64,000 bases of DNA from Burkholderiales bacterium (GTDB taxonomy: Bacteria > Pseudomonadota > Gammaproteobacteria > Burkholderiales > SG8-41): the NCBI GenBank assembly GCA_019751125.1, contig JAIENU010000083.1, positions 12,621 to 76,620 on the forward strand. Reading direction: 5' to 3'. Shown here piece by piece: positions 1 to 64,000 of the stretch. Both the position numbers and the translations under genes were made by a program. The notes under the pieces were generated by a model. The model was not told the DNA's origin. It saw only the letters and a list, made by a program, of their open reading frames with translations, and did not search any database. Within the stretch, counting starts at the first letter, position 1, and every line of letters starts with the position of its first letter.

Positions 1-443
1 CAGGCCATCGTGCCGGCAAAACGGATCGGTTTGCCGGTGGAGCCCGAGGTGCTGCTCTCGATGATCTTCCCGTGGTCGGCCGGCACCCGGGTTGAACGCA
101 GCGCCGCATAGTGCTGCTGGATATCTTCCCGCCGCAGCAGCGGCAGCCTGGAGAAGCTCGCGGCGTCCATCGGACCGTCGAGATCAAAGCCCGCGTAACG
201 CTCGCGGTAAAAAGTCACGGTGTCACGTGCATGGCGCAGCAGCAGTTCGATCTGGCTGAACTGGGCGGCGGCGATTTGCGCCGGGGTCCAGCGTTCGCTT
301 TGTGCGAACTGGAACTGCATCGCCAGCATGCGCTGACCCGCCATTACAGGCAGGCCCGGCCAGAGTGCGCCGGGCAGGGCACTGAGCGGCGTCGCGAGAT
401 GGGCCAGGCCCTGCTGCAGGATGTCAAAGCGTGTGGATTGCAC
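1..443 (-). CDS. Adenylate-forming enzyme, PaaK / coenzyme-F390-synthetase-like family (5' part only; gene continues past the left edge)
   Basis: Absent from the ORF track because no stop lies in the window. My manual minus-strand translation is open from the stop at 474-476 down to position 3: '..QSTRFDILQQGLAHLATPLSALPGALWPGLPVMAGQRMLAMQFQFAQSERWTPAQIAAAQFSQIELLLRHARDTVTFYRERYAGFDLDGPMDAASFSRLPLLRREDIQQHYAALRSTRVPADHGKIIESSTSGSTGKPIRFAGTMA'. 'TSGSTGKP' matches the AMP-binding loop of PaaK-type ligases. The start is either GTG 441-443 or ATG 342-344. Confidence 0.55.
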   Translation of the reverse strand, partial: MQSTRFDILQQGLAHLATPLSALPGALWPGLPVMAGQRMLAMQFQFAQSERWTPAQIAAAQFSQIELLLRHARDTVTFYRERYAGFDLDGPMDAASFSRLPLLRREDIQQHYAALRSTRVPADHGKIIESSTSGSTGKPIRFAGTMA

Positions 444-485
444 GATGGGGGCGATGCCGGCGGAAGCGGCTGATTATAATGAAGC

Positions 486-1490
486 ATGCCCACCCCGACC
501 CGGATCGCCCTGCACTTGCGCCTCTTCATCGCCGGTGCACTCGCCATCGGCAGCGGCAACATCGCGGCGCAGGCTCCGGAATGGCGGCCGAACCGCGCCA
601 TCGAATTAGTGGTCCCGGCCGCCGCCGGTGGCGGGCCGGACACGCTGGCGCGGCTGATCCAGCGCATCGCCAGCGAAGAAAAACTGATCACCGCCACCAT
701 CGTCGTCAACAACAAGCCTGGCGGCAACCACACCCTGGCGTGGAACCACCTGCAGCAGTCACCCGGCGATGGCCACGTATTGATGATGGCCTCGCTCGGG
801 CTGCTTGCAAGCAGCCTGACCGGCGGCAACAGCATCGACTACAGCGAAGGCACGCTGGTTGCGCAGCTCTTCAGCGAGCCGATCGTGTTTGTCACCCACG
901 CTGAATCCGGCATCGGCAACGCGCGCGAACTGGCACAGCGCCTGCGCAGCGACAGCGCCTCGGTCACCTTCGCCACCGGCGGCGACGGCGCCGGCGGCGC
1001 CAACCACCTCGCGGTGGCGCAGGCAGTGCGCGCCGCAGGCGGAAACCTGAAAAGGCTGCGTGTGGTGCAGTACCAATCCTCGCAGCAGGCAACCAGCGCG
1101 CTGCTCGGACGCCACGTCGAAGTGATCGCCTCGCCACTGGCGCCGGTGCTGCAGCATGTGCAGGCCGGCAGCCTGCGCATCCTCGCGGTCAGCGCCGCAG
1201 CGCGGCTGCCGGCCGTGGCCGGCACGCCGACCTGGCGTGAATCGGGGGTGGATGCCGTGTTCAGCAATGTTCGCGGTGTCATCGGCCCGCGCGGCCTTGC
1301 CGAACCCCAGATCCGCCACTGGGAACAGACATTCGCCAGACTGGCCGCCAGCGAGGCCTGGCAGAAAAGCCTGCAGTCCGGCAGCCGCAGTGCCGCCTAT
1401 CTTGATGCCACGGCCGCGGCGCGGGCCTGGAAGGCGCTCAACCTGGAGCTGCAGTTGCTGCTCGACGAGCTCGGGTTGCTTAAAAAATAA
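486..1490 (+). CDS. Bug-family (TctC-like) periplasmic tripartite tricarboxylate-transporter solute receptor
   Basis: 334 aa with a signal peptide ('LFIAGALAIGSGNIAAQA'). Typical Bug signatures are 'ELVVPAAAGGGPD', 'VVNNKPGGN' and 'SVTFATGG'. It is paralogous to the ORFs at 30997, 37754 and 49307. Confidence 0.85.
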   Translation: MPTPTRIALHLRLFIAGALAIGSGNIAAQAPEWRPNRAIELVVPAAAGGGPDTLARLIQRIASEEKLITATIVVNNKPGGNHTLAWNHLQQSPGDGHVLMMASLGLLASSLTGGNSIDYSEGTLVAQLFSEPIVFVTHAESGIGNARELAQRLRSDSASVTFATGGDGAGGANHLAVAQAVRAAGGNLKRLRVVQYQSSQQATSALLGRHVEVIASPLAPVLQHVQAGSLRILAVSAAARLPAVAGTPTWRESGVDAVFSNVRGVIGPRGLAEPQIRHWEQTFARLAASEAWQKSLQSGSRSAAYLDATAAARAWKALNLELQLLLDELGLLKK

Positions 1491-1522
1491 GCAATTCCAC
1501 CCATGGCCGGTGATGGCTCCGT

Positions 1523-3769
1523 TCAGCCATCGCGCACGCAATCAACGAAGTAGCGCAGATCGCCATGACTGGTGTCCGACACCAGCCCGTGGATGTCGGT
1601 ATCAAAACCCGGGAACTGCCGGTTGAACTCGCGCGCGAACTGCAGGTAGCGCACGATGGTCTTGTTGAAGCGCTCGCCCGGGATCAGCAGCGGAATGCCC
1701 GGCGGATACGGTGTCAGCAGCACGCTGGTGACGCGACCCTCAAGCTGGTCGTCGATGTTGACGCGCTCAATCTTGCGGTGGGCCATGCGCGCCCAGGCCT
1801 CGCCCGGCGGCATTGCCGGCTGCATGTCCGACAGGTACATCTCGGTGGTCAGCCGCGCCACGTCGTTGGCCTTGTAGACGCCGTGAATCTGCTCGCAGAG
1901 GTCCTTCAGGCCGATCTTCTCGTAACGGGGATGCTGGGTCAGGAACTCCGGCAGCACGCGCCACAGCGGACGGTTGTTGTCGTAGTCATCCTTGAACTGC
2001 TGCAGTTCAGTGACCATCGTGTTCCAGCGGCCCTTGGTGATGCCGATGGTGAACATGATGAAAAAGGAATACAGGCCGGTCTTCTCGACGATGATGCCGT
2101 GCTCGGCGAGGTACTTGGTCACCACCGCCGCCGGAATGCCGCTTTTCGCGAACTTGCCGGTGACGTCCAGCCCCGGGGTGATCACGGTGGCCTTGATCGG
2201 GTCGAGCATGTTGAAGCCCGGCGCGAGGTTGCCGAAGCCGTGCCAGCGCTCCGAAGGCCGCAGCATCCAGTCGTCGCGGTTGCCCACGCCCTCGGCCGAG
2301 AGCCGCTCGGGTCCCCAGACCTTGAACCACCAGTCCTTGCCGAATTCGGCATCGACCTTGCGCATCGCGCGGCGGAAATCCAGCGCCTCGGTGATCGATT
2401 CCTCGACCAGCGCGGTGCCGCCGGGCGGCTCCATCATCGCCGCGGCGACGTCGCAGGAGGCGATGATCGCGTATTGCGGCGAGGTCGATGTGTGCATCAG
2501 GTACGCTTCGTTGAAGGTGTCGTAGTCGAGTTTCCGGGTCTCGCTGTCCTGCACCAGGATCTGCGAGGCCTGCGACAGGCCGGCGAGCAGCTTGTGCGTG
2601 GACTGCGTCGAGAACACCATCGACTCCCTGGTGCGCGGCCGGTCGCGGCCGATGGCATGCATGCCGTGGTAGAACTTGTGGAAGGTCGCGTGCGGCAGCC
2701 AGGCCTCGTCGAAATGCAGCGTGTCGATCCTGCCGTCGAGCATTTCCTTGATGGTGTCGACGTTGTAGAGGATGCCGTCGTAGGTGCTCTGGGTGATGGT
2801 CAGGATGCGCGGCTTCGAGGTCGATTTCGCGGCAAAGGGGTTGGCGCGGATCTTTTTCTCGATGTTCTCCCAGCGGAATTCCTCGAGCGGGATCGGGCCG
2901 ATGATGCCGAAGTGGTTGCGCGTCGGCGTCAGGAACACCGGCACCGCGCCGGTCATGGTGATCGCGTGCAGGATCGACTTGTGGCAGTTGCGGTCGACGA
3001 TGACCACGTCACCGGGCGCCACCGTCGAGTGCCACACCATCTTGTTCGAGGTCGAAGTGCCGTTGGTGACGAAGAACAGGTGGTCGGAATTGAAAATGCG
3101 CGCGGCGTTGCGCTCTGAGGCCGCCACCGGGCCGGAGTGGTCGAGCAGCTGGCCGAGCTCGTCCACCGCGTTGCAGACGTCGGCGCGCAGCATGTTCTCG
3201 CCGAAGAACTGGTGGAACATCTGGCCGACCGGGCTTTTCAGGAAGGCGACGCCGCCGGAGTGGCCCGGGCAGTGCCAGGAGTAGGAACCGTCCTGCGCGT
3301 AATGGGTCAGCGCCCGGAAAAACGGCGGCGCGAGGCTTTCGGTATAGGCCTTCGACTCGCGCACGATGTAGCGCGCAACGAACTCCGGCGTGTCCTCGAA
3401 CATGTGAATGAAGCCGTGCAGCTCGCGCAAGACATCATTTGGAATATGCCGCGAGGTCTGGGTTTCGCCATAGAGGAAGATCGGGATCTCGGCATTGCGG
3501 AAGCGGATCGCCTTGACGAAGGTGCGCAGCTCGCTGATGGTCGACTCCAGCTCCTGCACCGCGAAGTCATCGTCGTCCACCGACAGGATGAACGCCGAGG
3601 CGCGCGACTGCTGCTGGGCGAAGGATGAGAGGTCACCGTAGCTGGTGACGCCGAGCACCTCCATGCCCTCGTCCTCGATGGCCTTGGCCAGCGCGCGGAT
3701 GCCCAGCCCGCTGGCATTTTCCGAGCGGAAGTCCTCGTCGATGATGATGACCGGAAAGCGGAAGCGCAT
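1523..3769 (-). CDS. Orn/Lys/Arg decarboxylase, large fold-type-I PLP enzyme with N-terminal wing domain
   Basis: 748 aa. The N-terminal wing domain reads 'MRFRFPVIIIDEDFRSENASGLGIRALAKAIE'. The PLP-lysine motif is 'STQSTHKLLAG'. Length and layout match the AdiA/LdcC/SpeC-type family; substrate is not assignable by eye. Confidence 0.88.
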   Translation of the reverse strand: MRFRFPVIIIDEDFRSENASGLGIRALAKAIEDEGMEVLGVTSYGDLSSFAQQQSRASAFILSVDDDDFAVQELESTISELRTFVKAIRFRNAEIPIFLYGETQTSRHIPNDVLRELHGFIHMFEDTPEFVARYIVRESKAYTESLAPPFFRALTHYAQDGSYSWHCPGHSGGVAFLKSPVGQMFHQFFGENMLRADVCNAVDELGQLLDHSGPVAASERNAARIFNSDHLFFVTNGTSTSNKMVWHSTVAPGDVVIVDRNCHKSILHAITMTGAVPVFLTPTRNHFGIIGPIPLEEFRWENIEKKIRANPFAAKSTSKPRILTITQSTYDGILYNVDTIKEMLDGRIDTLHFDEAWLPHATFHKFYHGMHAIGRDRPRTRESMVFSTQSTHKLLAGLSQASQILVQDSETRKLDYDTFNEAYLMHTSTSPQYAIIASCDVAAAMMEPPGGTALVEESITEALDFRRAMRKVDAEFGKDWWFKVWGPERLSAEGVGNRDDWMLRPSERWHGFGNLAPGFNMLDPIKATVITPGLDVTGKFAKSGIPAAVVTKYLAEHGIIVEKTGLYSFFIMFTIGITKGRWNTMVTELQQFKDDYDNNRPLWRVLPEFLTQHPRYEKIGLKDLCEQIHGVYKANDVARLTTEMYLSDMQPAMPPGEAWARMAHRKIERVNIDDQLEGRVTSVLLTPYPPGIPLLIPGERFNKTIVRYLQFAREFNRQFPGFDTDIHGLVSDTSHGDLRYFVDCVRDG

Positions 3770-4029
3770 AACAGACCTCGGCGAAGTCGCAGACTAGTAA
3801 ATGGAAAAGGGGATCAGCGGAATAAGGCCCGGGGCGGGTTCAGGGTCGGATTGGACGCTGGACACGCGCGCTGCCGCGCCGCCCGCTCAAGGTCGGTACT
3901 GCGGAGCAATGCTGCGCCGCTTCGGCGCAAGGGGCAGGACTCGGTGGGCGGGCTGGCTTGGACACGGGCCGTATCTTAGCGCCGATGTCCGCCGCTTCGG
4001 AAGGATTTTGCCGGGAATCCCGCGGAGTA

Positions 4030-5127
4030 TTACGTGTTTTTTACAACGATCTTGGGGAAGGCCGCCGAGTGGTCTTGCTGCTTCTCGGCAATCTTCACCG
4101 CCACGCGGCGGGCAATCTGGCGGTAGATCTCGGACACCCGGCCGTCCGGGTCGGCGACCACTGTCGGCTTGCCCGAGTCGGCCTGGCGGCGGATGCCGAT
4201 GTCCAGCGGCAGCGAGCCGAGCATCTCGACCTTGTAGTCGGCGCCCATTTTCGAGCCGCCGCCTTCGCCGAAGATGTGCTCCTCGTGGCCGCACTTGGAG
4301 CAGATGTGGGTGGACATGTTCTCGACGATGCCGAGGATGGGGATACCCACCTTCTCGAACATCTTCAGGCCCTTGCGCGCGTCGATCAGCGCAATGTCCT
4401 GCGGCGTGGTGACGATCACCGCACCCGTGACCGGCACACGCTGCGCCAGCGTGAGCTGGATGTCGCCGGTGCCCGGCGGCAGATCCACCACCAGGTAATC
4501 GACATCGCGCCACTTGGTCTCGTTGAGCAGCTGCTCCAGTGCCTGGGTGACCATCGGGCCGCGCCACACCATCGGCGTTTCGGTGTCGATCAGGAAACCG
4601 ATCGACATCGCCTGCAGGCCGTGGCCTTCCATCGGCTGCAGGGATTTGCCGTCATCCGAAGTCGGCCGGCCGCTGATGCCCAGCATCATCGGCTGCGAAG
4701 GGCCGTAGATGTCGGCGTCGAGCACGCCGACCGTGGCGCCTTCGGCGGCCAGCGCCAGCGCCAGGTTCACCGCGGTGGTGCTTTTGCCGACACCACCCTT
4801 CCCGGAGGCGACGGCGATGATGTTCTTCACGCCGGGAATCAGCTTCACGCCGCGCTGCACGGCATGCGAGACGATCTTCATCGTCACATTGACGCTGACA
4901 CTGCCCACGCCGGGCAGCGCCTTCAGCGCATCGCCGACCTGTTTGCGGATCGGCTCGAGCTGGCTTTTCGCCGGGTAGCCGAGCAGGATGTCGACCGAGA
5001 CGTTGTTGCCGTCGACCTTGATGTTCTTTGCGGCCTTGCCGCTGACAAAGTCGGTTTTGGTGTTGGGGTCGATCAGCGCCTTCAGTGCGCCCTGAACGTC
5101 CTGCTCGGTGATCTGCGTGGTTGCCAT
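4030..5127 (-). CDS. apbC: Mrp/ApbC-type Fe-S cluster carrier ATPase
   Basis: The deviant Walker A is 'ASGKGGVGKSTTAVNLA' and the CxxC motif is 'HICSKCGHEE'. The N-terminal part resembles a DUF59-like domain ('ITEQDVQGALKALIDPN'). I moved the start to ATG 5125-5127 (MATTQ..); the 5253 start in the track adds 42 non-homologous residues. Confidence 0.9.
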   Translation of the reverse strand: MATTQITEQDVQGALKALIDPNTKTDFVSGKAAKNIKVDGNNVSVDILLGYPAKSQLEPIRKQVGDALKALPGVGSVSVNVTMKIVSHAVQRGVKLIPGVKNIIAVASGKGGVGKSTTAVNLALALAAEGATVGVLDADIYGPSQPMMLGISGRPTSDDGKSLQPMEGHGLQAMSIGFLIDTETPMVWRGPMVTQALEQLLNETKWRDVDYLVVDLPPGTGDIQLTLAQRVPVTGAVIVTTPQDIALIDARKGLKMFEKVGIPILGIVENMSTHICSKCGHEEHIFGEGGGSKMGADYKVEMLGSLPLDIGIRRQADSGKPTVVADPDGRVSEIYRQIARRVAVKIAEKQQDHSAAFPKIVVKNT

Positions 5128-5295
5128 GTTGCGGGGTCCGTTTTTGATGCCGGGTGTAATGTCAAAGTAAAACGCGCCGGAAGGCGGCGATTGTAGCGAC
5201 AACGGGGAGGCCGACCAACCACAAGTCCATGTCGGATAAAGGCTTTCCGGCACACGTCATGGACAGCCGCAGCACTCAGGCCGCAGGGAAATCAT

Positions 5296-5304
5296 TGTTA
5301 TAAT
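5296..5304 (+). promoter_or_regulatory. Candidate extended -10 promoter element (TGTTATAAT) for metG
   Basis: A perfect TGnTATAAT lies 37 nt upstream of the metG ATG, in the apbC-metG divergent intergenic region. No good -35 element is present, which is acceptable for extended -10 promoters. Confidence 0.45.
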
Positions 5305-5340
5305 TCAATCCTTTAGCAACACTCCCCGCCCTCCCTCGCA

Positions 5341-7458
5341 ATGACCCGCCGCATCCTCGTCACCTCTGCCCTGCCGTATGCCAACGGCGCCATCCACCTC
5401 GGACACCTGGTGGAGTACATCCAGACCGACATCTGGGTGCGTTTCCAGCGCATGCAGGGCCATGAAGTCCACTACGTCGGGGCCGACGACACCCACGGCA
5501 CGCCGATCATGCTGCGCGCCGACAGTGAAGGCATCACGCCGGAGCAGCTGATCGAGCGCGTGTGGAAGGAACACGACCGCGACTTCAGGAGCTTCAGCGT
5601 CGGGTTCGACAATTTCTACACCACCAACTCGCCGGAAAACGAAGCGCTGTGCTCGGAGATCTACGGCAAGCTCAAGGCCGCCGGGCTGATCGCCACGCGC
5701 TCGGTCGAGCAGTTCTACGACCCGGTGAAGCAGATGTTCCTGCCCGACCGCTATATCAAGGGCGAATGCCCGAAATGCGGCGCGAAGGACCAGTACGGCG
5801 ACTCCTGCGAAGTCTGCGGCGCCACCTACTCGCCGATTGAACTGAAGAACCCCTACTCCACGGTCTCCGGCGCCAAGCCCGAACGCCGGCAGTCCGAGCA
5901 CTACTTCTTCAAGCTCTCCGATCCGCGCTGCGAAGCCTTTCTGCGCGAATTCACCCAAAGCGGCGAGCGCCTGCAATCCGAAGCCGCCAACAAGATGAAG
6001 GAATGGCTGGGTGCCGAAGGTGAAGGCAAACTCTCCGACTGGGACATCTCGCGCGACGCGCCGTACTTCGGCTTTGCGATTCCCGGCACCGACGGCAAGA
6101 AATTCTTCTACGTCTGGCTGGATGCGCCGGTGGGTTACTTCGGCAGCTTCCTGAATTACGTCAAAAAACAGCAGGCCGCCGGCAAGACCATCAACGCCGA
6201 CGACTTCCTGAAAAGTGACAACACCGAGCTGGTGCATTTCATCGGCAAGGACATCCTCTACTTCCACGCGCTGTTCTGGCCGGCCATGCTCAAACATGCC
6301 GGCTACCGCACACCGTCGAAGATCTACGCCCACGGATTCCTCACCGTGAACGGCGAAAAGATGTCCAAGTCGCGCGGCACCTTCATCACCGCCGAAAGCT
6401 ACACCCAGCAGGGCCTGAATCCGGAATGGCTGCGCTACTACTACGCCGCCAAGCTGAACTCGACGATGGAGGACATCGACCTCAATCTTGAGGACTTTGT
6501 GGCGCGGGTGAACAGTGATCTGGTGGGTAAATATATAAACATCGCGAGCCGTTGCGCGGGATTTATTACCCGAAATGGCGGAAATATCGTACTCCACAAC
6601 AAATATTTTAACTACGGCGCAACCGATCGGGGATTAAACCCCGAATATTTGCCAGGCGCGTTTTCAGCAAAAGCTAGCGCCATACAAATGCTTTATAACC
6701 GGCGAGAATTTGGTAAAGCCATGAGAGAAATCATGGCTCTTGCTGATGAAGCAAATCAATTTGTAGCAGAAACAAAACCGTGGGAACTCGCAAAACTACC
6801 AGAGCGCAAAGAACAGTTAATCGAGGTCTGCTCTGTAGCTTTAAATTTGTTCCGGAGCTTGACGATTTACCTCAAACCGGTTCTTCCAGAAACCGCAAAA
6901 AAAGTTGAGGGCCTATTGGGAATCCCCTCTATGCGATGGGTGGATGTCCATAAACCCTTGCACAACCATCCTATTGGCGAATACAAGCACCTGATGACCC
7001 GCGTCGACCCCAAACAAATCGAAGCCCTCGTCGCTGCGAACAGGGAAAGCCTCAAACCCGCAGCGCCTGCCGCCAAGCCCGCAGCCGCCAAAGCCCCGGA
7101 GAACAAAGTGGAAACCGTGACCGAACCCGCACACATCTCGATCGACGATTTCTCGAAGATCGACCTGCGCATCGCGCGCATCGCCAATGCCGAACATGTC
7201 GAAGGCGCGGACAAGCTGCTGAAGCTGACGCTGGACGTCGGCGCGCTGGGTACCAAACAGGTCTTCGCCGGCATCAAGTCGGCCTACGACCCGGCGACGC
7301 TGGTCGGCCGGCTGACGGTGATGGTCGCCAATCTCGCGCCGCGCAAGATGAAGTTCGGCATGTCCGAGGGCATGGTGCTCGCCGCCAGCGGCGACGCGCC
7401 GGGGCTCTACATCCTGTCGCCCGACTCCGGCGCGCAGCCGGGGATGCGCGTCAAATAA
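5341..7458 (+). CDS. metG: Methionyl-tRNA synthetase with C-terminal Trbp111/EMAPII-like tRNA-binding domain
   Basis: The HIGH motif is '[14 protein letters not shown]' and the KMSKS motif is 'GEKMSKSRG'. Zinc knuckles read '[18 protein letters not shown]'. The C-terminal OB-fold tail begins '[32 protein letters not shown]'. Confidence 0.97.
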
Positions 7459-7479
7459 GCCGGATTTCACGGCAGCGCC

Positions 7480-8499
7480 ATGAGCGCCACCCGCAACTTC
7501 ATCTGCAGCATCGTCTTCATCGACGTCGTCGAGTTCTCGAAGAAGTCGGTGGCAGACCAGATGCGGATCAAGGACGAGCTCAACCGGCTGCTGGCGCAGG
7601 CACTGAAGGATGTGCCGACCAAGGACCGCATCATCCTCGACACCGGTGACGGCGCGGCGGTGAGTTTTCTCGGCGACCCCGAGGAAGGCCTCTATCTGGG
7701 CCTCGCGCTGCGCGACGCGGTTGCCGCCGGCTCGGCACTCAGGCTGCGCACCGGCATCAATCTCGGCCCGGTGCGGCTGGTCAAGGACATCAACAACCAG
7801 CCCAACATCATCGGTGACGGCATCAATGTCGCGCAGCGTGTGATGAGTTTTGCCGAAACCGGCCAGGTGCTGGTGTCGCGCTCCTACTACGAGGTGGTTT
7901 CGGCACTGTCGTCGGATTACGCGAAGCTGTTCAGCTACGGCGGTCCGCGCACCGACAAGCATGTGCGCGAACACGAGGTCTATGTGCTGGGCGATCTGCC
8001 CACGCCGCAGCGCGCGCCGCGTGAAAAATCCGCGCATGCCGCGGCCTTCGAAAAACTCGGCAACACCGCCTCGACCGCGCGCCACGGCGTGATGCGCCGG
8101 CCCAAGCTGGCGACGGCGCTGACCGTGATCCTGATCCTGCTGGTCGCGGTATGGATACGGCTGACCTTCCGCGAGGACGCCGGGCTCGACCTGATCACGG
8201 AATCACCACAGGCTGAAACCCAGTACACCGCGCCGCCCAAGGCAAAACCCGCGCGAAAAGCCGAAGCCCCACAACCTGAACCGGCCACCACCACCGGCAC
8301 GGTGCGCCTGAACGTGCTGCCCTGGGGCGAGATCTACATCGACGGCCGCAAATTCGGCGTCTCCCCGCCGTTGCGCGATATCGCGCTGAAGCCCGGCCAG
8401 CACCGCATCGAAATCCGCAATCCGGGCTTTGCCTCCTATGTGCAGCTGGTCGAGGTCCGGGCCGGCGAAGAGATTAGAATCCGGCATCGCTTTCAATAA
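7480..8499 (+). CDS. Membrane-anchored class III nucleotidyl-cyclase-homology protein with C-terminal PEGA-like domain
   Basis: The N-terminal part is cyclase-like: 'FIDVVEFS', 'DTGDGAAVSF' and 'GINLGPVRLV..IIGDGINVAQRVMSFA'. One TM helix ('LATALTVILILLVAVWIRL') follows. The C-terminal beta domain, 'GTVRLNVLPWGEIYIDGRKFGVSP..IALKPGQHRIEIRNPGF', is typical of PEGA. Confidence 0.6.
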   Translation: MSATRNFICSIVFIDVVEFSKKSVADQMRIKDELNRLLAQALKDVPTKDRIILDTGDGAAVSFLGDPEEGLYLGLALRDAVAAGSALRLRTGINLGPVRLVKDINNQPNIIGDGINVAQRVMSFAETGQVLVSRSYYEVVSALSSDYAKLFSYGGPRTDKHVREHEVYVLGDLPTPQRAPREKSAHAAAFEKLGNTASTARHGVMRRPKLATALTVILILLVAVWIRLTFREDAGLDLITESPQAETQYTAPPKAKPARKAEAPQPEPATTTGTVRLNVLPWGEIYIDGRKFGVSPPLRDIALKPGQHRIEIRNPGFASYVQLVEVRAGEEIRIRHRFQ

Positions 8500-8507
8500 G
8501 GGCCGCC

Positions 8508-8933
8508 ATGCGCAAGCTCGCCATCATGCTGATGCTGCTGCCGCTGCTGACCGGTTGCGAAACCGTGCAAAAAGGCATGAAGAACGTCACCGACGCGCTC
8601 GATTTCGACAAGCAGCGCGACAAGGCGCAGGAAAACCAGCTGGCGATCGCCGAGGCGCGGCTGAAGGCCGGCATCGCCCAGTACGAACAGGGCAATTACG
8701 CGCAGGCCCAGCGCACATTGCAGTCGGCGCTGGTCAACGGCCTCAGCCAGCGCAGCGACCAGGCACGCGCCTACAAATACCTCGCCTTCATTTATTGCGC
8801 CACCGATCGCATCCCGCAGTGCCGCCAGGAATTCGGCAACGCACTGACCGCTGATCCCGGATTCAACCTGACGCCGGCCGAAGCCGGACATCCGACCTGG
8901 GGGCCGGTGTTCCGCAGCGTGCGCGGACGCTGA
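8508..8933 (+). CDS. Small lipoprotein with TPR-like helical region
   Basis: The lipobox is 'LLPLLTGC'. The helical repeat-like core is 'AGIAQYEQGNYAQAQRTLQSAL..ARAYKYLAFIYCATDR'. The conserved-looking C-terminus is 'PAEAGHPTWGPVFRSV'. The gene lies 8 nt after the cyclase/PEGA gene. Confidence 0.6.
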   Translation: MRKLAIMLMLLPLLTGCETVQKGMKNVTDALDFDKQRDKAQENQLAIAEARLKAGIAQYEQGNYAQAQRTLQSALVNGLSQRSDQARAYKYLAFIYCATDRIPQCRQEFGNALTADPGFNLTPAEAGHPTWGPVFRSVRGR

Positions 8934-8939
8934 ACACGG

Positions 8940-10169
8940 ATGAGTGAGCCGCAGCAGATCGGCCGCTACAACGTCGTTGGTGAAATCGGCCGCGGCGCGA
9001 TGGGTGTGGTCTACCGCGCCATCGACCCGATGCTCGAGCGCACGGTCGCGATCAAGACCATCAACATGGCGCTTGATCCGGGCGAAATGGAGCATTACGA
9101 AAAGCGCTTCATGATCGAGGCGCGCGCCGCCGGCGGGCTGAACCACCCGAACATCGTCACCATCCACGACATCGGCCGCAGCGGCGACCTCGCCTACATG
9201 GCGATGGAGTTTCTCGAGGGCCGCGAGCTGAAGTCGCTGATCGCCGGCGGCGAAGTGACGCCGGACCGCGCGCTCGAGATTGCGGCGCAGGTCGCCGACG
9301 GGCTCGCCTACGCCCACCGCCACGAGGTTGTCCACCGCGACATCAAGCCGGCCAACATCATGATCCTCGGTGACGGCCGGGTGAAAATCACCGACTTCGG
9401 CATCGCGCGCATGCGCAGCGCCGACGTGCGCACCCAGACCGGCGTGGTCCTCGGCTCACCGCGCTACCTGTCGCCGGAACAGGTGCTGGGCAAACGCTGC
9501 GATACCCGTGCCGACACCTTCTCGCTGGGCGTCATCCTCTACGAAATGCTCACCGGCCAGGCGCCGTTCAACGGCGTCGACGTCAATTCGCTGATGTACC
9601 AGATCGTCAATTTCACGCCGCCGCCACCGAGTTCGGTCAATCCGGCGCTGCCGCCGATGATCGACCTGATCATCGCCAAGGCCCTCGCCAAGTCGGCCGA
9701 CGGGCGTTACGCCGATATCGCTGAACTGGCCGCCGACCTGCGCCATTGCCGGCTGGCCGGCGTGCCGGCAGCCAAAGCACCGGCGGCAACCGACAAGCCG
9801 CACATGACCGCGACGGCTGCGCCGGATCCTTTCGCCGACACGCTGCCGGCCTCGCGCAGCGACGACGATGCCCGCACCATTCCCAACGAATTGCCGGCAC
9901 GCGGACTCGCCAAGGATTTCGATTCGACGGTGGCAACAATGCGGCTCGCCGCGCAGACCGGCGCGATCACCGATCCCGATGCCTTTGCCAAAACCCTGGG
10001 CATCAGCCGCCACGCCATCGATGCCCTGATCGTCGAAGCGGACACCGTGCCGATCACCCCGAAACCCGCCGTCAGCCAGGCCGCACCGTGGTCTACGCTG
10101 GACCGCCGCATTTTTGCCATCGCCACGGCCGCCGCCTTTGCCGCCGGCGCGGTCATCGTTTTTATCTGA
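8940..10169 (+). CDS. Hanks-type Ser/Thr protein kinase, C-terminally tail-anchored
   Basis: The ATP-binding loop and lysine are 'GEIGRGAMGVVY' and 'VAIK'. The catalytic loop is 'HRDIKPANIMI', the DFG motif 'ITDFGIA', and the APE-like motif 'YLSPEQ'. A single TM helix sits at the extreme C-terminus ('IFAIATAAAFAAGAVIVFI'), leaving no extracytoplasmic domain. Confidence 0.9.
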   Translation: MSEPQQIGRYNVVGEIGRGAMGVVYRAIDPMLERTVAIKTINMALDPGEMEHYEKRFMIEARAAGGLNHPNIVTIHDIGRSGDLAYMAMEFLEGRELKSLIAGGEVTPDRALEIAAQVADGLAYAHRHEVVHRDIKPANIMILGDGRVKITDFGIARMRSADVRTQTGVVLGSPRYLSPEQVLGKRCDTRADTFSLGVILYEMLTGQAPFNGVDVNSLMYQIVNFTPPPPSSVNPALPPMIDLIIAKALAKSADGRYADIAELAADLRHCRLAGVPAAKAPAATDKPHMTATAAPDPFADTLPASRSDDDARTIPNELPARGLAKDFDSTVATMRLAAQTGAITDPDAFAKTLGISRHAIDALIVEADTVPITPKPAVSQAAPWSTLDRRIFAIATAAAFAAGAVIVFI

Positions 10170-10190
10170 AGACAAGCCCGGAAACACATC

Positions 10191-11300
10191 ATGCGCATCA
10201 CCGGTATTGAAGCCATCGCCATCGACATCCCGCTCGAGAAAAATTTCGGCGGCTCCACGTACAGCGTGCTCAAGCGTTCCACAGTGATCACCCGGCTGCG
10301 CACCGCCGACGGACTGGTGAGCGAGGTCTACAACGGCGACAACCGTGCCCACGGGCTCGAAATCGCGCGCCTGGTGAATGAAGATTTATTCAATAAAATC
10401 AATGGCTTATCAATATTCGAGCGGGAGCTGGCGTGGGAGCGCATGTTTGCCCTGACGCACACCTATGGCGACCGCAAGCTGCTGCTTGAAGCCATCGCCT
10501 GCGTCGACTGCGCGATCTGGGACCTGACCGGCAAGGCGCTGGGCAAATCGGTGCGCGAGCTGCTCGGTGGTTACCGCGACCGGCTGCCGATCATTTCGAT
10601 CGGCGGCTATTACATGCCGGGCAAGACCCTCGCAGACATCGGCCGCGAAATGGAGTCGTACCGCAAAGCCGGCATGGCCGGCGCCAAATTCAAGGTCGGC
10701 GGCCTTTCGCCGGAAGAAGATGCGCAGCGTGTCGCCGCCGCGCGCAAGGCCGCGGGTGACGATTTCATTCTCTGCGTCGATGCCAACCGCGGCTGGAAGG
10801 CGGCGGATGCGATCCGCTTCGCCAGGCTGGTCGAGCCCTGCAACATCCGCTGGTTCGAGGAGCCCTGCCACTGGTATGACGACGCGGCGCAGATGGCACG
10901 GGTGCGCCAGGCGATCCCGATGCCGGTCACCGCAGGCCAGTGTGAAATCACCAGCCATGCAATCCGCCGCCTGGTCGATGCCGGTGCGGTGGACCTGGTG
11001 AATTACGACGCCTCGGAAGGCGGTGGTGTCACCGACTGGCTGCGTGCCGCAGGTCTCTGTGCCGCAGCAGGCCTCGACATGGCCCACCATGAAGAGGCGC
11101 AGATTGCCAGCCACCTGCTCGCCGCGGTGCCGCACGGCACCTATGCCGAATGTTTTGCGGATCCGCAGCGCGACCCGGTGTGGCAGCACATGTGGGTGAA
11201 CCGCCCGCAGATCAAGGACGGCATCATGGCCGTGGCCAATGGCCCCGGTTTCGGCATTGAGCTGGATCAGGACATGGTGCGCCGCTACCGTTCAAACTGA
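10191..11300 (+). CDS. Enolase-superfamily enzyme (mandelate racemase / muconate lactonizing enzyme family)
   Basis: 369 aa. The layout is a capping domain followed by a TIM barrel, with metal-ligand regions 'ILCVDANRGW', 'RWFEEP' and 'NYDASEGGG'. Substrate is unknown. Confidence 0.8.
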   Translation: MRITGIEAIAIDIPLEKNFGGSTYSVLKRSTVITRLRTADGLVSEVYNGDNRAHGLEIARLVNEDLFNKINGLSIFERELAWERMFALTHTYGDRKLLLEAIACVDCAIWDLTGKALGKSVRELLGGYRDRLPIISIGGYYMPGKTLADIGREMESYRKAGMAGAKFKVGGLSPEEDAQRVAAARKAAGDDFILCVDANRGWKAADAIRFARLVEPCNIRWFEEPCHWYDDAAQMARVRQAIPMPVTAGQCEITSHAIRRLVDAGAVDLVNYDASEGGGVTDWLRAAGLCAAAGLDMAHHEEAQIASHLLAAVPHGTYAECFADPQRDPVWQHMWVNRPQIKDGIMAVANGPGFGIELDQDMVRRYRSN

Positions 11301-11335
11301 TCCGCCAGCACCGCTCGCACACCCACTTCCTTCCG

Positions 11336-12985
11336 ATGGCCCGCCTGCCCTTCACTCCGCCTGCCTTTCGCCCCCGGCTGCTCGAGGTCATCGGCGACTA
11401 CAACGCCGCGCGGCTGCGCACCGATGTGCTGGCAGGCATCACCGTGGGCATCCTCGCGCTGCCGCTGGCGATTGCATTTGCGATTGCCTCAGGCATGACC
11501 CCGGAGTCCGGCATCTACACGGCGATCATTGCCGGCTTCATCGTTTCCGCGCTGGGCGGCTCACGCGTGCAGATCGGCGGCCCCACCGGCGCCTTCATCG
11601 TGATTGTCTACGGCATCGTGGTCAATTATGGGGTCGCCAATCTGCTGATCTGTACTCTGATGGCCGGTGTGATGCTGCTGGCGATGGGGCTGCTGCGCAT
11701 GGGCACCTGGATCCGTTTCATCCCGGTTTCGGTGATCAGCGGCTTCACCAAGGGCATCGCGGTGCTGATCCTGCTGTCCCAGCTCAGGGATTTTCTCGGA
11801 CTGACCACGGGCAAGCTGCCGGCGGAATTTTTCCCGCAGATTGTCGTGCTGTGGAATGCGCTGGACACGGTGAACTGGGCCACCGTGGGCCTGAGCACCG
11901 CCTGCCTGCTGCTGATCCTCGCCTGGCCGAAACGCTGGAGCCTGATACCCAGCCCGATCGTCGCCTTGGTATTCGGCACCGCGGCTGTCGCGCTGCTCCA
12001 TCTGCCGGTCGAAACCATCGGCAGCAAGTTCGGCGGCATTCCGCAGTCACTGCCCGGATTCGCATTCCCGGCGCTGTCGGTGGAAACCATACGCCACCTC
12101 ATCCCGCCAGCCATTGCCATCGCGCTGCTCGGCGCCATCGAATCTCTGCTCTCGGCCACTGTCGCCGACAACATGATCGATGACCGCCACAACCCCAACC
12201 AGGAGCTGATGGCCCAGGGCATCGCGAATATCGTCGCGCCGCTGTTCGGCGGCTTCTGCGCGACCGGCGCCATTGCCCGCACCAGCACCAATGTGCGCAT
12301 GGGTGCCTACGGCCCGGTCTCCGGCATGGTGCATGCGCTGACGCTGCTCGCGGTGATTCTGGTCGCCGCGCCGCTGGCGACACACGTGCCGCTCGCCGCG
12401 TTGTCGGCAATCCTGGTGGTGGTGGCCTGGAACATGGGTGAATGGTCGGACTTCAGGACAATGCGCCGCTACACCATGAATTACCGCGCGATCCTGCTCG
12501 CCACCTTCGTGCTCACGGTGGTGTTTGACCTGACGGTCGCCGTTGAAGTCGGCATGGTGATGGCGGCGCTGTTCTTCATCACCCGCATCACCTCGCTGAC
12601 CGATGTCATCGACGGCGGGCCGGATCCGGTGGCCGGCGACCGGGTGCGCTGCTACGAAATGTGCGGCTCGCTGTTCTTTGCCTCGGTCAACAAGGTCGAA
12701 CCGCTGCTTGCACGAGCCAATCCGCAGGATCCCTGCCGCGTGCTGGTGCTCGACCTGCAGAAAATCATCAACGTCGACACCACCGGGCTCGACATCCTCG
12801 AGACCCTGCACCGCAAGCTCGAAAAAAACGGCAAGACCCTGCTGATCACCGCTGCCGGCGATCAGCCGATGTCGCTGTTCCGGCGCTCGGGTTTTGCCGC
12901 GCGGCTGGGCGCGGAGCGGCTGCTGGCGCAGCGCGCCGAAGGCATCGCGCGGGCCCGCGACCTCGCAGGCGCCGCACCGCACTGA
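11336..12985 (+). CDS. SulP-family anion (sulfate/bicarbonate-type) permease with C-terminal STAS domain
   Basis: About 11 hydrophobic segments. SulP signatures include 'DVLAGITVGILALPLAIAFAIASG' and 'QELMAQGIANIVAPLFGGFCATGAIARTS'. The C-terminal STAS-like region is 'RCYEMCGSLFFASVNKV...LVLDLQKIINVDTTGL'. Confidence 0.9.
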   Translation: MARLPFTPPAFRPRLLEVIGDYNAARLRTDVLAGITVGILALPLAIAFAIASGMTPESGIYTAIIAGFIVSALGGSRVQIGGPTGAFIVIVYGIVVNYGVANLLICTLMAGVMLLAMGLLRMGTWIRFIPVSVISGFTKGIAVLILLSQLRDFLGLTTGKLPAEFFPQIVVLWNALDTVNWATVGLSTACLLLILAWPKRWSLIPSPIVALVFGTAAVALLHLPVETIGSKFGGIPQSLPGFAFPALSVETIRHLIPPAIAIALLGAIESLLSATVADNMIDDRHNPNQELMAQGIANIVAPLFGGFCATGAIARTSTNVRMGAYGPVSGMVHALTLLAVILVAAPLATHVPLAALSAILVVVAWNMGEWSDFRTMRRYTMNYRAILLATFVLTVVFDLTVAVEVGMVMAALFFITRITSLTDVIDGGPDPVAGDRVRCYEMCGSLFFASVNKVEPLLARANPQDPCRVLVLDLQKIINVDTTGLDILETLHRKLEKNGKTLLITAAGDQPMSLFRRSGFAARLGAERLLAQRAEGIARARDLAGAAPH

Positions 12986-13441
12986 TCAGGGGCGCAAATA
13001 CGCGTATCCCTCGCGCTGCTGCAGGCGCGTGATCTCGGCCACACCGGAAGGCACGAAGGAAGCCTCGGGTATGAACTGGCTGCGATCGAGCTTGCGGTTG
13101 CGCAGCGTGATCTGGCAGACGTCGAACTGCACGCCCTGCCCCTTCAGCTGCTCGACCGCGATGTTGTAGGGATTGCCGTTGGCATCCTTCGAGCCGTCCA
13201 TCAGGAAATCCACGCCCTGGGCATGCGTCACCACGACGATCTTCGCCTTCGGATTGACTTCGAGATGGTTGCCGATGTTACGCAAGGCGTTGACAGCCTG
13301 CGCCCTGGTGTCATTGACGTGGTAGACCACCTTGTCCTGTGCCACGTTGGGATCACCGCCGGTGGTGGCGCAACCGCTGGCCAGAACCGCCATGGCGCAC
13401 AACAACAGCAGGCCTGGTTTGGCCATGATCGATTTACCCAT
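12986..13441 (-). CDS. DsrE/DsrF-like family lipoprotein
   Basis: The lipobox is 'VLASGC'. The core 'KVVYHVNDTRAQAVNALRNIGNHLEV..KIVVVTHAQGVDFLM...QGVQFDVCQITL' resembles DsrE-family proteins. This is a family-level call made by eye only. Confidence 0.55.
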   Translation of the reverse strand: MGKSIMAKPGLLLLCAMAVLASGCATTGGDPNVAQDKVVYHVNDTRAQAVNALRNIGNHLEVNPKAKIVVVTHAQGVDFLMDGSKDANGNPYNIAVEQLKGQGVQFDVCQITLRNRKLDRSQFIPEASFVPSGVAEITRLQQREGYAYLRP

Positions 13442-13538
13442 AAACTCCTCCGATCAGAAAATTGCAAACGAAATCGCAAACTACAGGGCAGCCTACTCCG
13501 CAGCCACTGCACCCGCAACCGCAAGGACACCGTCAACC

Positions 13539-13820
13539 ATGAGTGATGTCATCACCCGCCATCTCGCAATACGCGGTCGTGTACAGGCCGTCGGCTACCG
13601 CAACTACATCGAATACAAGGCATCGGTGCTCGGCGTTGGCGGCTGGGTGCGCAACCGGCTGGACGGCAGCGTCGAGGCGCTGGTCTGCGGCACACCGCAG
13701 GCGGTGACGGAAATGATCGAGTGCGCGAAACGCGGCCCGCGGGCCTCGGTGGTTGAACAGGTCGAGGTCAGCGAAAGCACGGAAATCCACACAAGCTTCA
13801 GCCGGCTGCCGACGGCCTGA
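13539..13820 (+). CDS. acyP: Acylphosphatase
   Basis: 93 aa. The signatures are 'IRGRVQAVGYRNY' and 'GWVRNRLDGSVEALVCG'. The start was trimmed to ATG 13539; the longer track ORF from 13332 overlaps the neighbouring gene. Confidence 0.85.
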   Translation: MSDVITRHLAIRGRVQAVGYRNYIEYKASVLGVGGWVRNRLDGSVEALVCGTPQAVTEMIECAKRGPRASVVEQVEVSESTEIHTSFSRLPTA

Positions 13821-13835
13821 CGCCTTTGCCAAACG

Positions 13836-14528
13836 CTATTTACGGGCAGCGCCCTTGCCCTGGTGGATGGCCGCGGCACGCGCGGCATAACGCTCGGCTT
13901 CGGACTTGCGGCCCAGCTCGACCAGCACCTGCGCCAGGTTGTTCAGCGTGTGCGCAGTGCTCGGGCTGTCGGGACCGAGGGTTTTTTCCTTGATCGCCAG
14001 CGAGCGCCGCAGCACCGGTTCGGCATCGGCAAACCGGCCCTGGGCCTGCAGCACGGTGCCGAGGTTGTTCAGGCTCGCCGCTGTTTTCGGATCATCGCCG
14101 TAGGCTTTTTCAAAAATGGCCAGCACGCGGCGGTGCAGCTTCTCGGCTTCGGCATAATTCCTCTGCGCCTGCACCACATCGGCGACGTTGTTGAGCAGCA
14201 CACCCACCGCCGGGTCACGCGGCCCCAGCGACTTCTCGCGCAGCGCCAGTGCGCGGCGCAATTCCTTCTCCGCCTCCGGGAAACGCTGCGCAAATCGCAG
14301 CACCAGGCCGAGGGTGGCGATGCTCTGGTCGGTGGCGCGGTGGCTGCGGCCAAAGCTGCGCTCGGCTTCGGCGATGGCCTCGCGCGCAAACATCTCGGCC
14401 TGGTCGAGGCTGCCGCGCTGCAGGTGCATGTTCGCCTGCTCGCTCAACATGCGCCATTCGAGCTCGCCGGCCACGGCAGTGGATGCCAGCAGCGCAAGCA
14501 AGGCCAGCAGGCTGCGCAGCTTAATCAT
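13836..14528 (-). CDS. Secreted tetratricopeptide-repeat (TPR_10/12, kinesin-light-chain-like) protein
   Basis: The signal peptide is 'LLALLALLASTAVAGE'. Repeated 42-aa units follow the pattern 'AE.L.RR.LAI.EK.LG.D.P..A..LNNLA.VL..QG.'. Confidence 0.75.
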   Translation of the reverse strand: MIKLRSLLALLALLASTAVAGELEWRMLSEQANMHLQRGSLDQAEMFAREAIAEAERSFGRSHRATDQSIATLGLVLRFAQRFPEAEKELRRALALREKSLGPRDPAVGVLLNNVADVVQAQRNYAEAEKLHRRVLAIFEKAYGDDPKTAASLNNLGTVLQAQGRFADAEPVLRRSLAIKEKTLGPDSPSTAHTLNNLAQVLVELGRKSEAERYAARAAAIHQGKGAARK

Positions 14529-17500
14529 TGGCCATGGCCTCTCCAGCCTGGCTGCCGTAAAGGACGTTGACGTTTTCAGGGCGCAGCCAGTCGGACAGCG
14601 AACGGATCAGCTCTTCGTTGATGTTGACCTGCCAGGCCGGCCCGAGCTTGACCTCGCAGCGCGCGCCGTTGCTGGAATATTCGATCGCCACCGGACAATG
14701 GCCCTGGCGGTGCGGTGCCAGCAGCTCCTTCAGCTTGGCACCGGAAGACTGGCCGTTGCAGGTGAGGCGAATGCCGCGGGCGTAGCGGTTGCGCGCCTCG
14801 TTGAGGTCGAGCACGTTCAGCGCCTCCAGCCGCAGTGAATTGTCGGCGGCGCCGTTGCTTCCGCCGTTTTCACCCTCACCCTCGGGGCCGCGGTAACGCA
14901 TCCGGCCGCGCACTTCGATCACCAGCAGCTCGTCCTCGCGCAGCTTGTGGCGGAACCGGTCAAAGGCTTCGCGATAGACCACGATCTCGTGCTTGCCGGT
15001 GTCATCGGACAGCAGCACGATGCCCATGCGGCCGCTGGCGGTGTTCTGCACCCGCACCGACAGCACCACGCCGGCGACAGTCACCGAACGTCCGGCAATG
15101 TCGCTGGCGGTTTGCAGCTCGCCAAGCTTGCGCCCGACCATGCGCCGCACTTCGTCGCGGTAGACATTGAACAGGTGGTCGCTGCGGTAGTAACCCAGCG
15201 CCATCTTTTCGTTCTGCAGCAATTCTTTCTTGCTCCAGCGCGGGACATTGGTCGGCGCCACCACGCGCGGCGCATCCACCGCGTCGCCGAACAGGCTGAC
15301 CTGGGAGGCGGCGCGGCTCGCCTGCTCCGCCGATTCCAGCGCGAGGCCGACGCAGGCCATCAGCTCGGCGCGGTTGTCATTGACGCTGTCGAAGGCGCCG
15401 GCACGCACCAGCGATTCGACGACCCGCCGGTTCACCAGCCGCTTGTCGACGCGGTGGCAGAAGTCGAACAGGTCCTTGAACGGGCCGCCGGCCTCGCGCA
15501 CCTCGACAATGTGGTTGATCGCGCCCTCGCCGGTGCCCTTGATGCCGCCCAGCCCGTAACGGATGCGTTTGCGGTCCACCGGCGCGAAACGGTAGCCGCC
15601 GGCGTTGACATCCGGCGCCAGCACCTCGAGTCCGTTCTCGCGCGAGTCTTCGACCAGCTGCTGCACCTTGTCGGTGTCGTTCATCACCGCCGACATGTTG
15701 GCCGCCATGAACGCCGCCGTGTGGTGCGCCTTCATGTAGGCGGTGTGGTAGGCCACCAGCGCATAGGCCGCGGCATGCGACTTGTTGAAGCCGTAGCCGG
15801 CGAATTTTTCCATCAGGTCGAACAATTCGTCGGCCTTGCGCTGGTCGAGCCCGTTTTTCGCCGCACCCTCGCGGAACAGGCCGCGGTGTTCGGCCATTTC
15901 CTCGGGCTTTTTCTTGCCCATCGCGCGGCGCAGCAGGTCGGCGCCGCCGAGGCTGTAGCCGCCGATGATCTGCGCCATCTGCATCACCTGCTCCTGGTAG
16001 ACCATGATGGCGTAGGTCTCGGAGAGGATGCCTTCGACGCGGGGATCGGGATAGCTGAAACGCTTGCCGTGCTTGCGCGCGCAGAATTCCGGAATCAGTT
16101 CCATCGGGCCCGGCCGGTACAGCGCGACCAGCGCAATGATGTCGCCGAAGCGGTCGGGCTTGGCGCTTTTCAGCATGTCGCGCATGCCGCGCGATTCAAA
16201 CTGGAACACCGCCGAGGTGTTGGCGCGGGCAAATATGTCGTAGGCCGCCTTGTCATCCAGCGGCAGGTTCTCAAGGCGGATGTCGGAGGACGGGTCGAGC
16301 TGGCGGATGTATTTCAGCGTCCAGTCGAGGATGGTCAGCGTGGTCAGGCCGAGGAAGTCGAACTTTACGAGGCCGATCGATTCGACGTCGTCCTTGTCGA
16401 ACTGGCTGACCGCGGAGTCCGAACCGTCGGCGACATACAGCGGGCAGAAGTCGGTGAGCTTGCCCGGCGCGATCAGCACGCCGCCGGCATGCATGCCGAC
16501 ATTGCGCGTCATGCCTTCCAGCGTGCCCGCAAGCTCGAGCAGCTCGGCGACCTCCTCCTCGTTTTTCTCGCGCTCGGCGAGTTGCGGCTCCATCCTGCGC
16601 GCCTCTTCCAGCGTGATCAGCTTGCCGGGCTGGAAGGGAATCAGCTTGGCGAGCTGGTCGCAGAAGTTGTAACCGAGGTCGAGCACGCGGCCGACGTCGC
16701 GCACCACCGCCTTCGCCGCCATGGTGCCGAAGGTGGCGATCTGCGACACCGAGTCGGCGCCGTAACGCTGCTTCACGTAGTCGATGACGCGGTCACGCCC
16801 GTCCTGGCAGAAGTCGATGTCGAAGTCAGGCATCGACACCCGCTCCGGGTTCAGGAAACGCTCGAACAGCAGGTTGTAACGCAGCGGATCAAGGTCGGTG
16901 ATGCCGAGGCTGTAGGCGACCAGCGAACCGGCGCCGGAGCCGCGGCCCGGCCCCACCGGCACGCCATTGTTCTTCGCCCAGTTGATGAAGTCGGCGACGA
17001 TCAGGAAGTAGCCGGGAAAACCCATCTGCAGGATGGTCTTGATCTCGAACTCGAGCCGCTCGCGGTACGCCGGCTCCTGCTTGCGGCACTCCGCCTCGTC
17101 CGGGTACAGCGCGGCAAGCCGCGCCGACAGCCCTTCACCGGCACGGTCACGCAGATGTTCTTCGAGGCTGACGTTGTCCGGGGTCGGGAAATGCGGCAGC
17201 CGGCTCTTGCCCAGCGTCAGCTGCAGCGAGCAACGCTTGGCGATTTCAATTGTATTTTCAAGCACTTCCGGCACATCAGCGAACAGCGCCTGCATTTCCG
17301 CCTGGGTCTTGAAGTACTGTTCAGTGACGAATTTGCGCGGCCGCCGCTGGTCCGACAGCACATACCCCTCGGAGATGCACACCCGGGCCTCATGGGCGCG
17401 GAAATCATCAGGCTTCAGGAACTGCACCGGATGCGTAGCCACCGCCGGCAGCCCCATGCTCGCCGCGAGCTGCAGCGCCTGCGCCACATGGGTCTCAACC

Positions 17501-18057
17501 GGCACCGAGGCGGCACCGGAAGTCATCGCCTGCGCCCCAAGGCGCTGCACCTCCAGGTAATAACGGCCCGGGAAGCGCTGCGCCCAGGATTCGGCCAGCT
17601 TGCGCGCCGCCTCCTCGTGGCCAGCCACCAGCGACTGGCCGACATCGCCGTGGTGCGCCCCGGACAACGCGATGAGCCCGTCGGTGCCGACCTCGTCCAA
17701 CCAGACACGCTGCACTTCGGCGCGGCCACGGTACTGGTTGGCGCGGTAGGCCCGCGTCAGCAACTCGCAAAGCCGCAGGTAGCCACCATGGTTCTGCGCC
17801 AGCAACAGCGCACGGAAGGGATTGTCGCGGTCGGCCTCGTTGGTGAGCCAGAGGTCGCAGCCGATGACCGGCTTGATCCCCTTGCTGCGGGCCTCCTTGT
17901 AGAACTTGACCATGCCGAAGACGTTCGACAGGTCAGTCAGCGCCAGCGCCGGCATGCCATCGGCCTTCGCGGCCGCCACGGCGTCATCAACGCGCACAAT
18001 GCCGTCAACGATCGAGTATTCGCTGTGCAGACGGAGGTGGACAAACGGCGTGGGCAT
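14521..18057 (-). CDS. dnaE: DNA polymerase III alpha subunit
   Basis: 1178 aa. The PHP domain begins 'FVHLRLHSEYSIVDG'. The polymerase core contains 'GPGRGSGAGSLVAYSLGITDLDP' and 'PDFDIDF'. A C-terminal OB-fold region follows. Confidence 0.97.
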   Translation of the reverse strand: MPTPFVHLRLHSEYSIVDGIVRVDDAVAAAKADGMPALALTDLSNVFGMVKFYKEARSKGIKPVIGCDLWLTNEADRDNPFRALLLAQNHGGYLRLCELLTRAYRANQYRGRAEVQRVWLDEVGTDGLIALSGAHHGDVGQSLVAGHEEAARKLAESWAQRFPGRYYLEVQRLGAQAMTSGAASVPVETHVAQALQLAASMGLPAVATHPVQFLKPDDFRAHEARVCISEGYVLSDQRRPRKFVTEQYFKTQAEMQALFADVPEVLENTIEIAKRCSLQLTLGKSRLPHFPTPDNVSLEEHLRDRAGEGLSARLAALYPDEAECRKQEPAYRERLEFEIKTILQMGFPGYFLIVADFINWAKNNGVPVGPGRGSGAGSLVAYSLGITDLDPLRYNLLFERFLNPERVSMPDFDIDFCQDGRDRVIDYVKQRYGADSVSQIATFGTMAAKAVVRDVGRVLDLGYNFCDQLAKLIPFQPGKLITLEEARRMEPQLAEREKNEEEVAELLELAGTLEGMTRNVGMHAGGVLIAPGKLTDFCPLYVADGSDSAVSQFDKDDVESIGLVKFDFLGLTTLTILDWTLKYIRQLDPSSDIRLENLPLDDKAAYDIFARANTSAVFQFESRGMRDMLKSAKPDRFGDIIALVALYRPGPMELIPEFCARKHGKRFSYPDPRVEGILSETYAIMVYQEQVMQMAQIIGGYSLGGADLLRRAMGKKKPEEMAEHRGLFREGAAKNGLDQRKADELFDLMEKFAGYGFNKSHAAAYALVAYHTAYMKAHHTAAFMAANMSAVMNDTDKVQQLVEDSRENGLEVLAPDVNAGGYRFAPVDRKRIRYGLGGIKGTGEGAINHIVEVREAGGPFKDLFDFCHRVDKRLVNRRVVESLVRAGAFDSVNDNRAELMACVGLALESAEQASRAASQVSLFGDAVDAPRVVAPTNVPRWSKKELLQNEKMALGYYRSDHLFNVYRDEVRRMVGRKLGELQTASDIAGRSVTVAGVVLSVRVQNTASGRMGIVLLSDDTGKHEIVVYREAFDRFRHKLREDELLVIEVRGRMRYRGPEGEGENGGSNGAADNSLRLEALNVLDLNEARNRYARGIRLTCNGQSSGAKLKELLAPHRQGHCPVAIEYSSNGARCEVKLGPAWQVNINEELIRSLSDWLRPENVNVLYGSQAGEAMAND

Positions 18058-18249
18058 GGACAGGTATTTTAAGGCCTCGCAAGCGTCTCCGAACCCTCCA
18101 CCAGACCACGATCACAAGCCCAATAAAATCCGCGACATAGGTCACGCTGCTGCGTACGGTTTGGGCACAGCGCCGCACCACGATGAAGGCAATGCCGCAT
18201 AATCGCGGGCGCTCCACGCACGAACTCCCTATCTCAGAGCCGCCTTCCG

Positions 18250-19113
18250 ATGCCAGAAAGTCAATCGAACTTCCACGAAATCAATGGCGTGCGTTACCAC
18301 GCACGCAGCTGGGGCGAAGCCGATGCGCCCGCACTGTTCCTGCTGCACGGCTGGATGGATGCCTCGGCCTCCTTCCAGTTCGTCGTCGAGCAGTTGCAGC
18401 GCAACTGGCGGGTGATTGCCCCCGACTGGCGCGGCTGCGGACTCTCCGGCCGGCCTGTCGGCGGCTACTGGTTTCCCGACTACTACGCCGACCTCGACGC
18501 GCTGCTCGAGCTGTATTCGCCGGATGAACCGGCACGGCTGGTCGGGCACAGCATGGGCGGCGTGATCGCCTGCACCTATTCGGGCCTGCGCCCCGAGCGG
18601 GTGGCCAGACTGGTGTCGCTGGAAGGTTTTGGTCTGGCGCGCACCCGGCCGGCAGATGCGGTGCCGCGCCTGCGCAACTGGCTCAACGAGCTGAAACAGA
18701 CACAGCGGTTTCGCAGCTATACCTCGATCGAGTCCTTTGCCGCGCGCCTGCGCAGCGAAAACCCGCGCCTCGACGATAGCCGCGCGCTGGCGGTGGCCCA
18801 TGCCTGGGCACGGCAGGACAGCGAAGGCCGCGTCGAACTGCGGCACGACCCGCGGCACAAGCGCGTCAACCCGGTATTGTTCCGTCTCGAGGAGCTGATG
18901 GCCTGCTGGCGTGAATGCACCGCGCCGACGCTGTGGGTGTTCGCCCGCGACTCGAAGGGCAGCGGCTACCTGAACGACACACCCGAACAGCTCGCCGAGC
19001 GCAAGGCGGCTTTCCGCGACTATCACGAAGCCTGGATCGAGGATGCCGGCCACATGATGCACCACGACCAGCCGGCAGCCGTGGCGAAACTGATCGAGGA
19101 TTTTGTCGGATGA
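18250..19113 (+). CDS. Alpha/beta-fold hydrolase
   Basis: The oxyanion region is 'LFLLHGWMD', the nucleophile elbow 'LVGHSMGG', and a C-terminal His lies in 'DAGHMMHHD'. Confidence 0.8.
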   Translation: MPESQSNFHEINGVRYHARSWGEADAPALFLLHGWMDASASFQFVVEQLQRNWRVIAPDWRGCGLSGRPVGGYWFPDYYADLDALLELYSPDEPARLVGHSMGGVIACTYSGLRPERVARLVSLEGFGLARTRPADAVPRLRNWLNELKQTQRFRSYTSIESFAARLRSENPRLDDSRALAVAHAWARQDSEGRVELRHDPRHKRVNPVLFRLEELMACWRECTAPTLWVFARDSKGSGYLNDTPEQLAERKAAFRDYHEAWIEDAGHMMHHDQPAAVAKLIEDFVG

Positions 19114-19856
19114 GCGAAACCACCCCGCTGCTCGGCGTACTCGGCGGCATGGGCCCGCTCGCTGCCGCCGATTTCCTGAAAAAACTTGCTGAGGAAACCC
19201 CGGCACAGCGCGACCAGGAGCACATACCCTATGTCGCCTGGGGTGTGCCGCAGATTCCGGACCGGCCTTCGGCCATCCTCGGCCACGGCGAATCACCGCT
19301 GCCGCAGATGCTGGAAGGCGTGCGGCAGCTGCGCCGCGCCGGCGCGACAGCCATTGCCATTGCCTGCAACACCGCGCACCACTGGCATGCCGAACTCGAA
19401 CGCGAAGGTGGCCTGCCGATCCTGCACATCGCCGATGCGGTGTGCAGCGAACTGGACGCCCGTGGCATCCATGGCGGCAAGGTTGGCCTGATTTCCACCG
19501 AGGGCACGGTACACGCAGGCTTCTATCAGGACCGCTTTGCCAAGCATGGCCTCGACTGCATGCCGAGCAGCCGCGAAGACCAGGACAGCCTGGTGCTGCC
19601 GGCCATCGCCGCGGTCAAGGCCAATGATCTGGCGCGTGCGCACCAGCTGGCCATCGCCGCGGTGTCACGCCTGCATGCCGCCGGAGCGCAGGCCGTGGTG
19701 CTGGCCTGCACCGAAACGCCGGTCGCGGTCGATTTCGCCGAGCATCCTGTCGCGGTGCACTGTATTGATGCAACCCGCGCACTGGCCCGCGCCTGTGTCG
19801 CCTGGCACCGGCGGGCATCGGCGCGCCACCTGGACAAATCCGCCGCAAACCGCTGA
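19110..19856 (+). CDS. Aspartate/glutamate racemase family protein
   Basis: Motifs are 'GVLGGMGPLAAADF', 'IACNTAHHW' and 'VLACTETP'. The start was set to ATG 19110, which overlaps the upstream stop as ATGA. Confidence 0.85.
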   Translation: MSETTPLLGVLGGMGPLAAADFLKKLAEETPAQRDQEHIPYVAWGVPQIPDRPSAILGHGESPLPQMLEGVRQLRRAGATAIAIACNTAHHWHAELEREGGLPILHIADAVCSELDARGIHGGKVGLISTEGTVHAGFYQDRFAKHGLDCMPSSREDQDSLVLPAIAAVKANDLARAHQLAIAAVSRLHAAGAQAVVLACTETPVAVDFAEHPVAVHCIDATRALARACVAWHRRASARHLDKSAANR

Positions 19857-19989
19857 ACACGGTCACGCCTGCTGGACAAAGAAATGGCCTTGTCTTAGAT
19901 TGCCTGTGAGCCCGGCCGGCCGATTGAAGATTGCGGCTGCCCACCGGACCCGGAACGCTGAACAACGCCACCGATACAGGAGATCCACC

Positions 19990-20889
19990 ATGTCCCGCAT
20001 CACCCGCATCGCGACCGCAGTTCTCGCAGCCAGCTTCATTGCTGCACCGGCAGTCGCCCAGGAACTCACCGGCACGCTGCGCAAGATTCGCGACACTGGC
20101 AGCATCACCATCGGCCACCGCGAAGCCTCGATCCCGTTCTCCTACCTCGACGACAAGCAGCAGCCCATCGGCTACGCGATGGACCTGTGCATGAAAGTGG
20201 TCGATGCGGTGAAAGCCGAGCTGAAAATGCCCAATCTCAAAGTGGCGTTGCAGCCGGTGACCTCGGCCAACCGCATTCCGCTGCTGCAGAACGGCACCAT
20301 CGACCTCGAATGCGGCTCGACCACCAACTCGGTCGAACGCCAGAAGACCGTGGCTTTCGGACCGACCTATTTCGTCATCAACGTCAGCGCCGCCGCCAAA
20401 AAATCCTCCGGGCTGAAGACGCTGGCTGACCTCAACGGCAAGACCATTTCCACGACCTCGGGCACCACCGCGGTGCCACTGCTGAAGAAGTATGAAAAAA
20501 CCGCCAGCATCGACGTCAAGGAAATCTACGGCAAGGACCACGCCGAATCGATGCAGCTGCTGGCCACCGACCGCGTTGCCGCCTTCGTCATGGATGACAT
20601 CCTGCTCGCCGGCCAGATCGCCAACCAGGCCAACCCCGGCGAATACATGATCTTCTCGGAATCACTGCGCACCGAGCCGTACAGCATGATGCTGCGTCGT
20701 GACGATCCGCAGTTCAAGGGACTGGTTGACCGCACCATTGGAGCCATCTACAAGTCAGGCGAAATCAACAAGATCTACGCCAAGTGGTTCACCAGCCCGA
20801 TCCCGCCGCGCAACGTCAACCTTAATTTCCAGATGACACCGGCGATCCAGGAAGCGTTCAAGAACCCGAACGATCGCGGCGTGCAGTAA
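19990..20889 (+). CDS. gltI: Glutamate/aspartate ABC transporter periplasmic binding protein
   Basis: 299 aa. The signal peptide is 'AVLAASFIAAPAVAQE'. The family 3 SBP core is 'GSITIGHREASIPFSY..QPIGYAMDLC'. Gene order and sizes match gltIJKL. The track ORF from 19537 is over-extended at its N-terminus. Confidence 0.8.
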   Translation: MSRITRIATAVLAASFIAAPAVAQELTGTLRKIRDTGSITIGHREASIPFSYLDDKQQPIGYAMDLCMKVVDAVKAELKMPNLKVALQPVTSANRIPLLQNGTIDLECGSTTNSVERQKTVAFGPTYFVINVSAAAKKSSGLKTLADLNGKTISTTSGTTAVPLLKKYEKTASIDVKEIYGKDHAESMQLLATDRVAAFVMDDILLAGQIANQANPGEYMIFSESLRTEPYSMMLRRDDPQFKGLVDRTIGAIYKSGEINKIYAKWFTSPIPPRNVNLNFQMTPAIQEAFKNPNDRGVQ

Positions 20890-20912
20890 GAGGGCGCCCG
20901 CAGGCGACCACA

Positions 20913-20944
20913 AAGCCGGAATGCGGAAACGCTTCCGGCTTTTT
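20913..20944 (+). terminator. Intrinsic terminator/attenuator hairpin between gltI and gltJ
   Basis: A 9-bp stem, aagccggaa/ttccggctt, encloses a gcg-GAAA-cgc mini-stem and is followed by a T-run. Placement after the binding-protein gene is typical for ABC operons. Confidence 0.45.
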
Positions 20945-21017
20945 CATTTTCAGGGCAAGCTAACGGACAAGGATCTCCCCGGAGCCGCCGGAGAGAGATC
21001 CAAAAAGGGAGAGCGGC

Positions 21018-21764
21018 TTGAACTACAACTGGAACTGGGGGGTCTTTTTCCAGGAGACCCCCGAAGGCGGCACACTCTACTGGGAAATGCTGGTGTCCGG
21101 CCTGGGCTGGACGCTGGCGGTATCAGTGGTGGCCTGGCTGATTGCGATGATCGTCGGCGCCGTGATCGGCACACTGCGCACCCTCGACAGCAAGGCGCCG
21201 GCGCTGTTCGGCCATGCCTGGGTGGAACTGTTCCGCAACATCCCGCTGCTGGTGCAGATGTTCCTCTGGTATTTCGTGATTCCGGAATTCGTGCCGCCGC
21301 TGAAACGCTGGATGGTCAATACCGACCCGGTCTATGCCCAGTTCCTTGCCGCAGTGCTCTGCCTCGGCCTGTTCACCTCGGCGCGTATTGCCGAGCAGGT
21401 GCGCGCCGGCATCCAGTCCCTGCCGCGCGGACAGCGCCTCGCCGGCAGCGCGCTGGGCCTCACCACCTGGCAGACCTACCGTTACGTGCTGCTGCCGATG
21501 GCCTTCCGCATCATCATCCCGCCGCTGACCAGTGAAACGATGAACCTGATCAAGAATTCATCAATCGCGCTGACCATCGGTCTTGCCGAACTCACCTTCC
21601 GCGCACGCGAGCTGGGCGAATACACCTTCAGCTTTTTTGAAGCCTTCACCGCGGCTACCATGGTCTACGTGATCATCTCGATGTCGGCGAACCGGGTGAT
21701 GGCCTGGGTCGAACGCAGGGTCGCGGTGCCGGGCCTGATCGCTGCCGGCGGCGGAGGCCACTGA
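21018..21764 (+). CDS. gltJ: Amino-acid ABC transporter permease
   Basis: 248 aa polytopic protein. The His/Glu/Gln/Arg-type permease region with EAA loop is 'ARIAEQVRAGIQSLPRGQRLAGSALGL'. It has a TTG start with an upstream 'aaagggagag' ribosome-binding site. Confidence 0.8.
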   Translation: MNYNWNWGVFFQETPEGGTLYWEMLVSGLGWTLAVSVVAWLIAMIVGAVIGTLRTLDSKAPALFGHAWVELFRNIPLLVQMFLWYFVIPEFVPPLKRWMVNTDPVYAQFLAAVLCLGLFTSARIAEQVRAGIQSLPRGQRLAGSALGLTTWQTYRYVLLPMAFRIIIPPLTSETMNLIKNSSIALTIGLAELTFRARELGEYTFSFFEAFTAATMVYVIISMSANRVMAWVERRVAVPGLIAAGGGGH

Positions 21765-22447
21765 TGAATTTCGACCTCACGATCATCGTCAACGCCCTGC
21801 CCTACCTGTGGAAGGGTTTCCAGTACACGCTCGAGCTGACGGCGATAGCCGCCGCCGGCGGACTCTTTTTTGGCACCCTGCTGGCGCTGGCGAGGTTGTC
21901 CTCGATCCACGCTCTGCAAATGGTCGCCGCCGGCTACGTCAACCTGATGCGCTCGATACCGCTGGTGCTGGTGATTTTCTGGTTCTTTTTCCTGGTGCCG
22001 CTGATCCTGCAGGCGATCACAGGAGCAACGCGCCCGCCGCAGGTCGGCGCCGAGCGCACCGCAATCATCACTTTCATCATGTTCGAGGCGGCCTACTTCT
22101 GCGAGATCATGCGCGCCGGCATCCAGTCGATACCCCGCGGCCAGATCTTCTCGTCCTATGCGCTGGGCCTCACCTACAGCCAGACCATGCGCCTGGTGAT
22201 CCTGCCGCAGGCCTTCCGCAACATGCTGCCGGTGCTGCTGACCCAGACCATCATCCTGTTCCAGGACACCTCGCTGGTCTATGTGATCTCTGCCACCGAC
22301 TTTGTCGGTGCCGCAGCCAAGGTCGCGCAGCGCGACTCCAAGCTGGTGGAGATGTACCTGTTCGTCGCACTGGTCTATTTCACGCTGTGCTTCTCGCTGT
22401 CACTGGCGGTGAAGCAATTGCAGCAAAAAATCGCCGTCATCCGCTGA
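21764..22447 (+). CDS. gltK: Amino-acid ABC transporter permease
   Basis: 227 aa. The EAA loop region is 'AYFCEIMRAGIQSIPRGQIFSSYALGL'. The start overlaps the gltJ stop. Confidence 0.8.
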   Translation: MNFDLTIIVNALPYLWKGFQYTLELTAIAAAGGLFFGTLLALARLSSIHALQMVAAGYVNLMRSIPLVLVIFWFFFLVPLILQAITGATRPPQVGAERTAIITFIMFEAAYFCEIMRAGIQSIPRGQIFSSYALGLTYSQTMRLVILPQAFRNMLPVLLTQTIILFQDTSLVYVISATDFVGAAAKVAQRDSKLVEMYLFVALVYFTLCFSLSLAVKQLQQKIAVIR

Positions 22448-22460
22448 GGGAACCCCTGTC

Positions 22461-23195
22461 ATGCCCATGATCGAATTCAAAAGTGTCAACAAATGGTACG
22501 GCGGCTTCCAGGTGCTGAGGGACTGCACGACCAAGGTCGAAAAAGGCGAGGTCGTGGTGGTCTGCGGCCCCTCGGGCTCGGGCAAATCGACGCTGATCAA
22601 GTGTGTCAACGCCCTGGAGCCCTTTCAGCAGGGCGAAATCATCGTCAATGGCCAGTCGGTAGGCGACAAGACCACCAACCTGCCGCGGCTGCGCTCGCAA
22701 ATCGGCATGGTGTTCCAGCATTTCGAGCTGTTCCCGCACATGACCGTCCTTGAGAACCTGAACCTGGCGCAGGTCAAGGTGCTCGGCCGTGGTGCCGATG
22801 AGGCCGCCGAAAAATCGCAAATGCTGCTCAAGCGCGTCGGTATGCTCGACCACGCCCCGAAATTTCCCGGCCAGCTCTCCGGCGGCCAGCAGCAGCGCGT
22901 GGCCATTGCCCGAGGCCTGGCGATGGACCCGATCGCGATGCTGTTCGACGAGCCGACTTCGGCACTGGACCCGGAAATGATCAACGAGGTGCTCGACGTG
23001 ATGGTCGAGCTCGCCCACGAGGGCATGACCATGATGTGCGTGACCCACGAAATGGGCTTCGCGCGCAAGGTCGCCCACCGGGTGATCTTCATGGACCGCG
23101 GCGAAATCGTCGAGGACGCGACCAAGGACGAGTTCTTCGGCACCCCGCGCTCCGAACGCGCACAGCTCTTCCTGTCGAAGATTCTGCAGCACTGA
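22461..23195 (+). CDS. gltL: Amino-acid ABC transporter ATP-binding protein
   Basis: The Walker A is 'GPSGSGKST', the signature motif '[13 protein letters not shown]', and the Walker B '[11 protein letters not shown]'. Confidence 0.9.
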
Positions 23196-23254
23196 AAGGG
23201 CGCCGAAGGTAGAATGCGCGCTTTTTACGGAAAGCGCCGAAGGCGCGTCACGAC

Positions 23255-23650
23255 ATGGCTACGAGCACGGCAAAGAAAAAATCCGCGGTCCAGTATGACT
23301 GCAGCAAATGCCCCGGCTACTGCTGCAGCTACCCGTTGATCGAAGTCGGCAAGCGCGACATCGCGCGGCTGGCCAAACACTTCGACATCACCTACGCACA
23401 GGCCGAGTCACGCTATACGCGTTACGACCGCTCTGAAAAAGTGCGTTCGCTGAAGCAGCAGGACGACAAACACTTCGGCAAGATCTGCAAGCTGTTCGAC
23501 ACCAAGAAGCGCTGCTGCACGGTGTATGAGGCACGCCCAGGCGTCTGCCACGAGTATCCGGACGGCAAGCGCTGCGGCTACTACGAGTTCCTGCAGTTCG
23601 AACGCGAACACCAGCAGGATCCCAAGTTCGTCGCCACCACCGACAACTGA
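23255..23650 (+). CDS. YkgJ-family cysteine-cluster (CxxCxGxCC) protein
   Basis: The N-terminal cluster is 'CSKCPGYCCSY'. A second cluster reads 'CKLFD..KRCCTVYEARPGVCHEYP'. Confidence 0.7.
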   Translation: MATSTAKKKSAVQYDCSKCPGYCCSYPLIEVGKRDIARLAKHFDITYAQAESRYTRYDRSEKVRSLKQQDDKHFGKICKLFDTKKRCCTVYEARPGVCHEYPDGKRCGYYEFLQFEREHQQDPKFVATTDN

Positions 23651-23664
23651 AACCGCCTGAGAAC

Positions 23665-23688
23665 CGCGACGCCTAGACCAGCGTCGCG
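23665..23688. terminator. GC hairpin between convergent ykgJ-like gene and argE (weak terminator candidate)
   Basis: An 8-bp stem, cgcgacgc/gcgtcgcg, carries an 8-nt loop. It overlaps the argE stop codon and has no T-run. Confidence 0.25.
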
Positions 23689-24848
23689 CACAGCCCGTGC
23701 AGAAACCGCTCGCAGCGGGCAATCTGCTCGAGGCTGACGAATTCGTCGGGTTTGTGCGCCTCACGGATCGAACCCGGCCCGCAGACCACGGTCGGCACGC
23801 CGGCCACCTGGAACTGCGAGGCCTCGGTGCCGAATGACACCTTGGCGATGTCCGCGCTGCCGGAGAACTCCTGCACCAGGGCGGTGATTTCAGATTCCGC
23901 CGCGGTATCCAGCGCCGGAATCTCCGACATCTTCTGCAGCGTGAAGCCGCTGCGCGGATCCACCGCCTTCATTTCCGGCTCGAGCACCTGGCGCAGGTGC
24001 GTCTCAAACTCGGCGCGCAGCCGGTCGGGATCGTCGCCCGGCAGGTTGCGGAACTCAAAATCAAACATGCATTCGTGCGGCACGATGTTCAGCGCCGTGC
24101 CACCGCGGATCACGCCGGTATGCACCGTGGTGTAGGCCACGTCGAAACCGCGGTCATAAGGGCCGCGGTCGCGATGTCGCCGCGCCAGCCCCTTCAGGAA
24201 GGCCACCGCCTCAGCCGCCGCCTCGACCGCGTTGACACCATACGGCGCGTAAGCGGAATGTGAAGCCAGGCCGCGCACCGTGCAGCGGTAACTCTGTTTG
24301 CCCTTGTGCGCGATCACCGGCCGCATCTCGGTCGGCTCGCCGACGATGCAGGATTTCGGCCGGATGCCGGCCGCCACCATGTCGGCCAGCAGCCCGCGCA
24401 CGCCGAGGCAGCCAACCTCCTCGTCATAGGAAAACGCCAGGTGCAGCGGCGTGTTGAGGCCGCGCTGCACATGCTCCGGCACCACCGCCAGCACGCAGGC
24501 GATGAAACCCTTCATGTCCGAAGTACCGCGGCCGTAGAGCCGGCCGTCACGTTCGATGACGGTGAAGGGATCACTCGCCCAGTCCTGCCCGTCCACCGGC
24601 ACCACATCGGTATGCCCGGACAGCACGATACCGGGCTCCTTGCGCGGCCCCAGCGTCGCAAACAGGTTGGCCTTGCCACGCTCGGCGTCGTAGGTCAGGC
24701 GGATCTCGGCATTGAGCGGACGCAGGTACTCGCGCACGAAATCGATCAGCTCAAGGTTGGAATCCCGGCTGACCGTGGGAAAGGCGATCAGCGTGCGGAT
24801 CAGGTCCAGCGTTTCCGCGGCCGGCGCGGCATCGGGTTGGATTTGCAC
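23673..24848 (-). CDS. argE: Acetylornithine deacetylase-type M20 metallopeptidase
   Basis: 391 aa. Matching regions are 'LIAFPTVSRDSNLELI', 'GKANLFATLG', 'LSGHTDVVPV' and 'GRGTSDMKG'. ArgE versus a related M20 deacylase cannot be separated by eye. Confidence 0.75.
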   Translation of the reverse strand: MQIQPDAAPAAETLDLIRTLIAFPTVSRDSNLELIDFVREYLRPLNAEIRLTYDAERGKANLFATLGPRKEPGIVLSGHTDVVPVDGQDWASDPFTVIERDGRLYGRGTSDMKGFIACVLAVVPEHVQRGLNTPLHLAFSYDEEVGCLGVRGLLADMVAAGIRPKSCIVGEPTEMRPVIAHKGKQSYRCTVRGLASHSAYAPYGVNAVEAAAEAVAFLKGLARRHRDRGPYDRGFDVAYTTVHTGVIRGGTALNIVPHECMFDFEFRNLPGDDPDRLRAEFETHLRQVLEPEMKAVDPRSGFTLQKMSEIPALDTAAESEITALVQEFSGSADIAKVSFGTEASQFQVAGVPTVVCGPGSIREAHKPDEFVSLEQIARCERFLHGLCATLV

Positions 24849-24947
24849 GACCGATTACGTCCCTTGTTAAAGAGCCAGCATAGGCAGGCATGCAGAGGCT
24901 GTCAACGCAGCAGGTGACTGAGACGTAAACACGAACATCGCCCCTTG

Positions 24948-24985
24948 ATTCCTTCCCCCTCAGGGGGAAGGCTAGGATGGGGGTG
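24948..24985. repeat. Left terminal inverted repeat with hairpin core (ccttccccc-tca-gggggaagg)
   Basis: Seen directly in the sequence. It pairs with the repeat at 25389-25448 in inverted orientation. Confidence 0.6.
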
Positions 24986-25027
24986 TGCACACCACATCAC
25001 ACAGCCCAAGCCCAACACTGCAATCAC

Positions 25028-25387
25028 ATGCCCAGACTGACGCCAATCCAGCGCTCAAATTCCCACCGGCTTCGCAAAAACATGACCGATGCGGAACTGG
25101 CACTCTGGCAACAACTTCGTTTACGACAGGTTCACGGCCTCAAATTCCGCCGGCAATACCCTATCGGGCCTTACATCGCAGACTTCGCATGTCTCTCGAT
25201 AAAATTGATCATCGAGGTAGATGGCAGCCAGCATGCCGATCAAAAAAATGCGGATATTCAGCGGGACCAGAGCCTTCACAAAGCAGGATTCAAGGTGCTG
25301 CGATTCTGGGATACTGAGGTCTTGCAGGAAACCGAAAGCGTAATGGAGTTTATATGGGCCGTAGCACAAGAGCGGACAGCACTTTGA
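25028..25387 (+). CDS. DUF559 (Vsr-like endonuclease fold) domain protein
   Basis: 119 aa. 'MTDAELALWQQLRLRQVHGLKFRRQYPIGPYIADFACLSIKLIIEVDGSQH....DQSLHKAGFKVLRFWDTEV' is the classic DUF559 pattern. The start was set to ATG 25028. Confidence 0.85.
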   Translation: MPRLTPIQRSNSHRLRKNMTDAELALWQQLRLRQVHGLKFRRQYPIGPYIADFACLSIKLIIEVDGSQHADQKNADIQRDQSLHKAGFKVLRFWDTEVLQETESVMEFIWAVAQERTAL

Positions 25388-27024
25388 CCACCCCCACCCT
25401 GGCCCTGCCGTCAAGCGGCACCGAGGTCCCCCTGAGGGGGAGGGAATTTCTCAACGCCGCCAGCAGACGATTCACTGGGTTGGTCTGTGCTGCAAGCTGT
25501 GCATTGATACTGTCGCAAAACGCCGCTGCCGCCGAACTGCGCATCGGCCTCTCCGGGGAAGTGACTTCGCTCGATCCGCATTTCCTCGCCGCACAGCCGA
25601 ACCTGACCGTGGCGCGCCATGTCTTCGAGTCACTCACCGATGTCGATCCGCAGACGCGGCTGATTCCGGGCCTCGCCGAACGCTGGCGCGCGATCGACAC
25701 GCTGACCTGGGAATTCAACCTGCGCCGCGGCGTGAAATTCCATGACGGCACGCCGCTCACCGCGGAGGATGTCGCGTTCTCGCTGGCGCGGCCGCTGTCA
25801 ATCAAGGGCAGCCCCGGCGGTTTTGCCGCGTTCGTGCGTGCCGTCGCTTCAACCACGGTGGTGGACGCACAAACCATCCGCGTGCGCACCAAATATCCCT
25901 ACGGTGCACTGCCCGAGGATCTGAACTCGATCCTGATCGTGTCGAAAAAACATGCCGAGAACGCCGGCCCCGAGGATTTTGATTCAGGCCGCGCGCTGGT
26001 CGGCACCGGGCCCTACCGCTTTGTGCGTTACCAGCGCGGCGACCGCCTCGAGCTCGAGCGCAGCGAACACTGGTGGGGCAAGGCCGCACCCTGGGAACGC
26101 GTCACGCTGCGGGTGATCCCCGCTGATCCCTCACGCACCGCGGCGCTGCTCGCCGGCGAGCTTGACGTGATCGAGCACGTGCCCTCGGCAGATATCAATA
26201 ATATCAATAAAAACAATCGCTTACGTGTTATCCAGACCACTTCCTGGCGGACCATCCTGCTCCACCTCGACCAATATCGGGCACAACCGCCGGGCACCAC
26301 CGATGCCGCGGGCAAACCACTCGCCACAAATCCACTGATGGATGTACGCGTGCGCCGCGCAATCTCCAAAGCCATTCATCGCGAAGCCATCGCGGCAAAA
26401 GTGATGGAAGGCCTCGCCGTGCCGGCAGCAAACATCGTCTCGCCCGGCGTGTTCGGCCACAACAGCGCGTTGAAGACCGAAGCCTTCGATCCTGAAGGCG
26501 CGCGCAAGCTGCTCGCCGAAGCCGGTTATCCGAACGGGTTCCGCATCACTCTCACCGGACCGAACAACCGCTACATCAACGACGAACAGGTGCTGCAGGC
26601 CGTGGCGCAGATGCTTGCCCGCGCCGGCATCCAGACCCGCGTCGAGGCGATGCCGATGTCGGCCTTCCTTGGCCGCGTGCGCAAGGAAGAAACCGCGGTG
26701 TCGCTGCTGGGCTGGGGCTCCTTCGCCGCCGACCTCGCGCTGCGTTCACTGGTTGCCGCACCCAACGCCGAAAAAGGCTACGGCGCCTGGAACTGGGGAC
26801 GTTACGCCAATCCCAAAGTGGACAGCGTGATGGAGCAGGCACTGGCCAGCGTAGACCGCGCAAAGCGCGAAGCACTGGCACGCGAAGCCAACACACTGGC
26901 GATGCAGGATCTTGCCTTCATCCCGATCCACCACCAGGTGGTGAGCTGGGCGATGCGCGCCAATCTGGCCTATACCGCGCGCACCGACGAATTCACCTTC
27001 GCCCACCACTTCTCGCCGCGCTGA
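25354..27024 (+). CDS. ABC transporter substrate-binding protein, family 5 (DppA/OppA/NikA-like)
   Basis: A signal-peptide-like stretch ('LVCAASCALILSQNAAAAE') is followed by 'LRIGLSGEVTSLDPHF', 'AERWRAIDTLTWEFNLRRGVKFHDGTPLTAEDV' and 'RYQRGDRLELERSEHWWG'. The start is uncertain. ATG 25354 overlaps the DUF559 gene and reads through the right repeat. In-frame CTG 25432 or TTG 25480 are alternatives. Confidence 0.8.
   Translation: MGRSTRADSTLTTPTLALPSSGTEVPLRGREFLNAASRRFTGLVCAASCALILSQNAAAAELRIGLSGEVTSLDPHFLAAQPNLTVARHVFESLTDVDPQTRLIPGLAERWRAIDTLTWEFNLRRGVKFHDGTPLTAEDVAFSLARPLSIKGSPGGFAAFVRAVASTTVVDAQTIRVRTKYPYGALPEDLNSILIVSKKHAENAGPEDFDSGRALVGTGPYRFVRYQRGDRLELERSEHWWGKAAPWERVTLRVIPADPSRTAALLAGELDVIEHVPSADINNINKNNRLRVIQTTSWRTILLHLDQYRAQPPGTTDAAGKPLATNPLMDVRVRRAISKAIHREAIAAKVMEGLAVPAANIVSPGVFGHNSALKTEAFDPEGARKLLAEAGYPNGFRITLTGPNNRYINDEQVLQAVAQMLARAGIQTRVEAMPMSAFLGRVRKEETAVSLLGWGSFAADLALRSLVAAPNAEKGYGAWNWGRYANPKVDSVMEQALASVDRAKREALAREANTLAMQDLAFIPIHHQVVSWAMRANLAYTARTDEFTFAHHFSPR
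25389..25448. repeat. Right terminal inverted repeat with hairpin core (tccccc-tga-ggggga)
   Basis: Seen directly in the sequence. It lies inside the nominal 5' end of the downstream binding-protein ORF. Confidence 0.6.
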
Positions 27025-27028
27025 AATC

Positions 27029-28000
27029 TTGCTCACTTACGCCCTGCGCCGCCTGCTGTGGAGTGCAGCCTCGCTGTGGCTGATGTCGCTGCTGGTGTTC
27101 GCCGGCGTACACGCCATCGGCGATCCGGTGGCGCTGCTGATCAGCCCGCAGGCCGACCAGGCCGAGATCGCCCGCACTACCGCGCTGCTCGGCCTTGACC
27201 AGCCGCTGTGGCGGCAATACCTGCTGTTTTTCAAAGGTGCGCTGTCCGGCGACCTCGGTCTGTCCTTCGTCGCCAGCGTGCCGGCGATCGGCCTGATCCT
27301 CGAACGCCTGCCGGCCACCCTCGAGCTGGCACTGGCGGCGATGCTGATCGCAGTCGGCCTCGGCATCCCGCTGGGCCTCTATGCCGGTCTGCGGCCGCGC
27401 TCATGGCCGGCACGCGCGGTGATGGCGCTGTCGACGCTGGGCTTCGCGCTGCCCACTTTCTGGGTCGGGCTGATGCTTATCCTGGTGTTCGCGGTGCAGC
27501 TTGGCCTGCTGCCCTCCACCGGCCGCGGTGCCACCGTGGACATCGCCGGCATCGGCTGGAGCCTGTTCACCGCGGACGGCCTGCGCCACCTGCTGCTGCC
27601 GGCACTGACGCTGGCGCTGTTCAAGCTCGGCCTGCTGATTCGCCTCACCCGCGCCGGCGCCCGCGAGGCACTGGGGCTCGACTACACGCGTTTTGCCCGC
27701 GCCAAGGGTCTCACTGAAACCGCGGTGCTGCGCCGGCATGTGCTGCCGAACATCCTGATTCCGGTGGTCACCGTCGCCGCACTGGAGTTCGGCTCGCTGA
27801 TCGCCTTCGCCATCGTCACCGAAACCGTATTCGCCTGGCCGGGCATGGGCAAGCTGCTGATCGAATCGATCAACCTGCTCGACCGGCCGGTGATCGTCGC
27901 CTACCTGCTGGTGACGATCACGCTGTTCATCACCATCAACCTGCTCGCCGATCTGCTGCATGCGCTGCTCGACCCACGGCTGCGTTTGGGGCACTCATGA
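27029..28000 (+). CDS. ABC transporter permease (DppB-like)
   Basis: 323 aa with a TTG start. The N-terminus 'LTYALRRLLWSAASLWLMSLLVFA' is typical of DppB/OppB, and the protein has 6 TM segments. Confidence 0.85.
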   Translation: MLTYALRRLLWSAASLWLMSLLVFAGVHAIGDPVALLISPQADQAEIARTTALLGLDQPLWRQYLLFFKGALSGDLGLSFVASVPAIGLILERLPATLELALAAMLIAVGLGIPLGLYAGLRPRSWPARAVMALSTLGFALPTFWVGLMLILVFAVQLGLLPSTGRGATVDIAGIGWSLFTADGLRHLLLPALTLALFKLGLLIRLTRAGAREALGLDYTRFARAKGLTETAVLRRHVLPNILIPVVTVAALEFGSLIAFAIVTETVFAWPGMGKLLIESINLLDRPVIVAYLLVTITLFITINLLADLLHALLDPRLRLGHS

Positions 28001-28872
28001 GCAACGCCGCACCACTGCAACTGCAATGGACTGCGTTCAACCGCGACGGCATCGCCCGCGCCGCGTTGTGGCTGCTTGCGCTGCTGGTGCTTGCCGCACT
28101 CGCAGCCCCACTGCTCTCTCCGCAGAACCCCTACGACCTCGCCCAGCTCGACATCCTCGATGCCCGGCAGCCGCCGGGCACGTCCGCGGGTGCCGGCTAC
28201 AACTTCTGGCTGGGCAGCGACGACCAGGGCCGCGACATGCTGTCGGCCATCCTCCACGGCCTGCGCATCAGCCTCGGCGTTGCCGGCATCGCCACCGTGC
28301 TCGCGCTGGGCATCGGGCTGATCACCGGATTACTCGCTGCTCGCGCCGGCGGCTGGACCGATCTCGCACTGATGCGGCTGGCCGACCTGCAGCTGTCGTT
28401 CCCGGCCATACTGGTTGCGCTGATCCTGCTCGCGCTGACCGGCCAGGGCCTGGACCGCATCATCGTTGCGCTGGTGGTGGTGCAATGGGCCTACTACGCA
28501 CGTACGGTGCGCGCCGCGGCGCTGACTGAACTCCGGCGCGAATACATCGAAGCCGCGGTCTGTGCCGGCGTGCGCCCGCTGCGCCTGATGTGGCGCCACC
28601 TGCTGCCGAACATCATGCCGCCGCTGCTGGTGGTGGCCACCGTGCAGATGGCACAGGCCGTGGCACTGGAAGCCACGCTGTCCTTCCTCGGCCTCGGCCT
28701 GCCGATCACCGAGCCCTCGCTGGGCCTGCTGATCGCCAACGGCTACACCCACCTGCTCTCGGGAAAATACTGGATCAGCTTTTTCCCGGGGCTGGCGCTG
28801 CTCGCGCTGATCGTCACGCTGAACCTGGTTGGCGACCGCCTGCGTGACGTATTCGACCCGCGTTCGCGCTAA
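27997..28872 (+). CDS. ABC transporter permease (DppC-like)
   Basis: 291 aa. The start overlaps the upstream stop as ATGA. Matching regions are 'FWLGSDDQGRDMLSAILHGLRISL' and 'YIEAAVCAGVRPLRLMWRHLLPN', typical of DppC/OppC. Confidence 0.85.
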   Translation: MSNAAPLQLQWTAFNRDGIARAALWLLALLVLAALAAPLLSPQNPYDLAQLDILDARQPPGTSAGAGYNFWLGSDDQGRDMLSAILHGLRISLGVAGIATVLALGIGLITGLLAARAGGWTDLALMRLADLQLSFPAILVALILLALTGQGLDRIIVALVVVQWAYYARTVRAAALTELRREYIEAAVCAGVRPLRLMWRHLLPNIMPPLLVVATVQMAQAVALEATLSFLGLGLPITEPSLGLLIANGYTHLLSGKYWISFFPGLALLALIVTLNLVGDRLRDVFDPRSR

Positions 28873-28905
28873 ACTGACCATCTGTTCCACAACTCCACGC
28901 CGATC

Positions 28906-30780
28906 TTGAAAAAACTCCTGCTCACCCTGCTGGTGCTGGCCATTCTCGGTGGCGGCGGTTTCGCCGGCTGGTGGTACGCCGCCGACCGCGGCCTCATCGC
29001 CGGCAAGCCGAATTCGCCCCGCGCCGAAAATTTCAAGGCCGCGATCGACCACCACCTCGCACAGGGTGCACGCAATTTCTACAGCCAGCCCTGCGTCAGC
29101 GTGCCGGTTCCCCCCGGCACCCAGGGCGGCGGTTTCAAGGACACCCGCTTCGACCACACCCCGGTCGGCTTTTTTGTCAGCCCCGATCTGCGCAACGATC
29201 CCGGCGGCTCGATCAAAAACCGCCTCGCCTTCCTCGAGAAACAGGGCCTGCTGCAATCCAGCATCACTGCCGGCGGTAGCACTGAGTTCGTGATGACCTG
29301 GCGCGGCTTTGCCGCCTCCAACGGCAACGGCTGCTTCCACGTTTCCAGCGCCGAACGCGACGCCAAAATCATCGGCTTCGAGAAAAAACGCAGTGAAAAC
29401 GGCGTCGACATCTACGAGGTCACCGCCAGCGCACAGCCGAAATCCATTGAAGCCTGGGCGCAGACGCCGGAATTCAAGGATCTCTTCCCGCAACAGTCAG
29501 GCATGCTGCGCCAGCTCAACCCCGATCCGGTGATCTACGAACTGGCGCGCGGCGACACCGGCTTCACCGTGATCACCGAGCGCGGCCAGCCGACACGCTC
29601 ACCCGCCAGCGAACAGGCCGCGATCACCGTCAAGCTGGTCGGGAAGCTGACGGCGGACAGGGTCAAGGCCGCTGCGCAGTCCTACATCGCACGCACTTCG
29701 GAACATGTCGCGAACAACCGGCTGTGCCTGCAACTGCCCGGCGCGCACGAGGTGGACCAGATCACCCCCGATCCGCGCGTTACAGCATCCACGGCGGCTG
29801 CCACCGATCTGAGCTTCGATATCTACAACCTGATCAACCGCGAGCTGCGCGACGGCGATCCGCGGCTGCGCAGCTATGCCTTCCTGCGCCGCCTCGAAAC
29901 CCTGGGTATTGCCCGCTCCGAGCTGCTCAACTACTCCGAATTTAATGGTGCGCCGGCACAGGGCGGCGTGCGTTTTGTATTGCCGCGCTCCTTCACCGAA
30001 CGTTTTGCCGGCGGTCCGCGCGGCTGTTACGTTCTGGGCACGCTGCAGGTCGAGGAAGCCATCCGCTTCATGCCCTTCTCCACCGGCCAACCCAACCCGC
30101 CGTTCACCGCCAGGCTCGCACTGACGCCGGTGGACGAAGATGCAAAACGCATCATCGCCGCCTTCGGCCACTACAGCCGCGTCGCAGAAGCGGGTGCGGT
30201 GCTCTCCGGCACGCTGAACTACAAGGATGGCGAGCTGCAGGTCGGCCACGCCCAGCTGCGCTTGCCCACCTTTCATCCCGATGTATCAGGCCTGCGCCTG
30301 CCGGTGATACAGACCGGCCTGTCGCGTCCGCCAGGTGCTGCACCCCTCGGGGCACGCGGCTTCATCAGCGTGCCGAATGCCCAATCCGGTAGCCTGACCG
30401 GCACCGCAGTACACGCCATCGGTGTCTACGAAGGACGTCTGCCCGGCGGCCTGCGCCGTGAGGCCGGCAGCCATCCCGAAGGCGTGGTCAACGTGACCGT
30501 GCATCCGACCCGAGATCCTGCGGTGCTGTACCTGGTGGCTTATGAGCCGGTGAACTGGGTGCTGCAGGTACGCCCCGGTGCGCGCCTGACCCGCATCATC
30601 ACCAGCGGTTACCATGCCCAGCGTGTCACGGTGCAGGGTGCCGCCGGCGTACCGGTGGTAACCACACCGTACCGCGGCGAACACAGCGATCCTTTCAACG
30701 GTGCGCTGCGTGTCACCGGCGTCAAACCGGCATCTGCACAGCATCAATACTCGGGCGCCAGCTTCGAGGTCGGCCGCTAG
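28906..30780 (+). CDS. Membrane-anchored hypothetical protein with internal duplication (no family recognised)
   Basis: 624 aa with a TTG start 33 nt after the dppC-like stop. The N-terminal anchor is 'KKLLLTLLVLAILGGGGFAGWW', and the remainder is predicted periplasmic. There is no Walker A or other motif I recognise. Composition matches the host. Confidence 0.6.
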   Translation: MKKLLLTLLVLAILGGGGFAGWWYAADRGLIAGKPNSPRAENFKAAIDHHLAQGARNFYSQPCVSVPVPPGTQGGGFKDTRFDHTPVGFFVSPDLRNDPGGSIKNRLAFLEKQGLLQSSITAGGSTEFVMTWRGFAASNGNGCFHVSSAERDAKIIGFEKKRSENGVDIYEVTASAQPKSIEAWAQTPEFKDLFPQQSGMLRQLNPDPVIYELARGDTGFTVITERGQPTRSPASEQAAITVKLVGKLTADRVKAAAQSYIARTSEHVANNRLCLQLPGAHEVDQITPDPRVTASTAAATDLSFDIYNLINRELRDGDPRLRSYAFLRRLETLGIARSELLNYSEFNGAPAQGGVRFVLPRSFTERFAGGPRGCYVLGTLQVEEAIRFMPFSTGQPNPPFTARLALTPVDEDAKRIIAAFGHYSRVAEAGAVLSGTLNYKDGELQVGHAQLRLPTFHPDVSGLRLPVIQTGLSRPPGAAPLGARGFISVPNAQSGSLTGTAVHAIGVYEGRLPGGLRREAGSHPEGVVNVTVHPTRDPAVLYLVAYEPVNWVLQVRPGARLTRIITSGYHAQRVTVQGAAGVPVVTTPYRGEHSDPFNGALRVTGVKPASAQHQYSGASFEVGR

Positions 30781-30950
30781 AACTCATTCCAAAAACGCCT
30801 GCGCTTGCCATGACTGCGTCGCCCGCTGCGTTTCTCCCCGCCTTGCCATTCATGTAATGTCTCGTCGAAGCCTCGCGGGCGCCCGTTGTTGACTCAATTG
30901 GCTGGCGGCGCTCGGCAGGTTTTTGAAATGGGTTCAGCATCGGTACCAAC

Positions 30951-30979
30951 AAAAAGGCCGGCATATGCCGGCCTTTTTT
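30951..30979. terminator. Bidirectional intrinsic terminator
   Basis: The sequence is the perfect palindrome aaaaa-ggccggc-atat-gccggcc-tttttt. It lies between the convergent 624-aa ORF and the Bug gene. Confidence 0.6.
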
Positions 30980-30996
30980 ATTGACGCCGCAAGCTG

Positions 30997-31974
30997 TTAC
31001 TGCGGCTGCATGCCGATCTGCGCCGCGACCTTGCGGTAACGCTCCAGCTCGGCGCGGATGTGCTTGGCAAAGGCTTCGGAACCAAGAGTCGTGGTTTCGG
31101 CGCCACCGACCGCGGCATACCGTTTTTTCACCTCGGGATTGCCCAGCGCTTCGGTCGACGCGGCATACAGCGTCGCAATCACTTCCTTGGGCGTGCCCTT
31201 CGGCGCGAACAGGCCGACCCAGATCGAGGCATCGACACCGGGCACGCCAGCTTCCTGGGCCGACATGTATTCCGGAATCTGCGGCGAACGCTTGGCCGTG
31301 GTCAGGCCCAGCACCTTGACGCGTTTCGCCTGCAGATGCGGCAGCACGCCGGGCAGGCCGGCAGCGGTGAACACGACTTCATTACCGGCCACCGCAGACA
31401 CCGCCGGGGCACCACCCTTGTACGGCACATGTACGGCCTTGGCACCGGCGGCGGCCACCAGCCACTCCTGCGCCATGTGATTCACTGAACCGGTGCCCGG
31501 CGAACCGAAGGTCACGGTGCCCGGCTTGGCTTTCATCGCCGCCACCAGGTCCTTCAGCGTGTTGAACGGCGACGCCGCATTGACCACCACCAGCATCGGC
31601 GCGTCGCTGACCATGATGATCGGCGTGAAGTCGCGTTCGACGTCATAGGGCATGCTCTTGAACAGCACCGGATTCACCGACATCTCGCCGGTGTGCGCAG
31701 CGAGCAGCGTATAACCGTCGGCGGAGGCCCGCGCAGTAGTGCCGGTGGCGATGAAGCCATTGGCGCCGGGCCGGTTGTCGACAACAAACTGCCAGCCCTT
31801 GGTCTCGGCAATCTTGTTGCTGAGAATGCGCGTCGAGGTGTCGACCACGCCACCCGGCGCGAAGGGCACCAGCAGGCGGATCGGCTTGCTCGGGTATTTT
31901 TCGGCAGCCTGAAGCGGCAGCACTGCGGCCAGCAACGGGAGCAGCAAGAGTAATCCTCGCATCGTCATTTTCAT
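30997..31974 (-). CDS. Bug-family (TctC-like) periplasmic solute receptor
   Basis: 325 aa with a signal peptide. Matching regions are 'KPIRLLVPFAPGGVVD', 'VVDNRPGANG' and 'VTFGSPGTGS'. Confidence 0.85.
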   Translation of the reverse strand: MKMTMRGLLLLLPLLAAVLPLQAAEKYPSKPIRLLVPFAPGGVVDTSTRILSNKIAETKGWQFVVDNRPGANGFIATGTTARASADGYTLLAAHTGEMSVNPVLFKSMPYDVERDFTPIIMVSDAPMLVVVNAASPFNTLKDLVAAMKAKPGTVTFGSPGTGSVNHMAQEWLVAAAGAKAVHVPYKGGAPAVSAVAGNEVVFTAAGLPGVLPHLQAKRVKVLGLTTAKRSPQIPEYMSAQEAGVPGVDASIWVGLFAPKGTPKEVIATLYAASTEALGNPEVKKRYAAVGGAETTTLGSEAFAKHIRAELERYRKVAAQIGMQPQ

Positions 31975-32025
31975 AATTTTTCCTTTAAAAACAATGACTT
32001 ATAAAATATTGGGGCAATACCCACA

Positions 32026-33483
32026 TCAGAGCTTGAGCAGGTGCCGCCATTTCTCCCGCACCTGCTCCTGTAATGCCTTGCTCGCTTCGGCCACCGCCGG
32101 AAAGTCGTGCAGGTGGTCATAGGGACGGCAGGCATCGATGATCGCCTTTGAATTGTAGGGCGCATCGGAGCGATAGGCGACGAACATAGGATCGTTCTTC
32201 GAACCCATGCCGCGCTTGATGATGTCGATGTCGACCTCGGGGTCGCTGCGCGTCGCCACCGCCCACATCACTTCCTGCAGGTTCGAGGGATCGATGTCTT
32301 CATCAACAACAATGGTGTAGCGGGACATATAGGCGCCGACACCGCACTGGTTCAGGATCAGCGCCGCCTGGCGCGCGTGGCCGGCGTAACGCTGTTTGAT
32401 CGCCACCACGTTGAACATGCGTGCACCGCCGATTTCATGCGCCCACACACTGGCGACATCGGGCACGCCGGCGGCAAGCAGTGCATCGAACAGCAGGGCC
32501 GAACGCATCACGGCTTTGGAGTACGAATAATCGTTGGGTGGTTTAGCCGGGGGGCTGCCGACGATGACGGGATTGTTGCGGTAATACACGCGCTCGATGG
32601 TCACCACCGGCGCATCACCTTCCTTGCCGGGGTAGTAGCCGTGGAATTCACCGAAGGGCCCTTCCTTGCGGCGGTCACCGGGATGGCACCAGCCTTCGAG
32701 CACGATTTCCGAAGCCGCCGGTATCGGCAGTCCGGTCAGTTCACCACGCACCACCTGCACCGGCTCGCCGAGTATCGAACCGATGTAGTTGTATTCGCAC
32801 ATGCCGAAGGGCACTTCGATGCCCGAGATCAGATAACCCAGTGGATCACAGCCAATGACGATGGCCACCGGAAAAGGCTTGCCCGCCTTCATGTACTTGT
32901 CGTACTGGATCGCGCCGTGTTTGCCGGGGATCATGTCGAGGCCGACATGGTTTTTGTCAAAGGCCTGCACCCGGTAAGTTCCGACATTGACCCAGTCGCT
33001 GTCGTAATCCTTCGTCACCACGCAACAGCCGGTGCCGATGTACGGCCCGCCGTCCTGCTCGTGCCACAACGGCGACGGAAAGATGTTGATGTCGACATCC
33101 TTGCCGGACTGGATGTTCTCGAATACCGGCCCCTTCTCGACGAGCACTGGATCGTATTTCTCGGCAGCGGCCTGCCATTGCTTGGGCAGGCCACGGAGTT
33201 TTTGCACCAGCGCGCGGTGGCTGCGCTCCACCGGCAGTCGCAGGATCGAGGACAACCGCGCCGGACTCGCCGTGCTGCAAGTCAGCACACGGAAACCTTT
33301 GGCGTAACCCTTGATCTCATCGAACAACAGCGCCGGCGCACCGTCGATCTTGACGTTCATCTCGCTGATCGCGCCCAGTTCGAGCTTCGCATCGGCGCCC
33401 GGCACATCCTTCAGCTCGCCAAGCTGGCGCGCCGTATCCAGCCAGGCACGCAGGTCGAGGGGATTGCCGGCCGGATGCGTCAT
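32026..33483 (-). CDS. UbiD-family (prFMN-dependent) decarboxylase
   Basis: 485 aa from ATG 33483. Matching regions are 'GPYIGTGCCVVTKDYDSDWVNVGTYRVQ', 'IPGKHG', 'PVAIVIGCDP' and the hallmark 'EGPFGEFHGYY'. The track ORF from 33672 overlaps the upstream gene and is over-extended. Confidence 0.85.
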   Translation of the reverse strand: MTHPAGNPLDLRAWLDTARQLGELKDVPGADAKLELGAISEMNVKIDGAPALLFDEIKGYAKGFRVLTCSTASPARLSSILRLPVERSHRALVQKLRGLPKQWQAAAEKYDPVLVEKGPVFENIQSGKDVDINIFPSPLWHEQDGGPYIGTGCCVVTKDYDSDWVNVGTYRVQAFDKNHVGLDMIPGKHGAIQYDKYMKAGKPFPVAIVIGCDPLGYLISGIEVPFGMCEYNYIGSILGEPVQVVRGELTGLPIPAASEIVLEGWCHPGDRRKEGPFGEFHGYYPGKEGDAPVVTIERVYYRNNPVIVGSPPAKPPNDYSYSKAVMRSALLFDALLAAGVPDVASVWAHEIGGARMFNVVAIKQRYAGHARQAALILNQCGVGAYMSRYTIVVDEDIDPSNLQEVMWAVATRSDPEVDIDIIKRGMGSKNDPMFVAYRSDAPYNSKAIIDACRPYDHLHDFPAVAEASKALQEQVREKWRHLLKL

Positions 33484-33485
33484 GA

Positions 33486-33983
33486 TCAACCCTTCCCTGC
33501 TTTTTTCCGCTTGCTGGCGGCCAGCCGCACGGCCTTGACCACCTCGGGATAAGTCGCACAGCGGCAGAGGTTGCCGGCGAGATAGTGGCGGATCTCGTCC
33601 TCGGAAGGATTGGCATGTGCGTCGAGCAGCTGGCGCGTCATCAGCACAAAACCCGGCGTGCAGAAGCCGCACTGGAAGGCCCCGGTTTCGATGAAGGCCT
33701 GCTGCACAGCATCGAGGCCATGCTCATCTTTCGATCCCGCCTGCGGCTCTTCAATGGTGCGCACATCGGCGCCATCGATCAGCGGCGCCAGCGTCAGGCA
33801 ACCCGACACCGCCTTGCCGTCGACGATCACCGTGCAGCAACCACAGAGTCCCTGCGCGCAGCTTTCACGTGCGCCGCACAGGCCCTGCCCTTGCAGCACC
33901 TCGACCAGGTTCTGGTGGTTGCCGACCTGCGCGGAAGCCGGGTGGCCGTTGAGGATGAATGTAATCGTGCGTTGTGTCGTCAT
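33486..33983 (-). CDS. [2Fe-2S] small subunit of a xanthine-dehydrogenase-family molybdenum hydroxylase (CoxS-like)
   Basis: 165 aa. The two cluster motifs are 'CAQGLCGCCTV..C' and 'QCGFCTPGFV...GNLCRCATY'. Confidence 0.9.
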   Translation of the reverse strand: MTTQRTITFILNGHPASAQVGNHQNLVEVLQGQGLCGARESCAQGLCGCCTVIVDGKAVSGCLTLAPLIDGADVRTIEEPQAGSKDEHGLDAVQQAFIETGAFQCGFCTPGFVLMTRQLLDAHANPSEDEIRHYLAGNLCRCATYPEVVKAVRLAASKRKKAGKG

Positions 33984-33987
33984 GTCT

Positions 33988-36270
33988 TTAATCTTCCAGC
34001 GGCTTGCCGGCATTGGCGCGCAGGCCGCGATAAACCGCTTCAGCCGTCAGCGGCAGGCTGGTCAGGCGTACGCCAACCGCATCGTCAATGGCGCTGGCGA
34101 TGGCCGGCGACACGCCGAAGGTACCGCTTTCACCTACCCCCTTGGCGCCGAAGGGACCGGACTGCTGGACCATATCGACAGCCTCGTTCTCCATCACTGC
34201 CGGCACGTCACGAATGCCCGGAATCTTGTAGTCGGCGAGCGAGGCATTGGTGCACTGGCCGGCGTCGAAATCCATGCGTTCGTACAGCGTAAAGCCGAGC
34301 TGCATCAGCGTCGCGCCGGAAATCTGGGTCTCGACGATCACCGGATTCACCGGACGGCCGACATCGACCAGGTTGACCAGGCGCGTGACCTTGAATTCGC
34401 CGGTTTCGGTATCGACCTCGACTTCAGCACCGGTGGCGCCAATCATCCAGAACGGCGTCGCGTTGGTGGTCTGGCCCTGCGCATCGGGCGAGGTATAAGT
34501 CGGGATGTAACTGCCGACACCGACCACATTACCCGCCTGCATGCCGTATTTCTTGCGGAAGATATCGGGGATCGGCGCAGTCTCCGCCGAGAGGCCGACC
34601 TCCTGCGCCAGCTGCATCAGCTTGTCGCGTGCATCCTCGGCGGCCAGCTTTACCGCATGGCCCATGTGGTAGGTCGAGCGTGAACCCAGCGTCGCCATGT
34701 CGTATGGCGTGACATCGGTGTCGGGATGGACCACGGTCACTGTTTCCACCGGCACACCCAGCGCCTCGGCGGCAAACTGCGCCATCGCGGTATCCGAACC
34801 CTGCCCCATGTCCACTGTGCCGCAGTAGACCATCACGCTGCCGTCGGCGCTGATGTTGACGATCGCCACCGAAGTCGTCGGCGAAATGCTCGCCTTGAAG
34901 CCGATGGCGATGCCGCGGCCGCGGCGGATGCTGCCCTGGCCATGATCAAACGGTTTTTCCCACTGCATGCGTTCGGCCAGGCGCTCGAGCACCTTCTCGA
35001 TGCCGGCGTCCTGCATGATCGTGCCGGTTGCCTGCGGCCGGCCGTTTTTCAGAATGTTTTTGCGGCGGAAAGCGAGCGGATCAATGTTCAGAGCTTTCGC
35101 GATCATGTCGGTGTGGCTCTCGTAGCCCCACACCAGCTGCGGGATACCGAAGCCGCGCAAGGCACCTGCCGCCGGCAGGTTGGTGTACAGCGCGTAGGAA
35201 TCGATCGCAACATGGTCGATGTCATAAGGTCCGGGCGCGGTAAAGCCGGACTTCTGCGTCACCCGCGGCCCGATGTCGGCATAGGCACCGCCGTTCCACC
35301 ACACCTCGCATTCGCGCGCAGTGATCTTGCCATCCTTGGTCACCGCGCTCTTGATGCGCAGCGTCGCCGCGTGTTTGGTGATCTGGTAGAACTGCTCTTC
35401 CATGGTCAGTGAAATCTTCACCGGCCGGCCGGCAAGCAGCGCCGCAATCGCGGTCAGCGCCTCGATCTTGATGTAAAGCTTGGCGCCGAAGCCGCCGCCC
35501 AGGTACGGCACTTTCACCCGCACCTTGCTTTCCGGCCAGCCGAGCAGGCGCGCGATCTCGATGCGCACAAAAGACGGACTCTGCGAGGCGGTGTGGATGT
35601 CCAGCCGGTTCGGCTGCGGATCCGCAACGGTGACAAACGGCTCCAGCGGCACATGCAGCACCTGCTGGGTGCGGAAGGTGTGCTCGAACACATGGTCGGC
35701 TTCGGCGAAGGCCTTCTGCGCATCACCGCGGCGCAGATGGAAATCCAGCGCGATGTTGGTGTCGCGCTTGTCCTTCAGATGCTTCAGGTCGGGAAAGGTG
35801 CCGGCAGGCTTCAGCACCTCGTGCACCACGGCCTTCGAGGTCATCGCCTCGATCTCGTCGAACACTGCCGGCAGTTCCTCGTAATCGACGACAATGGTCT
35901 GCGCCGCCGCTTCGGCAACGTGGACATCAGCCGCCAGCACCAGCGCCACCGGCTCACCGACATGGCGCACCTTGTCGATCGCCAATACAGGCTGGTCATG
36001 GAAGGCCGGACCGTAGTGCGGATCCGGCACCAGCTTCATGATGTCGGCGGCGGTATAGACCGCATACACGCCGGGCATCGCCTGCGCGGCGGAAACATCA
36101 ATGCCGCGGATGCGGCCGTGGGCCACGGTACTGCGATGCACCTTGCCGTACAACATGCCCGGCAGGCGCAGGTTGTGCACATACTCGGCCTTGCCGGTCA
36201 CTTTGGCGCGTGCCTCGACGCGCGGAATCGAACGGCCTACCGAGTTGGTTTTTCCCAGAGTGCTTGCCAT
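33988..36270 (-). CDS. Molybdopterin-binding large subunit of a xanthine-dehydrogenase-family hydroxylase (CoxL-like)
   Basis: About 760 aa. Matching regions are 'RVEARAKVTGKAEY', 'YLGGGFGAKL' and 'GVGESGT'. I did not see the CO-dehydrogenase active-site loop (AYxCSFR / AYRGAGR). The start is ATG 36270, with an alternative TTG at 36276. Confidence 0.9.
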   Translation of the reverse strand: MASTLGKTNSVGRSIPRVEARAKVTGKAEYVHNLRLPGMLYGKVHRSTVAHGRIRGIDVSAAQAMPGVYAVYTAADIMKLVPDPHYGPAFHDQPVLAIDKVRHVGEPVALVLAADVHVAEAAAQTIVVDYEELPAVFDEIEAMTSKAVVHEVLKPAGTFPDLKHLKDKRDTNIALDFHLRRGDAQKAFAEADHVFEHTFRTQQVLHVPLEPFVTVADPQPNRLDIHTASQSPSFVRIEIARLLGWPESKVRVKVPYLGGGFGAKLYIKIEALTAIAALLAGRPVKISLTMEEQFYQITKHAATLRIKSAVTKDGKITARECEVWWNGGAYADIGPRVTQKSGFTAPGPYDIDHVAIDSYALYTNLPAAGALRGFGIPQLVWGYESHTDMIAKALNIDPLAFRRKNILKNGRPQATGTIMQDAGIEKVLERLAERMQWEKPFDHGQGSIRRGRGIAIGFKASISPTTSVAIVNISADGSVMVYCGTVDMGQGSDTAMAQFAAEALGVPVETVTVVHPDTDVTPYDMATLGSRSTYHMGHAVKLAAEDARDKLMQLAQEVGLSAETAPIPDIFRKKYGMQAGNVVGVGSYIPTYTSPDAQGQTTNATPFWMIGATGAEVEVDTETGEFKVTRLVNLVDVGRPVNPVIVETQISGATLMQLGFTLYERMDFDAGQCTNASLADYKIPGIRDVPAVMENEAVDMVQQSGPFGAKGVGESGTFGVSPAIASAIDDAVGVRLTSLPLTAEAVYRGLRANAGKPLED

Positions 36271-36272
36271 GA

Positions 36273-37136
36273 TCAACGCTCCCCGCCGGCCAGTGCCTGC
36301 CTGACCGCACGCGCGGCATGCACCCGCAGCAGCTCGCGCTTGTATGCCGCAGAACCGCGGGCATCCCCGATGAGTTCGGCTTCCGCAGCCGCCGCTTCAC
36401 CAACCCGCGCCAGCACGGCATCCGTCACCGTCGCACCACGCAGCTGGGCCTCGGCCTGCGCCATGCGCAGCGGCTTTTCAGTCGCGGCACTGACCACCAC
36501 GCGCGCATCCTCAATCAGCGTGCCGTCGGTTTTCAGCGACACCGCGATGCCCAGCGTCGGCCAGTCATCGGCGGTGCGGGTGGTGCATTTGACATAGGTC
36601 GAACGGCGGCCATCCTGCGCCGGCACATGCACCGAGCTGATCAGTTCGTTTTTCACCAGCGCGGTTTCGTAATAACCGGTGAACAGGTCCTGCACCGCCA
36701 GCCGGCGCTCGCCAGCCACGGACACCGCGGTCAGTTGCGCATCCAGCGCGATCAGCACCGGCGGCAGGTCCATGTGCGGATCGGCATGCGCGAGGTGGCC
36801 GCCCAGCGTGGCGACATTGCGCACCCGCACATTCGACAGCGTGCGCAGCGTGCGCGTGATCACCGGCGCCGCCTTGCGCACCGCGGCGGACTGCTCGAGC
36901 GATGACAGGGTGGCGAGTGCGCCGATGCGCAACCCGCCGTCCTCCCGCGAAATCCCGGCGTGTTTTTTCTCGACCCTGCGCAGGCTGACCAGGCAGCTCG
37001 GCTGGAACACGCCGGTTTTCATCATCAGCATCAGCGCAGTGCAGCCGCCGAAGGCACGCACCGCAGGATCCTCGGTATCGAGCAGCTTCAGCGCGCCTTT
37101 CAACGAGCGCGGTTCAGCAAGTTCGAAAGGAATCAT
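36273..37136 (-). CDS. FAD-binding medium subunit of molybdenum hydroxylase (CoxM-like)
   Basis: 287 aa. Matching regions are 'FGGCTALMLMMK', 'LGGHLAHADP' and a C-terminal CO-dehydrogenase flavoprotein-type domain. It forms an ATGA overlap with the upstream coxG-like gene. Confidence 0.88.
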   Translation of the reverse strand: MIPFELAEPRSLKGALKLLDTEDPAVRAFGGCTALMLMMKTGVFQPSCLVSLRRVEKKHAGISREDGGLRIGALATLSSLEQSAAVRKAAPVITRTLRTLSNVRVRNVATLGGHLAHADPHMDLPPVLIALDAQLTAVSVAGERRLAVQDLFTGYYETALVKNELISSVHVPAQDGRRSTYVKCTTRTADDWPTLGIAVSLKTDGTLIEDARVVVSAATEKPLRMAQAEAQLRGATVTDAVLARVGEAAAAEAELIGDARGSAAYKRELLRVHAARAVRQALAGGER

Positions 37137-37606
37137 GCAGCCCCCTTTTCAGCGCCGGCCTCAGTGCCCGCAAAAGCCGCACAGAGGTTTTTGGCAAACT
37201 GTTTTTCCATGTCCTTGGCCTTGGCTTTCAGCACCGGCTGACCGATGCTGCCGAGCTTGCCGGTCAGAGCGGTATCAATTTCGTACTGGATGGTGGTGCC
37301 CTGCGCCGTCTCGACCAGCCGTGTCGCCGAAATCGCGGTAAGCCGGCCGGCCAGCCCGAGCGGCGCACCTTCGATTTTCGCGGCGATGACTTCGGGCGCG
37401 GTCACCTCGGTCAACTCCGCGGTGACCTTGAACTTGAAGGTCATGTAGGCGACCTTGGTTTCGAGCACCGCATCAAAGGTGCGTTCATCGCGCGGCACCA
37501 GATCCTTCACGCCGTCGATGCAGGACGCAAAAAAATGGATGTCCTGCAATTTCGCAAACACCGCTTCGCGCGCGGCATCCACCGCAATTTCACCGCTGAA
37601 TTTCAT
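37133..37606 (-). CDS. CoxG-like SRPBCC-fold protein
   Basis: 157 aa from ATG 37606. 'MKFSGEIAVDAAREAVFAKLQD..FASCIDGVKD' is typical of the carbon-monoxide-dehydrogenase subunit G family. Confidence 0.75.
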   Translation of the reverse strand: MKFSGEIAVDAAREAVFAKLQDIHFFASCIDGVKDLVPRDERTFDAVLETKVAYMTFKFKVTAELTEVTAPEVIAAKIEGAPLGLAGRLTAISATRLVETAQGTTIQYEIDTALTGKLGSIGQPVLKAKAKDMEKQFAKNLCAAFAGTEAGAEKGAA

Positions 37607-37753
37607 GGCATGCCGTATTTTGGAGAGCGCGCTACTGTAATTGCAGCCCCCATGAAAATCAATGTGCGGCACTGACCGGGAAAACAGGCAAAAAAATCCC
37701 CGGTACGCGGCCGGGGATGTTGTTGCAGTGCCGGAAAACCGGCGGGCAGTCGT

Positions 37754-38728
37754 TCAGTCGGCGTAGGTGCCAGCCGCCTTGATCACCGGCGCCCATTTTT
37801 CGATTTCGGCCTTCAGGTGCTTGGCCAGCGATTCCGGCGTCGCACGGTCCGGCGTCACCGCTTCAGCGCCGAGCTTGACCAGTGAATCCTTGAACTGCTG
37901 ATCCTTGATCGCGGCGTTCAGCGCGCCGTTGAGCTTGTCGAGCACCGGCTTCGGCGTGCCCTTGGCGGCATAAAGGCCGTGCCACACCGCAACCTCGAAG
38001 TCCTTCAGGCCCTGCTCCTGCAGCGTCGGCACATAGGGCAGCGAGGGGATGCGCTTCTTGGTGGTCGCGCCGAACACCTTGACCCGGCCCGACTGGATGG
38101 GGCCCGTGGTGTTGGTGGTCTGGTCGCACATCAGGTCGATCTGGTTGCCCATCAGCGCGGTCATCGCCGGGCCGGTGCCGTTGTAGGGCACGGTCTGTAT
38201 GTCAGCCTGGATGCGCGACAGGAACAGCAGGCCGCAGAGGTGTGATGCCGCACCGAGGCCGGCGTTGCCGAGGTTCAGCTTGTCCTTGTTCGCCTTGATG
38301 TAGTTGACGAAGTCCTTGTAGTTGTCCGGCGGCAGGCCGGTGCGCGCGATCAGCGTCATCGGCACGTCGGCAACCTGGCCGATGAATTCAAAATCGGTCA
38401 GCGGATTGAACGGCAGCTTGCGGTACAGCGTCGGCGCGGTGGACATGCCGATGTGATGGAGCAGGATCTGGTAGCCGTCGGGTTTCGACTTGGCAACCAC
38501 GCCCACGCCGAGCGTGCCGCCGGCGCCGGCGCGGTTCTCGACGATGACCTGCTGCTTCAGCGTCTTGGTCATGTGTGCAGCCAGGTTGCGCGCCAGGGTA
38601 TCGGTCGGGCCACCGGCCGCGAAGGGCACCACGATGGAAATCGGCCGGGACGGATAGTCCTGGGCCAGAGCAACACCCGAAATGAGGGCGGTGATTACCG
38701 CAGCAATGCTGGCGATTACCCTTAACAT
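37754..38728 (-). CDS. Bug-family (TctC-like) periplasmic solute receptor
   Basis: 324 aa with a signal peptide. Matching regions are 'RPISIVVPFAAGGPTD', 'VENRAGAGG' and 'LNLGNAGLGA'. Confidence 0.85.
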   Translation of the reverse strand: MLRVIASIAAVITALISGVALAQDYPSRPISIVVPFAAGGPTDTLARNLAAHMTKTLKQQVIVENRAGAGGTLGVGVVAKSKPDGYQILLHHIGMSTAPTLYRKLPFNPLTDFEFIGQVADVPMTLIARTGLPPDNYKDFVNYIKANKDKLNLGNAGLGAASHLCGLLFLSRIQADIQTVPYNGTGPAMTALMGNQIDLMCDQTTNTTGPIQSGRVKVFGATTKKRIPSLPYVPTLQEQGLKDFEVAVWHGLYAAKGTPKPVLDKLNGALNAAIKDQQFKDSLVKLGAEAVTPDRATPESLAKHLKAEIEKWAPVIKAAGTYAD

Positions 38729-38832
38729 GTTGATTCCTTTAAATAAAAGAACCGGCTAACAAGGCGGGCGGGATTCAGCGGCCATAAGCCGCATGACGTC
38801 CCGCCACGTTGAAAATGGAGTTTGGCGCGATT

Positions 38833-40119
38833 TTAACGCGGGTTGGAACCCGGGCGATGACCGCCCCGACCCTGTCCTGGACGGCCGCCCTGCGCGCCCT
38901 GTTTCGGCTTGCCGTTACCACGCCAGGCACCCGGCGCACCGCGGCGCGGCGCGTTGCGCGGCGCCTCGCTGCGCAGCGGGCTTTTGGCCTCGAAGCCGGG
39001 CACGCTCCAGCGTTCGATCGGCTGGCCAATGTAGCGCTCGATCTGTTTCAGCTGGCGCAGGTCGTCGGACGAAGCGAAAGAGATAGCGATGCCGGTGGCG
39101 CCGGCGCGGCCGGTGCGGCCGATGCGGTGCACATAATCCTCAGCGACCTTCGGCAGGTCGTAATTGATGACATGACCGATGCTGGCGACGTCGATGCCTC
39201 GAGCCGCGACATCGGTGGCCACCAGCACACGCACCGCACCGCTGCGCAGCCGCGTCAGTGTGCGGTTGCGCTGCGACTGGCTCATGTTGCCGTGGAGCGC
39301 GGCGGCTTCGTGGCCGCCATGGAACAGCTTGTCGGCCAGGCGGTCGGCGCCGTGTTTGGTCGCGGTGAAGACGATGGTCTGGTCCGAGCACTCCTCGCGC
39401 AGCAGGTGTTCAAGCAGGCGATGCTTGTGGCTGCCGTCATCCACGACGTGCAGTTTCTGCTCGATGTTTTCATGCCTCGCCTGGGGTGCGGCAACCTCGA
39501 TGCGCTTGGGATCACGCAGCAGCTCGCGTGCGAGCTTCGCGATATTCCCGTCCAGCGTGGCCGAAAACAGCAGCGTCTGGCGGGTGGCCGGGGTCTTCGC
39601 GGCAATACGCCGCACCGGCTCGATGAAGCCCATGTCGAGCATGCGGTCGGCTTCGTCGAGGATGAGGATTTCCAGGCGCGAAAAATCGACCTTGCCCTGC
39701 TCGATGAAATCGATCAGGCGGCCGGGCGTCGCCACCAGCACATCCAGCGGCTGTTCAAGCAGGCGGCGCTGTTTCGGGTAGGGCATGCCGCCGAGCACGG
39801 TGCCGGTGCGCATGCGGCGCGTGAACTTGCAATATTTGTCGACCGCGGCAGTGACCTGCACCGCCAGTTCGCGGGTCGGCGTCAGCACCAGCACGCGCGG
39901 GCCGCGGCCGTGGCGCGCCGGTGCCAGCGCCAGGCGCTGCAGTGCCGGCAGCACGAAGGCTGCGGTCTTGCCGGTGCCGGTGGGCGCCGACACCATCAGG
40001 TCGAAACCGGTCAGCGCGACCGGGATGGATTGCGCCTGCACCGGCGTGGGTTGGTCGTAACCGGCTTCGGCCAGCGCCTTGCACAGTTCGGGATTCAGAT
40101 TGAGTGCAGCAAAAGACAT
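38833..40119 (-). CDS. rhlE: DEAD-box ATP-dependent RNA helicase
   Basis: The Q-motif region is 'GYDQPTPVQAQSIP'. Helicase motifs are 'APTGTGKTAAF', 'LDEADRMLDMGF', 'SATL' and 'HRIGRTGRAG'. The C-terminal tail is Arg/Gly-rich. The start was set to ATG 40119. Confidence 0.92.
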   Translation of the reverse strand: MSFAALNLNPELCKALAEAGYDQPTPVQAQSIPVALTGFDLMVSAPTGTGKTAAFVLPALQRLALAPARHGRGPRVLVLTPTRELAVQVTAAVDKYCKFTRRMRTGTVLGGMPYPKQRRLLEQPLDVLVATPGRLIDFIEQGKVDFSRLEILILDEADRMLDMGFIEPVRRIAAKTPATRQTLLFSATLDGNIAKLARELLRDPKRIEVAAPQARHENIEQKLHVVDDGSHKHRLLEHLLREECSDQTIVFTATKHGADRLADKLFHGGHEAAALHGNMSQSQRNRTLTRLRSGAVRVLVATDVAARGIDVASIGHVINYDLPKVAEDYVHRIGRTGRAGATGIAISFASSDDLRQLKQIERYIGQPIERWSVPGFEAKSPLRSEAPRNAPRRGAPGAWRGNGKPKQGAQGGRPGQGRGGHRPGSNPR

Positions 40120-40512
40120 GTCATTACTTTCAAAAAAAACAGCGTCTGAAATCGGCGTACGGCTGGAACACGGTCGGCACAAAGCCAACGCGTCATCCGC
40201 CGCGGGGCGGTTTCAGCAAAAAGCGCGGGAATGCCATTGCTCGAAAGCAGATGGCGGCCACCAGCGCACGGGTATCGACGCTAACCGTGGCGATAGCAGC
40301 TGTTCAGAGAAGGGAGCTGAAACGAAGGGGTCAGAAATCGATGCATCTTGCGGCGCACCAAACTGCCGGAACGACCTGCAAGGTGCGCGCACTATACCCG
40401 CAAGTATCGGAAATTGCGAGGTTTTTCCCGGTTTTCCCGATGTGGGCCCAGCAATAGCGTCGGCGGATTGCCGGAAAATCCAGAATATTCAAGGTAATAG
40501 CCTTGCACCCCG

Positions 40513-40521
40513 TGCTACAAT
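40513..40521 (+). promoter_or_regulatory. Candidate extended -10 element (TGCTACAAT) for typA/bipA
   Basis: A TGnTAcAAT lies 30 nt upstream of GTG 40551. If this promoter is used, the TTG 40503 start in the ORF track is excluded. Confidence 0.35.
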
Positions 40522-40550
40522 CCGCCCCTTTTTTGCAAGGCGTCCCGGCC

Positions 40551-42386
40551 GTGTCCACTGCAGCGCAACGTCCCCTCCGCAACATCGCAATCATCGCCCA
40601 CGTCGACCACGGCAAAACCACGCTGGTTGACCAGCTGCTGCGCCAGTCCGGCACCTTTGCCGCACACGAGCAGGTCGCCGAGCGGGTGATGGATTCCAAC
40701 GATATCGAACGCGAGCGCGGCATCACCATCCTCGCCAAGAACTGCGCGGTGCAGTGGCAAGGCACCCACATCAACATCGTTGACACCCCCGGCCATGCCG
40801 ACTTCGGCGGTGAGGTCGAACGCGTGCTGTCGATGGTTGACGGCGTGCTACTGCTGGTCGATGCCGTCGAAGGCCCGATGCCGCAGACGCGTTTTGTCAC
40901 GCGCAAGGCGCTGGCCCAGGGTCTGAAGCCGATCGTGGTGGTCAACAAGATCGACCGCCCCGGCGCGCGCCCGGACTGGGTGGTCAACCAGACCTTCGAC
41001 CTGTTCGACAAACTCGGCGCCACCGAAGAGCAGCTTGATTTTCCGGTGGTCTACGCCTCTGCACTGAACGGCTTTGCAAGCCTCGACGCGACGGTGCGCG
41101 AGGGCAACATGCAGCCGCTGTTTGAAGCCATCGTCCAGCACGTGCCCAAGCGCGAGGACGATCCGGATGCGCCGCTGCAGCTGCAGATCTGCTCGCTCGA
41201 CTATTCAAGCTATGTCGGCCGCATCGGCATCGGCCGCATCAACCGCGGCCGCATCCGCCCCGGCCAGCAGGTCGCAGTGATGAAAGGCCCGGATGCAACG
41301 CCGGTCATCGCAAAAATCAACCAGGTGCTCGGCTTCAGGGGCCTTGAGCGCACCCAGGTGCAGGAAGCCCAGGCCGGCGATATCGTGCTGATCAACGGCA
41401 TTGAAGAAGTCGGCATCGGCGTCACCATCACCGATACCGAGCACCCTGAGGCGCTGCCGATGCTGGAAGTCGATGAGCCGACGCTGACCATGAACTTCCA
41501 GGTCAACACCTCGCCGCTCGCCGGCCGCGAAGGCAAGTTCGTCACCAGCCGCCAGATCCGCGAGCGCCTGCAGCGCGAACTGATGAGCAACGTCGCACTG
41601 CGCGTGAAGGACACCGCCGATGCCGACGTGTTCGAAGTTTCCGGCCGCGGCGAACTTCACCTGACCATCCTGCTCGAGAACATGCGCCGCGAAGGCTACG
41701 AACTCGCAGTGTCCCGCCCGCGCGTGGTGCTGCGCGAGGTCAACGGCGAAAAGCAGGAGCCCTATGAAATGCTCACCGTCGATGTCGACGAGAGCAACCA
41801 GGGGGCGGTAATGGAAGCCTTGGGCACCCGCCGCGGCGACCTGCAGGACATGCAGCCCGACGGCAAGGGCCGCGTGCGCCTCGACTACCGCATTCCGGCG
41901 CGCGGCCTGATCGGCTTCCAGTCCGAATTCCTGACCATGACCCGCGGCACCGGCATCATGAGCCACGTCTTTGATGACTACGGCCCGATGAAGCCGGACA
42001 TGGAAGAACGCCGTAACGGCGTGCTGATCTCCGCGGAAGACGGTGCCGCGGTCGCCTACGCGCTGTGGAAGCTGCAGGAGCGCGGCCGCATGTTCGTCAG
42101 CCCCGGTGACCCGCTTTACGAAGGCATCATCATCGGCATCCACAGCCGCGACAACGACCTGGTCGTCAACCCGATCAAGGGCAAGCAGCTCACCAACGTG
42201 CGCGCCTCCGGCACCGACGAGGCCGTGCGCCTGGTGCCGCCGATCCAGGTCACCCTGGAATCGGCGATCGAATTCATCGCCGACGACGAACTGGTCGAGA
42301 TCACCCCGAAATCGATCCGTATCCGCAAGCGCCACCTGAAGGAACACGAGCGCAAGAAGGCGAGCCGCGTCGACCAGGCCGCCTGA
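40551..42386 (+). CDS. typA: Translational GTPase TypA/BipA
   Basis: GTPase motifs are '[18 protein letters not shown]', '[14 protein letters not shown]' and '[10 protein letters not shown]', within an EF-G-like domain series. The start is probably GTG 40551, giving '[15 protein letters not shown]', which matches the usual short N-terminus. The track start at TTG 40503 is possible but less likely. Confidence 0.93.
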
Positions 42387-42390
42387 TCCC

Positions 42391-43263
42391 GTGCACGGCA
42401 GCCCGCCCGCGGCCGCGGTGCCGGTGCTGTTCGTGCTGCTGTGGAGCACCGGTTTCATCGGTGCCCGCCTCGGCCTGCCGCATGCCGAGCCCCTGACTTT
42501 CCTGACCCTGCGTTACGCCACGGTGATCGCGGTGATGCTGCCGCTGGCGCTTGCCCTCGGCGCGCGCTGGCCCGCAAACTTGCGTGAAGCCGGTCATATC
42601 GCGATAGCCGGCACGCTGATCCAGGGCGGTTATCTCGGTGGCGTGTTCTGCGCGATCCATCTTGGCATGTCAGCCGGCGTCGCCGCGCTGATTGTCGGCA
42701 TGCAGCCGCTGCTGACGGCCGCCGCAGCCGGACCGCTGCTCGGCGAACGTGTGCGCCGCTTGCAATGGCTGGGCCTCGCGCTCGGTTTTTCCGGAGTCGC
42801 GCTGGTGGTGTGGCAGAAGATGTCGCTGCAGGGCATGAGTACCACGAGCCTGGCGCTGGCGGTGTTTGCGTTGACCAGCATCACCCTCGGCATGCTCTAC
42901 CAGAAACGTTGCTGCCCCTCCTTTGATGTCCGTACCGGTTCGGTGATCCAGTTCGGCGCGGCACTGCTATTGACGCTGCCGCTGGCCGCCGCAACCGAAA
43001 CCATGGCTGTGTCATGGACAGCGGAATTCCTGTTTGCACTGGGCTGGCTGGTGCTGGTACTGTCGGCAGGTGCCACCAGCCTGCTGTTCCGCCTGATCGA
43101 ACGCGGCGAAGCCACCCGGGTGACCAGCTTGTTCTACCTGACACCGGCAGTCACCGCGGTGATGGCCTGGCTGATGTTCGGCGATGTATTGAGCGGCATG
43201 GCGATCGCCGGCATGGTGGTGGCACTGGCCGGCGTCGCGCTGGTCAACCGCGGCAATCCGTAA
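42391..43263 (+). CDS. DMT-superfamily (EamA-type) transporter
   Basis: 290 aa with a GTG start. It has 10 hydrophobic segments arranged as two EamA-like halves. Confidence 0.8.
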   Translation: MHGSPPAAAVPVLFVLLWSTGFIGARLGLPHAEPLTFLTLRYATVIAVMLPLALALGARWPANLREAGHIAIAGTLIQGGYLGGVFCAIHLGMSAGVAALIVGMQPLLTAAAAGPLLGERVRRLQWLGLALGFSGVALVVWQKMSLQGMSTTSLALAVFALTSITLGMLYQKRCCPSFDVRTGSVIQFGAALLLTLPLAAATETMAVSWTAEFLFALGWLVLVLSAGATSLLFRLIERGEATRVTSLFYLTPAVTAVMAWLMFGDVLSGMAIAGMVVALAGVALVNRGNP

Positions 43264-43274
43264 TCCGGGACACC

Positions 43275-43670
43275 ATGAACGAGAACAACGACGCCACACC
43301 TTATGCCGCACTGGGTGGCGACACCGCGGTGCGCCGCCTGGTTGACCGCTTTTATGACCTGATGGACACGGTGCCGGAGTATTACGGCATCCGCAAACTG
43401 CATCCGGCCGACCTCTCCGGCTCGCGCGACAAACTCTATATGTTCCTTTCCGGCTGGCTTGGCGGCCCGTCGCTGTATATCGAAAAATACGGCCACCCGA
43501 TGCTGCGTGCCCGCCACCTGCCCTTCGCCATCGGTGTTGCAGAACGGGATGCCTGGCTCGCCTGCATGCTGCAGGCGATGGAGGACGAGGGCGTCGAAGA
43601 GGCGCTGCGTGCAGCCCTGCTCAAGGCCTTCTACGGCACCGCCGACTGGATGCGCAACAAACCGGATTGA
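43275..43670 (+). CDS. glbO: Group II truncated haemoglobin
   Basis: 131 aa. Matching regions are 'FYDLM', 'LYMFLSGWLGGPSLYIEKYGHPMLRARHLPFAIG' and 'ERDAWLACM', typical of trHbO. The track ORF from 43014 is over-extended. Confidence 0.85.
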   Translation: MNENNDATPYAALGGDTAVRRLVDRFYDLMDTVPEYYGIRKLHPADLSGSRDKLYMFLSGWLGGPSLYIEKYGHPMLRARHLPFAIGVAERDAWLACMLQAMEDEGVEEALRAALLKAFYGTADWMRNKPD

Positions 43671-43675
43671 ACGAC

Positions 43676-45460
43676 ATGAGGGTCGCCTGCAGCGCGTCGC
43701 TGCGCGCTATGTTTTCAGTCGCACTGCTGGCCCTTGCGGCGGCACTGTCGTCATGGACGGCGACAGCCGCAGCCGCGGAACCCGGCAGGCTGTGGCGGGT
43801 GACACTCGAAGCCCCCGAAGAACTGCGTCCGCTGCTGGAGGAAAACCTCGACCTGTTCCGCCTCGGCGGCCGTACCGGCCTCGATGACGAATTCGTCGAA
43901 CACCTCGCTGCACGCAGCGCCGGCGAAGTGCGCGACCTCCTTGCCACTGCCGGACATTTCCGCCCCGAAATATTCATCGACGCCCGCCGCGAGAACGGCG
44001 TGCTGGTCGTGCACCTTCGTGTCGAACCCGGCCCTCAGGCCGTAATCACCACCACCGACATCCGCGTCGGTGGCGCCATTGAAACCGCGGGCGGTGATGC
44101 CCTGCGCGCCAAACGGCTGGTTGAACGCTGGCGGCTGCGCCCCGGCACCGCGTTCCGCCAGTCCGCCTGGGACACCGCCAAGGACGCGCTGCTGCGCTCC
44201 CTGCTGCTCGACGGTTATCCGGCGGCACGCATCACCGACAGCCGCGCCGAGGTGGATGCCGACACCGCCCAGGTCAGCCTGAGGGCCCATGTCGACAGCG
44301 GACCGCTGTTCCTCTACGGCGAGACACAAATCGAGGGACTGCAGCGTTATCCGCGCAGCCTGCTCGACAACCTGCGCCGCTACCACCCCGGCCAGCGCTA
44401 CAACCACGAAGACCTGCTGCGCTACCAGTCGGCGCTGCAGGGCAGCGGCTTCTTCCGCAGCGTTTCGGTGGCCGTCGATCCCGATCCGGCACAGGCCGCG
44501 GCGGCCACGGTGCGTGTCATCGTCATCGAAAATCCGGCGATGAAAATCGACCTCGGCGGCGGCATCAGTACCGATTCCGGGCCACGAGGCGAACTCACCT
44601 TCACCCGCTACAACAGCTTCCAGCCGGGCTGGCAGAGCACCACGCGGCTGCGCGCCGACCGCAAGGAACAGACCTTCAGCAGCGAACTGGCGCTGCTGCC
44701 CGAACCCGGCGACTGGCGCAACCGCCTCGGCGTCGAAGCCTCGCGCAGCGACATCGAGGATCTGGTGACACGGCGCTTCGGCCTGATCGCGCAGCGCTCA
44801 TGGCGCAGTCCCGAGCGTGAACACGACTGGTCAGTCAAATTCCAGACCGAGGAGCAGTCGCTGAACGCAGGCCCGGTCGACAACCTCAATGCACTGACAC
44901 TCAACTATTCGTGGACGCGGCGGCGCGTCAACGACCTGCTGCGGCCGCGCCAGGGCCACATGATCAACCTGCAGCTCGGCGGCGCCACCGCCGCGCTGCT
45001 GTCCACGCGCTCGTTCACCCGGGCCTACGGCCGCGGCCTATACATCGTGCCGCTGACACGGCGCGACCGCATTCATCTGCGCGGCGAGGCCGGCGCGGTA
45101 TGGTCGGACGCGCGCGAAGGCATCCCCACCGAATTCCTGTTCCGCGCCGGCGGTGACCAGTCGGTGCGCGGCTACGACTACCAGTCGCTGGGTGTGCGCC
45201 AGGGCAGCGCCGTGGTCGGCGGCCGATTTCTCGGCGTTGCCACCATCGAATACCAGCGTGACCTGACCCGTGACTGGGGCGCCGCTGTTTTCGCCGACGC
45301 CGGCAATGCCGCCGACACACCGTCCAGCCTGAAACCGGTGCAGGGTTATGGCGTGGGTGTGCGCTGGATGACACCGGCCGGCGCACTGAACCTTGATCTG
45401 GCTCGCGGCCGGGAGACCGGACAGCTGCGGCTGCATTTCACGCTCGGGACGAGGTTCTGA
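43676..45460 (+). CDS. tamA: Translocation and assembly module outer-membrane subunit (Omp85-family, POTRA + beta-barrel)
   Basis: A signal peptide and POTRA-like repeats precede a C-terminal barrel with 'GGDQSVRGY' and a terminal 'HFTLGTRF'. It is paired with the downstream tamB. The alternative TTG start at 43667 overlaps the glbO stop. Confidence 0.85.
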   Translation: MRVACSASLRAMFSVALLALAAALSSWTATAAAAEPGRLWRVTLEAPEELRPLLEENLDLFRLGGRTGLDDEFVEHLAARSAGEVRDLLATAGHFRPEIFIDARRENGVLVVHLRVEPGPQAVITTTDIRVGGAIETAGGDALRAKRLVERWRLRPGTAFRQSAWDTAKDALLRSLLLDGYPAARITDSRAEVDADTAQVSLRAHVDSGPLFLYGETQIEGLQRYPRSLLDNLRRYHPGQRYNHEDLLRYQSALQGSGFFRSVSVAVDPDPAQAAAATVRVIVIENPAMKIDLGGGISTDSGPRGELTFTRYNSFQPGWQSTTRLRADRKEQTFSSELALLPEPGDWRNRLGVEASRSDIEDLVTRRFGLIAQRSWRSPEREHDWSVKFQTEEQSLNAGPVDNLNALTLNYSWTRRRVNDLLRPRQGHMINLQLGGATAALLSTRSFTRAYGRGLYIVPLTRRDRIHLRGEAGAVWSDAREGIPTEFLFRAGGDQSVRGYDYQSLGVRQGSAVVGGRFLGVATIEYQRDLTRDWGAAVFADAGNAADTPSSLKPVQGYGVGVRWMTPAGALNLDLARGRETGQLRLHFTLGTRF

Positions 45461-45461
45461 C

Positions 45462-48400
45462 ATGAACCGCCTGCTCCGCCGGCTGTTGGTCTCCGCGGCA
45501 ATCGCGATGATGGTGCTCAGCGCAGCCGCACTGCTCTGGCTGTCGTCGCCACTGGCACTGGAATGGGTCACGGCCCAGGCCATCCAGCGCAGCAAACAGC
45601 AGCTCCGGTTCGAAGGCGTTGAAGGCTCACTGCTCGGCGAGTTGCGCATCGCCCGCCTGCGTTATGACGGTACCGATTTTTTTGCCGAAGGCGAGGCACT
45701 GCGCCTGCGCTGGCAGCCCTTGCAACTGCTCGCCGGCCGCCTGAGCCTGGATGAACTGGCTGCCGGCACACTGCGCTACCGGAGTCATGATGCCGCATCA
45801 CCCGTGCTGCCCGACAACCTCGAACTGCCGCTGACCGTACGCATCCAGCGCCTTGACATCGAAAGCCTGCAATTCGGCAGCGCCCCGGAAATCCGCAAGC
45901 TGCGCCTGCGTTACCACGGCGATGGCCACCAGCACCGTATCGGCCTGCAGCAGACCCTGGTTGCCGCCTGCGCACTCGAAGGCGACATCCATATCGGCGC
46001 TGCGCGGCCCTTTGTCGCCGGCGGTCAGTGGCAGGCCCGCTGCGGTGAACAGGAAAAAAGCGCGGAGGCCCGCGTCAAGGTCGCCGGCAGCCTGGAACGC
46101 CTCGAACTCACCCTCGACGGCAAGGGACGTGGCGCCACCACCAGCGGCAGCGCAAGCCTGGCGCCGTTTGCCGCGCTGCCACTGTTGGCGCTGCAACTCG
46201 AGGCGGACAATGTGAATCCGCAATCCTGGCAGCAGGATCTGCCGCGCGGCGCGCTGAACATAAAAGTACAGGCCACCGCAAAAAATGATCAGCTGGCCGG
46301 CGAACTGACCCTGGGCAACAACCGTCCCGGCACCTGGAATGCCGGCAGCCTGCCGCTGGAACGTGCCACCACTCAATGGACGGTGCTGTGGTCAACACCG
46401 CAGCCGCGGATCGCCCTCAACACCATCGACATCGGCATCCCCGGCGGCGGTCGTATCAATGGCAGCGCACTCTGGCAACAAGACCGCGGCAGCGCCGACC
46501 TGCGGCTGCACGCGGTCGCCAGCGAGCGCCTCGACAGCCGGCTGCGTCCGCTGCGCATCGATGGCCGCAGCCGCATCGAAGGTGACACCCGTTCCCAACG
46601 CATCACGGCGGCACTGAACGCCGCCGGCGCCGCGCTTGATGCCCGGCTGGTGCATGATGGCAGGCAGTTACGCATCGAACAGGCCGAGTTGCGGCTGCGC
46701 CAGGGTCTGGCACGCCTCAGCGGCGAACTTGCGCTCGGCGGCCGCCAGGATTTCAAATTCGCCGGCGAACTGCAGCGTTTTGATCCCTCGCAGCTCGCCG
46801 CACTGCCTGCAGCCAGCCTCAACGGCCGCTACAGCTCCAGCGGCCGCCTCGCCGGTGCATGGCAGGCGCAGGTCAAGCTGGATCTCGCCGACAGCCGCCT
46901 GCGCGGGCTGCCGCTGAATGCCCATGCCGATTTCAGCAGCAGCGCCCGCCAGTGGTTTGACGGCAAGGCGCGCGCCGCCATCGGGCGCAACCGTCTCGAC
47001 GTCCAGGGCCGCTACGGCAGCCCCGGCGACCGCCTGACAGCGTCACTCGACGCGCCAGACCTGCGCGCACTCGATCCGGCATGGGGTGGCCGCCTGAACG
47101 GCGAAGGCGCCGTCACCAGCCGCAAAGAGGGTATGCAGATCGAGTTCCGGCTCGACGCCGCTGAACTCGTACTGGGCAAAATACAACTGGCCGGGCTGCG
47201 CACGAACGGCACGCTGGCACCTGGCAGCAGCGGTGCAATACAAATCCAGGCCGATGCGCGCACGCTGCAGTTTTCCGGACGGCGCATCGACAGCATCACG
47301 CTGAACGCCGGCGGTAACCGCACACGCCATGTCATCGAGGCCCGGAGCAGCGGCGCCGATCTCAATGCGCAGATGCGCGCCAGCGGCGGCCTGGATGCCG
47401 GCATGGTGTGGCGCGGCACACTCGAACAGCTTGAAGCGGGCGCGCCGTGGTCGCTGCGCCTCAGCGCACCCGCCGCGATCACCGCCGGTCGCGACCTGGT
47501 CACCCTCGAGCAATTCCGCGCCACGCTGCTGGGTGGCACGATCGGGCCACTGAAGCTGCGTCGCACCGCCGCCGGCCTTGAAAGCGAAGGCACATTCAGC
47601 GGCATCAACCCGGCACCGCTGCTGCCGAAGGATGGCGTGATCGAATCCACCGCGCTGCAACTCGGCGGGCAATGGGCCTTCAGTGCGGGCAGCAGCCTGA
47701 ACGGCCGCGCCGGCATCCGCCGGGAAAACGGCGACCTGCGCATCAAGGGCGGCCTGGGCGGCAGCAGCGCGCTGGCATTGGCATTACGCACGGCCCGCGC
47801 CGAATTCAATGCGGTTGACGGCCGCGTTGAAACCGCCATCGACATCGACAGCACGGCGATGGGCAACGCCGCACTGCGCGGCCAGGCCCGCGTCGTGCAG
47901 CGTGATGGCCGCTGGCTGATCCCCGGCGATTCCGTGATCAACGGGAGCGCCGCCCTCGACCTGAAATCACTGACCTGGCTGCGAACGCTGGCGCCGGCAC
48001 TCGACCGCATCGACGGCACGCTCTCAGCACAACTGCGTGCAGAGGGCAGCGCCGCGGCGCCACGCTTCTCCGGCACCGTCAATGGTGACCGGCTGCTGCT
48101 GCGCGCGGTCGGCCCCGGTCTCGACCTGCGCGACGGCCGCCTGCGCGCCACGCTCGAAGGCACGCAGCTGCGCCTCGCCGAGTTCGAGATCCGCGCCGGC
48201 CAGGGCCGTATCACCGCCGGCGGCAATGCCGAACTCGGCGGCGGCCTGCGCCAGCTCGAACTGCAGGCCAGGGCCGAGCGCGCGCAAATCCTCAATGCGC
48301 CACAATGGTCGGCGACCATCGACGGCAACGGCCGCCTCGGCCTGCGCGACCGCAAGCTCGCGATCGACGGCCGTTTCACGCTGGAGGAAGGCCGCTACGA

Positions 48401-49193
48401 CCTCGGCAACCGCATCCGCCCGACACTCGGCGATGATGTCGTGGTCCGCTCGAAACAGATGCCGGCGACGGCACAGGCAAGGGTGCTGCCGCTGCAACTC
48501 GACCTCGGACTCGACCTCAACAACAGGCTGACGCTGCGCGGCAACGGGCTCGACGCCCTGCTCGGCGGCGCCATCCGCGTCACCAGCGCCGGCAGCGGCC
48601 TGTCGGCCACCGGCTCGGTGCGCACGGTGCGCGGTAATTACCAGGTCTTCGGCCAGACACTCGAAATCGAACGCGGCACAGTCAGCTTCAACGGCCCGCT
48701 GACCAACCCCGGCCTCGACCTGCGCGCGACACGCAAATTTTCGACTGCAGAGGTCGGCGTCGAAGTTGGCGGCTCGCTGCGCCGGCCGGCAGTAAAGCTG
48801 GTGTCAAACCCCGACATGTCGGATTCCGACCGTCTCGCATGGCTTGCGCTGGGCCGCGATCCGCAGGGCTCCGACCGCGCCCAGCTCGGGGTGCTGCAGG
48901 CCGCGGCGCTGAGCCTTGCCGGTGGCGGCGGCAAACCGCTGACCGGCCGCATCGCCGAGGGTGTGGGCCTCGATGAACTCGGTTTCGGCGGTGGCGAGGA
49001 AGGTGCGCTGGGTGTGGTGGCGCTGGGCAAACGCCTGACCGACCGCCTCAGCGTGCGCCTCGAACAGACCCTGGGCGGCACCGCCGGCAGCCTGCTGCGC
49101 ATGGACTACTACCTGTCGGAACGCTGGCGGCTGCGCGGCACCGCCGGCGCCCAGAACGCCGGGGACATCCTGTTTACCTGGCGATTTGACTGA
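45462..49193 (+). CDS. tamB: Translocation and assembly module inner-membrane-anchored subunit (DUF490 C-terminus)
   Basis: 1243 aa from ATG 45462. The N-terminal anchor is 'LLVSAAIAMMVLSAAALLWL', followed by a long beta-rich, repeat-like body. The C-terminal part ('..GPLTNPGLDLRATRK...LGKRLTDRLSVRLEQ..') is typical of TamB. Confidence 0.85.
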   Translation: MNRLLRRLLVSAAIAMMVLSAAALLWLSSPLALEWVTAQAIQRSKQQLRFEGVEGSLLGELRIARLRYDGTDFFAEGEALRLRWQPLQLLAGRLSLDELAAGTLRYRSHDAASPVLPDNLELPLTVRIQRLDIESLQFGSAPEIRKLRLRYHGDGHQHRIGLQQTLVAACALEGDIHIGAARPFVAGGQWQARCGEQEKSAEARVKVAGSLERLELTLDGKGRGATTSGSASLAPFAALPLLALQLEADNVNPQSWQQDLPRGALNIKVQATAKNDQLAGELTLGNNRPGTWNAGSLPLERATTQWTVLWSTPQPRIALNTIDIGIPGGGRINGSALWQQDRGSADLRLHAVASERLDSRLRPLRIDGRSRIEGDTRSQRITAALNAAGAALDARLVHDGRQLRIEQAELRLRQGLARLSGELALGGRQDFKFAGELQRFDPSQLAALPAASLNGRYSSSGRLAGAWQAQVKLDLADSRLRGLPLNAHADFSSSARQWFDGKARAAIGRNRLDVQGRYGSPGDRLTASLDAPDLRALDPAWGGRLNGEGAVTSRKEGMQIEFRLDAAELVLGKIQLAGLRTNGTLAPGSSGAIQIQADARTLQFSGRRIDSITLNAGGNRTRHVIEARSSGADLNAQMRASGGLDAGMVWRGTLEQLEAGAPWSLRLSAPAAITAGRDLVTLEQFRATLLGGTIGPLKLRRTAAGLESEGTFSGINPAPLLPKDGVIESTALQLGGQWAFSAGSSLNGRAGIRRENGDLRIKGGLGGSSALALALRTARAEFNAVDGRVETAIDIDSTAMGNAALRGQARVVQRDGRWLIPGDSVINGSAALDLKSLTWLRTLAPALDRIDGTLSAQLRAEGSAAAPRFSGTVNGDRLLLRAVGPGLDLRDGRLRATLEGTQLRLAEFEIRAGQGRITAGGNAELGGGLRQLELQARAERAQILNAPQWSATIDGNGRLGLRDRKLAIDGRFTLEEGRYDLGNRIRPTLGDDVVVRSKQMPATAQARVLPLQLDLGLDLNNRLTLRGNGLDALLGGAIRVTSAGSGLSATGSVRTVRGNYQVFGQTLEIERGTVSFNGPLTNPGLDLRATRKFSTAEVGVEVGGSLRRPAVKLVSNPDMSDSDRLAWLALGRDPQGSDRAQLGVLQAAALSLAGGGGKPLTGRIAEGVGLDELGFGGGEEGALGVVALGKRLTDRLSVRLEQTLGGTAGSLLRMDYYLSERWRLRGTAGAQNAGDILFTWRFD

Positions 49194-49306
49194 GAACCGC
49201 AATTAATCGCCTCAATTGATATACAAGAAGCAGCCAATTCCCTAGAATGAAATACGGTAAAACACAACAAAATCAACCAAAATAGGCACAACGGAGGAGA
49301 ACAACC

Positions 49307-50286
49307 ATGAACAAACAAAACAAGCGTCTGGTACTCGGATTGATCGGCCTTGCCGCGGCTGTCTGCTCCGGCGTCGCTGCCGCCCAGGCGCAAAACTGGC
49401 CCAACCGCGCCATCCGTGTCATCAATCCCTTTGCTGCGGGTGGCGGCACCGATGCCTTTGCGCGCCCGCTCGCTGCGCGGCTCAACACCGAACTCGGCCA
49501 GCAGGTGCTGATCGAAAACATTGGCGGCGCCGGCGGCACACTGGGTGCAGGCACCGCATCACGCGCACCCGGTGACGGTTACACCTGGTTCATGGGCGCG
49601 GTGCACCACACCATCGCCGAAACGCTGTACCGCAAACTTGCCTACAGCCTCGAGCGCGACTTCCATCCGGTGACTGTCGCCGCCTACGTGCCGAGCCTGG
49701 TCGTGGTGCATCCCTCGATTCCCGCGAAAACGGTGAAGGAACTGATCGCGCTGGAAAAACGTTCACCGGGCAAGATCAACTTCGGCTCCGCCGGCGTCGG
49801 CACCACGCACCACATGAACGGTGAACTGTTCAACGTGTTGACCGGCACAAAACTCAACCACATCCCGTTCAAGGGCGCAGGCCCGCTGACCCCGGCCCTG
49901 CTCTCGGGCGAAGTCGACATGGCCTTCGACGGCATGGGCACCGCAGTACCCAATGTGCGTTCCGGTCGCCTGCGCGCCATCGCCGTAACGCCAAACGCGC
50001 CGAGCTGATGCCCGAAGTGCCGACGCTGATGGAATCCGGCATCAACATGGATGTCACCACTTGGTACGGCCTCTGGGCAATCAAGGGTACGCCGCGGCCG
50101 ATCATCGACCGCATGTACCAGGCCACGGTCAAGACCATGGCACTGCCGGAAGTCAAAAAGATCTGGGATTCACTCGGCGCCGCCCCCGGCGGACAAAGCC
50201 CCGCCGAATTCGAGAAGTTCATCAAGCAGGAAATTGCCACCTGGGCCAAGGTGGTGAAAGCTTCCGGTGTCAAAGTCGAAAACTGA
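49307..50286 (+). pseudogene. Bug-family solute receptor gene interrupted by a -1 frameshift (or a sequencing error)
   Basis: ORF 49307-50008 (233 aa, Bug N-terminus) and ORF 50008-50286 (92 aa, Bug C-terminus) are adjacent in different frames. Frame 1 ends '..LRAIAVTPNAPS*'. The second frame read back from 50008 gives 'KRAELMPEVPTLMESGI', matching '..TTAKRSPQIPEY..' and '..TTKKRIPSLPYVPTL..' in the intact paralogs. Adding one base near 49990-49996 (run 'ccaaacgc') restores a receptor of about 325 aa. Confidence 0.7.
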
Positions 50287-51604
50287 CACGCAGGAAGCCA
50301 CCGGTGAAAAAACCGGGCTGCTGACACGGCTGTGGCATGGACTCACCTCGCGCAGCCGCACGCTGCGCGACCGGCGGCGCCAGAACTGGCTGGCCGATGC
50401 CATCGAAACGCTGTACTCCGAGACCGGTGAGGCCTCGGGTGTCGCGCTGGCCCGGCGTATTCTCGACCGCTACGCAGCGCTGCCGCCGGAAGGCAAGCTC
50501 GAGTTCCTGCAATTGCTCGCCACCCGTTTCGCAGCCGATCCGCAACGGCTCGACGGCGCGATCCGCGCCTACTTCGCCGACCCGCACCCGGCAATGATCC
50601 GCCAGGTGCACGAAGCCTCGGAAGCGCGGCGCCTCGAACTGCTGCGCCGGCTCAATTTCGCGCCCAGCGGCACCAAGAGCCTGTTGCACATGCGCGAGGA
50701 CCTGATCGACCGCCTGCGCGAGCATCCGGAACTCGGCGAAGTCGATGCTGATTTCGAGCACCTGTTCCGCTCCTGGTTCAACCGCGGCTTCCTGCAAATG
50801 AAGCCGATCGACTGGCATACACCCGCGGTGGTGCTGGAACAGATCATCCGCTACGAGGCAGTGCATGAAATTTCGGGCTGGGGCGACCTGCGCCGCCGGC
50901 TCGACCCGCCTGATCGCAAGTGCTTTGCGTTTTTCCATCCGACACTCGCCGACGATCCGCTGATCTTCGTCGAGGTTGCGCTGACCCACGACCTGCCCGA
51001 CGCGATCGCGCCGCTGCTCGCCGACGGCCGGGTGCCGATCAATCCGCGTGCGGCGCGCACCGCCGTGTTTTATTCGATCTCGAACTGCCAGCGCGGCCTG
51101 CGCGGCGTCTCCTTCGGCAATTTCCTGATCAAGCAGGTGGCGGCGGAACTGAAGCGCGACTTCCCGCAGCTGCGCACCTTTGTCACGCTGTCGCCGATCC
51201 CCGGCTTTATCGGCTGGCTGAAGCGCGCGCGCAAAGACGATCCGCTGCTGCCGGAAATCACCCGCCCCGACTGGCATCTGGATCCGATCCTGGAGCAGCA
51301 ACTGAAACCGGCGCTGCAGGACCGCATCGCCGAATACCTGCTCGAAGCCAAGACCGAATCCTCGCGGCCGGTCGATCCGGTCGCGCGTTTCCACCTCGGC
51401 AACGGCGCCAGCATCGAGATGATCCGCTGGCTGGGTGACCCCTCACCCAAGGGCATGCAGAACGCCGGCGGCTTCATGGTCAACTACCTCTACGACCTAG
51501 ACAACGTCGAGGCCAACCACGAAGCCCACGTCAAACACGGCACCATCTTTGCATCGCCGCGGGTGCGCGCGATGCGCCTGAAGCCGGCGAAAAAAGAGCA
51601 GTAA
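50267..51604 (+). CDS. Malonyl-CoA decarboxylase family protein
   Basis: 445 aa. Matching regions are 'LLRRLNFAPSG', 'DRKCFAFFHPTLADDPLIFVEVALT', 'AVFYSISNCQRGLRGVSFGNFLIKQV' and 'FVTLSPIPGF', typical of MCD. The GTG start at 50267 is uncertain and overlaps the Bug pseudogene tail by 20 nt. Confidence 0.8.
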   Translation: MSKSKTDTQEATGEKTGLLTRLWHGLTSRSRTLRDRRRQNWLADAIETLYSETGEASGVALARRILDRYAALPPEGKLEFLQLLATRFAADPQRLDGAIRAYFADPHPAMIRQVHEASEARRLELLRRLNFAPSGTKSLLHMREDLIDRLREHPELGEVDADFEHLFRSWFNRGFLQMKPIDWHTPAVVLEQIIRYEAVHEISGWGDLRRRLDPPDRKCFAFFHPTLADDPLIFVEVALTHDLPDAIAPLLADGRVPINPRAARTAVFYSISNCQRGLRGVSFGNFLIKQVAAELKRDFPQLRTFVTLSPIPGFIGWLKRARKDDPLLPEITRPDWHLDPILEQQLKPALQDRIAEYLLEAKTESSRPVDPVARFHLGNGASIEMIRWLGDPSPKGMQNAGGFMVNYLYDLDNVEANHEAHVKHGTIFASPRVRAMRLKPAKKEQ

Positions 51605-51610
51605 CAAAAA

Positions 51611-51636
51611 AACAAGGCGCCTTCCGGCGCCTTGTT
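51611..51636. terminator. Bidirectional intrinsic terminator
   Basis: An 11-bp stem, aacaaggcgcc/ggcgccttgtt, carries a ttcc loop and is preceded by an A-run. It lies between the convergent MCD and SET genes. Confidence 0.6.
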
Positions 51637-51666
51637 CATTGGTCCCGCCCGGCCCTCTTTACACCG

Positions 51667-52215
51667 TCAGCGTTTTTTCCCGAGCAGGGTGCCGCGGCAG
51701 CCGCGCGCGCCGCAATGGCAGGGATGCTCACGCTTGAGCTTGGGCGTGTGGCGCTCTTCCAGCACCAGGTGGTAATCGTAGAACAGCTCCTGGCCCGGCT
51801 TGATCGGACGAATCGCGTCGATGAACACGCGGCCATCCTCTTCGTTCGCCTCGCAGTTCGGTGCGCAGGAATGGTTGATCCAGCGCGCCGGCCCGCCGCG
51901 TTTGGTCGCGTCGATCACCACTTCGTCGGTGGCGGCAAACAGCATGGTGTGTGAATTGCCGTCATGCAGGTCGCCATACAGGCGGTCGGCCTTGGCGTGC
52001 GAGATGCGGTCACCGGTGTATTCGATGATGCGCGCGCCCTTGGCAATGCTGTTGACCGCAAACACGCCGCGGCCGTGGATCGGCGAACGGCGAACAGCAA
52101 TGCGGGGTTTTGCCGCCTGCGCCGTCTTGCTTGCGGATTTTTTTACTAAGCCATTGTTTTTAATGGTTTTTTTTGATTTCTTGCTGGAGGTGCTGCCGGT
52201 CTTTTTACGGGTCAT
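51667..52215 (-). CDS. SET-domain protein-lysine methyltransferase-like protein with Lys-rich N-terminal tail
   Basis: 182 aa. SET motifs are 'IHGRGVFA', 'IIEYTGDRIS', 'RWINHSCAPNCEA' and 'ELFYDYHL'. A post-SET-like cluster reads 'CHCGARGCRG'. The N-terminal tail is 'MTRKKTGSTSSKKSKKTIKNNGLVKKSASKTAQAAKP'. Confidence 0.85.
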   Translation of the reverse strand: MTRKKTGSTSSKKSKKTIKNNGLVKKSASKTAQAAKPRIAVRRSPIHGRGVFAVNSIAKGARIIEYTGDRISHAKADRLYGDLHDGNSHTMLFAATDEVVIDATKRGGPARWINHSCAPNCEANEEDGRVFIDAIRPIKPGQELFYDYHLVLEERHTPKLKREHPCHCGARGCRGTLLGKKR

Positions 52216-53981
52216 CGCTTGCGTGGGGTCTGTGTGGTGATTTTGGTTTTGAGGAAAACAAAGTCGCAGCCCTCATCGGCCTGCGTGATCTGCTCCATGA
52301 ACAGCTTGCGGTAGCCGCGCTCGTCGCCAGGCCGCGGCTTCGGCGCCTTCCACGCCTTGCGCCGCTTCGCTAGCTCAGCATCGCTGACCAGCAGTTCGAG
52401 CCTGCGTGCCGGCACGTCGAGGCGGATGCGGTCGCCGTTCTGCACCAGCGCGAGATTGCCGCCCACCGCCGACTCCGGCGTCACGTGCAGCACGATCGCA
52501 CCGAAGGCGGTGCCGCTCATCCGCGCATCGGAGATGCGGATCATGTCCTTGACGCCTTTGGAAGCCAACTTTTTCGGAATCGGCAGATAACCCGCTTCAG
52601 GCATGCCCGGCGCGCCGATCGGTCCGGCATTCTTCAGCACCAGGATGTCGTCGGCCTTCACATCGAGCTTCGGGTCATCCACACGCTCGGCCATGTCGGG
52701 CAGCGACTCGAACACCACCGCGCGGCCTTCATGCTTCGTCAGCTTCGGATCCATCGCCGCCTGCTTGATGATCGCGCCGCCGGGCGCCAGGTTGCCGCGC
52801 AGCACCGCGATGCTGCCGCCGGCGAACACCGGGTCCTTGAATTTGCGCACCACCTGCTGGTCCCAGGCCGGCGTCGCCTCCGCCAGTTCCTCGCCCAGCG
52901 TCCTGCCGGTCACGGTCAGCGCCTTCAGATTCATCTGGTGCTTGATCTCGCGCAGGATGGTGGCAAGGCCGCCGGCCTTATAGAGATCTTCCATATAGCC
53001 CTGCCCGGTCGGCTTGAGGTCGACCAGCACCGGCGTCTCGCGGCCCATCTTGTCGAAGGCTTCAAGGTCGAGCTTGATGCCGAGGCGCCCCGCCATCGCG
53101 GTCAGGTGAACAATCGCATTGGTCGAGCCGCCGACAGCGAACAGCACACGCAACGCGTTCTCGAAGGCCTCGACGGTCATGATCTTGTCGGGCGTGAGTT
53201 TTTCCTTGGCCATCGCCACAGCGCGCGCGCCGCTGGCTTCGGCCTGGCGCAGGCGGTCGGCCATCACTGCCGGCACGCAGGCCCCTCCCGGCAGCATCAT
53301 CCCCATCGCCTCGGTGCACAGCGCCATCGTGCTCGCGGTGCCCATCACCATGCAGGTGCCGGCCGAGGGCGCGAGCTTGTTGTTGATCTCGCCGATCTCC
53401 TGCTCGGAAATCTCGGAAGCGCGGTACTTGCCCCAGAAACGGCGGCAGTCGGTGCAGGCGCCGAGGCGCTCGCCCTTGTGGTCGCCGGTGATCATCGGCC
53501 CGGTGACCAGCATGATCGAGGGAATGTTGGCGCTGGCGGCACCCATCAGCAGTGCCGGCACGGTCTTGTCGCAGCCGCCGATCAGCACCACCGAATCCAC
53601 CGGCTGGCCGCGCATCATCTCCTCGGTGTCCACCGCCATCAGATTGCGCAGGTACATGCTGGTCGGGTGGGCGAAGGATTCGTGCAGCGTGATCACCGGG
53701 AATTCCACCGGCAGACCGCCGGCAAGCATCACGCCACGCTTCACCGCCTCGATCAGGTCGGGCACATTGCGGTGGCAGGCATTAAATCCGCTGAAGGTAT
53801 TGGTGATGCCGACGATGGGCCGGTCCAGCGCGTCATCGGTGTAACCCATCGCCTTGACGAAGGCCTTGCGCAGGAACAGCGAAAAACCCTCGTCGCCGTA
53901 GGCGGTGAGGCCCTTGCGCATGCCGGTCTTTCGGACCGCAGTTTTGCCCGGGGATTTACCCGCACTTTTTTTGGTGGCCAT
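52212..53981 (-). CDS. IlvD/Edd-family dehydratase (sugar-acid dehydratase-like)
   Basis: 589 aa. Matching regions are 'PIVGITNTFSGFNACH', 'VLIGGCDKTVPALLMGA' and 'GTCMVMGTASTM'. It is closer in layout to the arabinonate/xylonate-type family than to canonical IlvD. An alternative start at the internal 'MRKGLT' would remove a Lys-rich 20-aa extension. Confidence 0.85.
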   Translation of the reverse strand: MATKKSAGKSPGKTAVRKTGMRKGLTAYGDEGFSLFLRKAFVKAMGYTDDALDRPIVGITNTFSGFNACHRNVPDLIEAVKRGVMLAGGLPVEFPVITLHESFAHPTSMYLRNLMAVDTEEMMRGQPVDSVVLIGGCDKTVPALLMGAASANIPSIMLVTGPMITGDHKGERLGACTDCRRFWGKYRASEISEQEIGEINNKLAPSAGTCMVMGTASTMALCTEAMGMMLPGGACVPAVMADRLRQAEASGARAVAMAKEKLTPDKIMTVEAFENALRVLFAVGGSTNAIVHLTAMAGRLGIKLDLEAFDKMGRETPVLVDLKPTGQGYMEDLYKAGGLATILREIKHQMNLKALTVTGRTLGEELAEATPAWDQQVVRKFKDPVFAGGSIAVLRGNLAPGGAIIKQAAMDPKLTKHEGRAVVFESLPDMAERVDDPKLDVKADDILVLKNAGPIGAPGMPEAGYLPIPKKLASKGVKDMIRISDARMSGTAFGAIVLHVTPESAVGGNLALVQNGDRIRLDVPARRLELLVSDAELAKRRKAWKAPKPRPGDERGYRKLFMEQITQADEGCDFVFLKTKITTQTPRKR

Positions 53982-54087
53982 GATGGGTCAGCTTTCAGTG
54001 ATCTTGGAGAGTTGCCGCGGAGCCGCAGGATAGCGGCAGGGGCAAAAAGGGGCAACAAGGCGGGAGGGCCATCAGCCCCCCCCGGGC

Positions 54088-54876
54088 TCAGCTGCCCTTG
54101 AAATTCGGCGCCCGCTTTTCGATGAAGGCGCGCAGCGCCTCCTTCGTGTCCTCGGTGCCTTTGAGCTTGTTGTTCATGGTGTTCTGCAGCTCGAGCTGCT
54201 GCTCGACATCCTGCATCCAGGCGCGGCGCAGCGCGACCTTGGTCATCTGCACCGCGACCGGCGCCTTGCTGTTGATCTTCGCCGCCAGCGCCATCGCCTC
54301 GTCCATCAGCCGGTCATGCGGCACCACCTTGGTCGCCAGCCCCCAAGCCAGCGCCTGCTGGGCGTCGAAGGGCTCGCCGAGCAGGCAGATTTCGGCGGCT
54401 TTGGCGTGGCCGACCAGCCGCGGCAGGTACCAAGTCGAGGTCTCGCCCATCAGGCCGCGTTCGACAAAATTGACGCCGAAGTTGGCGGTATCAGCCAGGA
54501 TGCGGAAATCCGCGGCGAAGGCCATGTTGCAGCCCGCGCCGCGGGTGACGCCATTCACCGCCGCGATCACCGGCTTGGTGATCTGGCTGAAACCGATGGC
54601 GTAGTAGTACTTCATGTCGAACAGCGGCTGCGGCGAAGAACCGCCGGCACCGGATTTTTCCGCCTCGGCGCGCGCCTTGAGGTCGGCGCCGGAACAGAAA
54701 CCGCGGCCGTTGCCGGTGACCACCAGGGTCCACACATCCGTATCGGCCTCGGCGGCACGCAGCACATGCTCCATTTCATTGCGCATCACGTTGTCGATGG
54801 CATTGAGGCGCTCGGGGCGGTTCAGGCGCAGCACGCCGACATGGTCGCGCACTTCCCACTGGATGGCTTGATACAT
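54088..54876 (-). CDS. Enoyl-CoA hydratase/isomerase (crotonase) family protein
   Basis: 262 aa. Matching regions are 'LNRPERLNAI', 'VVTGNGRGFCSGADLK' and 'AAVNGVTRGAGCNMAFAAD'. Confidence 0.88.
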   Translation of the reverse strand: MYQAIQWEVRDHVGVLRLNRPERLNAIDNVMRNEMEHVLRAAEADTDVWTLVVTGNGRGFCSGADLKARAEAEKSGAGGSSPQPLFDMKYYYAIGFSQITKPVIAAVNGVTRGAGCNMAFAADFRILADTANFGVNFVERGLMGETSTWYLPRLVGHAKAAEICLLGEPFDAQQALAWGLATKVVPHDRLMDEAMALAAKINSKAPVAVQMTKVALRRAWMQDVEQQLELQNTMNNKLKGTEDTKEALRAFIEKRAPNFKGS

Positions 54877-55087
54877 CGCAAAACCTTTCTCGACCGGAAC
54901 GGGTCAAAGTAGTGAAGGAGCGGCGGATTCGCGCACACGCAATGGCGCAATGTGGAACCGCACGCAATCAAACACCCGGAGAATAAATCACGCCAACTGT
55001 CAAGGCCAGCGGCAACGCGCAAGCACCACCAAACATCCGCAGAACGAACAAAAAAATCAGCAGCTTGCATGACCCGCAAAAATCCAC

Positions 55088-55115
55088 TTGCATGGTTCTG
55101 GCGGCGGCGCATACT
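55088..55115 (+). promoter_or_regulatory. Weak sigma70-like promoter candidate for nrdJ (-35 TTGCAT, 16-nt spacer, -10 CATACT)
   Basis: The hexamers were found by eye about 70 nt upstream of ATG 55183. This is speculative. Confidence 0.2.
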
Positions 55116-55182
55116 GCGCACCCAATACCCGTTATGCAGCGTGGCCAAATGCCGCGCCGCCACCCAACAAAGGCGCAGCCAC

Positions 55183-58071
55183 ATGAACGAATCGGTCCTC
55201 GGCAAAGACGTCACCCTCACCGAGCAGGAAATCAGCCGCGACACCCTCATCGAGAAATATGCCAAGGGCAACGAAAGCAGCATCGGCGACGTGCGCCGCC
55301 GCGTCGCCCGCGCCCTGGCCAAGGTCGAGGCCGAAGACCAGCGCGCATTGTGGGAAAAACGCTTCCTGCAGGCCCAGGAGGAAGGTTTCATCCCCGCCGG
55401 CCGCATCAATTCCGCCGCCGGCGTCGAACTCGCCGCGACACTGATCAACTGCTTCGTGCAGCCGGTGGGTGATTCGATCTCGGAAGTGGTCGACGGCAAG
55501 CCCGGCATCTACATCGCGCTGCAGGAAGCCGCCGAAACCATGCGCCGTGGTGGCGGCGTCGGCTACGACTTCTCGGCAATCCGGCCCAAGGGTGCAGAGG
55601 TCAAGGGCACCCAGTCCAACGCCAGCGGCCCGGTTTCCTACATGCGCGTGTTCGACCGCTCCTGTGAAACCGTGGAATCAGCCGGCTCGCGCCGCGGCGC
55701 GCAGATGGGCGTGCTGCGCTGCGACCACCCCGATGTCGAGGAATTCATCCACGCCAAGGACAAGGGCGACCTGACCAACTTCAACATCTCGGTTGGTGTC
55801 ACCGATGCCTTCATGGAAGCGGTGGAAAAGGACTGGGAAGTCGAACTGGTGCATAAATCTCGCCCCAATGCGCGGCAAATGGCCAAGGGCTCCTACCAGC
55901 GCGAAGACGGCCTGTGGGTCTATACCAAGGTGCGTGCCCGCGAGCTGTGGGACCAGATCATGCGCTCGACCTATGACCACGCGGAGCCGGGCATCCTGTT
56001 CATCGACCGGATGAATACCGACAACAACCTCAATTACTGCGAAAAGATCGAGGCCACCAATCCCTGCGCCGAACAGCCGCTGCCGCCCTACGGCTGCTGC
56101 TGCCTGGGCTCGGTTGACCTGACGCGCTTCGTGCGCAACCCCTTCGCCGAGAATGCCGGCTTCGATTTCGACCGCTTCGCCAAGGTGGTCGCAGTGGCGA
56201 TCCGCATGCTCGACAACGTGCTCGACGTCACCGCCTGGCCGCTGCCGCAGCAGAAGCAGGAAGCGGCCAACAAGCGCCGCGTCGGCCTCGGCTTCACCGG
56301 TCTCGGTGATGCGCTGGTGATGCTGCGCCTGCGCTACGACACGCCGGAAGCACGGCAGATGGCGGCGAAGATTTCGGAAGCAATGCGCGATGCTTCCTAC
56401 CGCGCCTCCAGCGACCTCGCCAAAGAAAAAGGCGCCTTCCCGCTGTTCAACGCCGACCTCTATCTGTCGGGCAGCAGCTTCGCCACGCGCCTGCCAGAAG
56501 ACATCAAGCAGCTGATCCGCAAGCAGGGCCTGCGCAACAGCCACCTGCTGTCGATTGCACCCACCGGCACGATCAGCCTGTCGTTTGCAGACAATGCCTC
56601 CAACGGCATCGAACCGCCCTTCTCCTGGACCTACACCCGCAAGAAACGCATGCCCGACAACACCATGCGCGAATTCGCGGTGGAAGACCACGCCTGGCGG
56701 CGCTGGAAGGCCGAGGGCGGCAACACCGAGAAACTGCCGCCGTGGTTTGTCACCGCGCTGGAGATTTCCGCCGGCGCGCATGAGGAAATGGTTGCCGCAG
56801 TCGCGCCGTATGTGGATACCAGCATCTCCAAGACCGTCAACGTGCCCGAAGATTATCCCTACACCGACTTCCAGGACCTTTATTTCAAGGCCTGGAAATC
56901 CGGACTGAAAGGGCTGGCCACCTACCGCCCGAACAGCGTGCTGGGTTCGGTACTGTCGGTGGAACCGACGGCCAAGGAAAAAGAGAAAAAAGCGCCGCAG
57001 GATTTCCGAGCCGACGACGTCAATCGCCGCATCCAGATCCAGTCGCTGCCGGCCCCGGTGCTGGCGAGCCTGCGCTGGCCCGGCCGGCCGTCGATGACCG
57101 CCGGCAATCCGGCCTGGACCTACATGATCGACCACCCGCACGGCACCTTCGCAGTGTTTGTCGGCCACGTCGAGAACGAGCACAACCACGCCTTTGAAGT
57201 GTGGGTCAACGGCAGCGAGCAGCCGCGCGGCCTCGGCGCGGTGGCCAAGACGCTGTCGATGGACATGCGCGCCGACGATCCGGGCTGGCTCAAGCTGAAA
57301 CTCGACACGCTGGCCAAGGCCGCCGGCGACGAACCCTTCGACATGCCCTTCCCGCCGCACGGCGAGATCAAGCGCATGCCCTCAGTGGTCGCCGCCTTCG
57401 CGCAGGTGCTGCGCTGGCGTGTTGACGAACTCGGCGGCCTCACCGCCCCGGGGGATCGCCTGTTCGACCAGTCGCCGACACCCGTGCTGGATGCGATGTT
57501 TGCGCCCAAGGAACCGAAGACCGGCACCGACGGCACGATGTCGTGGACCGTCGATGTGCTGAACCCGCGCACCGGCGACGACTTCGTGCTCGGCATCAAG
57601 GAAATCACGCTGCCCGGTGACGGCAGCAATGCCGGTGTCACCCGCCCGTACTCGATGTGGCTGTCCGGCGAATATCCGCGCGCCCTCGACGGCCTGTGCA
57701 AGTTGCTGTCGCTGGACATGCGGGTAATGGACCCGGCGTGGATCGGCATGAAACTGAAAAAACTGCTCGAGTTCCCGGAACCGCTGGGCGACTTCATGGC
57801 CTTCGTGCCCGGTGAACGCCGCCAGGCGACCTTCCCGTCCACGGTCGCGTACGTCGCAAGCCTGATCCTGCACCGCTACACCATGCTCGGCATCCTCGAC
57901 GTCAACGGCGCGCCGCTGACGCAGATGGGCATCCTCGCCACGCCGGAACGCAGCATCGAACCCAAGGTGATGAAAGGTTCACGCTGTCCCGAATGCGGCA
58001 ACACCACGCTGATCCGCAAGGACGGCTGCGACTGGTGCTCGGCCTGCGGCTACACCGGGACCTGCGGCTGA
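55183..58071 (+). CDS. nrdJ: Class II (adenosylcobalamin-dependent) ribonucleotide reductase
   Basis: 962 aa from ATG 55183. Matching regions are 'RINSAAG', 'LINCFV', '[20 protein letters not shown]' and '[10 protein letters not shown]'. The C-terminal tail is Cys-rich: '[28 protein letters not shown]'. The track ORF from 54952 is over-extended. Confidence 0.93.
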
Positions 58072-58091
58072 GGTTTCGGTTCGCCACCAAC

Positions 58092-58124
58092 AAAACGGCC
58101 GGGAATTTTCCCGGCCGTTTTTTT
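58092..58124. terminator. Intrinsic terminator shared by convergent nrdJ and the TPS-like operon
   Basis: A 13-bp stem, aaaacggccggga/tcccggccgtttt, carries a 4-nt loop. It is followed by a T7 run on the plus strand; the minus strand has only TTTT. Confidence 0.7.
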
Positions 58125-58145
58125 ATTGCCTGTTGTGCCCGCACA

Positions 58146-58715
58146 TCAGTGCTGGCTGCCAGGCTGGCGGTACTCGCTGTAAACCCAGTAACCGAGCAGC
58201 CCCCGCCGCATGCGGAATTCGACTCGCGCGCCAGCGCCGCCGTAATCCGTACCTGAAAGCCCGATACAACAGCGGCCGTCATGGATGAAAGCCGTCTCGC
58301 TGAGTCCGAAGCGGCCCGATTCACGATGCACAGCCTTGACCTGCAGCACCCGCCACTGCCAGGCCCCCGCGGGTATCCAGCGGTTCACGGCATAGGCCAG
58401 CACGATGGCGGTGAAGCCGGCAACCAGCGCGGCCTGCAGCGCATAGAACAGGGCGTTGCGCGTATCGAACAGCAGCGGGCGGCGCTCCGTCACCGACTCG
58501 TCACGCAGCACCGCAGAAAGCGCCAGGACAAATCCCGCAACGGCGCCGACCAGCAGCGGCGTGGTCATCATCTGTCCGGCGCTGAAGGTGTTGCCATGCG
58601 GCACGAATACGCAGCCCGCCAGCGACAGTACGGCCAGCAGCGCGTACGGCCGTTCGCGCAACAGGCGCTTGATCAGCGCGGCATCAATATTCTGGAATTC
58701 AATGCCCTGGTTCAT
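58146..58715 (-). CDS. Hypothetical 3-TM membrane protein (last gene of the TPS-like operon)
   Basis: 189 aa, with a GGGAGGG ribosome-binding site 3-4 nt before the ATG. Three hydrophobic segments are present: 'YALLAVLSLAGCVFV', 'LLVGAVAGFVLALSAVL' and 'ALFYALQAALVAGFTAIVLAYAV'. A soluble tail of about 70 aa follows. No family was recognised. Confidence 0.55.
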   Translation of the reverse strand: MNQGIEFQNIDAALIKRLLRERPYALLAVLSLAGCVFVPHGNTFSAGQMMTTPLLVGAVAGFVLALSAVLRDESVTERRPLLFDTRNALFYALQAALVAGFTAIVLAYAVNRWIPAGAWQWRVLQVKAVHRESGRFGLSETAFIHDGRCCIGLSGTDYGGAGARVEFRMRRGLLGYWVYSEYRQPGSQH

Positions 58716-58739
58716 GACCCTCCCATGGCCGTCCCCCCT

Positions 58740-59789
58740 TCAGTATCCAATCCGGCCGCGGCTGAAACGTACGGCCAGCGCACCCAGTATCACCAGCGTT
58801 CCAAACGTCATCCACACCGCGAAACCCAGACCCTCCACCCGGAAGGTGTACATGATCATCGCGATCATCATGAACAGACAGAACAGCACGATGCTGACCC
58901 TCACCCCTTTCTGGTAACTCCGCTCATTGCGCCTCTGGTCGTAGTGGTCCGCGACGAAAAGCAGGCAAAACATCACCGCGCTCAGCAGCGCCGCCGCCAT
59001 TACCCAGGCTTCGGCGCCAATAAAGGTGATGGCCATGCTCTGGCCCGGCGCAAACTTGTTGATGAACGGAAAATACATCTGGCCTGTCCACAGGCAGTAG
59101 CCGGAATAGGCCACGAAGAACAGCGACAGCAGGATATTGATGACCCGCGTGTGCAGCGGCACTACATTCGGCGTGTAGTGAGCCGGGTTGATCGAACCGT
59201 AGGCCTCGTATTCCTTTCTCGCTTCGGCCAGGCTCAGGCCGAAATTGCGGCCCGGCACCACCTTGTCCGGCTGATATTCGCTCTGGCCATGATAATCGCG
59301 CCAGCCGCAGAGCTTGCATTCCTCGCCGGCACCACGCTGCGTCAACCCTTCCCAGCCACAGCAGGGACAGGGCATCCTGCCCGACGCTGGCTGGTTTTCT
59401 TCAGGATTGGCCGGCATCGACATCGCCTCCAGCGCCGGCACCAGCTCGGGATGCGCCGCACTCAATGGCTCCTGATCATCTTCGAAGACCCGCAACTCCG
59501 CTGCGCTTTCACGGTAGCCCATGGCATGGGCTTTCTCCGCGTCGGTCATCCGCCGCTGCCGTGTCTCGATGCCCACCTTCGACAGCAGCCCGGCCAAGCG
59601 CTTCGCCTCGCCGGCATCAAGGCCGATGCGCAGCAACTGCCAGCCGCCCTTGAGCCACAGGTCGGCCTGCGCCGCAGGCACCTGCAATTCGCGCTGCAGC
59701 AGCGCCGACGCGGCTTCGCGGGTCAGACCGGCACGCAGCTTGCCACTGATCAGCAGCATGAAACGGTCACTCAGCCACGGTGCACTCAT
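58740..59789 (-). CDS. CPCC-type zinc-ribbon + 4TM membrane protein, paralog A (with extra N-terminal domain)
   Basis: ATG 59789 is preceded by GGAGG 5 nt upstream; the track's GTG 59795 is 2 codons longer. The zinc ribbon is 'CPCCGWEGLTQRGAGEECKLCGWRD'. Other family features are 'GRNFGLSLAEA', four hydrophobic segments and the loop 'DHYDQRRNERSY'. The protein ends in Tyr. Confidence 0.7.
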   Translation of the reverse strand: MSAPWLSDRFMLLISGKLRAGLTREAASALLQRELQVPAAQADLWLKGGWQLLRIGLDAGEAKRLAGLLSKVGIETRQRRMTDAEKAHAMGYRESAAELRVFEDDQEPLSAAHPELVPALEAMSMPANPEENQPASGRMPCPCCGWEGLTQRGAGEECKLCGWRDYHGQSEYQPDKVVPGRNFGLSLAEARKEYEAYGSINPAHYTPNVVPLHTRVINILLSLFFVAYSGYCLWTGQMYFPFINKFAPGQSMAITFIGAEAWVMAAALLSAVMFCLLFVADHYDQRRNERSYQKGVRVSIVLFCLFMMIAMIMYTFRVEGLGFAVWMTFGTLVILGALAVRFSRGRIGY

Positions 59790-59840
59790 CACCACCTCCG
59801 GATAGCAGTCATTCTGCGGATATCACATAAGTAATTGTTT

Positions 59841-60740
59841 TTAATAACTATTTTTTGATCTCTTATAGACCACCACTGCCATCACCAGCAGGATCAGCCC
59901 CACCACCAGCAACACCGCCAGCACGCGCCAGTCACTGCCTGAATCCAGATACACATACGCGCCCAGCCACAGCACCAAGCACACCCACATCAGCATCTGG
60001 CACAGCTGCGCGATTTTTTCGTAGAGCGCCTCGTTGTTGCGTTTGTCGTAATGGTCAATGACCTGCACAGAAAACTGCAGCACACCAAACACCAGCGCCC
60101 CTGAAACCAGCCAGGCCTCAACACCGTGCAGCGTAAAACTCGATATGCCGCTGGATTGAGAACGGCTGATGTTGGGCAGAAACAATGCATCGCGCCACAA
60201 GCTGTAGCCGCAGTAGACCAGCACCAGCAAAGTCACCAGCGTTTCGGTGATGCGCTTTTTCAGCGGCAGCACATTGGGTACGTAACTGAGCGGCTCCAGC
60301 GTGCCCCGTTCAGCGAATTGTTGTTGCGCCTGCGCGAGGCTGTAGCCCCGGTTGCGGCCCGGAACCACCAGATCGGGACAGGACTCGTTCTGTTCAGCAT
60401 CGTCACGCCAGCCGCAGACCCGGCACAACTCGCCGGCACCACGCTGTTTCAGGGAACGCTTGCGGCAACAGGGGCAATCAATCACAGCACCGGCGATTGC
60501 CAGCTCGGCGCGCATCTCCACGCCAGCATCACGCAGCGCCCGCACATAACGCCCCATGGCCGCATGTTCAAGCCCGCCTTTGATGGTCTGCTCACGCCCC
60601 GACAACAGTTCCAGCGCCTTTGCCTCGGATATCCGCATCAGTTTCGCCAATGCAGCCGCCACCGCCTCGCGTTTGTGACCGTGCAGGATGCGACCGGTCA
60701 GCAGCAGGTCGTATTTTTCAACGGGCCTGGTCATGGGCAA
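59841..60740 (-). CDS. CPCC-type zinc-ribbon + 4TM membrane protein, paralog B (with extra N-terminal domain)
   Basis: The zinc ribbon is 'CPCCRKRSLKQRGAGELCRVCGWRD'. Other family features are 'GRNRGYSLAQA', four TM segments and the loop 'DHYDKRNNEALY'. The protein ends in Tyr. The start is TTG 60740 or ATG 60734. Confidence 0.7.
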   Translation of the reverse strand: MPMTRPVEKYDLLLTGRILHGHKREAVAAALAKLMRISEAKALELLSGREQTIKGGLEHAAMGRYVRALRDAGVEMRAELAIAGAVIDCPCCRKRSLKQRGAGELCRVCGWRDDAEQNESCPDLVVPGRNRGYSLAQAQQQFAERGTLEPLSYVPNVLPLKKRITETLVTLLVLVYCGYSLWRDALFLPNISRSQSSGISSFTLHGVEAWLVSGALVFGVLQFSVQVIDHYDKRNNEALYEKIAQLCQMLMWVCLVLWLGAYVYLDSGSDWRVLAVLLVVGLILLVMAVVVYKRSKNSY

Positions 60741-60749
60741 TATCGGCGA

Positions 60750-61394
60750 TCAGTATTCAATTTTCTGCGACCTGACATTGGTGATGATCCCGAACAGGAT
60801 CAGCAGCGCCATGAAACCCACCGCCAGCGCCAGCCATCCGCCACCGTAACGGTAGGCGGCAGCCACCATCGCCAGCCCCATGAACAAGCCCATCAGCACA
60901 AAACTGGCTTGCACCGCCCGCTGATAGACATGCTCGTTGCGACGTCGGTCATGGTGATCAACGATGGCCAGCACGCCGTACATCGCCCCCGACAACAGCG
61001 CCGCCGCCATCAGCCACAGCTCCACGCCCTCCAACTGGACAGGCCGCCGGTTGCCGCTGCCACCCGGCAGGATCATGGTGCCGAGCCACAGGCTGAAACC
61101 GCAGTAGGCGATCACCAGTGCAGCGATCACGCCGCTGAACACCCGACGCCCCAGCGGCACATGGTTGGGGATGTAGTCACCGGGCCGGATCGAACCATAG
61201 TGCTGATGGACCTTGCTCGCCGCGTTCAGGCTCAGGCCGTGGTTGCGCCCATCAATCACCTGATCGGCGTTTTGTTCATTCTGTTCAGGGTCATCACGCC
61301 AGCGGCAGCGCCGGCATTCATCGCCGGCACCGCGCCGCGACAAAGTCTTGTTGCCGCAGCAGGGACAGGACAGAAGTTCCGGCTGTTGCGTCAT
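60750..61394 (-). CDS. CPCC-type zinc-ribbon + 4TM membrane protein, paralog C (minimal form)
   Basis: 214 aa from ATG 61394; the track ORF from 61535 overlaps the tpsB gene and is over-extended. The zinc ribbon is 'CPCCGNKTLSRRGAGDECRRCRWRD'. Other family features are 'GRNHGLSLNAA', four TM segments and the loop 'DHHDRRRNEHVY'. The protein ends in Tyr. Confidence 0.7.
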   Translation of the reverse strand: MTQQPELLSCPCCGNKTLSRRGAGDECRRCRWRDDPEQNEQNADQVIDGRNHGLSLNAASKVHQHYGSIRPGDYIPNHVPLGRRVFSGVIAALVIAYCGFSLWLGTMILPGGSGNRRPVQLEGVELWLMAAALLSGAMYGVLAIVDHHDRRRNEHVYQRAVQASFVLMGLFMGLAMVAAAYRYGGGWLALAVGFMALLILFGIITNVRSQKIEY

Positions 61395-61423
61395 GGGATA
61401 ACCCCCGGGACGGTGATGCCGAT

Positions 61424-63001
61424 CTAGTAACGGAATGCCAAGGAAGCGTGTACGCGGTTGTCGCCCTTGTTGCTGGTGCCGGCGCCGTTCAACACCTGTG
61501 CCCAGTCGAGGGTTGCGCTGAAATTGCGCCGCCACTGCCAGCGCAGGCCGGCGCCGATGCCCGTCGCACTTTCGCGCGCCTGGGTGCCCGCGGCCGCCTG
61601 ATGGTTGCGCACCTGGCCGGCGTCGGTGAACAGCACTGCGCGCAGGCCGTCGGCGAGCAGCGGCGTGGTGAATTCCAGCGTGCCGAGCAGGCCCTGGTCG
61701 CCGGTGCCTTCTCGCTCTTCAAAACCGCGCACACCAGCCGAACCGCCGAGGCCGAACTGCTCGCCGGGAATCAGCGCATCGTTTGACACCTGTCCGCGCA
61801 TCTTCGCGGTGGCAATCCAGCCGCCCAGCGCCTTCGACCCTTCAAAGCCATAACGCCAGGCCTGCCAGTCCTTGCCGGCACCGGCGCGGTTGGCGGCGTA
61901 CGCGGCATCGGTATTGCTGCTGCCACCGCCAAGGTTGTGCGCGAACTCGAGGTTGCCGCGCAGGCCGTAATCGGCACCATCGAGCCGCCCGGTGTAGCGC
62001 AGCAGCAACGGCTGGCTGCGCACATCGGTGCCGATTGCCACGTTGTTGAACAGCACGTTGCTGCCAAAAAACCGGTTTTCGATGCCGAACTCCGCAGCAT
62101 GACTGTAACTGCCGAAGGGAAGCAGGCGATGTGTCCAGCGCAGGCCGTAGAACTCGCCGCTGCCGCTGACATTGAAAAAATTGGCGACCACGCCGGAGTT
62201 GCTGTCGGACTTGGTGTAGTAGCCGGACAGTGCGCCGTTCCAGGCATAGACCGGCGCGCGATAATAAATGCCGTACTGCTGCACGTCCTGACGATGGCCG
62301 TCGGGCGAGGTGGTGTAAGTCGCCGTCACCGAATGATCACGGTCAAACAGGTTGCTGTGCGACATCCCGATCCCCAGCCGCGTATGGCCCGACTGCTTGG
62401 TGCCGGTGTTGTCGAGGCTGGCGAAGAACTGCAGCGGCGCGGCATCGTCCACCTTCACCGCCGCATCCACGGTATCCGGCGTACGGCCCTGCTGGATGGT
62501 CACCGCGACCTGCTTCGAGGGATGGTCGTTGGCCAGCGCCTGCGCACGCGCAATCTCGCGCAAATTGGGCGTGACGCCACTCGCCAGTGCCGGCAGGCTG
62601 CGGCGGATGTTGTCGGTGCTGAAGGCCTTGTTGCCGCTGACATTGACGTTGTTCAGCTTGAAGGCCAGCACGCGCAGCGTGATCGTGCCGCGTGCATCCT
62701 GCGGCGGGATGATCACCCGCAGAAAACCGTAGCCGCGATCCTTCAGCGCAGTTTCGAGCGCGCTGGCAGCGGCCTGCAGACGGTCGATGGTCATAGCCTC
62801 GCCGGTGTACGGCGCGAGCAGCGATTGCGTGTCGGCAACAGACAGCGGGTTGTCGCCGTCAACGCTGTAAGCCGTGACCGCGAAGCGTGTGTCCTGCGCC
62901 TGCGCCGGATGCACCAGCGCCGCCAGCAACATCAGTCCTGCCCCTGATAATTTACGTAACACTTTGTTTTTATTGATAATTTTGTTTACCTGATGCTGCA
63001 C
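61424..63001 (-). CDS. ShlB/FhaC/HecB-family two-partner-secretion outer-membrane transporter (TpsB; POTRA + 16-strand barrel type)
   Basis: 525 aa. The signal peptide is '..LMLLAALVHPAQAQD'. The POTRA region is 'FAVTAYSVDGDNPLSVADTQSLLAPYTGEAMTIDRLQAAASALETALKDRGYGFLRVIIPPQD..GTITLRVLAFKLNNVNVSGN'. Barrel motifs are 'LDNTGTKQSGHTRLG', 'GGSAGVRGFEE' and a terminal 'SLAFRY'. Confidence 0.85.
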   Translation of the reverse strand: MQHQVNKIINKNKVLRKLSGAGLMLLAALVHPAQAQDTRFAVTAYSVDGDNPLSVADTQSLLAPYTGEAMTIDRLQAAASALETALKDRGYGFLRVIIPPQDARGTITLRVLAFKLNNVNVSGNKAFSTDNIRRSLPALASGVTPNLREIARAQALANDHPSKQVAVTIQQGRTPDTVDAAVKVDDAAPLQFFASLDNTGTKQSGHTRLGIGMSHSNLFDRDHSVTATYTTSPDGHRQDVQQYGIYYRAPVYAWNGALSGYYTKSDSNSGVVANFFNVSGSGEFYGLRWTHRLLPFGSYSHAAEFGIENRFFGSNVLFNNVAIGTDVRSQPLLLRYTGRLDGADYGLRGNLEFAHNLGGGSSNTDAAYAANRAGAGKDWQAWRYGFEGSKALGGWIATAKMRGQVSNDALIPGEQFGLGGSAGVRGFEEREGTGDQGLLGTLEFTTPLLADGLRAVLFTDAGQVRNHQAAAGTQARESATGIGAGLRWQWRRNFSATLDWAQVLNGAGTSNKGDNRVHASLAFRY

Positions 63002-64000
63002 ATATTGAGTATCGCCCCGTCACCGGCCCTGAAGGTATCGATCACCGAGCCGCTGCCACTGGGCAGCGGACGCGGCGTGCCGTCAAAACGCATGAAGTTC
63101 GGCACCACATCGAGCAGACGTACACGATCCGTCACTACCGCGGCATTGCCAGCCGCGACATCCACCGACTCCTCATCCTTGGTCACGCGCACCGCGCCGT
63201 CACGGACCCAGACGTAGAGGCCTTCTTCAACGGCTTTGTCCGTGCTGCCGAATATATTGTCCGCAGCCTTGATCGTAGGCAATGTTGTCAGACCGGGCAC
63301 ACGCACCGGACTGCCGGTTGAAGCCAGCATCTCGCCTGCACGCACGCGGCCACGGCCGACGATTTCGACCTCGCCTTCGGTCACTGCCACACTGGCCGGT
63401 TTGTTGTCCGCGTTGTCGGGATAACTCACGTTGGTCTTGCCGTCGGGGGCGCGATGCGTGACCTGCACGGTACCGGGTTTATCCGGACCCAGCGAAATCA
63501 GCGGACCACCGACGGCGGGAACAGGGCCGGGAAAAACCATGGGATCAACAAACATCACGTTAAAGGTTAAGGTCGTGGTCGTACCTTCAGGTCCGGCAAT
63601 TTCGGTGCGTGTCACAGTGCCGCCGGTGGATCTGCCGCCATGGGCGGTATTGACCACACTCACCACAGTTTCCACCCAGGTGGTGATCACGCGATCACCG
63701 ACACGGGTCACCGCCGGCTCGCCGGGCAAGGTCTGCAGCATGCCCGGCGGAAGAACGGTATCAGGCGCCCCCACAACGGCGATCAGGCCACCGGTAATAT
63801 CGTAGGAACGCACTGAATCGGCGGTGTCTTTCAGCTTGGCTTCGGCCGCACGACCGGCCGCTTCCGCGTCGGCGCGCACCTTGGCGTCAACCTCCGCTTT
63901 CGCGTCCACCAGTTTGTCGTCGACGGTTTTGGCTTCATTCACCGCAGCACGAACATCCTTTCTGGCCGCCCTTCGGTCTCTGTTCACCTCATCCTTGGTC
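62986..64000 (-). CDS. Partial (C-terminal 338 codons) protein upstream of the TpsB: coiled-coil segment + Thr/Val/Gly-rich beta region; candidate secreted partner
   Basis: The frame stays open to the window edge ('..TKDEVNRDRRAARKD..'), so the GTG at 63987 is probably not the true start. A coiled-coil-like stretch reads 'VDAKAEVDAKVRADAEAAGRAAEAKLKD'. The beta-rich body contains 'GTVTRTEIAGPEGTTTTLTF'. The C-terminal part, 'EGLYVWVRDGAVRVTKDEESVDVAAGNAAVV', is reminiscent of FecR-type beta domains by eye only. Its stop overlaps the tpsB start by 16 nt. Confidence 0.5.
   Translation of the reverse strand, partial: TKDEVNRDRRAARKDVRAAVNEAKTVDDKLVDAKAEVDAKVRADAEAAGRAAEAKLKDTADSVRSYDITGGLIAVVGAPDTVLPPGMLQTLPGEPAVTRVGDRVITTWVETVVSVVNTAHGGRSTGGTVTRTEIAGPEGTTTTLTFNVMFVDPMVFPGPVPAVGGPLISLGPDKPGTVQVTHRAPDGKTNVSYPDNADNKPASVAVTEGEVEIVGRGRVRAGEMLASTGSPVRVPGLTTLPTIKAADNIFGSTDKAVEEGLYVWVRDGAVRVTKDEESVDVAAGNAAVVTDRVRLLDVVPNFMRFDGTPRPLPSGSGSVIDTFRAGDGAILNMCSIR

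Follow-up and report, generated by a model that had tools for sequence, protein, structure and literature searches.

What is an array of inner-membrane proteins, each bearing a CPCC zinc ribbon, doing directly behind the gene for an outer-membrane transporter of the two-partner secretion (TPS) type? The question arises at the end of a 64,000-nt stretch of DNA, hereafter the window, from a Burkholderiales bacterium (GenBank assembly GCA_019751125.1, contig JAIENU010000083.1, positions 12,621 to 76,620). The host is an uncultured freshwater betaproteobacterium. A first-pass annotation, made from the letters of the window, had read the region as a TPS operon running from a partial exoprotein through a TpsB-type transporter to three ribbon-bearing paralogues and a small membrane protein. 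It proposed either a polymorphic-toxin locus with membrane-embedded immunity or an envelope-spanning signalling or export device.

Organization of the operon

The region covers the 3' portion of an operon for type Vb (two-partner) secretion, including an accessory inner-membrane cassette. ORF calls on the window give six co-directional frames on the minus strand, from 62986->64000 through 58146-58715, and the whole operon reads tpsA (beyond the window), a gene for a FecR-domain envelope protein, tpsB, the inner-membrane cassette and a bidirectional terminator. The tpsB gene (61424..63001, minus strand) encodes a ShlB/FhaC-type Omp85 outer-membrane transporter with Pfam matches to ShlB (2.7e-26), POTRA_2 (3.5e-12) and POTRA (1.9e-6), and its orthologues in the related loci L010, L011, L012 and L014 are 59-97% identical. 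These matches support the earlier call of a TpsB-type transporter and, together with an upstream TpsA that carries a TPS domain, the assignment of the region to a TPS operon. As in FhaB/FhaC, ShlA/ShlB and PdtA/PdtB of P. aeruginosa, a TpsB that combines two POTRA domains with a ShlB barrel shares one operon with its TpsA partner. Unlike in those systems, the order here is tpsA, FecR-domain gene, tpsB and then a variable inner-membrane cassette.

Public gene calls start tpsB at ATG 62932 (502 aa), but a GTG at 63001 gives a longer product of 525 aa. The junction with the fecR-like gene is accordingly either a gap of 53 nt (ATG) or an overlap of 16 nt (GTG), and the overlap is the more plausible reading because only the GTG start yields a proper, canonical signal peptide (MQHQVNKIINKNKVLRKLSGAGLMLLAALVHPAQA|QD), whereas the ATG start leaves just 13 residues. 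The gaps that follow tpsB measure 29, 15 (or 9), 51 (or 45) and 24 nt. Between the genes, whose gaps are 9-53 nt, neither a terminator nor a promoter match was found. The operon ends at a hairpin at 58089..58124, which an inverted-repeat search finds with 17-nt arms that are 94% complementary and a terminator scan with a 13-bp stem (8 GC pairs), a loop of 4 and a T-run. Since an A-run and a T-run flank this hairpin, it is an intrinsic terminator on both strands, common to the operon and the convergent nrdJ (54952-58071, plus strand). The six genes, their spacings and the hairpin are thus much as the first-pass annotation had them, and so is its statement that the 5' end of the operon lies outside the window: on the public contig tpsA sits further upstream.

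The FecR-domain protein and TpsA

The first gene in the window is where that annotation went wrong. It had been taken for a partial exoprotein, and we reject this identity on account of the FecR domains of its product (Pfam FecR, 1e-18) and a separate TpsA encoded before it. The window holds the C-terminal 337 codons (62986..64000, minus strand) of a gene that runs off its end, with the frame open up to base 63999. The full gene was recovered on an identical public contig (L007, 6522-9947) and encodes an envelope protein of 1141 aa. This protein has an N-terminal signal/anchor, two FecR domains (PF04773) within its N-terminal third, a middle part of low complexity and coiled coil, and a beta-rich C-terminal domain that is conserved. 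Nearly all of its 46 homologues are annotated with a FecR domain. We found no description, in the TPS literature searched, of a conserved FecR-domain third gene of TPS operons.

TpsA itself, encoded directly upstream of the fecR-like gene on the public contig, is a very large beta-helical repeat protein (2685 aa) with an N-terminal TPS domain (PF05860). The end of tpsA and the start of the fecR-like gene share 10 nt, and a tpsA with a TPS domain adjoins in the same way in orthologous loci. In the 2176 C-terminal residues of TpsA there is no Pfam match to PT-VENN, DUF637, Fil_haemagg/haemagglutinin repeats or toxin domains, and its translation lacks a VENN or NxxLYN motif; as a positive control, the CdiA of E. 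coli pO113 does show Fil_haemagg_2 and PT-VENN in Pfam. The C-terminus of TpsA is kept at 40-63% identity to its very end in L010, L011 and L012, and its last ~165 residues, like the C-terminus of the FecR protein, are conserved in loci both with and without CPCC genes.

FecR-type regulators are gene-linked to TPS genes in the PUMA3 system of Pseudomonas aeruginosa and in other bacteria (PMC2729926), and VreR, the FecR-type regulator of PUMA3, belongs to a system that controls a TPS operon. The protein described here resembles FecR and VreR in having a FecR domain and in being genetically tied to a TPS pair. It differs from them in its length, in its N-terminal signal/anchor, which runs straight into the FecR domains with no anti-sigma domain, and in being encoded between tpsA and tpsB. 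Nor is there a gene for an ECF sigma factor or a TonB-dependent transducer in the gene tables of L010, L011, L012, L106 or the other loci examined. A GerE-type or BTAD regulator does lie upstream of the tps locus in the tables of those four loci, with the GerE-type regulator divergently adjoining tpsA in L010 and L011.

The membrane proteins of the cassette

Behind tpsB lie three paralogues, g3, g4 and g5. The first of them (60750..61394, minus strand; 214 aa) joins a CPCC zinc ribbon at about residues 7-75 to a four-TM body with a DHYD motif and lacks any extra N-terminal domain. g4 (59841..60734, minus strand; 297 aa) has an L7/L12-CTD-like domain at residues 7-78, the ribbon at 84-150 and four TM helices at 158-295. 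g5 (58740..59789, minus strand; 349 aa) has, judging from alignments, an L7/L12-CTD-like N-domain, a linker of ~60 aa, the ribbon and a four-TM DHYD body. All three match Cys_rich_CPCC (PF14206) with E-values of 2.8e-12, 1.3e-12 and 1.1e-11 and scores of 44.7-47.7 bits against a gathering cut-off of 24.5, and the cysteines of the pattern CPCC...CxxCxW are invariant in an alignment of 25 homologues. Hydropathy, from which the TM segments of g3 were taken, and the AlphaFold2 model of g4 (pLDDT 78.6) agree on four TM helices, so that the earlier description of three diverged CPCC-ribbon/4TM paralogues holds. The body is built as 3+1 TM with YxPN...IPG...DHYDxRxNE motifs, and the zinc ribbon and optional L7/L12-CTD-like domain are cytoplasmic; periplasmic exposure in the g4 model amounts to a hairpin of ~20 residues, a beta-hairpin at 183-203.

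The paralogy is visible in the DNA, where a 60-nt segment occurs in three copies at 77-80% identity. Between paralogues the CPCC head is 46-51% identical, against 30-40% for the TM body, and the paralogues fall into at least five old clades (mutual identity 33-48%) with a mosaic of presence and absence. Orthologues are 81-97% (g3) and 84-95% (g5) identical. All four small genes of the cassette are under purifying selection (dN/dS 0.12-0.28; 0.16-0.26 for g3), and no part is more conserved between orthologues than the CPCC head, whose dN/dS is 0.06-0.13 in deeper comparisons.

The N-terminal ~75 residues of g4 have the predicted beta-alpha-alpha-beta-alpha-beta fold of the C-terminal domain of ribosomal L7/L12 (target TM-score 0.74 to 1ctf), and alignment assigns the N-domain of g5 to the same fold. 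Identity is just 15-22%, however, Pfam Ribosomal_L12 is not matched by g4 or g5, and the proteins that carry the domain at their head are membrane proteins here, not constituents of the ribosomal stalk. It recurs on other membrane proteins that bear other zinc ribbons, which speaks for a general-purpose adaptor in the cytoplasm and against a module for immunity.

The last gene, g6 (58146..58715, minus strand; 189 aa), encodes a near-orphan membrane protein with three predicted TM helices, in line with the small polytopic protein noted earlier at this place. Its beta-rich C-terminal domain of ~70 aa is probably periplasmic, and its AF2 model has low confidence (pLDDT 54). It has no match in Pfam, NCBIfam or PADLOC, and the PADLOC models of anti-phage defence systems likewise match neither g3-g5 nor the FecR protein. 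Homologues of g6 were found in only three clusters, one of which (P0073) fuses a g4/g5-type N-domain to a g6-like body; its dN/dS is 0.12-0.18.

Kinship of the CPCC ribbon to a CDI immunity protein

Searched against PDB sequences with hmmsearch, the CPCC ribbon matches 8EY4 chain I (E = 1.2e-9) and 8EY3 (~1e-9), entries whose titles name a CDI immunity protein and a CDI toxin-immunity complex of E. coli O32:H37. Foldseek aligns the g4 model to 8ey3/8ey4_I with a target TM-score of 0.84-0.86, an rmsd of 1.4 A and 34% identity. By sequence and by predicted fold, then, the CPCC ribbon and this CDI immunity protein of solved structure are homologous. CPCC genes stand beside TPS/CDI genes in other bacteria. 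On plasmid pO113 the gene for this same E. coli protein begins at the stop codon of an ORF of 2701 aa, whose product has Fil_haemagg_2 repeats and a PT-VENN domain, and on a Ralstonia megaplasmid a 68-aa CPCC gene forms an array together with DUF2247 and Imm33-like genes, downstream of a haemagglutinin-repeat ORF and beside a second TPS pair.

The kinship to cdiBAI of E. coli and bcpAIOB of Burkholderia thus consists in the ribbon of g3-g5, which matches the O32:H37 CdiI, and in the TPS type of the loci. The differences are several. The O32:H37 CdiI is a soluble protein of ~60 aa whose gene directly follows a PT-VENN CdiA, whereas here the ribbon is fused to a four-TM body (with the L7/L12-like domain in two paralogues), the genes are placed after tpsB, and TpsA has neither a pre-toxin nor a variable toxin domain. 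No homologue of the E. coli CdiA-CT was found in TpsA, the FecR protein, the window or any locus examined, and no orphan toxin fragments lie between the CPCC paralogues.

A variable slot behind tpsB

The tpsA-fecR-like-tpsB core is conserved in metagenome genomes of related uncultured Burkholderiales, but the slot between tpsB and nrdJ varies and its gene set is rare. It contains 0, 2, 3 or 4 CPCC genes, to which the gene for an RDD-ankyrin membrane protein and the one for the 189-aa protein may be added. The window and L010 have three CPCC genes and g6; L014/L015 have four and g6; L106 and L107 have the RDD-ankyrin gene with three and two CPCC genes, respectively; L011 has the RDD-ankyrin gene alone and L012 has none of these. 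Both L011 and L012 retain the tps core, with the same TpsA and FecR-protein C-termini, in the absence of any CPCC gene. Against L010, dS in the cassette is 0.36-0.51, below that of tpsB (0.82) and the fecR-like gene (1.16), which suggests that cassette and core have had separate histories.

Synteny of CPCC-4TM genes with tpsB, which the first-pass annotation had proposed as a check, is found in at least five lineages, where the genes are always tpsB-proximal, co-directional and tightly spaced. The link is not exclusive, however, since contigs of Usitatibacteraceae carry CPCC-TM genes as single copies, in a conserved context that has neither TPS nor FecR genes. The DHYD-motif TM body is shared with a widespread family of small membrane proteins in which it stands alone. 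An exhaustive search gave 631 representative clusters at E<=1e-10, a figure that also counts matches to the CPCC ribbon only or to the N-domain; among the 150 matches listed most fall on the TM module, and a genome scan for that module found it in 195 species. The neighbours are unrelated housekeeping genes in a context that is not conserved, with no enrichment of toxin or immunity genes.

What the cassette might do

Literature and database searches turned up no described system with this gene set, in agreement with the earlier judgement that the combination fits none. We tentatively favour, at less than even confidence, the explanation that the cassette is membrane-tethered, immunity-type cargo co-transcribed with tpsB. 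The short gaps and the absence of terminator or promoter matches between the genes suggest that they would be read through from the tps promoter. Their products would be immunity-type binding proteins tethered in the inner membrane with the zinc-ribbon head at its cytoplasmic face, and this head might sequester a toxin domain delivered by the TPS/CDI-type systems of neighbours as the domain emerges into the cytoplasm. The cassette would then be protective cargo behind tpsB that neither belongs to the secretion machinery nor confers cognate immunity to this TpsA. In favour of this reading are the kinship of the CPCC head to a CDI immunity protein and the cargo-like make-up of the slot. Against it are the toxin-free TpsA, the conserved C-termini of TpsA and the FecR protein, the lack of any E. 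coli CdiA-CT relative or orphan toxin fragment in the loci examined, the strong conservation of the head, the CPCC-TM genes that occur away from TPS genes, the stand-alone relatives of the TM body with their housekeeping neighbours, and the adaptor-like N-domain. We consider it rather unlikely that the CPCC-TM paralogues, perhaps with the RDD-ankyrin protein, make up a class of immunity proteins not recognised before, anchored in the inner membrane and encoded as variable cargo behind tpsB in a three-gene tpsA-fecR-tpsB system that is itself undescribed; if so, an immunity-type head would be tethered just where TPS/CDI toxins enter the cytoplasm.

It is also possible, if somewhat doubtful, that these inner-membrane proteins are of an ordinary kind, have their own physiological function and were duplicated in tandem in a permissive slot behind tpsB, so that the link to TPS is positional only; the DHYDxRxNE loop and the zinc ribbon might then bind metal or a cytoplasmic partner. 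Such proteins would sit well with the DHYD-motif TM module standing alone in hundreds of small proteins in non-toxin neighbourhoods, with the stand-alone CPCC-TM orthologues in a conserved non-TPS context, with purifying selection that constrains the head most, with a TPS core that exists without the cassette and with an L7/L12-like N-domain common to unrelated membrane architectures. They would leave unexplained the specific homology of the head to a CDI immunity protein, the presence of CPCC genes next to TPS/CDI genes in both E. coli and Ralstonia, and why the cassette always keeps its tight, co-directional place next to tpsB in at least five lineages, and variation in copy number and membership among otherwise syntenic genomes is unusual for housekeeping genes. 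A signalling or secretion accessory, in which the periplasmic FecR protein couples TpsA/TpsB at the outer membrane to the inner-membrane proteins, whose zinc-ribbon and L7/L12-like heads on the cytoplasmic side would relay a signal inwards as in a split FecR-type pathway of cell-surface signalling, strikes us as improbable. A zinc ribbon plus TM segments is a common layout among anti-sigma factors and regulators, the operon has a conserved third member in the gene for the FecR-domain protein, which appears translationally coupled to tpsA, there is the precedent of PUMA3 and others (PMC2729926), and a GerE-type regulator is divergent to tpsA in two loci. Yet L011 and L012 keep the core without any CPCC gene, CPCC copy number ranges from 0 to 4, no locus examined has an ECF sigma factor or TonB-dependent transducer, stand-alone CPCC copies lack FecR and TPS genes, and the CPCC proteins expose so little to the periplasm. 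The earlier signalling or export hypothesis has no positive evidence, and the CPCC genes are dispensable for the conserved core.

That membrane immunity belongs to a polymorphic-toxin locus, as also proposed earlier, gains one real piece of support: the CPCC head is homologous to a solved CDI immunity protein of E. coli whose gene abuts a PT-VENN CdiA on pO113. The locus nevertheless lacks the marks of a polymorphic-toxin locus. A classical CDI/Bcp-type arrangement, with TpsA or the FecR protein carrying the toxin and the CPCC paralogues as cognate and orphan immunity, would account for the CdiI fold and for a TPS locus with tandem diverged paralogues, but we regard it as highly improbable. 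It is largely refuted by a TpsA free of pre-toxin motifs and toxin domains, by C-termini that are conserved between strains and are the same in L011 and L012, and by a gene order in which tpsA is followed by a fecR-like gene and not a small immunity gene. Nor is a slowest-evolving head what differing toxin specificities would predict. Compared with orphan immunity arrays, the cassette lacks interspersed toxin C-terminal fragments, its putative binding head is its most conserved part, its orthologues are well conserved and its products are polytopic membrane proteins. Like those arrays, it consists of tandem diverged paralogues that vary in copy number among close relatives and occupy a fixed slot beside a secretion locus, and the RDD-ankyrin protein, also encoded in the slot, has repeats of a type that has been reported in immunity proteins of polymorphic toxins.

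Organization of the operon

From 58146 to the end of the window the minus strand carries six open reading frames, the first of them open to base 63999 and extending past the window. They include the transporter gene tpsB, the genes g3, g4 and g5 (60750-61394, 59841-60734 and 58740-59789), which encode paralogues combining a CPCC zinc ribbon (Pfam PF14206) with four transmembrane (TM) segments, and g6 (58146-58715), which encodes a 189-aa membrane protein; we refer to g3-g6 as the cassette. With publicly called starts the genes are separated by 53, 29, 15, 51 and 24 nt. The first-pass annotation had described six co-directional genes with a 16-nt overlap, and we arrive at the same layout. The overlap, with the gene before tpsB, arises if tpsB starts at GTG 63001; this form is absent from public records, where the gene call begins at ATG 62932, and we favour it because only the GTG start yields a normal TpsB signal peptide. 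The hairpin terminator that had been placed at the end of the operon is there too (58089-58124, with 17-nt arms and an A-run and a T-run on its flanks), and is shared with the convergent gene nrdJ, which encodes a class II ribonucleotide reductase (54952-58071, plus strand). On the operon strand the intergenic gaps contain neither a terminator-like site nor a promoter match, and we infer that g3-g6 are co-transcribed with tpsB. Within the window, an Rfam scan found nothing, and a search for additional CPCC, g6 or TpsB copies found none.

The genes upstream of tpsB

Both g6 and the 502-aa TpsB were traced to identical public metagenome contigs, among them a 202-kb assembly and contigs from freshwater metagenomes, and extension past 64000 reveals two genes upstream of tpsB. 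The partial first gene of the window, previously read as a partial exoprotein, is the 3' end of a gene for a 1141-aa protein. This protein opens with a signal or anchor sequence, contains two FecR domains (Pfam, 1e-18), has a middle part of low complexity and coiled coil, and ends in a conserved C-terminal region rich in beta structure; it is therefore no TpsA-type exoprotein. A PDB profile search with the family of this FecR-domain protein returned coiled-coil noise only. Directly before the fecR-like gene stands tpsA, which encodes 2685 aa with a TPS secretion domain and whose 3' end overlaps the start of the fecR-like gene by 10 nt. Over the C-terminal 2176 of its 2685 residues, TpsA shows tandem beta-helix units of roughly 195 aa, no haemagglutinin-repeat, PT-VENN or toxin domain in Pfam, and neither a VENN nor an NxxLYN motif. 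These repeats are near-identical, with up to ~74% mutual identity (positions 1-6531 of L007, a public contig identical to the window's, outside the window), and TpsA ranges from 1341 to 2685 aa among related loci, lengths that fit a gain and loss of repeats. A Burkholderia FecR/CHASE2 biofilm operon described in the literature is a different system.

Anatomy of the cassette proteins

The cytoplasmic head of the CPCC cassette proteins is a homologue of a CDI immunity protein, matched in both sequence and fold. The AlphaFold2 model of g4, for which 25 sequences were aligned (mean pLDDT 78.6), has a beta-alpha-alpha-beta-alpha-beta domain at residues 7-78, a three-stranded zinc ribbon with a helix at about residues 87-145, and four TM helices at residues 158-295, the first periplasmic loop containing a short beta-hairpin. 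In Foldseek searches of the PDB the ribbon matches chain I of 8EY3 and 8EY4 (target TM-score 0.84-0.86, rmsd 1.4 Å, 34% identity), entries titled as a CDI immunity protein and CDI toxin-immunity complex of E. coli O32:H37, and a sequence search independently matches 8EY4_I (E = 1e-9). The N-terminal domain matches the C-terminal domain of ribosomal protein L7/L12 (1ctf, target TM-score 0.74). The structure model of g6 reached a pLDDT of 54, g3-g6 have no matches in PADLOC or NCBIfam, and larger CPCC-containing proteins carry no informative fused domain.

The TM body and the L7/L12-like domain are both widespread and uncatalogued. An exhaustive HMMER search over 1.84 billion representatives gave just 10 clusters at E<=1e-30, of which eight cover the CPCC ribbon together with the TM body and two cover one of these parts alone, so the fusion is rare. 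The TM body alone occurs in hundreds of proteins of 110-200 aa, with the motifs YxPNxIP, IPGKR, HLHG, AW and VDHYDxRNNE, and a scan of one genome per species found it in at least 195 species, mostly beta- and gammaproteobacteria; neither Pfam nor NCBIfam has a model for this DHYDxRxNE, 3-TM family. Proteins with the DHYD motif have varied N-terminal extensions, and one entry, P0078, holds two copies. We surveyed 80 loci around TM-body genes (L021-L100), taking flanking ORFs from ~60 of them: neighbour clustering revealed no conserved neighbours, the neighbourhoods being unrelated, and among 114 flanking ORFs scanned with Pfam, toxin and immunity families were not enriched. The TM body was accordingly dropped as support for an immunity function.

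The L7/L12-like domain also heads other membrane proteins (P0083, P0105, P0121, P0073), some variants being joined to a different zinc ribbon and a pilin-like C-terminus and one protein carrying four tandem copies; it has the look of a cytoplasmic adaptor module not yet catalogued. Among the homologues of g6, one of 312 aa bears the same N-terminal domain (42% identity to g4 residues 5-77, tblastn), which ties g6 to g4 and g5 by domain sharing and suggests that the three have a common cytoplasmic partner.

A conserved core and a variable slot

This is a TPS operon in which a gene for a FecR-domain protein is the conserved third member. Homologue searches gave 46 clusters for the FecR-domain protein and 24 for the CPCC proteins; in every related locus reached in this way the order tpsA-fecR-tpsB is kept, and in most of them the operon sits in the same chromosomal neighbourhood, ending against nrdJ. 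Behind tpsB stands a cassette of tightly spaced genes for inner-membrane proteins that varies with lineage. Between tpsB and nrdJ the window and locus L010 have three CPCC genes and g6, L014/L015 have four and g6, L106 has an RDD-ankyrin gene with three CPCC genes, L107 an RDD-ankyrin gene with two, and L011 an RDD-ankyrin gene alone; in L012, which lies in another neighbourhood and does not end against nrdJ, no gene follows tpsB. The RDD-ankyrin protein (~645 aa; L011 16206-18140, L106 6997-8949, L107 2803-4734) begins with an RDD membrane domain, which is a weak match to PADLOC model PD-T4-6, and continues through a linker rich in proline to ankyrin repeats at the C-terminus. In four related loci the fecR-like gene is separated from tpsB by an inserted toxin-antitoxin pair, a PIN toxin with a Phd/YefM antitoxin (L010 13181-13986, L011 13792-14597, L012 12004-12809, L106 4571-5370), which the window and L014 lack.

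Neighbour joining on the CPCC+TM core shows no fewer than five old clades of paralogues (33-48% mutual identity), each retained in several genomes, and the extra N-terminal domain has been gained or lost inside clades. Single-copy CPCC-TM genes on Usitatibacteraceae contigs are sister to the g3 clade and have a conserved context without TPS genes. The proposed adjacency of TpsB and CPCC-4TM genes across genomes thus stands as a real and recurrent feature of one lineage and falls as an obligatory trait of the family. Relative to L010 (15573-18832), dS is 0.36-0.51 for the g3-g6 block (window 58146-61394), 0.82 for tpsB and 1.16 for the fecR-like gene; because synonymous divergence of the cassette is about half that of these two core genes, recombination or separate transfer of cassette and core is suggested.

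What the cassette might do

CPCC genes elsewhere support the idea of an immunity-type module that recurs beside TPS/CDI genes. The exact E. coli CPCC protein is encoded on 22 plasmids (21 from E. coli, one from Salmonella), and on pO113 the start of its gene coincides with the stop codon of an ORF of 2701 aa that carries Fil_haemagg_2 repeats and a PT-VENN domain, the classical cdiA-cdiI arrangement. On a Ralstonia solanacearum megaplasmid (CP052127.1) a 68-aa CPCC gene lies in an array with DUF2247 and Imm33-like genes; this region (L102, 44-13204) runs from an unlisted haemagglutinin-repeat ORF (at least 1789 aa) through an IS5 element and the small-gene array to a second, short TPS pair, and has the appearance of a CDI locus that has decayed, leaving immunity genes as orphans. 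In Vibrio, a CPCC gene shares a cassette array with an SMI1/KNR4 gene. We lean, tentatively and at rather less than even confidence, towards cassette proteins that would be membrane-tethered, immunity-type binders of toxins, carried as cargo rather than machinery.

The locus itself offers evidence against a toxin-immunity function. The C-termini of TpsA and the FecR protein are conserved in loci with and without CPCC genes, no likeness to the E. coli toxin was found in the window or in the related loci, and no orphan toxin fragments lie between the CPCC paralogues. Purifying selection acts on all four cassette genes (dN/dS 0.12-0.28), and the CPCC head is the most constrained domain, with dN/dS of 0.06-0.13 in deeper comparisons and 46-51% identity between paralogues, versus 30-40% for the TM body. 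As an argument against immunity this conservation carries two caveats, as small zinc ribbons are structurally constrained and a conserved toxin family can go with a conserved immunity family. The main rival, in which the cassette encodes ordinary membrane proteins whose family grew in a permissive slot, is possible if somewhat doubtful in our estimate. The polymorphic-toxin-like locus with membrane immunity proposed in the first-pass annotation survives in part: the head homologous to a CDI immunity protein speaks for it, and the lack of a toxin domain in TpsA and the conserved C-termini speak against it. A classical CDI locus is very improbable, its defining tests having come out negative: the VENN motif and a toxin domain are absent and the C-termini are conserved. 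The envelope-spanning signalling or export device that had also been proposed, taken here as a split FecR-like signalling device, is unlikely: we found nothing that positively favours it, and the core manages without g3-g6.

TPS systems, the CPCC family and CDI immunity are already known. The claim that the gene set resembles no described system is borne out, as we found neither the gene combination, nor the membrane-fused CPCC architecture, nor the tpsA-fecR-tpsB triad in the literature searched, which also offered nothing relevant linking PF14206/CPCC to toxin/immunity or FecR to TPS, or on the PDB entries. If the cassette proteins are indeed immunity-type binders, a soluble CDI immunity fold can serve anew as a membrane-tethered guard, toxin-free TPS operons can bear variable protective cargo, and "toxin-less" TPS loci with downstream small-gene arrays would need to be interpreted differently; if they are ordinary membrane proteins, the result is a modest one of annotation. 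Whatever the function, the tpsA-FecR-domain-tpsB triad, the DHYDxRxNE 3-TM family and the recurrent L7/L12-CTD-like head can be recorded.

Other features of the window

The convergent nrdJ gene has no intein in the window (962 aa in the public gene call), and orthologues of ~1340 aa with an intein and a LAGLIDADG endonuclease domain are present in L010 (18903-22934) and L011 (18189-22193). A TctC/Bug-family solute-binding gene (49307-50286, plus strand) is broken into ORFs of 233 and 92 aa that abut, the stop of the first at 50008 being overlapped by the ATG of the second, and the split is identical on the public 202-kb contig; since the two together amount to a normal TctC of ~325 aa, the gene would be a pseudogene, made by a frameshift or a nonsense mutation, unless the assembly is in error.

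Follow-up and report, generated by a model that had tools for sequence, protein, structure and literature searches.

Immunity proteins against contact-dependent and polymorphic toxins are, to our knowledge, nearly always reported to be free binders in the cytoplasm or, where the toxin is a pore-former, small membrane proteins. The membrane-bound kind is small, has three or four helices in the inner membrane, confers its protection there, and is often encoded beside toxin or secretion genes. Immunity proteins of pore-forming colicins, for example, are integral membrane proteins with three (E1-type) or four (A-type) transmembrane (TM) helices, and CdiI of E. coli EC93 is an integral-membrane immunity protein against a membrane-acting toxin. 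A further immunity protein has been solved alone (PDB 8EY3, 'CDI immunity protein from E. coli O32:H37') and bound to CdiA-CT toxin (8EY4). In the complex, the immunity chain (8EY4_I) is titled 'Cys_rich_CPCC domain-containing protein', and chain A is the last 88 amino acids (aa) of a VENN-containing CdiA. In the literature, 8EY4 surfaced only in a brief aside in PMC13068155, and a full-text literature search for CPCC/PF14206 proteins as immunity proteins returned nothing useful.

In four unrelated hosts, short CPCC genes begin 1-4 nt before the stop codon of a gene ending in an 8EY4-type toxin domain. The overlapped genes encode CdiA in E. coli pO113 (toxin domain 97% identical to 8EY4 chain A) and, with toxin domains 62-73% identical to the same chain, CdiA in B. 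multivorans, a PAAR-Pyocin_S protein in Photorhabdus, and a hemagglutinin-repeat protein in Rhizobium. Other short CPCC genes are orphans or lie within small-gene arrays, near FHA/ShlB genes and other immunity genes. Despite a toxin-immunity complex in the PDB and consistent toxin pairing across four genera, CPCC proteins are still named 'cysteine-rich protein', which constitutes an annotation gap.

Here we describe a locus at which this ribbon is built into larger, predicted membrane proteins. Within the window (the whole 64-kb stretch of Burkholderiales DNA analysed), a first-pass annotation had read positions 58740-61394 as a tandem triplication, and the region does carry three adjacent minus-strand open reading frames (ORFs) in the order C-B-A, all encoding a CPCC zinc ribbon and four TM helices. 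Paralog C (60750-61394; 214 aa) consists of the ribbon and the four-helix module, without the N-terminal domain that precedes them in paralog B (59841-60740; 299 aa, or 297 aa from the ATG at 60734). Paralog A (58740-59795; 351 aa, or 349 aa from the ATG at 59789) comprises N-terminal domain, 61-aa linker, ribbon, and module. The likely true starts are the ATG codons at 59789 for A (with GGAGG ahead), 60734 for B, and 61394 for C, 29 nt past the tpsB stop; the last was chosen over 61535, the ORF maximum, because the longer form overlaps tpsB and homologues have 214 aa. All motifs originally listed by eye are present in all three copies (CPCC-x4-L-x2-RGAG[ED]-x-C-x2-C-x-WRD, GRNxGxSLxxA, Y[TVI]PNxxPL, Y[CS]G[YF][CS]LW, G[AV]E[AL]W, DH[YH]D[QKR]R[RN]NE..Y, and a terminal Tyr).

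Overall identity to copy A is 35% for B and 43% for C, with 56 invariant columns in the alignment of the three. Between paralogs, the ribbon is the least diverged part (48-53% identical, versus 34-40% for the membrane part). For each copy, a Burkholderiales metagenome-assembled genome (MAG) contains a distinct orthologue that is approximately 81-85% identical over the CPCC-plus-membrane core; the tandem duplication is thus old, as the high divergence had initially suggested. A recent tandem duplication or an assembly artefact was ruled out, given that the copies are 35-43% identical and that each has a separate orthologue. DNA-level repeats, RNA families, and tRNAs were looked for and none were found. 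Four helices are evident from hydropathy, and Lys/Arg residues number 3-5 in the DHYD loop versus 1-2 in the outward loops. The predicted N-in/C-in topology, placing both ribbon and DHYD loop on the cytoplasmic side as the first-pass annotation had proposed, agrees with hydropathy and with the Lys/Arg count per loop. The AF2 model of paralog C has a pLDDT of 86 (>90 in the TM part), and that of paralog B a pLDDT of 75.

The ribbons occupy positions 61176-61370 in C, 60285-60479 in B, and 59178-59372 in A (all minus strand; translations checked for C and A). In a Pfam profile search, the three copies score 44.7, 47.7, and 47.0 bits against Cys_rich_CPCC (PF14206; gathering cut-off 24.5 bits), with E values of 1e-11 to 1e-12 (1.1e-11 for A, 1.3e-12 for B, and 2.3e-12 for C, where the match spans residues 9-70). 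Sequence matches of B and C to 8EY3/8EY4_I have E values of 3e-7 to 6e-8 (2.9e-7 for B with 8EY4_I; 5.5e-8 for C with 8EY3_A). The predicted ribbon of B aligns to 8EY3 in Foldseek with a target TM-score of 0.80, an rmsd of 1.8 Å, and 38% identity, values that are model-based with a regional pLDDT of 62-72. The CPCC and CxxC cysteines are invariant in 3/3 copies and in 17/17 fusion-family sequences. The assignment to Cys_rich_CPCC, proposed in the first-pass annotation, thereby passes profile-HMM, solved-structure sequence, and predicted-fold comparison alike and, as judged from the sequence matches, the ribbon is a homologue of a solved contact-dependent-inhibition immunity protein and not an orphan ribbon. 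The accompanying remark that CPCC domains normally form small soluble proteins is borne out by the best 120 listed matches, all of which are single-domain proteins of 56-105 aa, unlike the window proteins with their 214-351 aa and four TM helices. Fusion of CPCC to a membrane part is rare: 5.8 billion sequences yield about a dozen such clusters at 90% identity.

The membrane modules lie on the minus strand at 60753-61175 in C (from YIPN through DHHDRRRNE at 60933-60959 to the C-terminal KIEY), 59844-60284 in B (DHYDKRNNE at 60030-60056), and 58743-59177 in A (DHYDQRRNE at 58923-58949). A profile built from the module retrieves 574 clusters at 50% identity with the consensus YxPN...DHYDxRxNE..Y, mostly stand-alone proteins of 110-200 aa with a three-helix core. 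It should be noted that the profile derives from the fusion clade, and the window proteins therefore match it by construction. The original term '4TM module' holds for the window proteins, which have four helices, and fails for the family, whose core is three-helix and in which the fourth helix is a minority addition (in only 19 of 159 proteins does the match extend to the profile end). The window proteins contain all the near-invariant positions: Y-x-P-N...R, a Pro in the hairpin, and, following helix 2, D-H-Y-D-x-R-x-N-E-x-x-Y. In 147-150 independent representatives, conservation reaches 90% or more at P, N, R, D, H, Y, D, R, N, E, and Y, every one of them on the cytoplasmic side. The terminal Tyr is common in the fusion clade and not invariant. 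Extensions at the N terminus differ among members, some of which carry other zinc ribbons there (TFIIB-type, RanBP, DZR, Zn_ribbon_3, and Zn_ribbon_4), and one protein, P0017, carries two membrane modules in one chain.

The family is sporadic, with 191 matches in a genome collection that represents 185,579 species by one genome each. Stand-alone members are single-copy and lie among housekeeping genes; 228 of their neighbours (+/-1 and +/-2, 63 genomes) contained no cluster spanning more than two loci and no toxin or immunity genes, and the 117 neighbours at +/-1 fall into 86 different Pfam families, mostly housekeeping. The module has no model in Pfam, NCBIfam, or PADLOC (Pfam gave sub-threshold matches only, e.g. 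DUF998, DctQ, Claudin_3), and PADLOC matched none of A, B, C, the 189-aa protein described below, or six stand-alone family members. Comparison with solved structures gave nothing significant (best Foldseek E 0.4, TM-score up to 0.37), nor did comparison with viral predicted structures. The top, non-significant Foldseek matches were tetraspans of the Claudin/TARP/PMP22 type (E of at least 0.4, TM-scores 0.2-0.3, rmsd >10 Å), which are likewise four-helix proteins with inward-facing termini and whose first outward loop also contains a beta-hairpin; the predicted models give no evidence of homology with them. The membrane part is a separate, uncurated family without Pfam, NCBIfam, or PADLOC annotation. 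Of the two outcomes that the first-pass annotation had named as refuting it, a well-characterised family for the membrane part and failure of the CPCC likeness in a profile-HMM test, neither arose.

Paralogs A and B share an N-terminal domain (59556-59795 and 60501-60740, respectively, minus strand) that C lacks, as noted at the outset; the two are homologous, with 32% identity over 88 aligned residues. For B, a beta-alpha-alpha-beta-alpha-beta fold resembling the L7/L12 C-terminal domain or ClpS is predicted (pLDDT 79-91), and Foldseek aligns the AF2 model to 1CTF with a target TM-score of 0.78 and an rmsd of 2.5 Å over 70 columns; numerous ClpS entries come next (target TM-score 0.55-0.67). 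The folds are alike, but sequence identity is just 15-21%, and Pfam Ribosomal_L12 and ClpS do not match the domain (E up to 1). A wider word-indexed search with the domain gave two weak matches and did not recover the known members themselves. Within paralog clades, the domain is present in some members and absent from others.

Upstream of the triplet lies tpsB (61424-63001, minus strand), which encodes a TpsB-type outer-membrane transporter with two POTRA domains and a ShlB barrel (Pfam E 2.7e-26 for ShlB, 3.5e-12 for POTRA_2). Its start is overlapped by 16 nt by the C-terminal part of a large FecR-domain protein (62986-64000, minus strand), an ORF that has no in-frame stop up to the window end and runs past the edge; over its last 157 aa it shares 71% identity with the C-terminus of a 1099-aa FecR-domain protein in a syntenic Burkholderiales MAG (L001). 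C, B, and A follow tpsB with gaps of 29, 9, and 45 nt, and the last gene (58146-58715, minus strand) encodes a 189-aa protein with roughly three hydrophobic helices and a soluble C-terminal portion, with no match in Pfam, NCBIfam, or PADLOC. A bidirectional intrinsic terminator at 58092-58121 (13-bp stem, A and T runs on its flanks) ends the operon against the convergent nrdJ, and no strong terminator lies ahead of it. This layout places the triplet in one predicted operon with tpsB and the fecR-like gene. Beyond the first-pass annotation, then, the CPCC part is a solved immunity domain, the membrane part is a family of its own, and the genes stand in a two-partner-secretion (TPS) operon.

In L001, an exoprotein with a TPS domain (TpsA) is encoded further upstream, and a toxin-antitoxin pair sits between the fecR-like gene and tpsB. 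The C-terminal 732 residues of this TpsA gave no PT-VENN or toxin-domain match, and direct reading of its last 500 residues shows repeat-like sequence up to approximately 60 residues before the stop; the TpsA of the window organism lies beyond the window. A profile of four toxin domains (positive control 2e-51) found no 8EY4-type toxin in the window or in 11 related loci, and tblastn found no cognate toxin in cis in the window or the related loci.

The stretch from tpsB to nrdJ differs among close relatives. The window and L001 have C-B-A-D, L095 has an RDD-ankyrin protein, an A-like copy without the N-terminal domain, and a C-like copy with it, and L099 has two copies; the 189-aa gene keeps its position in L001-L003 and is absent from L095. 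Immunity arrays typically show such cassette-like turnover. Fusion together with TPS genes recurs in the Burkholderiales MAG, one metagenome contig, and L095, and orthologues of the A, B, and C types persist from genome to genome. In Usitatibacteraceae, fusion-family members occur as single copies, with no TPS or toxin gene nearby.

We tentatively propose, at a probability of roughly 0.4, that the three genes encode inner-membrane-tethered immunity proteins of the CdiI/CPCC type. The four helices would insert N-in/C-in, leaving the ribbon, plus the L7/L12-like domain in A and B, on the cytoplasmic face, where the ribbon, presumably still toxin-binding, would bind and neutralise the incoming toxin domain of a polymorphic toxin, either contact-dependent (CdiA) or of the PAAR/T6SS type. 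The YxPN/DHYDxRxNE module would serve mainly for localisation, keeping the ribbon where toxins emerge from the inner membrane, and the three old, diverged copies, co-transcribed with the TPS transporter, may differ in specificity and so cover different toxin variants. Favouring this proposal are the ribbon's homology with an immunity protein of known structure, the recurrent pairing of short CPCC genes with toxins elsewhere, the operon layout, the variable array, and the predicted architecture with its cytoplasmic ribbon. It is weakened by the lack of a cognate toxin in the window and 11 related loci, by the L001 TpsA being unlike CdiA, and by the Usitatibacteraceae fusions not being TPS-linked. 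Specificity-driven diversification would also predict something other than a ribbon that is the least diverged part, and the persistence of A, B, and C orthologue types fits a hetero-oligomer too.

An independent module with strongly conserved, polar cytoplasmic residues, and with stand-alone members that lack toxin or immunity neighbours, would likewise seem more than an anchor, and the module itself could be the functional unit (a channel, small transporter, or docking/signalling platform), with CPCC and L7/L12-like domains as interchangeable cytoplasmic adaptors or sensors, paralogs that may form a hetero-oligomer, and a tpsB adjacency that is incidental or lineage-specific. The 574 clusters of mostly stand-alone, 110-200-aa proteins, the cytoplasmic placement of all residues conserved at 90% or more, and the varied N-terminal extensions, other zinc ribbons included, point this way, as do the retention of the A, B, and C types, the two modules of P0017 (a hint of oligomerisation), the single-copy stand-alone members among housekeeping genes without a conserved partner, and the Usitatibacteraceae fusions outside TPS loci. 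We nevertheless consider this main rival somewhat less likely than tethered immunity: the module matched no solved fold and no family model, and the rival reading leaves unexplained both the recruitment of a ribbon whose only documented role is toxin neutralisation and the variation in copy number, order, and N-terminal domain among close relatives. Were it true, interest would move to the membrane family, and the finding would be a pointer and not an answer. It is decidedly improbable that YxPN/DHYDxRxNE proteins are a widespread, undescribed inner-membrane 'gatekeeper' immunity family, acting at the point where toxins delivered by contact pass through or exit the inner membrane, to which the window proteins add a CdiI ribbon and thus a second immunity layer; if so, many Proteobacteria and Bacteroidota would carry, in the stand-alone members, orphan immunity genes that have gone unrecognised.

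Co-transcription with the fecR-like gene and tpsB, and the repetition of that arrangement in the Burkholderiales MAG, the metagenome contig, and L095, could instead mean that the triplet and the 189-aa protein are inner-membrane accessory parts of the TpsA/FecR-like/TpsB system, involved in secretion regulation or sensing or in cytoplasmic handling of the exoprotein; FecR-type proteins are usually inner-membrane signal transducers. The chances of this are small, given that the closest out-group fusions are unlinked to TPS genes, that the toxin-antitoxin pair within the MAG block argues against a tight functional unit, and that copy number and type vary; moreover, we know of no TPS system that needs such components. 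Small multi-helix membrane modules fused to variable sensors are a common defence effector design, and membrane-disrupting anti-phage or abortive-infection effectors triggered by the zinc ribbon would suit the sporadic distribution (191 matches in 185,579 species). This is very improbable, however, with no PADLOC match for the window proteins or six stand-alone members, no viral fold match, housekeeping genes instead of defence islands as neighbours, and no partner sensor or enzyme gene present. If tethered immunity is correct, a CdiI-type ribbon attached to a conserved membrane module would mean that immunity can be stationed at the site of toxin entry; the fusion also offers a way into an unannotated membrane family of several hundred clusters with an invariant cytoplasmic motif.

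Compared with colicin-type membrane immunity proteins, the likeness is one of design only, as those lack a soluble immunity domain and no Pfam colicin-immunity model matches the window proteins. With cdiBAI loci, the locus has in common a ShlB/POTRA transporter gene directly upstream and, in the syntenic MAG, a TPS-domain exoprotein further upstream, and elsewhere small CPCC genes are true cdiI genes. The order here, however, is tpsA, fecR-like, tpsB, and CPCC-TM x3, with the CPCC genes after tpsB and not directly after cdiA; the 1099-aa FecR-domain protein takes the expected cdiI position after tpsA, and the relative's TpsA is without PT-VENN or toxin domain. Known CdiI proteins of the 8EY3 type are free and cytoplasmic, and their genes overlap the toxin gene end, whereas in the window the ribbon forms an internal domain within membrane proteins of 214-351 aa whose genes have no nearby cognate toxin gene. 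The acidic WEDD of the former becomes WRD[DY] in the window proteins, and 'EPGxYEIC' becomes 'RGAG[DE]xC'. Shared with CdiI of E. coli O32:H37 (8EY3/8EY4) are the CPCC...CxxC ribbon followed by W-x-D-D...Q and the G-x-N-x-x-SL-x-x-A helix, and free 60-aa CPCC proteins neutralise the 8EY4-type toxin in the way proposed here for the fused ribbon.

Three tandem open reading frames on the minus strand, C (60750-61394, 214 aa), B (59841-60740, 299 aa), and A (58740-59795, 351 aa), each encode a CPCC zinc ribbon joined to a four-helix membrane module, with A and B carrying an additional N-terminal domain. Based on the sequence around the starts, translation is favoured to begin at ATG 61394 for C (preceded by a G-run and 29 nt past the stop of tpsB, the ShlB/POTRA transporter gene), ATG 60734 for B, and ATG 59789 for A (GGAGG ahead), and orthologue lengths agree with these assignments. 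The resemblance to the Cys_rich_CPCC domain proposed in the first-pass annotation holds for all three copies, which score 45-48 bits against PF14206 (Pfam cut-off, 24.5 bits), and alignment and translation recovered in A, B, and C every motif that the annotation had listed. In an end-to-end alignment, B and C are 35% and 43% identical to A, respectively, with 56 invariant columns. Given these open reading frames, domain scores, invariant columns, and motifs, the CPCC-membrane triplet is real and far beyond chance.

AlphaFold2 models of B (14 sequences, pLDDT 75) and C (150 sequences, pLDDT 86, membrane part above 90) predict that the ribbon precedes four long helices, the first two of which are separated by a beta-hairpin, and that the beta-alpha-alpha-beta-alpha-beta domain, where present, lies N-terminal to the ribbon. 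Hydropathy and charge counts for A, B, and C place both termini and the DHYD loop (3-5 Lys/Arg) inside and the hairpin loop (1-2 Lys/Arg) outside, in agreement with the topology previously suggested. The predicted N-terminal domain of B, which matched no sequence model in the Pfam search, can be superposed on the C-terminal domain of L7/L12 (1CTF; target TM-score 0.78) as well as on ClpS.

Upstream of the paralogs and on the same strand, tpsB (61424-63001, minus; identified by Pfam search) overlaps by 16 nt the C-terminal end of a large FecR-domain protein (62986-64000, minus) that runs off the window. Since some 180 residues of this protein do not align to its counterpart in a syntenic Burkholderiales metagenome-assembled genome (MAG), while the following and last 157 residues are 71% identical, it combines a hypervariable middle with a conserved tail. 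Downstream of A, and co-transcribed with it, lies a gene for a 189-aa membrane protein of unassigned family (58146-58715, minus), which has about three helices and Cys in its C-terminal part; it is kept in loci L001-L003 and absent from L095. A strong bidirectional terminator (58092-58121; perfect 13-bp stem, flanking A and T runs) separates this operon from nrdJ, encoding a class II ribonucleotide reductase (54952-58071, plus; counterpart at 13331-17362 of the MAG locus L001). The remainder of the window holds ordinary chromosomal genes (TamB, BipA, IlvD, enoyl-CoA hydratase, SET-domain protein, NrdJ). The NrdJ of L001 (1343 aa) carries an intein with a LAGLIDADG endonuclease, which is absent from the NrdJ of the window and of L095 (956 aa); the window ORF as listed begins at an upstream GTG, and its true start is probably near 'MNESVLGKD'.

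The same gene order occurs in Burkholderiales MAG GCA_019744975.1 and two metagenome contigs, all of which read tpsA (TPS domain), fecR-like (1099 aa), tpsB, C, B, A, small membrane gene, and nrdJ. In the MAG, an inserted PhdYeFM antitoxin/PIN toxin pair (L001/L002 7609-8414) separates the fecR-like gene from tpsB; this pair is absent from the window (~62990), where the two genes overlap. In another relative, L095, tpsB is followed by a gene for an RDD-ankyrin membrane protein, then by two fusion copies, the first A-type and lacking the N-terminal domain, the second C-type and possessing it, and then by nrdJ. A further contig, L099, holds two fusion copies in tandem, preceded by a partial gene (1-579) with a pilin-like Cys-bracketed C-terminus (ISWSCHGENIPIQYIRKIC). 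Pairwise-identity clustering of the cores resolves four paralog types, within which the N-terminal domain comes and goes. In two contigs (L095 2803-4734, L097 314-1582), the gene directly ahead of the CPCC-membrane fusions encodes a membrane protein in which a Pro/Ala-rich linker connects an RDD domain to ankyrin repeats at the C-terminus, and in Methylophilus sp. 42 (L015 5516-5932) an RDD-family gene stands ahead of the stand-alone membrane-family gene. Ankyrin repeats are a common scaffold of immunity proteins.

In sequence searches against solved structures, the ribbons of B and C hit chains 8EY3_A and 8EY4_I of the PDB (E 3e-7 to 6e-8), and superposition of the predicted B ribbon on 8EY3 gives a target TM-score of 0.80 (rmsd 1.8 A). 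These entries are titled 'CDI immunity protein' and 'CDI toxin-immunity protein complex from E. coli O32:H37', and 8EY4 chain A is the final 88 residues of a CdiA. A CdiA with this domain (ORF of at least 2582 aa, VENN motif) is encoded on E. coli plasmid pO113, where a 61-aa CPCC gene begins at the final base of the CdiA stop codon. The same toxin domain (62-73% identity) terminates three further proteins, namely a TPS/Fil_haemagg protein of B. multivorans, a PAAR-Pyocin_S protein of Photorhabdus, and a hemagglutinin-repeat protein of Rhizobium; in all three a short CPCC gene begins 4 nt ahead of the stop. Pairs of CPCC gene and ~88-aa toxin domain lie at L009 7717-8168 (pO113), L105 5744-6210, L106/L107 5738-6189, and L011 5714-6177. 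The toxin domain has the conserved pattern NAYxHWxKH...TMFKP..G.EYWNKQ and no Pfam model, and genome annotation names the CPCC genes only 'cysteine-rich protein'. CPCC genes of Ralstonia, P. aeruginosa, and Listeria lie within small-gene arrays close to FHA/ShlB genes, orphan nuclease fragments, or other immunity genes, and the best 120 CPCC relatives listed are all single-domain proteins of 56-105 aa. Given the structural matches and this repeated pairing, CPCC is the immunity family cognate to a single polymorphic-toxin domain, which both CDI and PAAR/T6SS carriers deliver. Our literature search found no paper stating this, the sole textual trace being a remark in PMC13068155. One 69-aa CPCC gene occupies the same chromosomal site in two B. 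multivorans assemblies (L104, L105), following a 3066-aa CdiA in one strain; in the other the CdiA is absent, and the gene is therefore kept as an orphan immunity gene.

A search of 1.84 billion cluster representatives with a profile of the membrane part, based on nine fusion proteins, gave 574 matches at E <= 1e-3, 336 at E <= 1e-10, and only 8 at E <= 1e-30. A typical match (110-200 aa) covers profile positions 1 to ~107, or three helices, and then stops; the fourth helix is reached in only 19 of 159 retrieved proteins. The consensus is y.PN.ip...R ... Yg..gl..ddl..Pgkrg.....hlhG..aw.m ... vvDHYD.R.NE..Y, and the residues with a conservation of 90% or more (P, N, R, D, H, Y, D, R, N, E, Y) all fall where helices 1 and 2 are predicted to end on the cytoplasmic side. 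Extensions at the N-terminus are variable (median 43 aa), with CPCC present in 4 of 147 representatives and other zinc ribbons in a handful, and some members have long N- or C-terminal additions. In one sub-family (P0019, P0039, P0049, P0053, P0110, P0125), the module is N-terminal, additional helices follow it, and the chain closes with a conserved domain of ~170 aa (AP.W.Y..DDF..G...IR..L...GF...CYG.L) without a Pfam match. A further protein, P0017 (424 aa), holds two complete modules in one chain with further helices between them, which suggests that the module may work as a dimer or higher oligomer. The high-confidence membrane model matched nothing significant among solved or viral predicted structures, the best matches being Claudin/TARP-like tetraspans (E 0.4). 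In a collection of 185,579 species, each represented by a single genome, 191 matches were confirmed, mainly in Beta- and Gammaproteobacteria, with some in Bacteroidota, a Verrucomicrobiae MAG, and a Synechococcus MAG. Among 80 loci kept, ORF calls recovered the family gene in 63, where it is single-copy with unrelated housekeeping neighbours. The membrane part is an independent, uncurated family, covered by no Pfam, NCBIfam, or PADLOC model.

The most economical reading is that A, B, and C are membrane-tethered immunity proteins, because the ribbon has no documented role other than toxin neutralisation, the genes belong to a secretion operon, and the array changes in a cassette-like manner between relatives. 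We place this reading at a probability of about 0.4, since a four-sequence profile of the 8EY4-type toxin found no cognate toxin in the 64-kb window or related loci, the syntenic TpsA of the MAG does not resemble a CdiA, out-group fusions lie outside TPS loci, the paralogs differ least in the ribbon, and the membrane module clearly goes beyond a generic anchor.

The main rival, somewhat less probable than tethered immunity, is that the membrane module carries the function, with the ribbon as one of several adaptors that can be swapped on the cytoplasmic side; under this reading A, B, and C might assemble into hetero-oligomers. That the three proteins are accessory parts of the TPS/FecR system fits their operon, but Usitatibacteraceae fusion members are single-copy and unlinked to TPS genes; we consider it improbable. 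A role of A, B, and C as defence effectors seems very improbable.

No description of the CPCC-membrane fusion was found in the searchable literature. The CPCC ribbon and the secretion context are of kinds already known; the membrane family is unannotated, and its fusion to the ribbon is rare, a search through 5.8 billion sequences having yielded about a dozen clusters at 90% identity.
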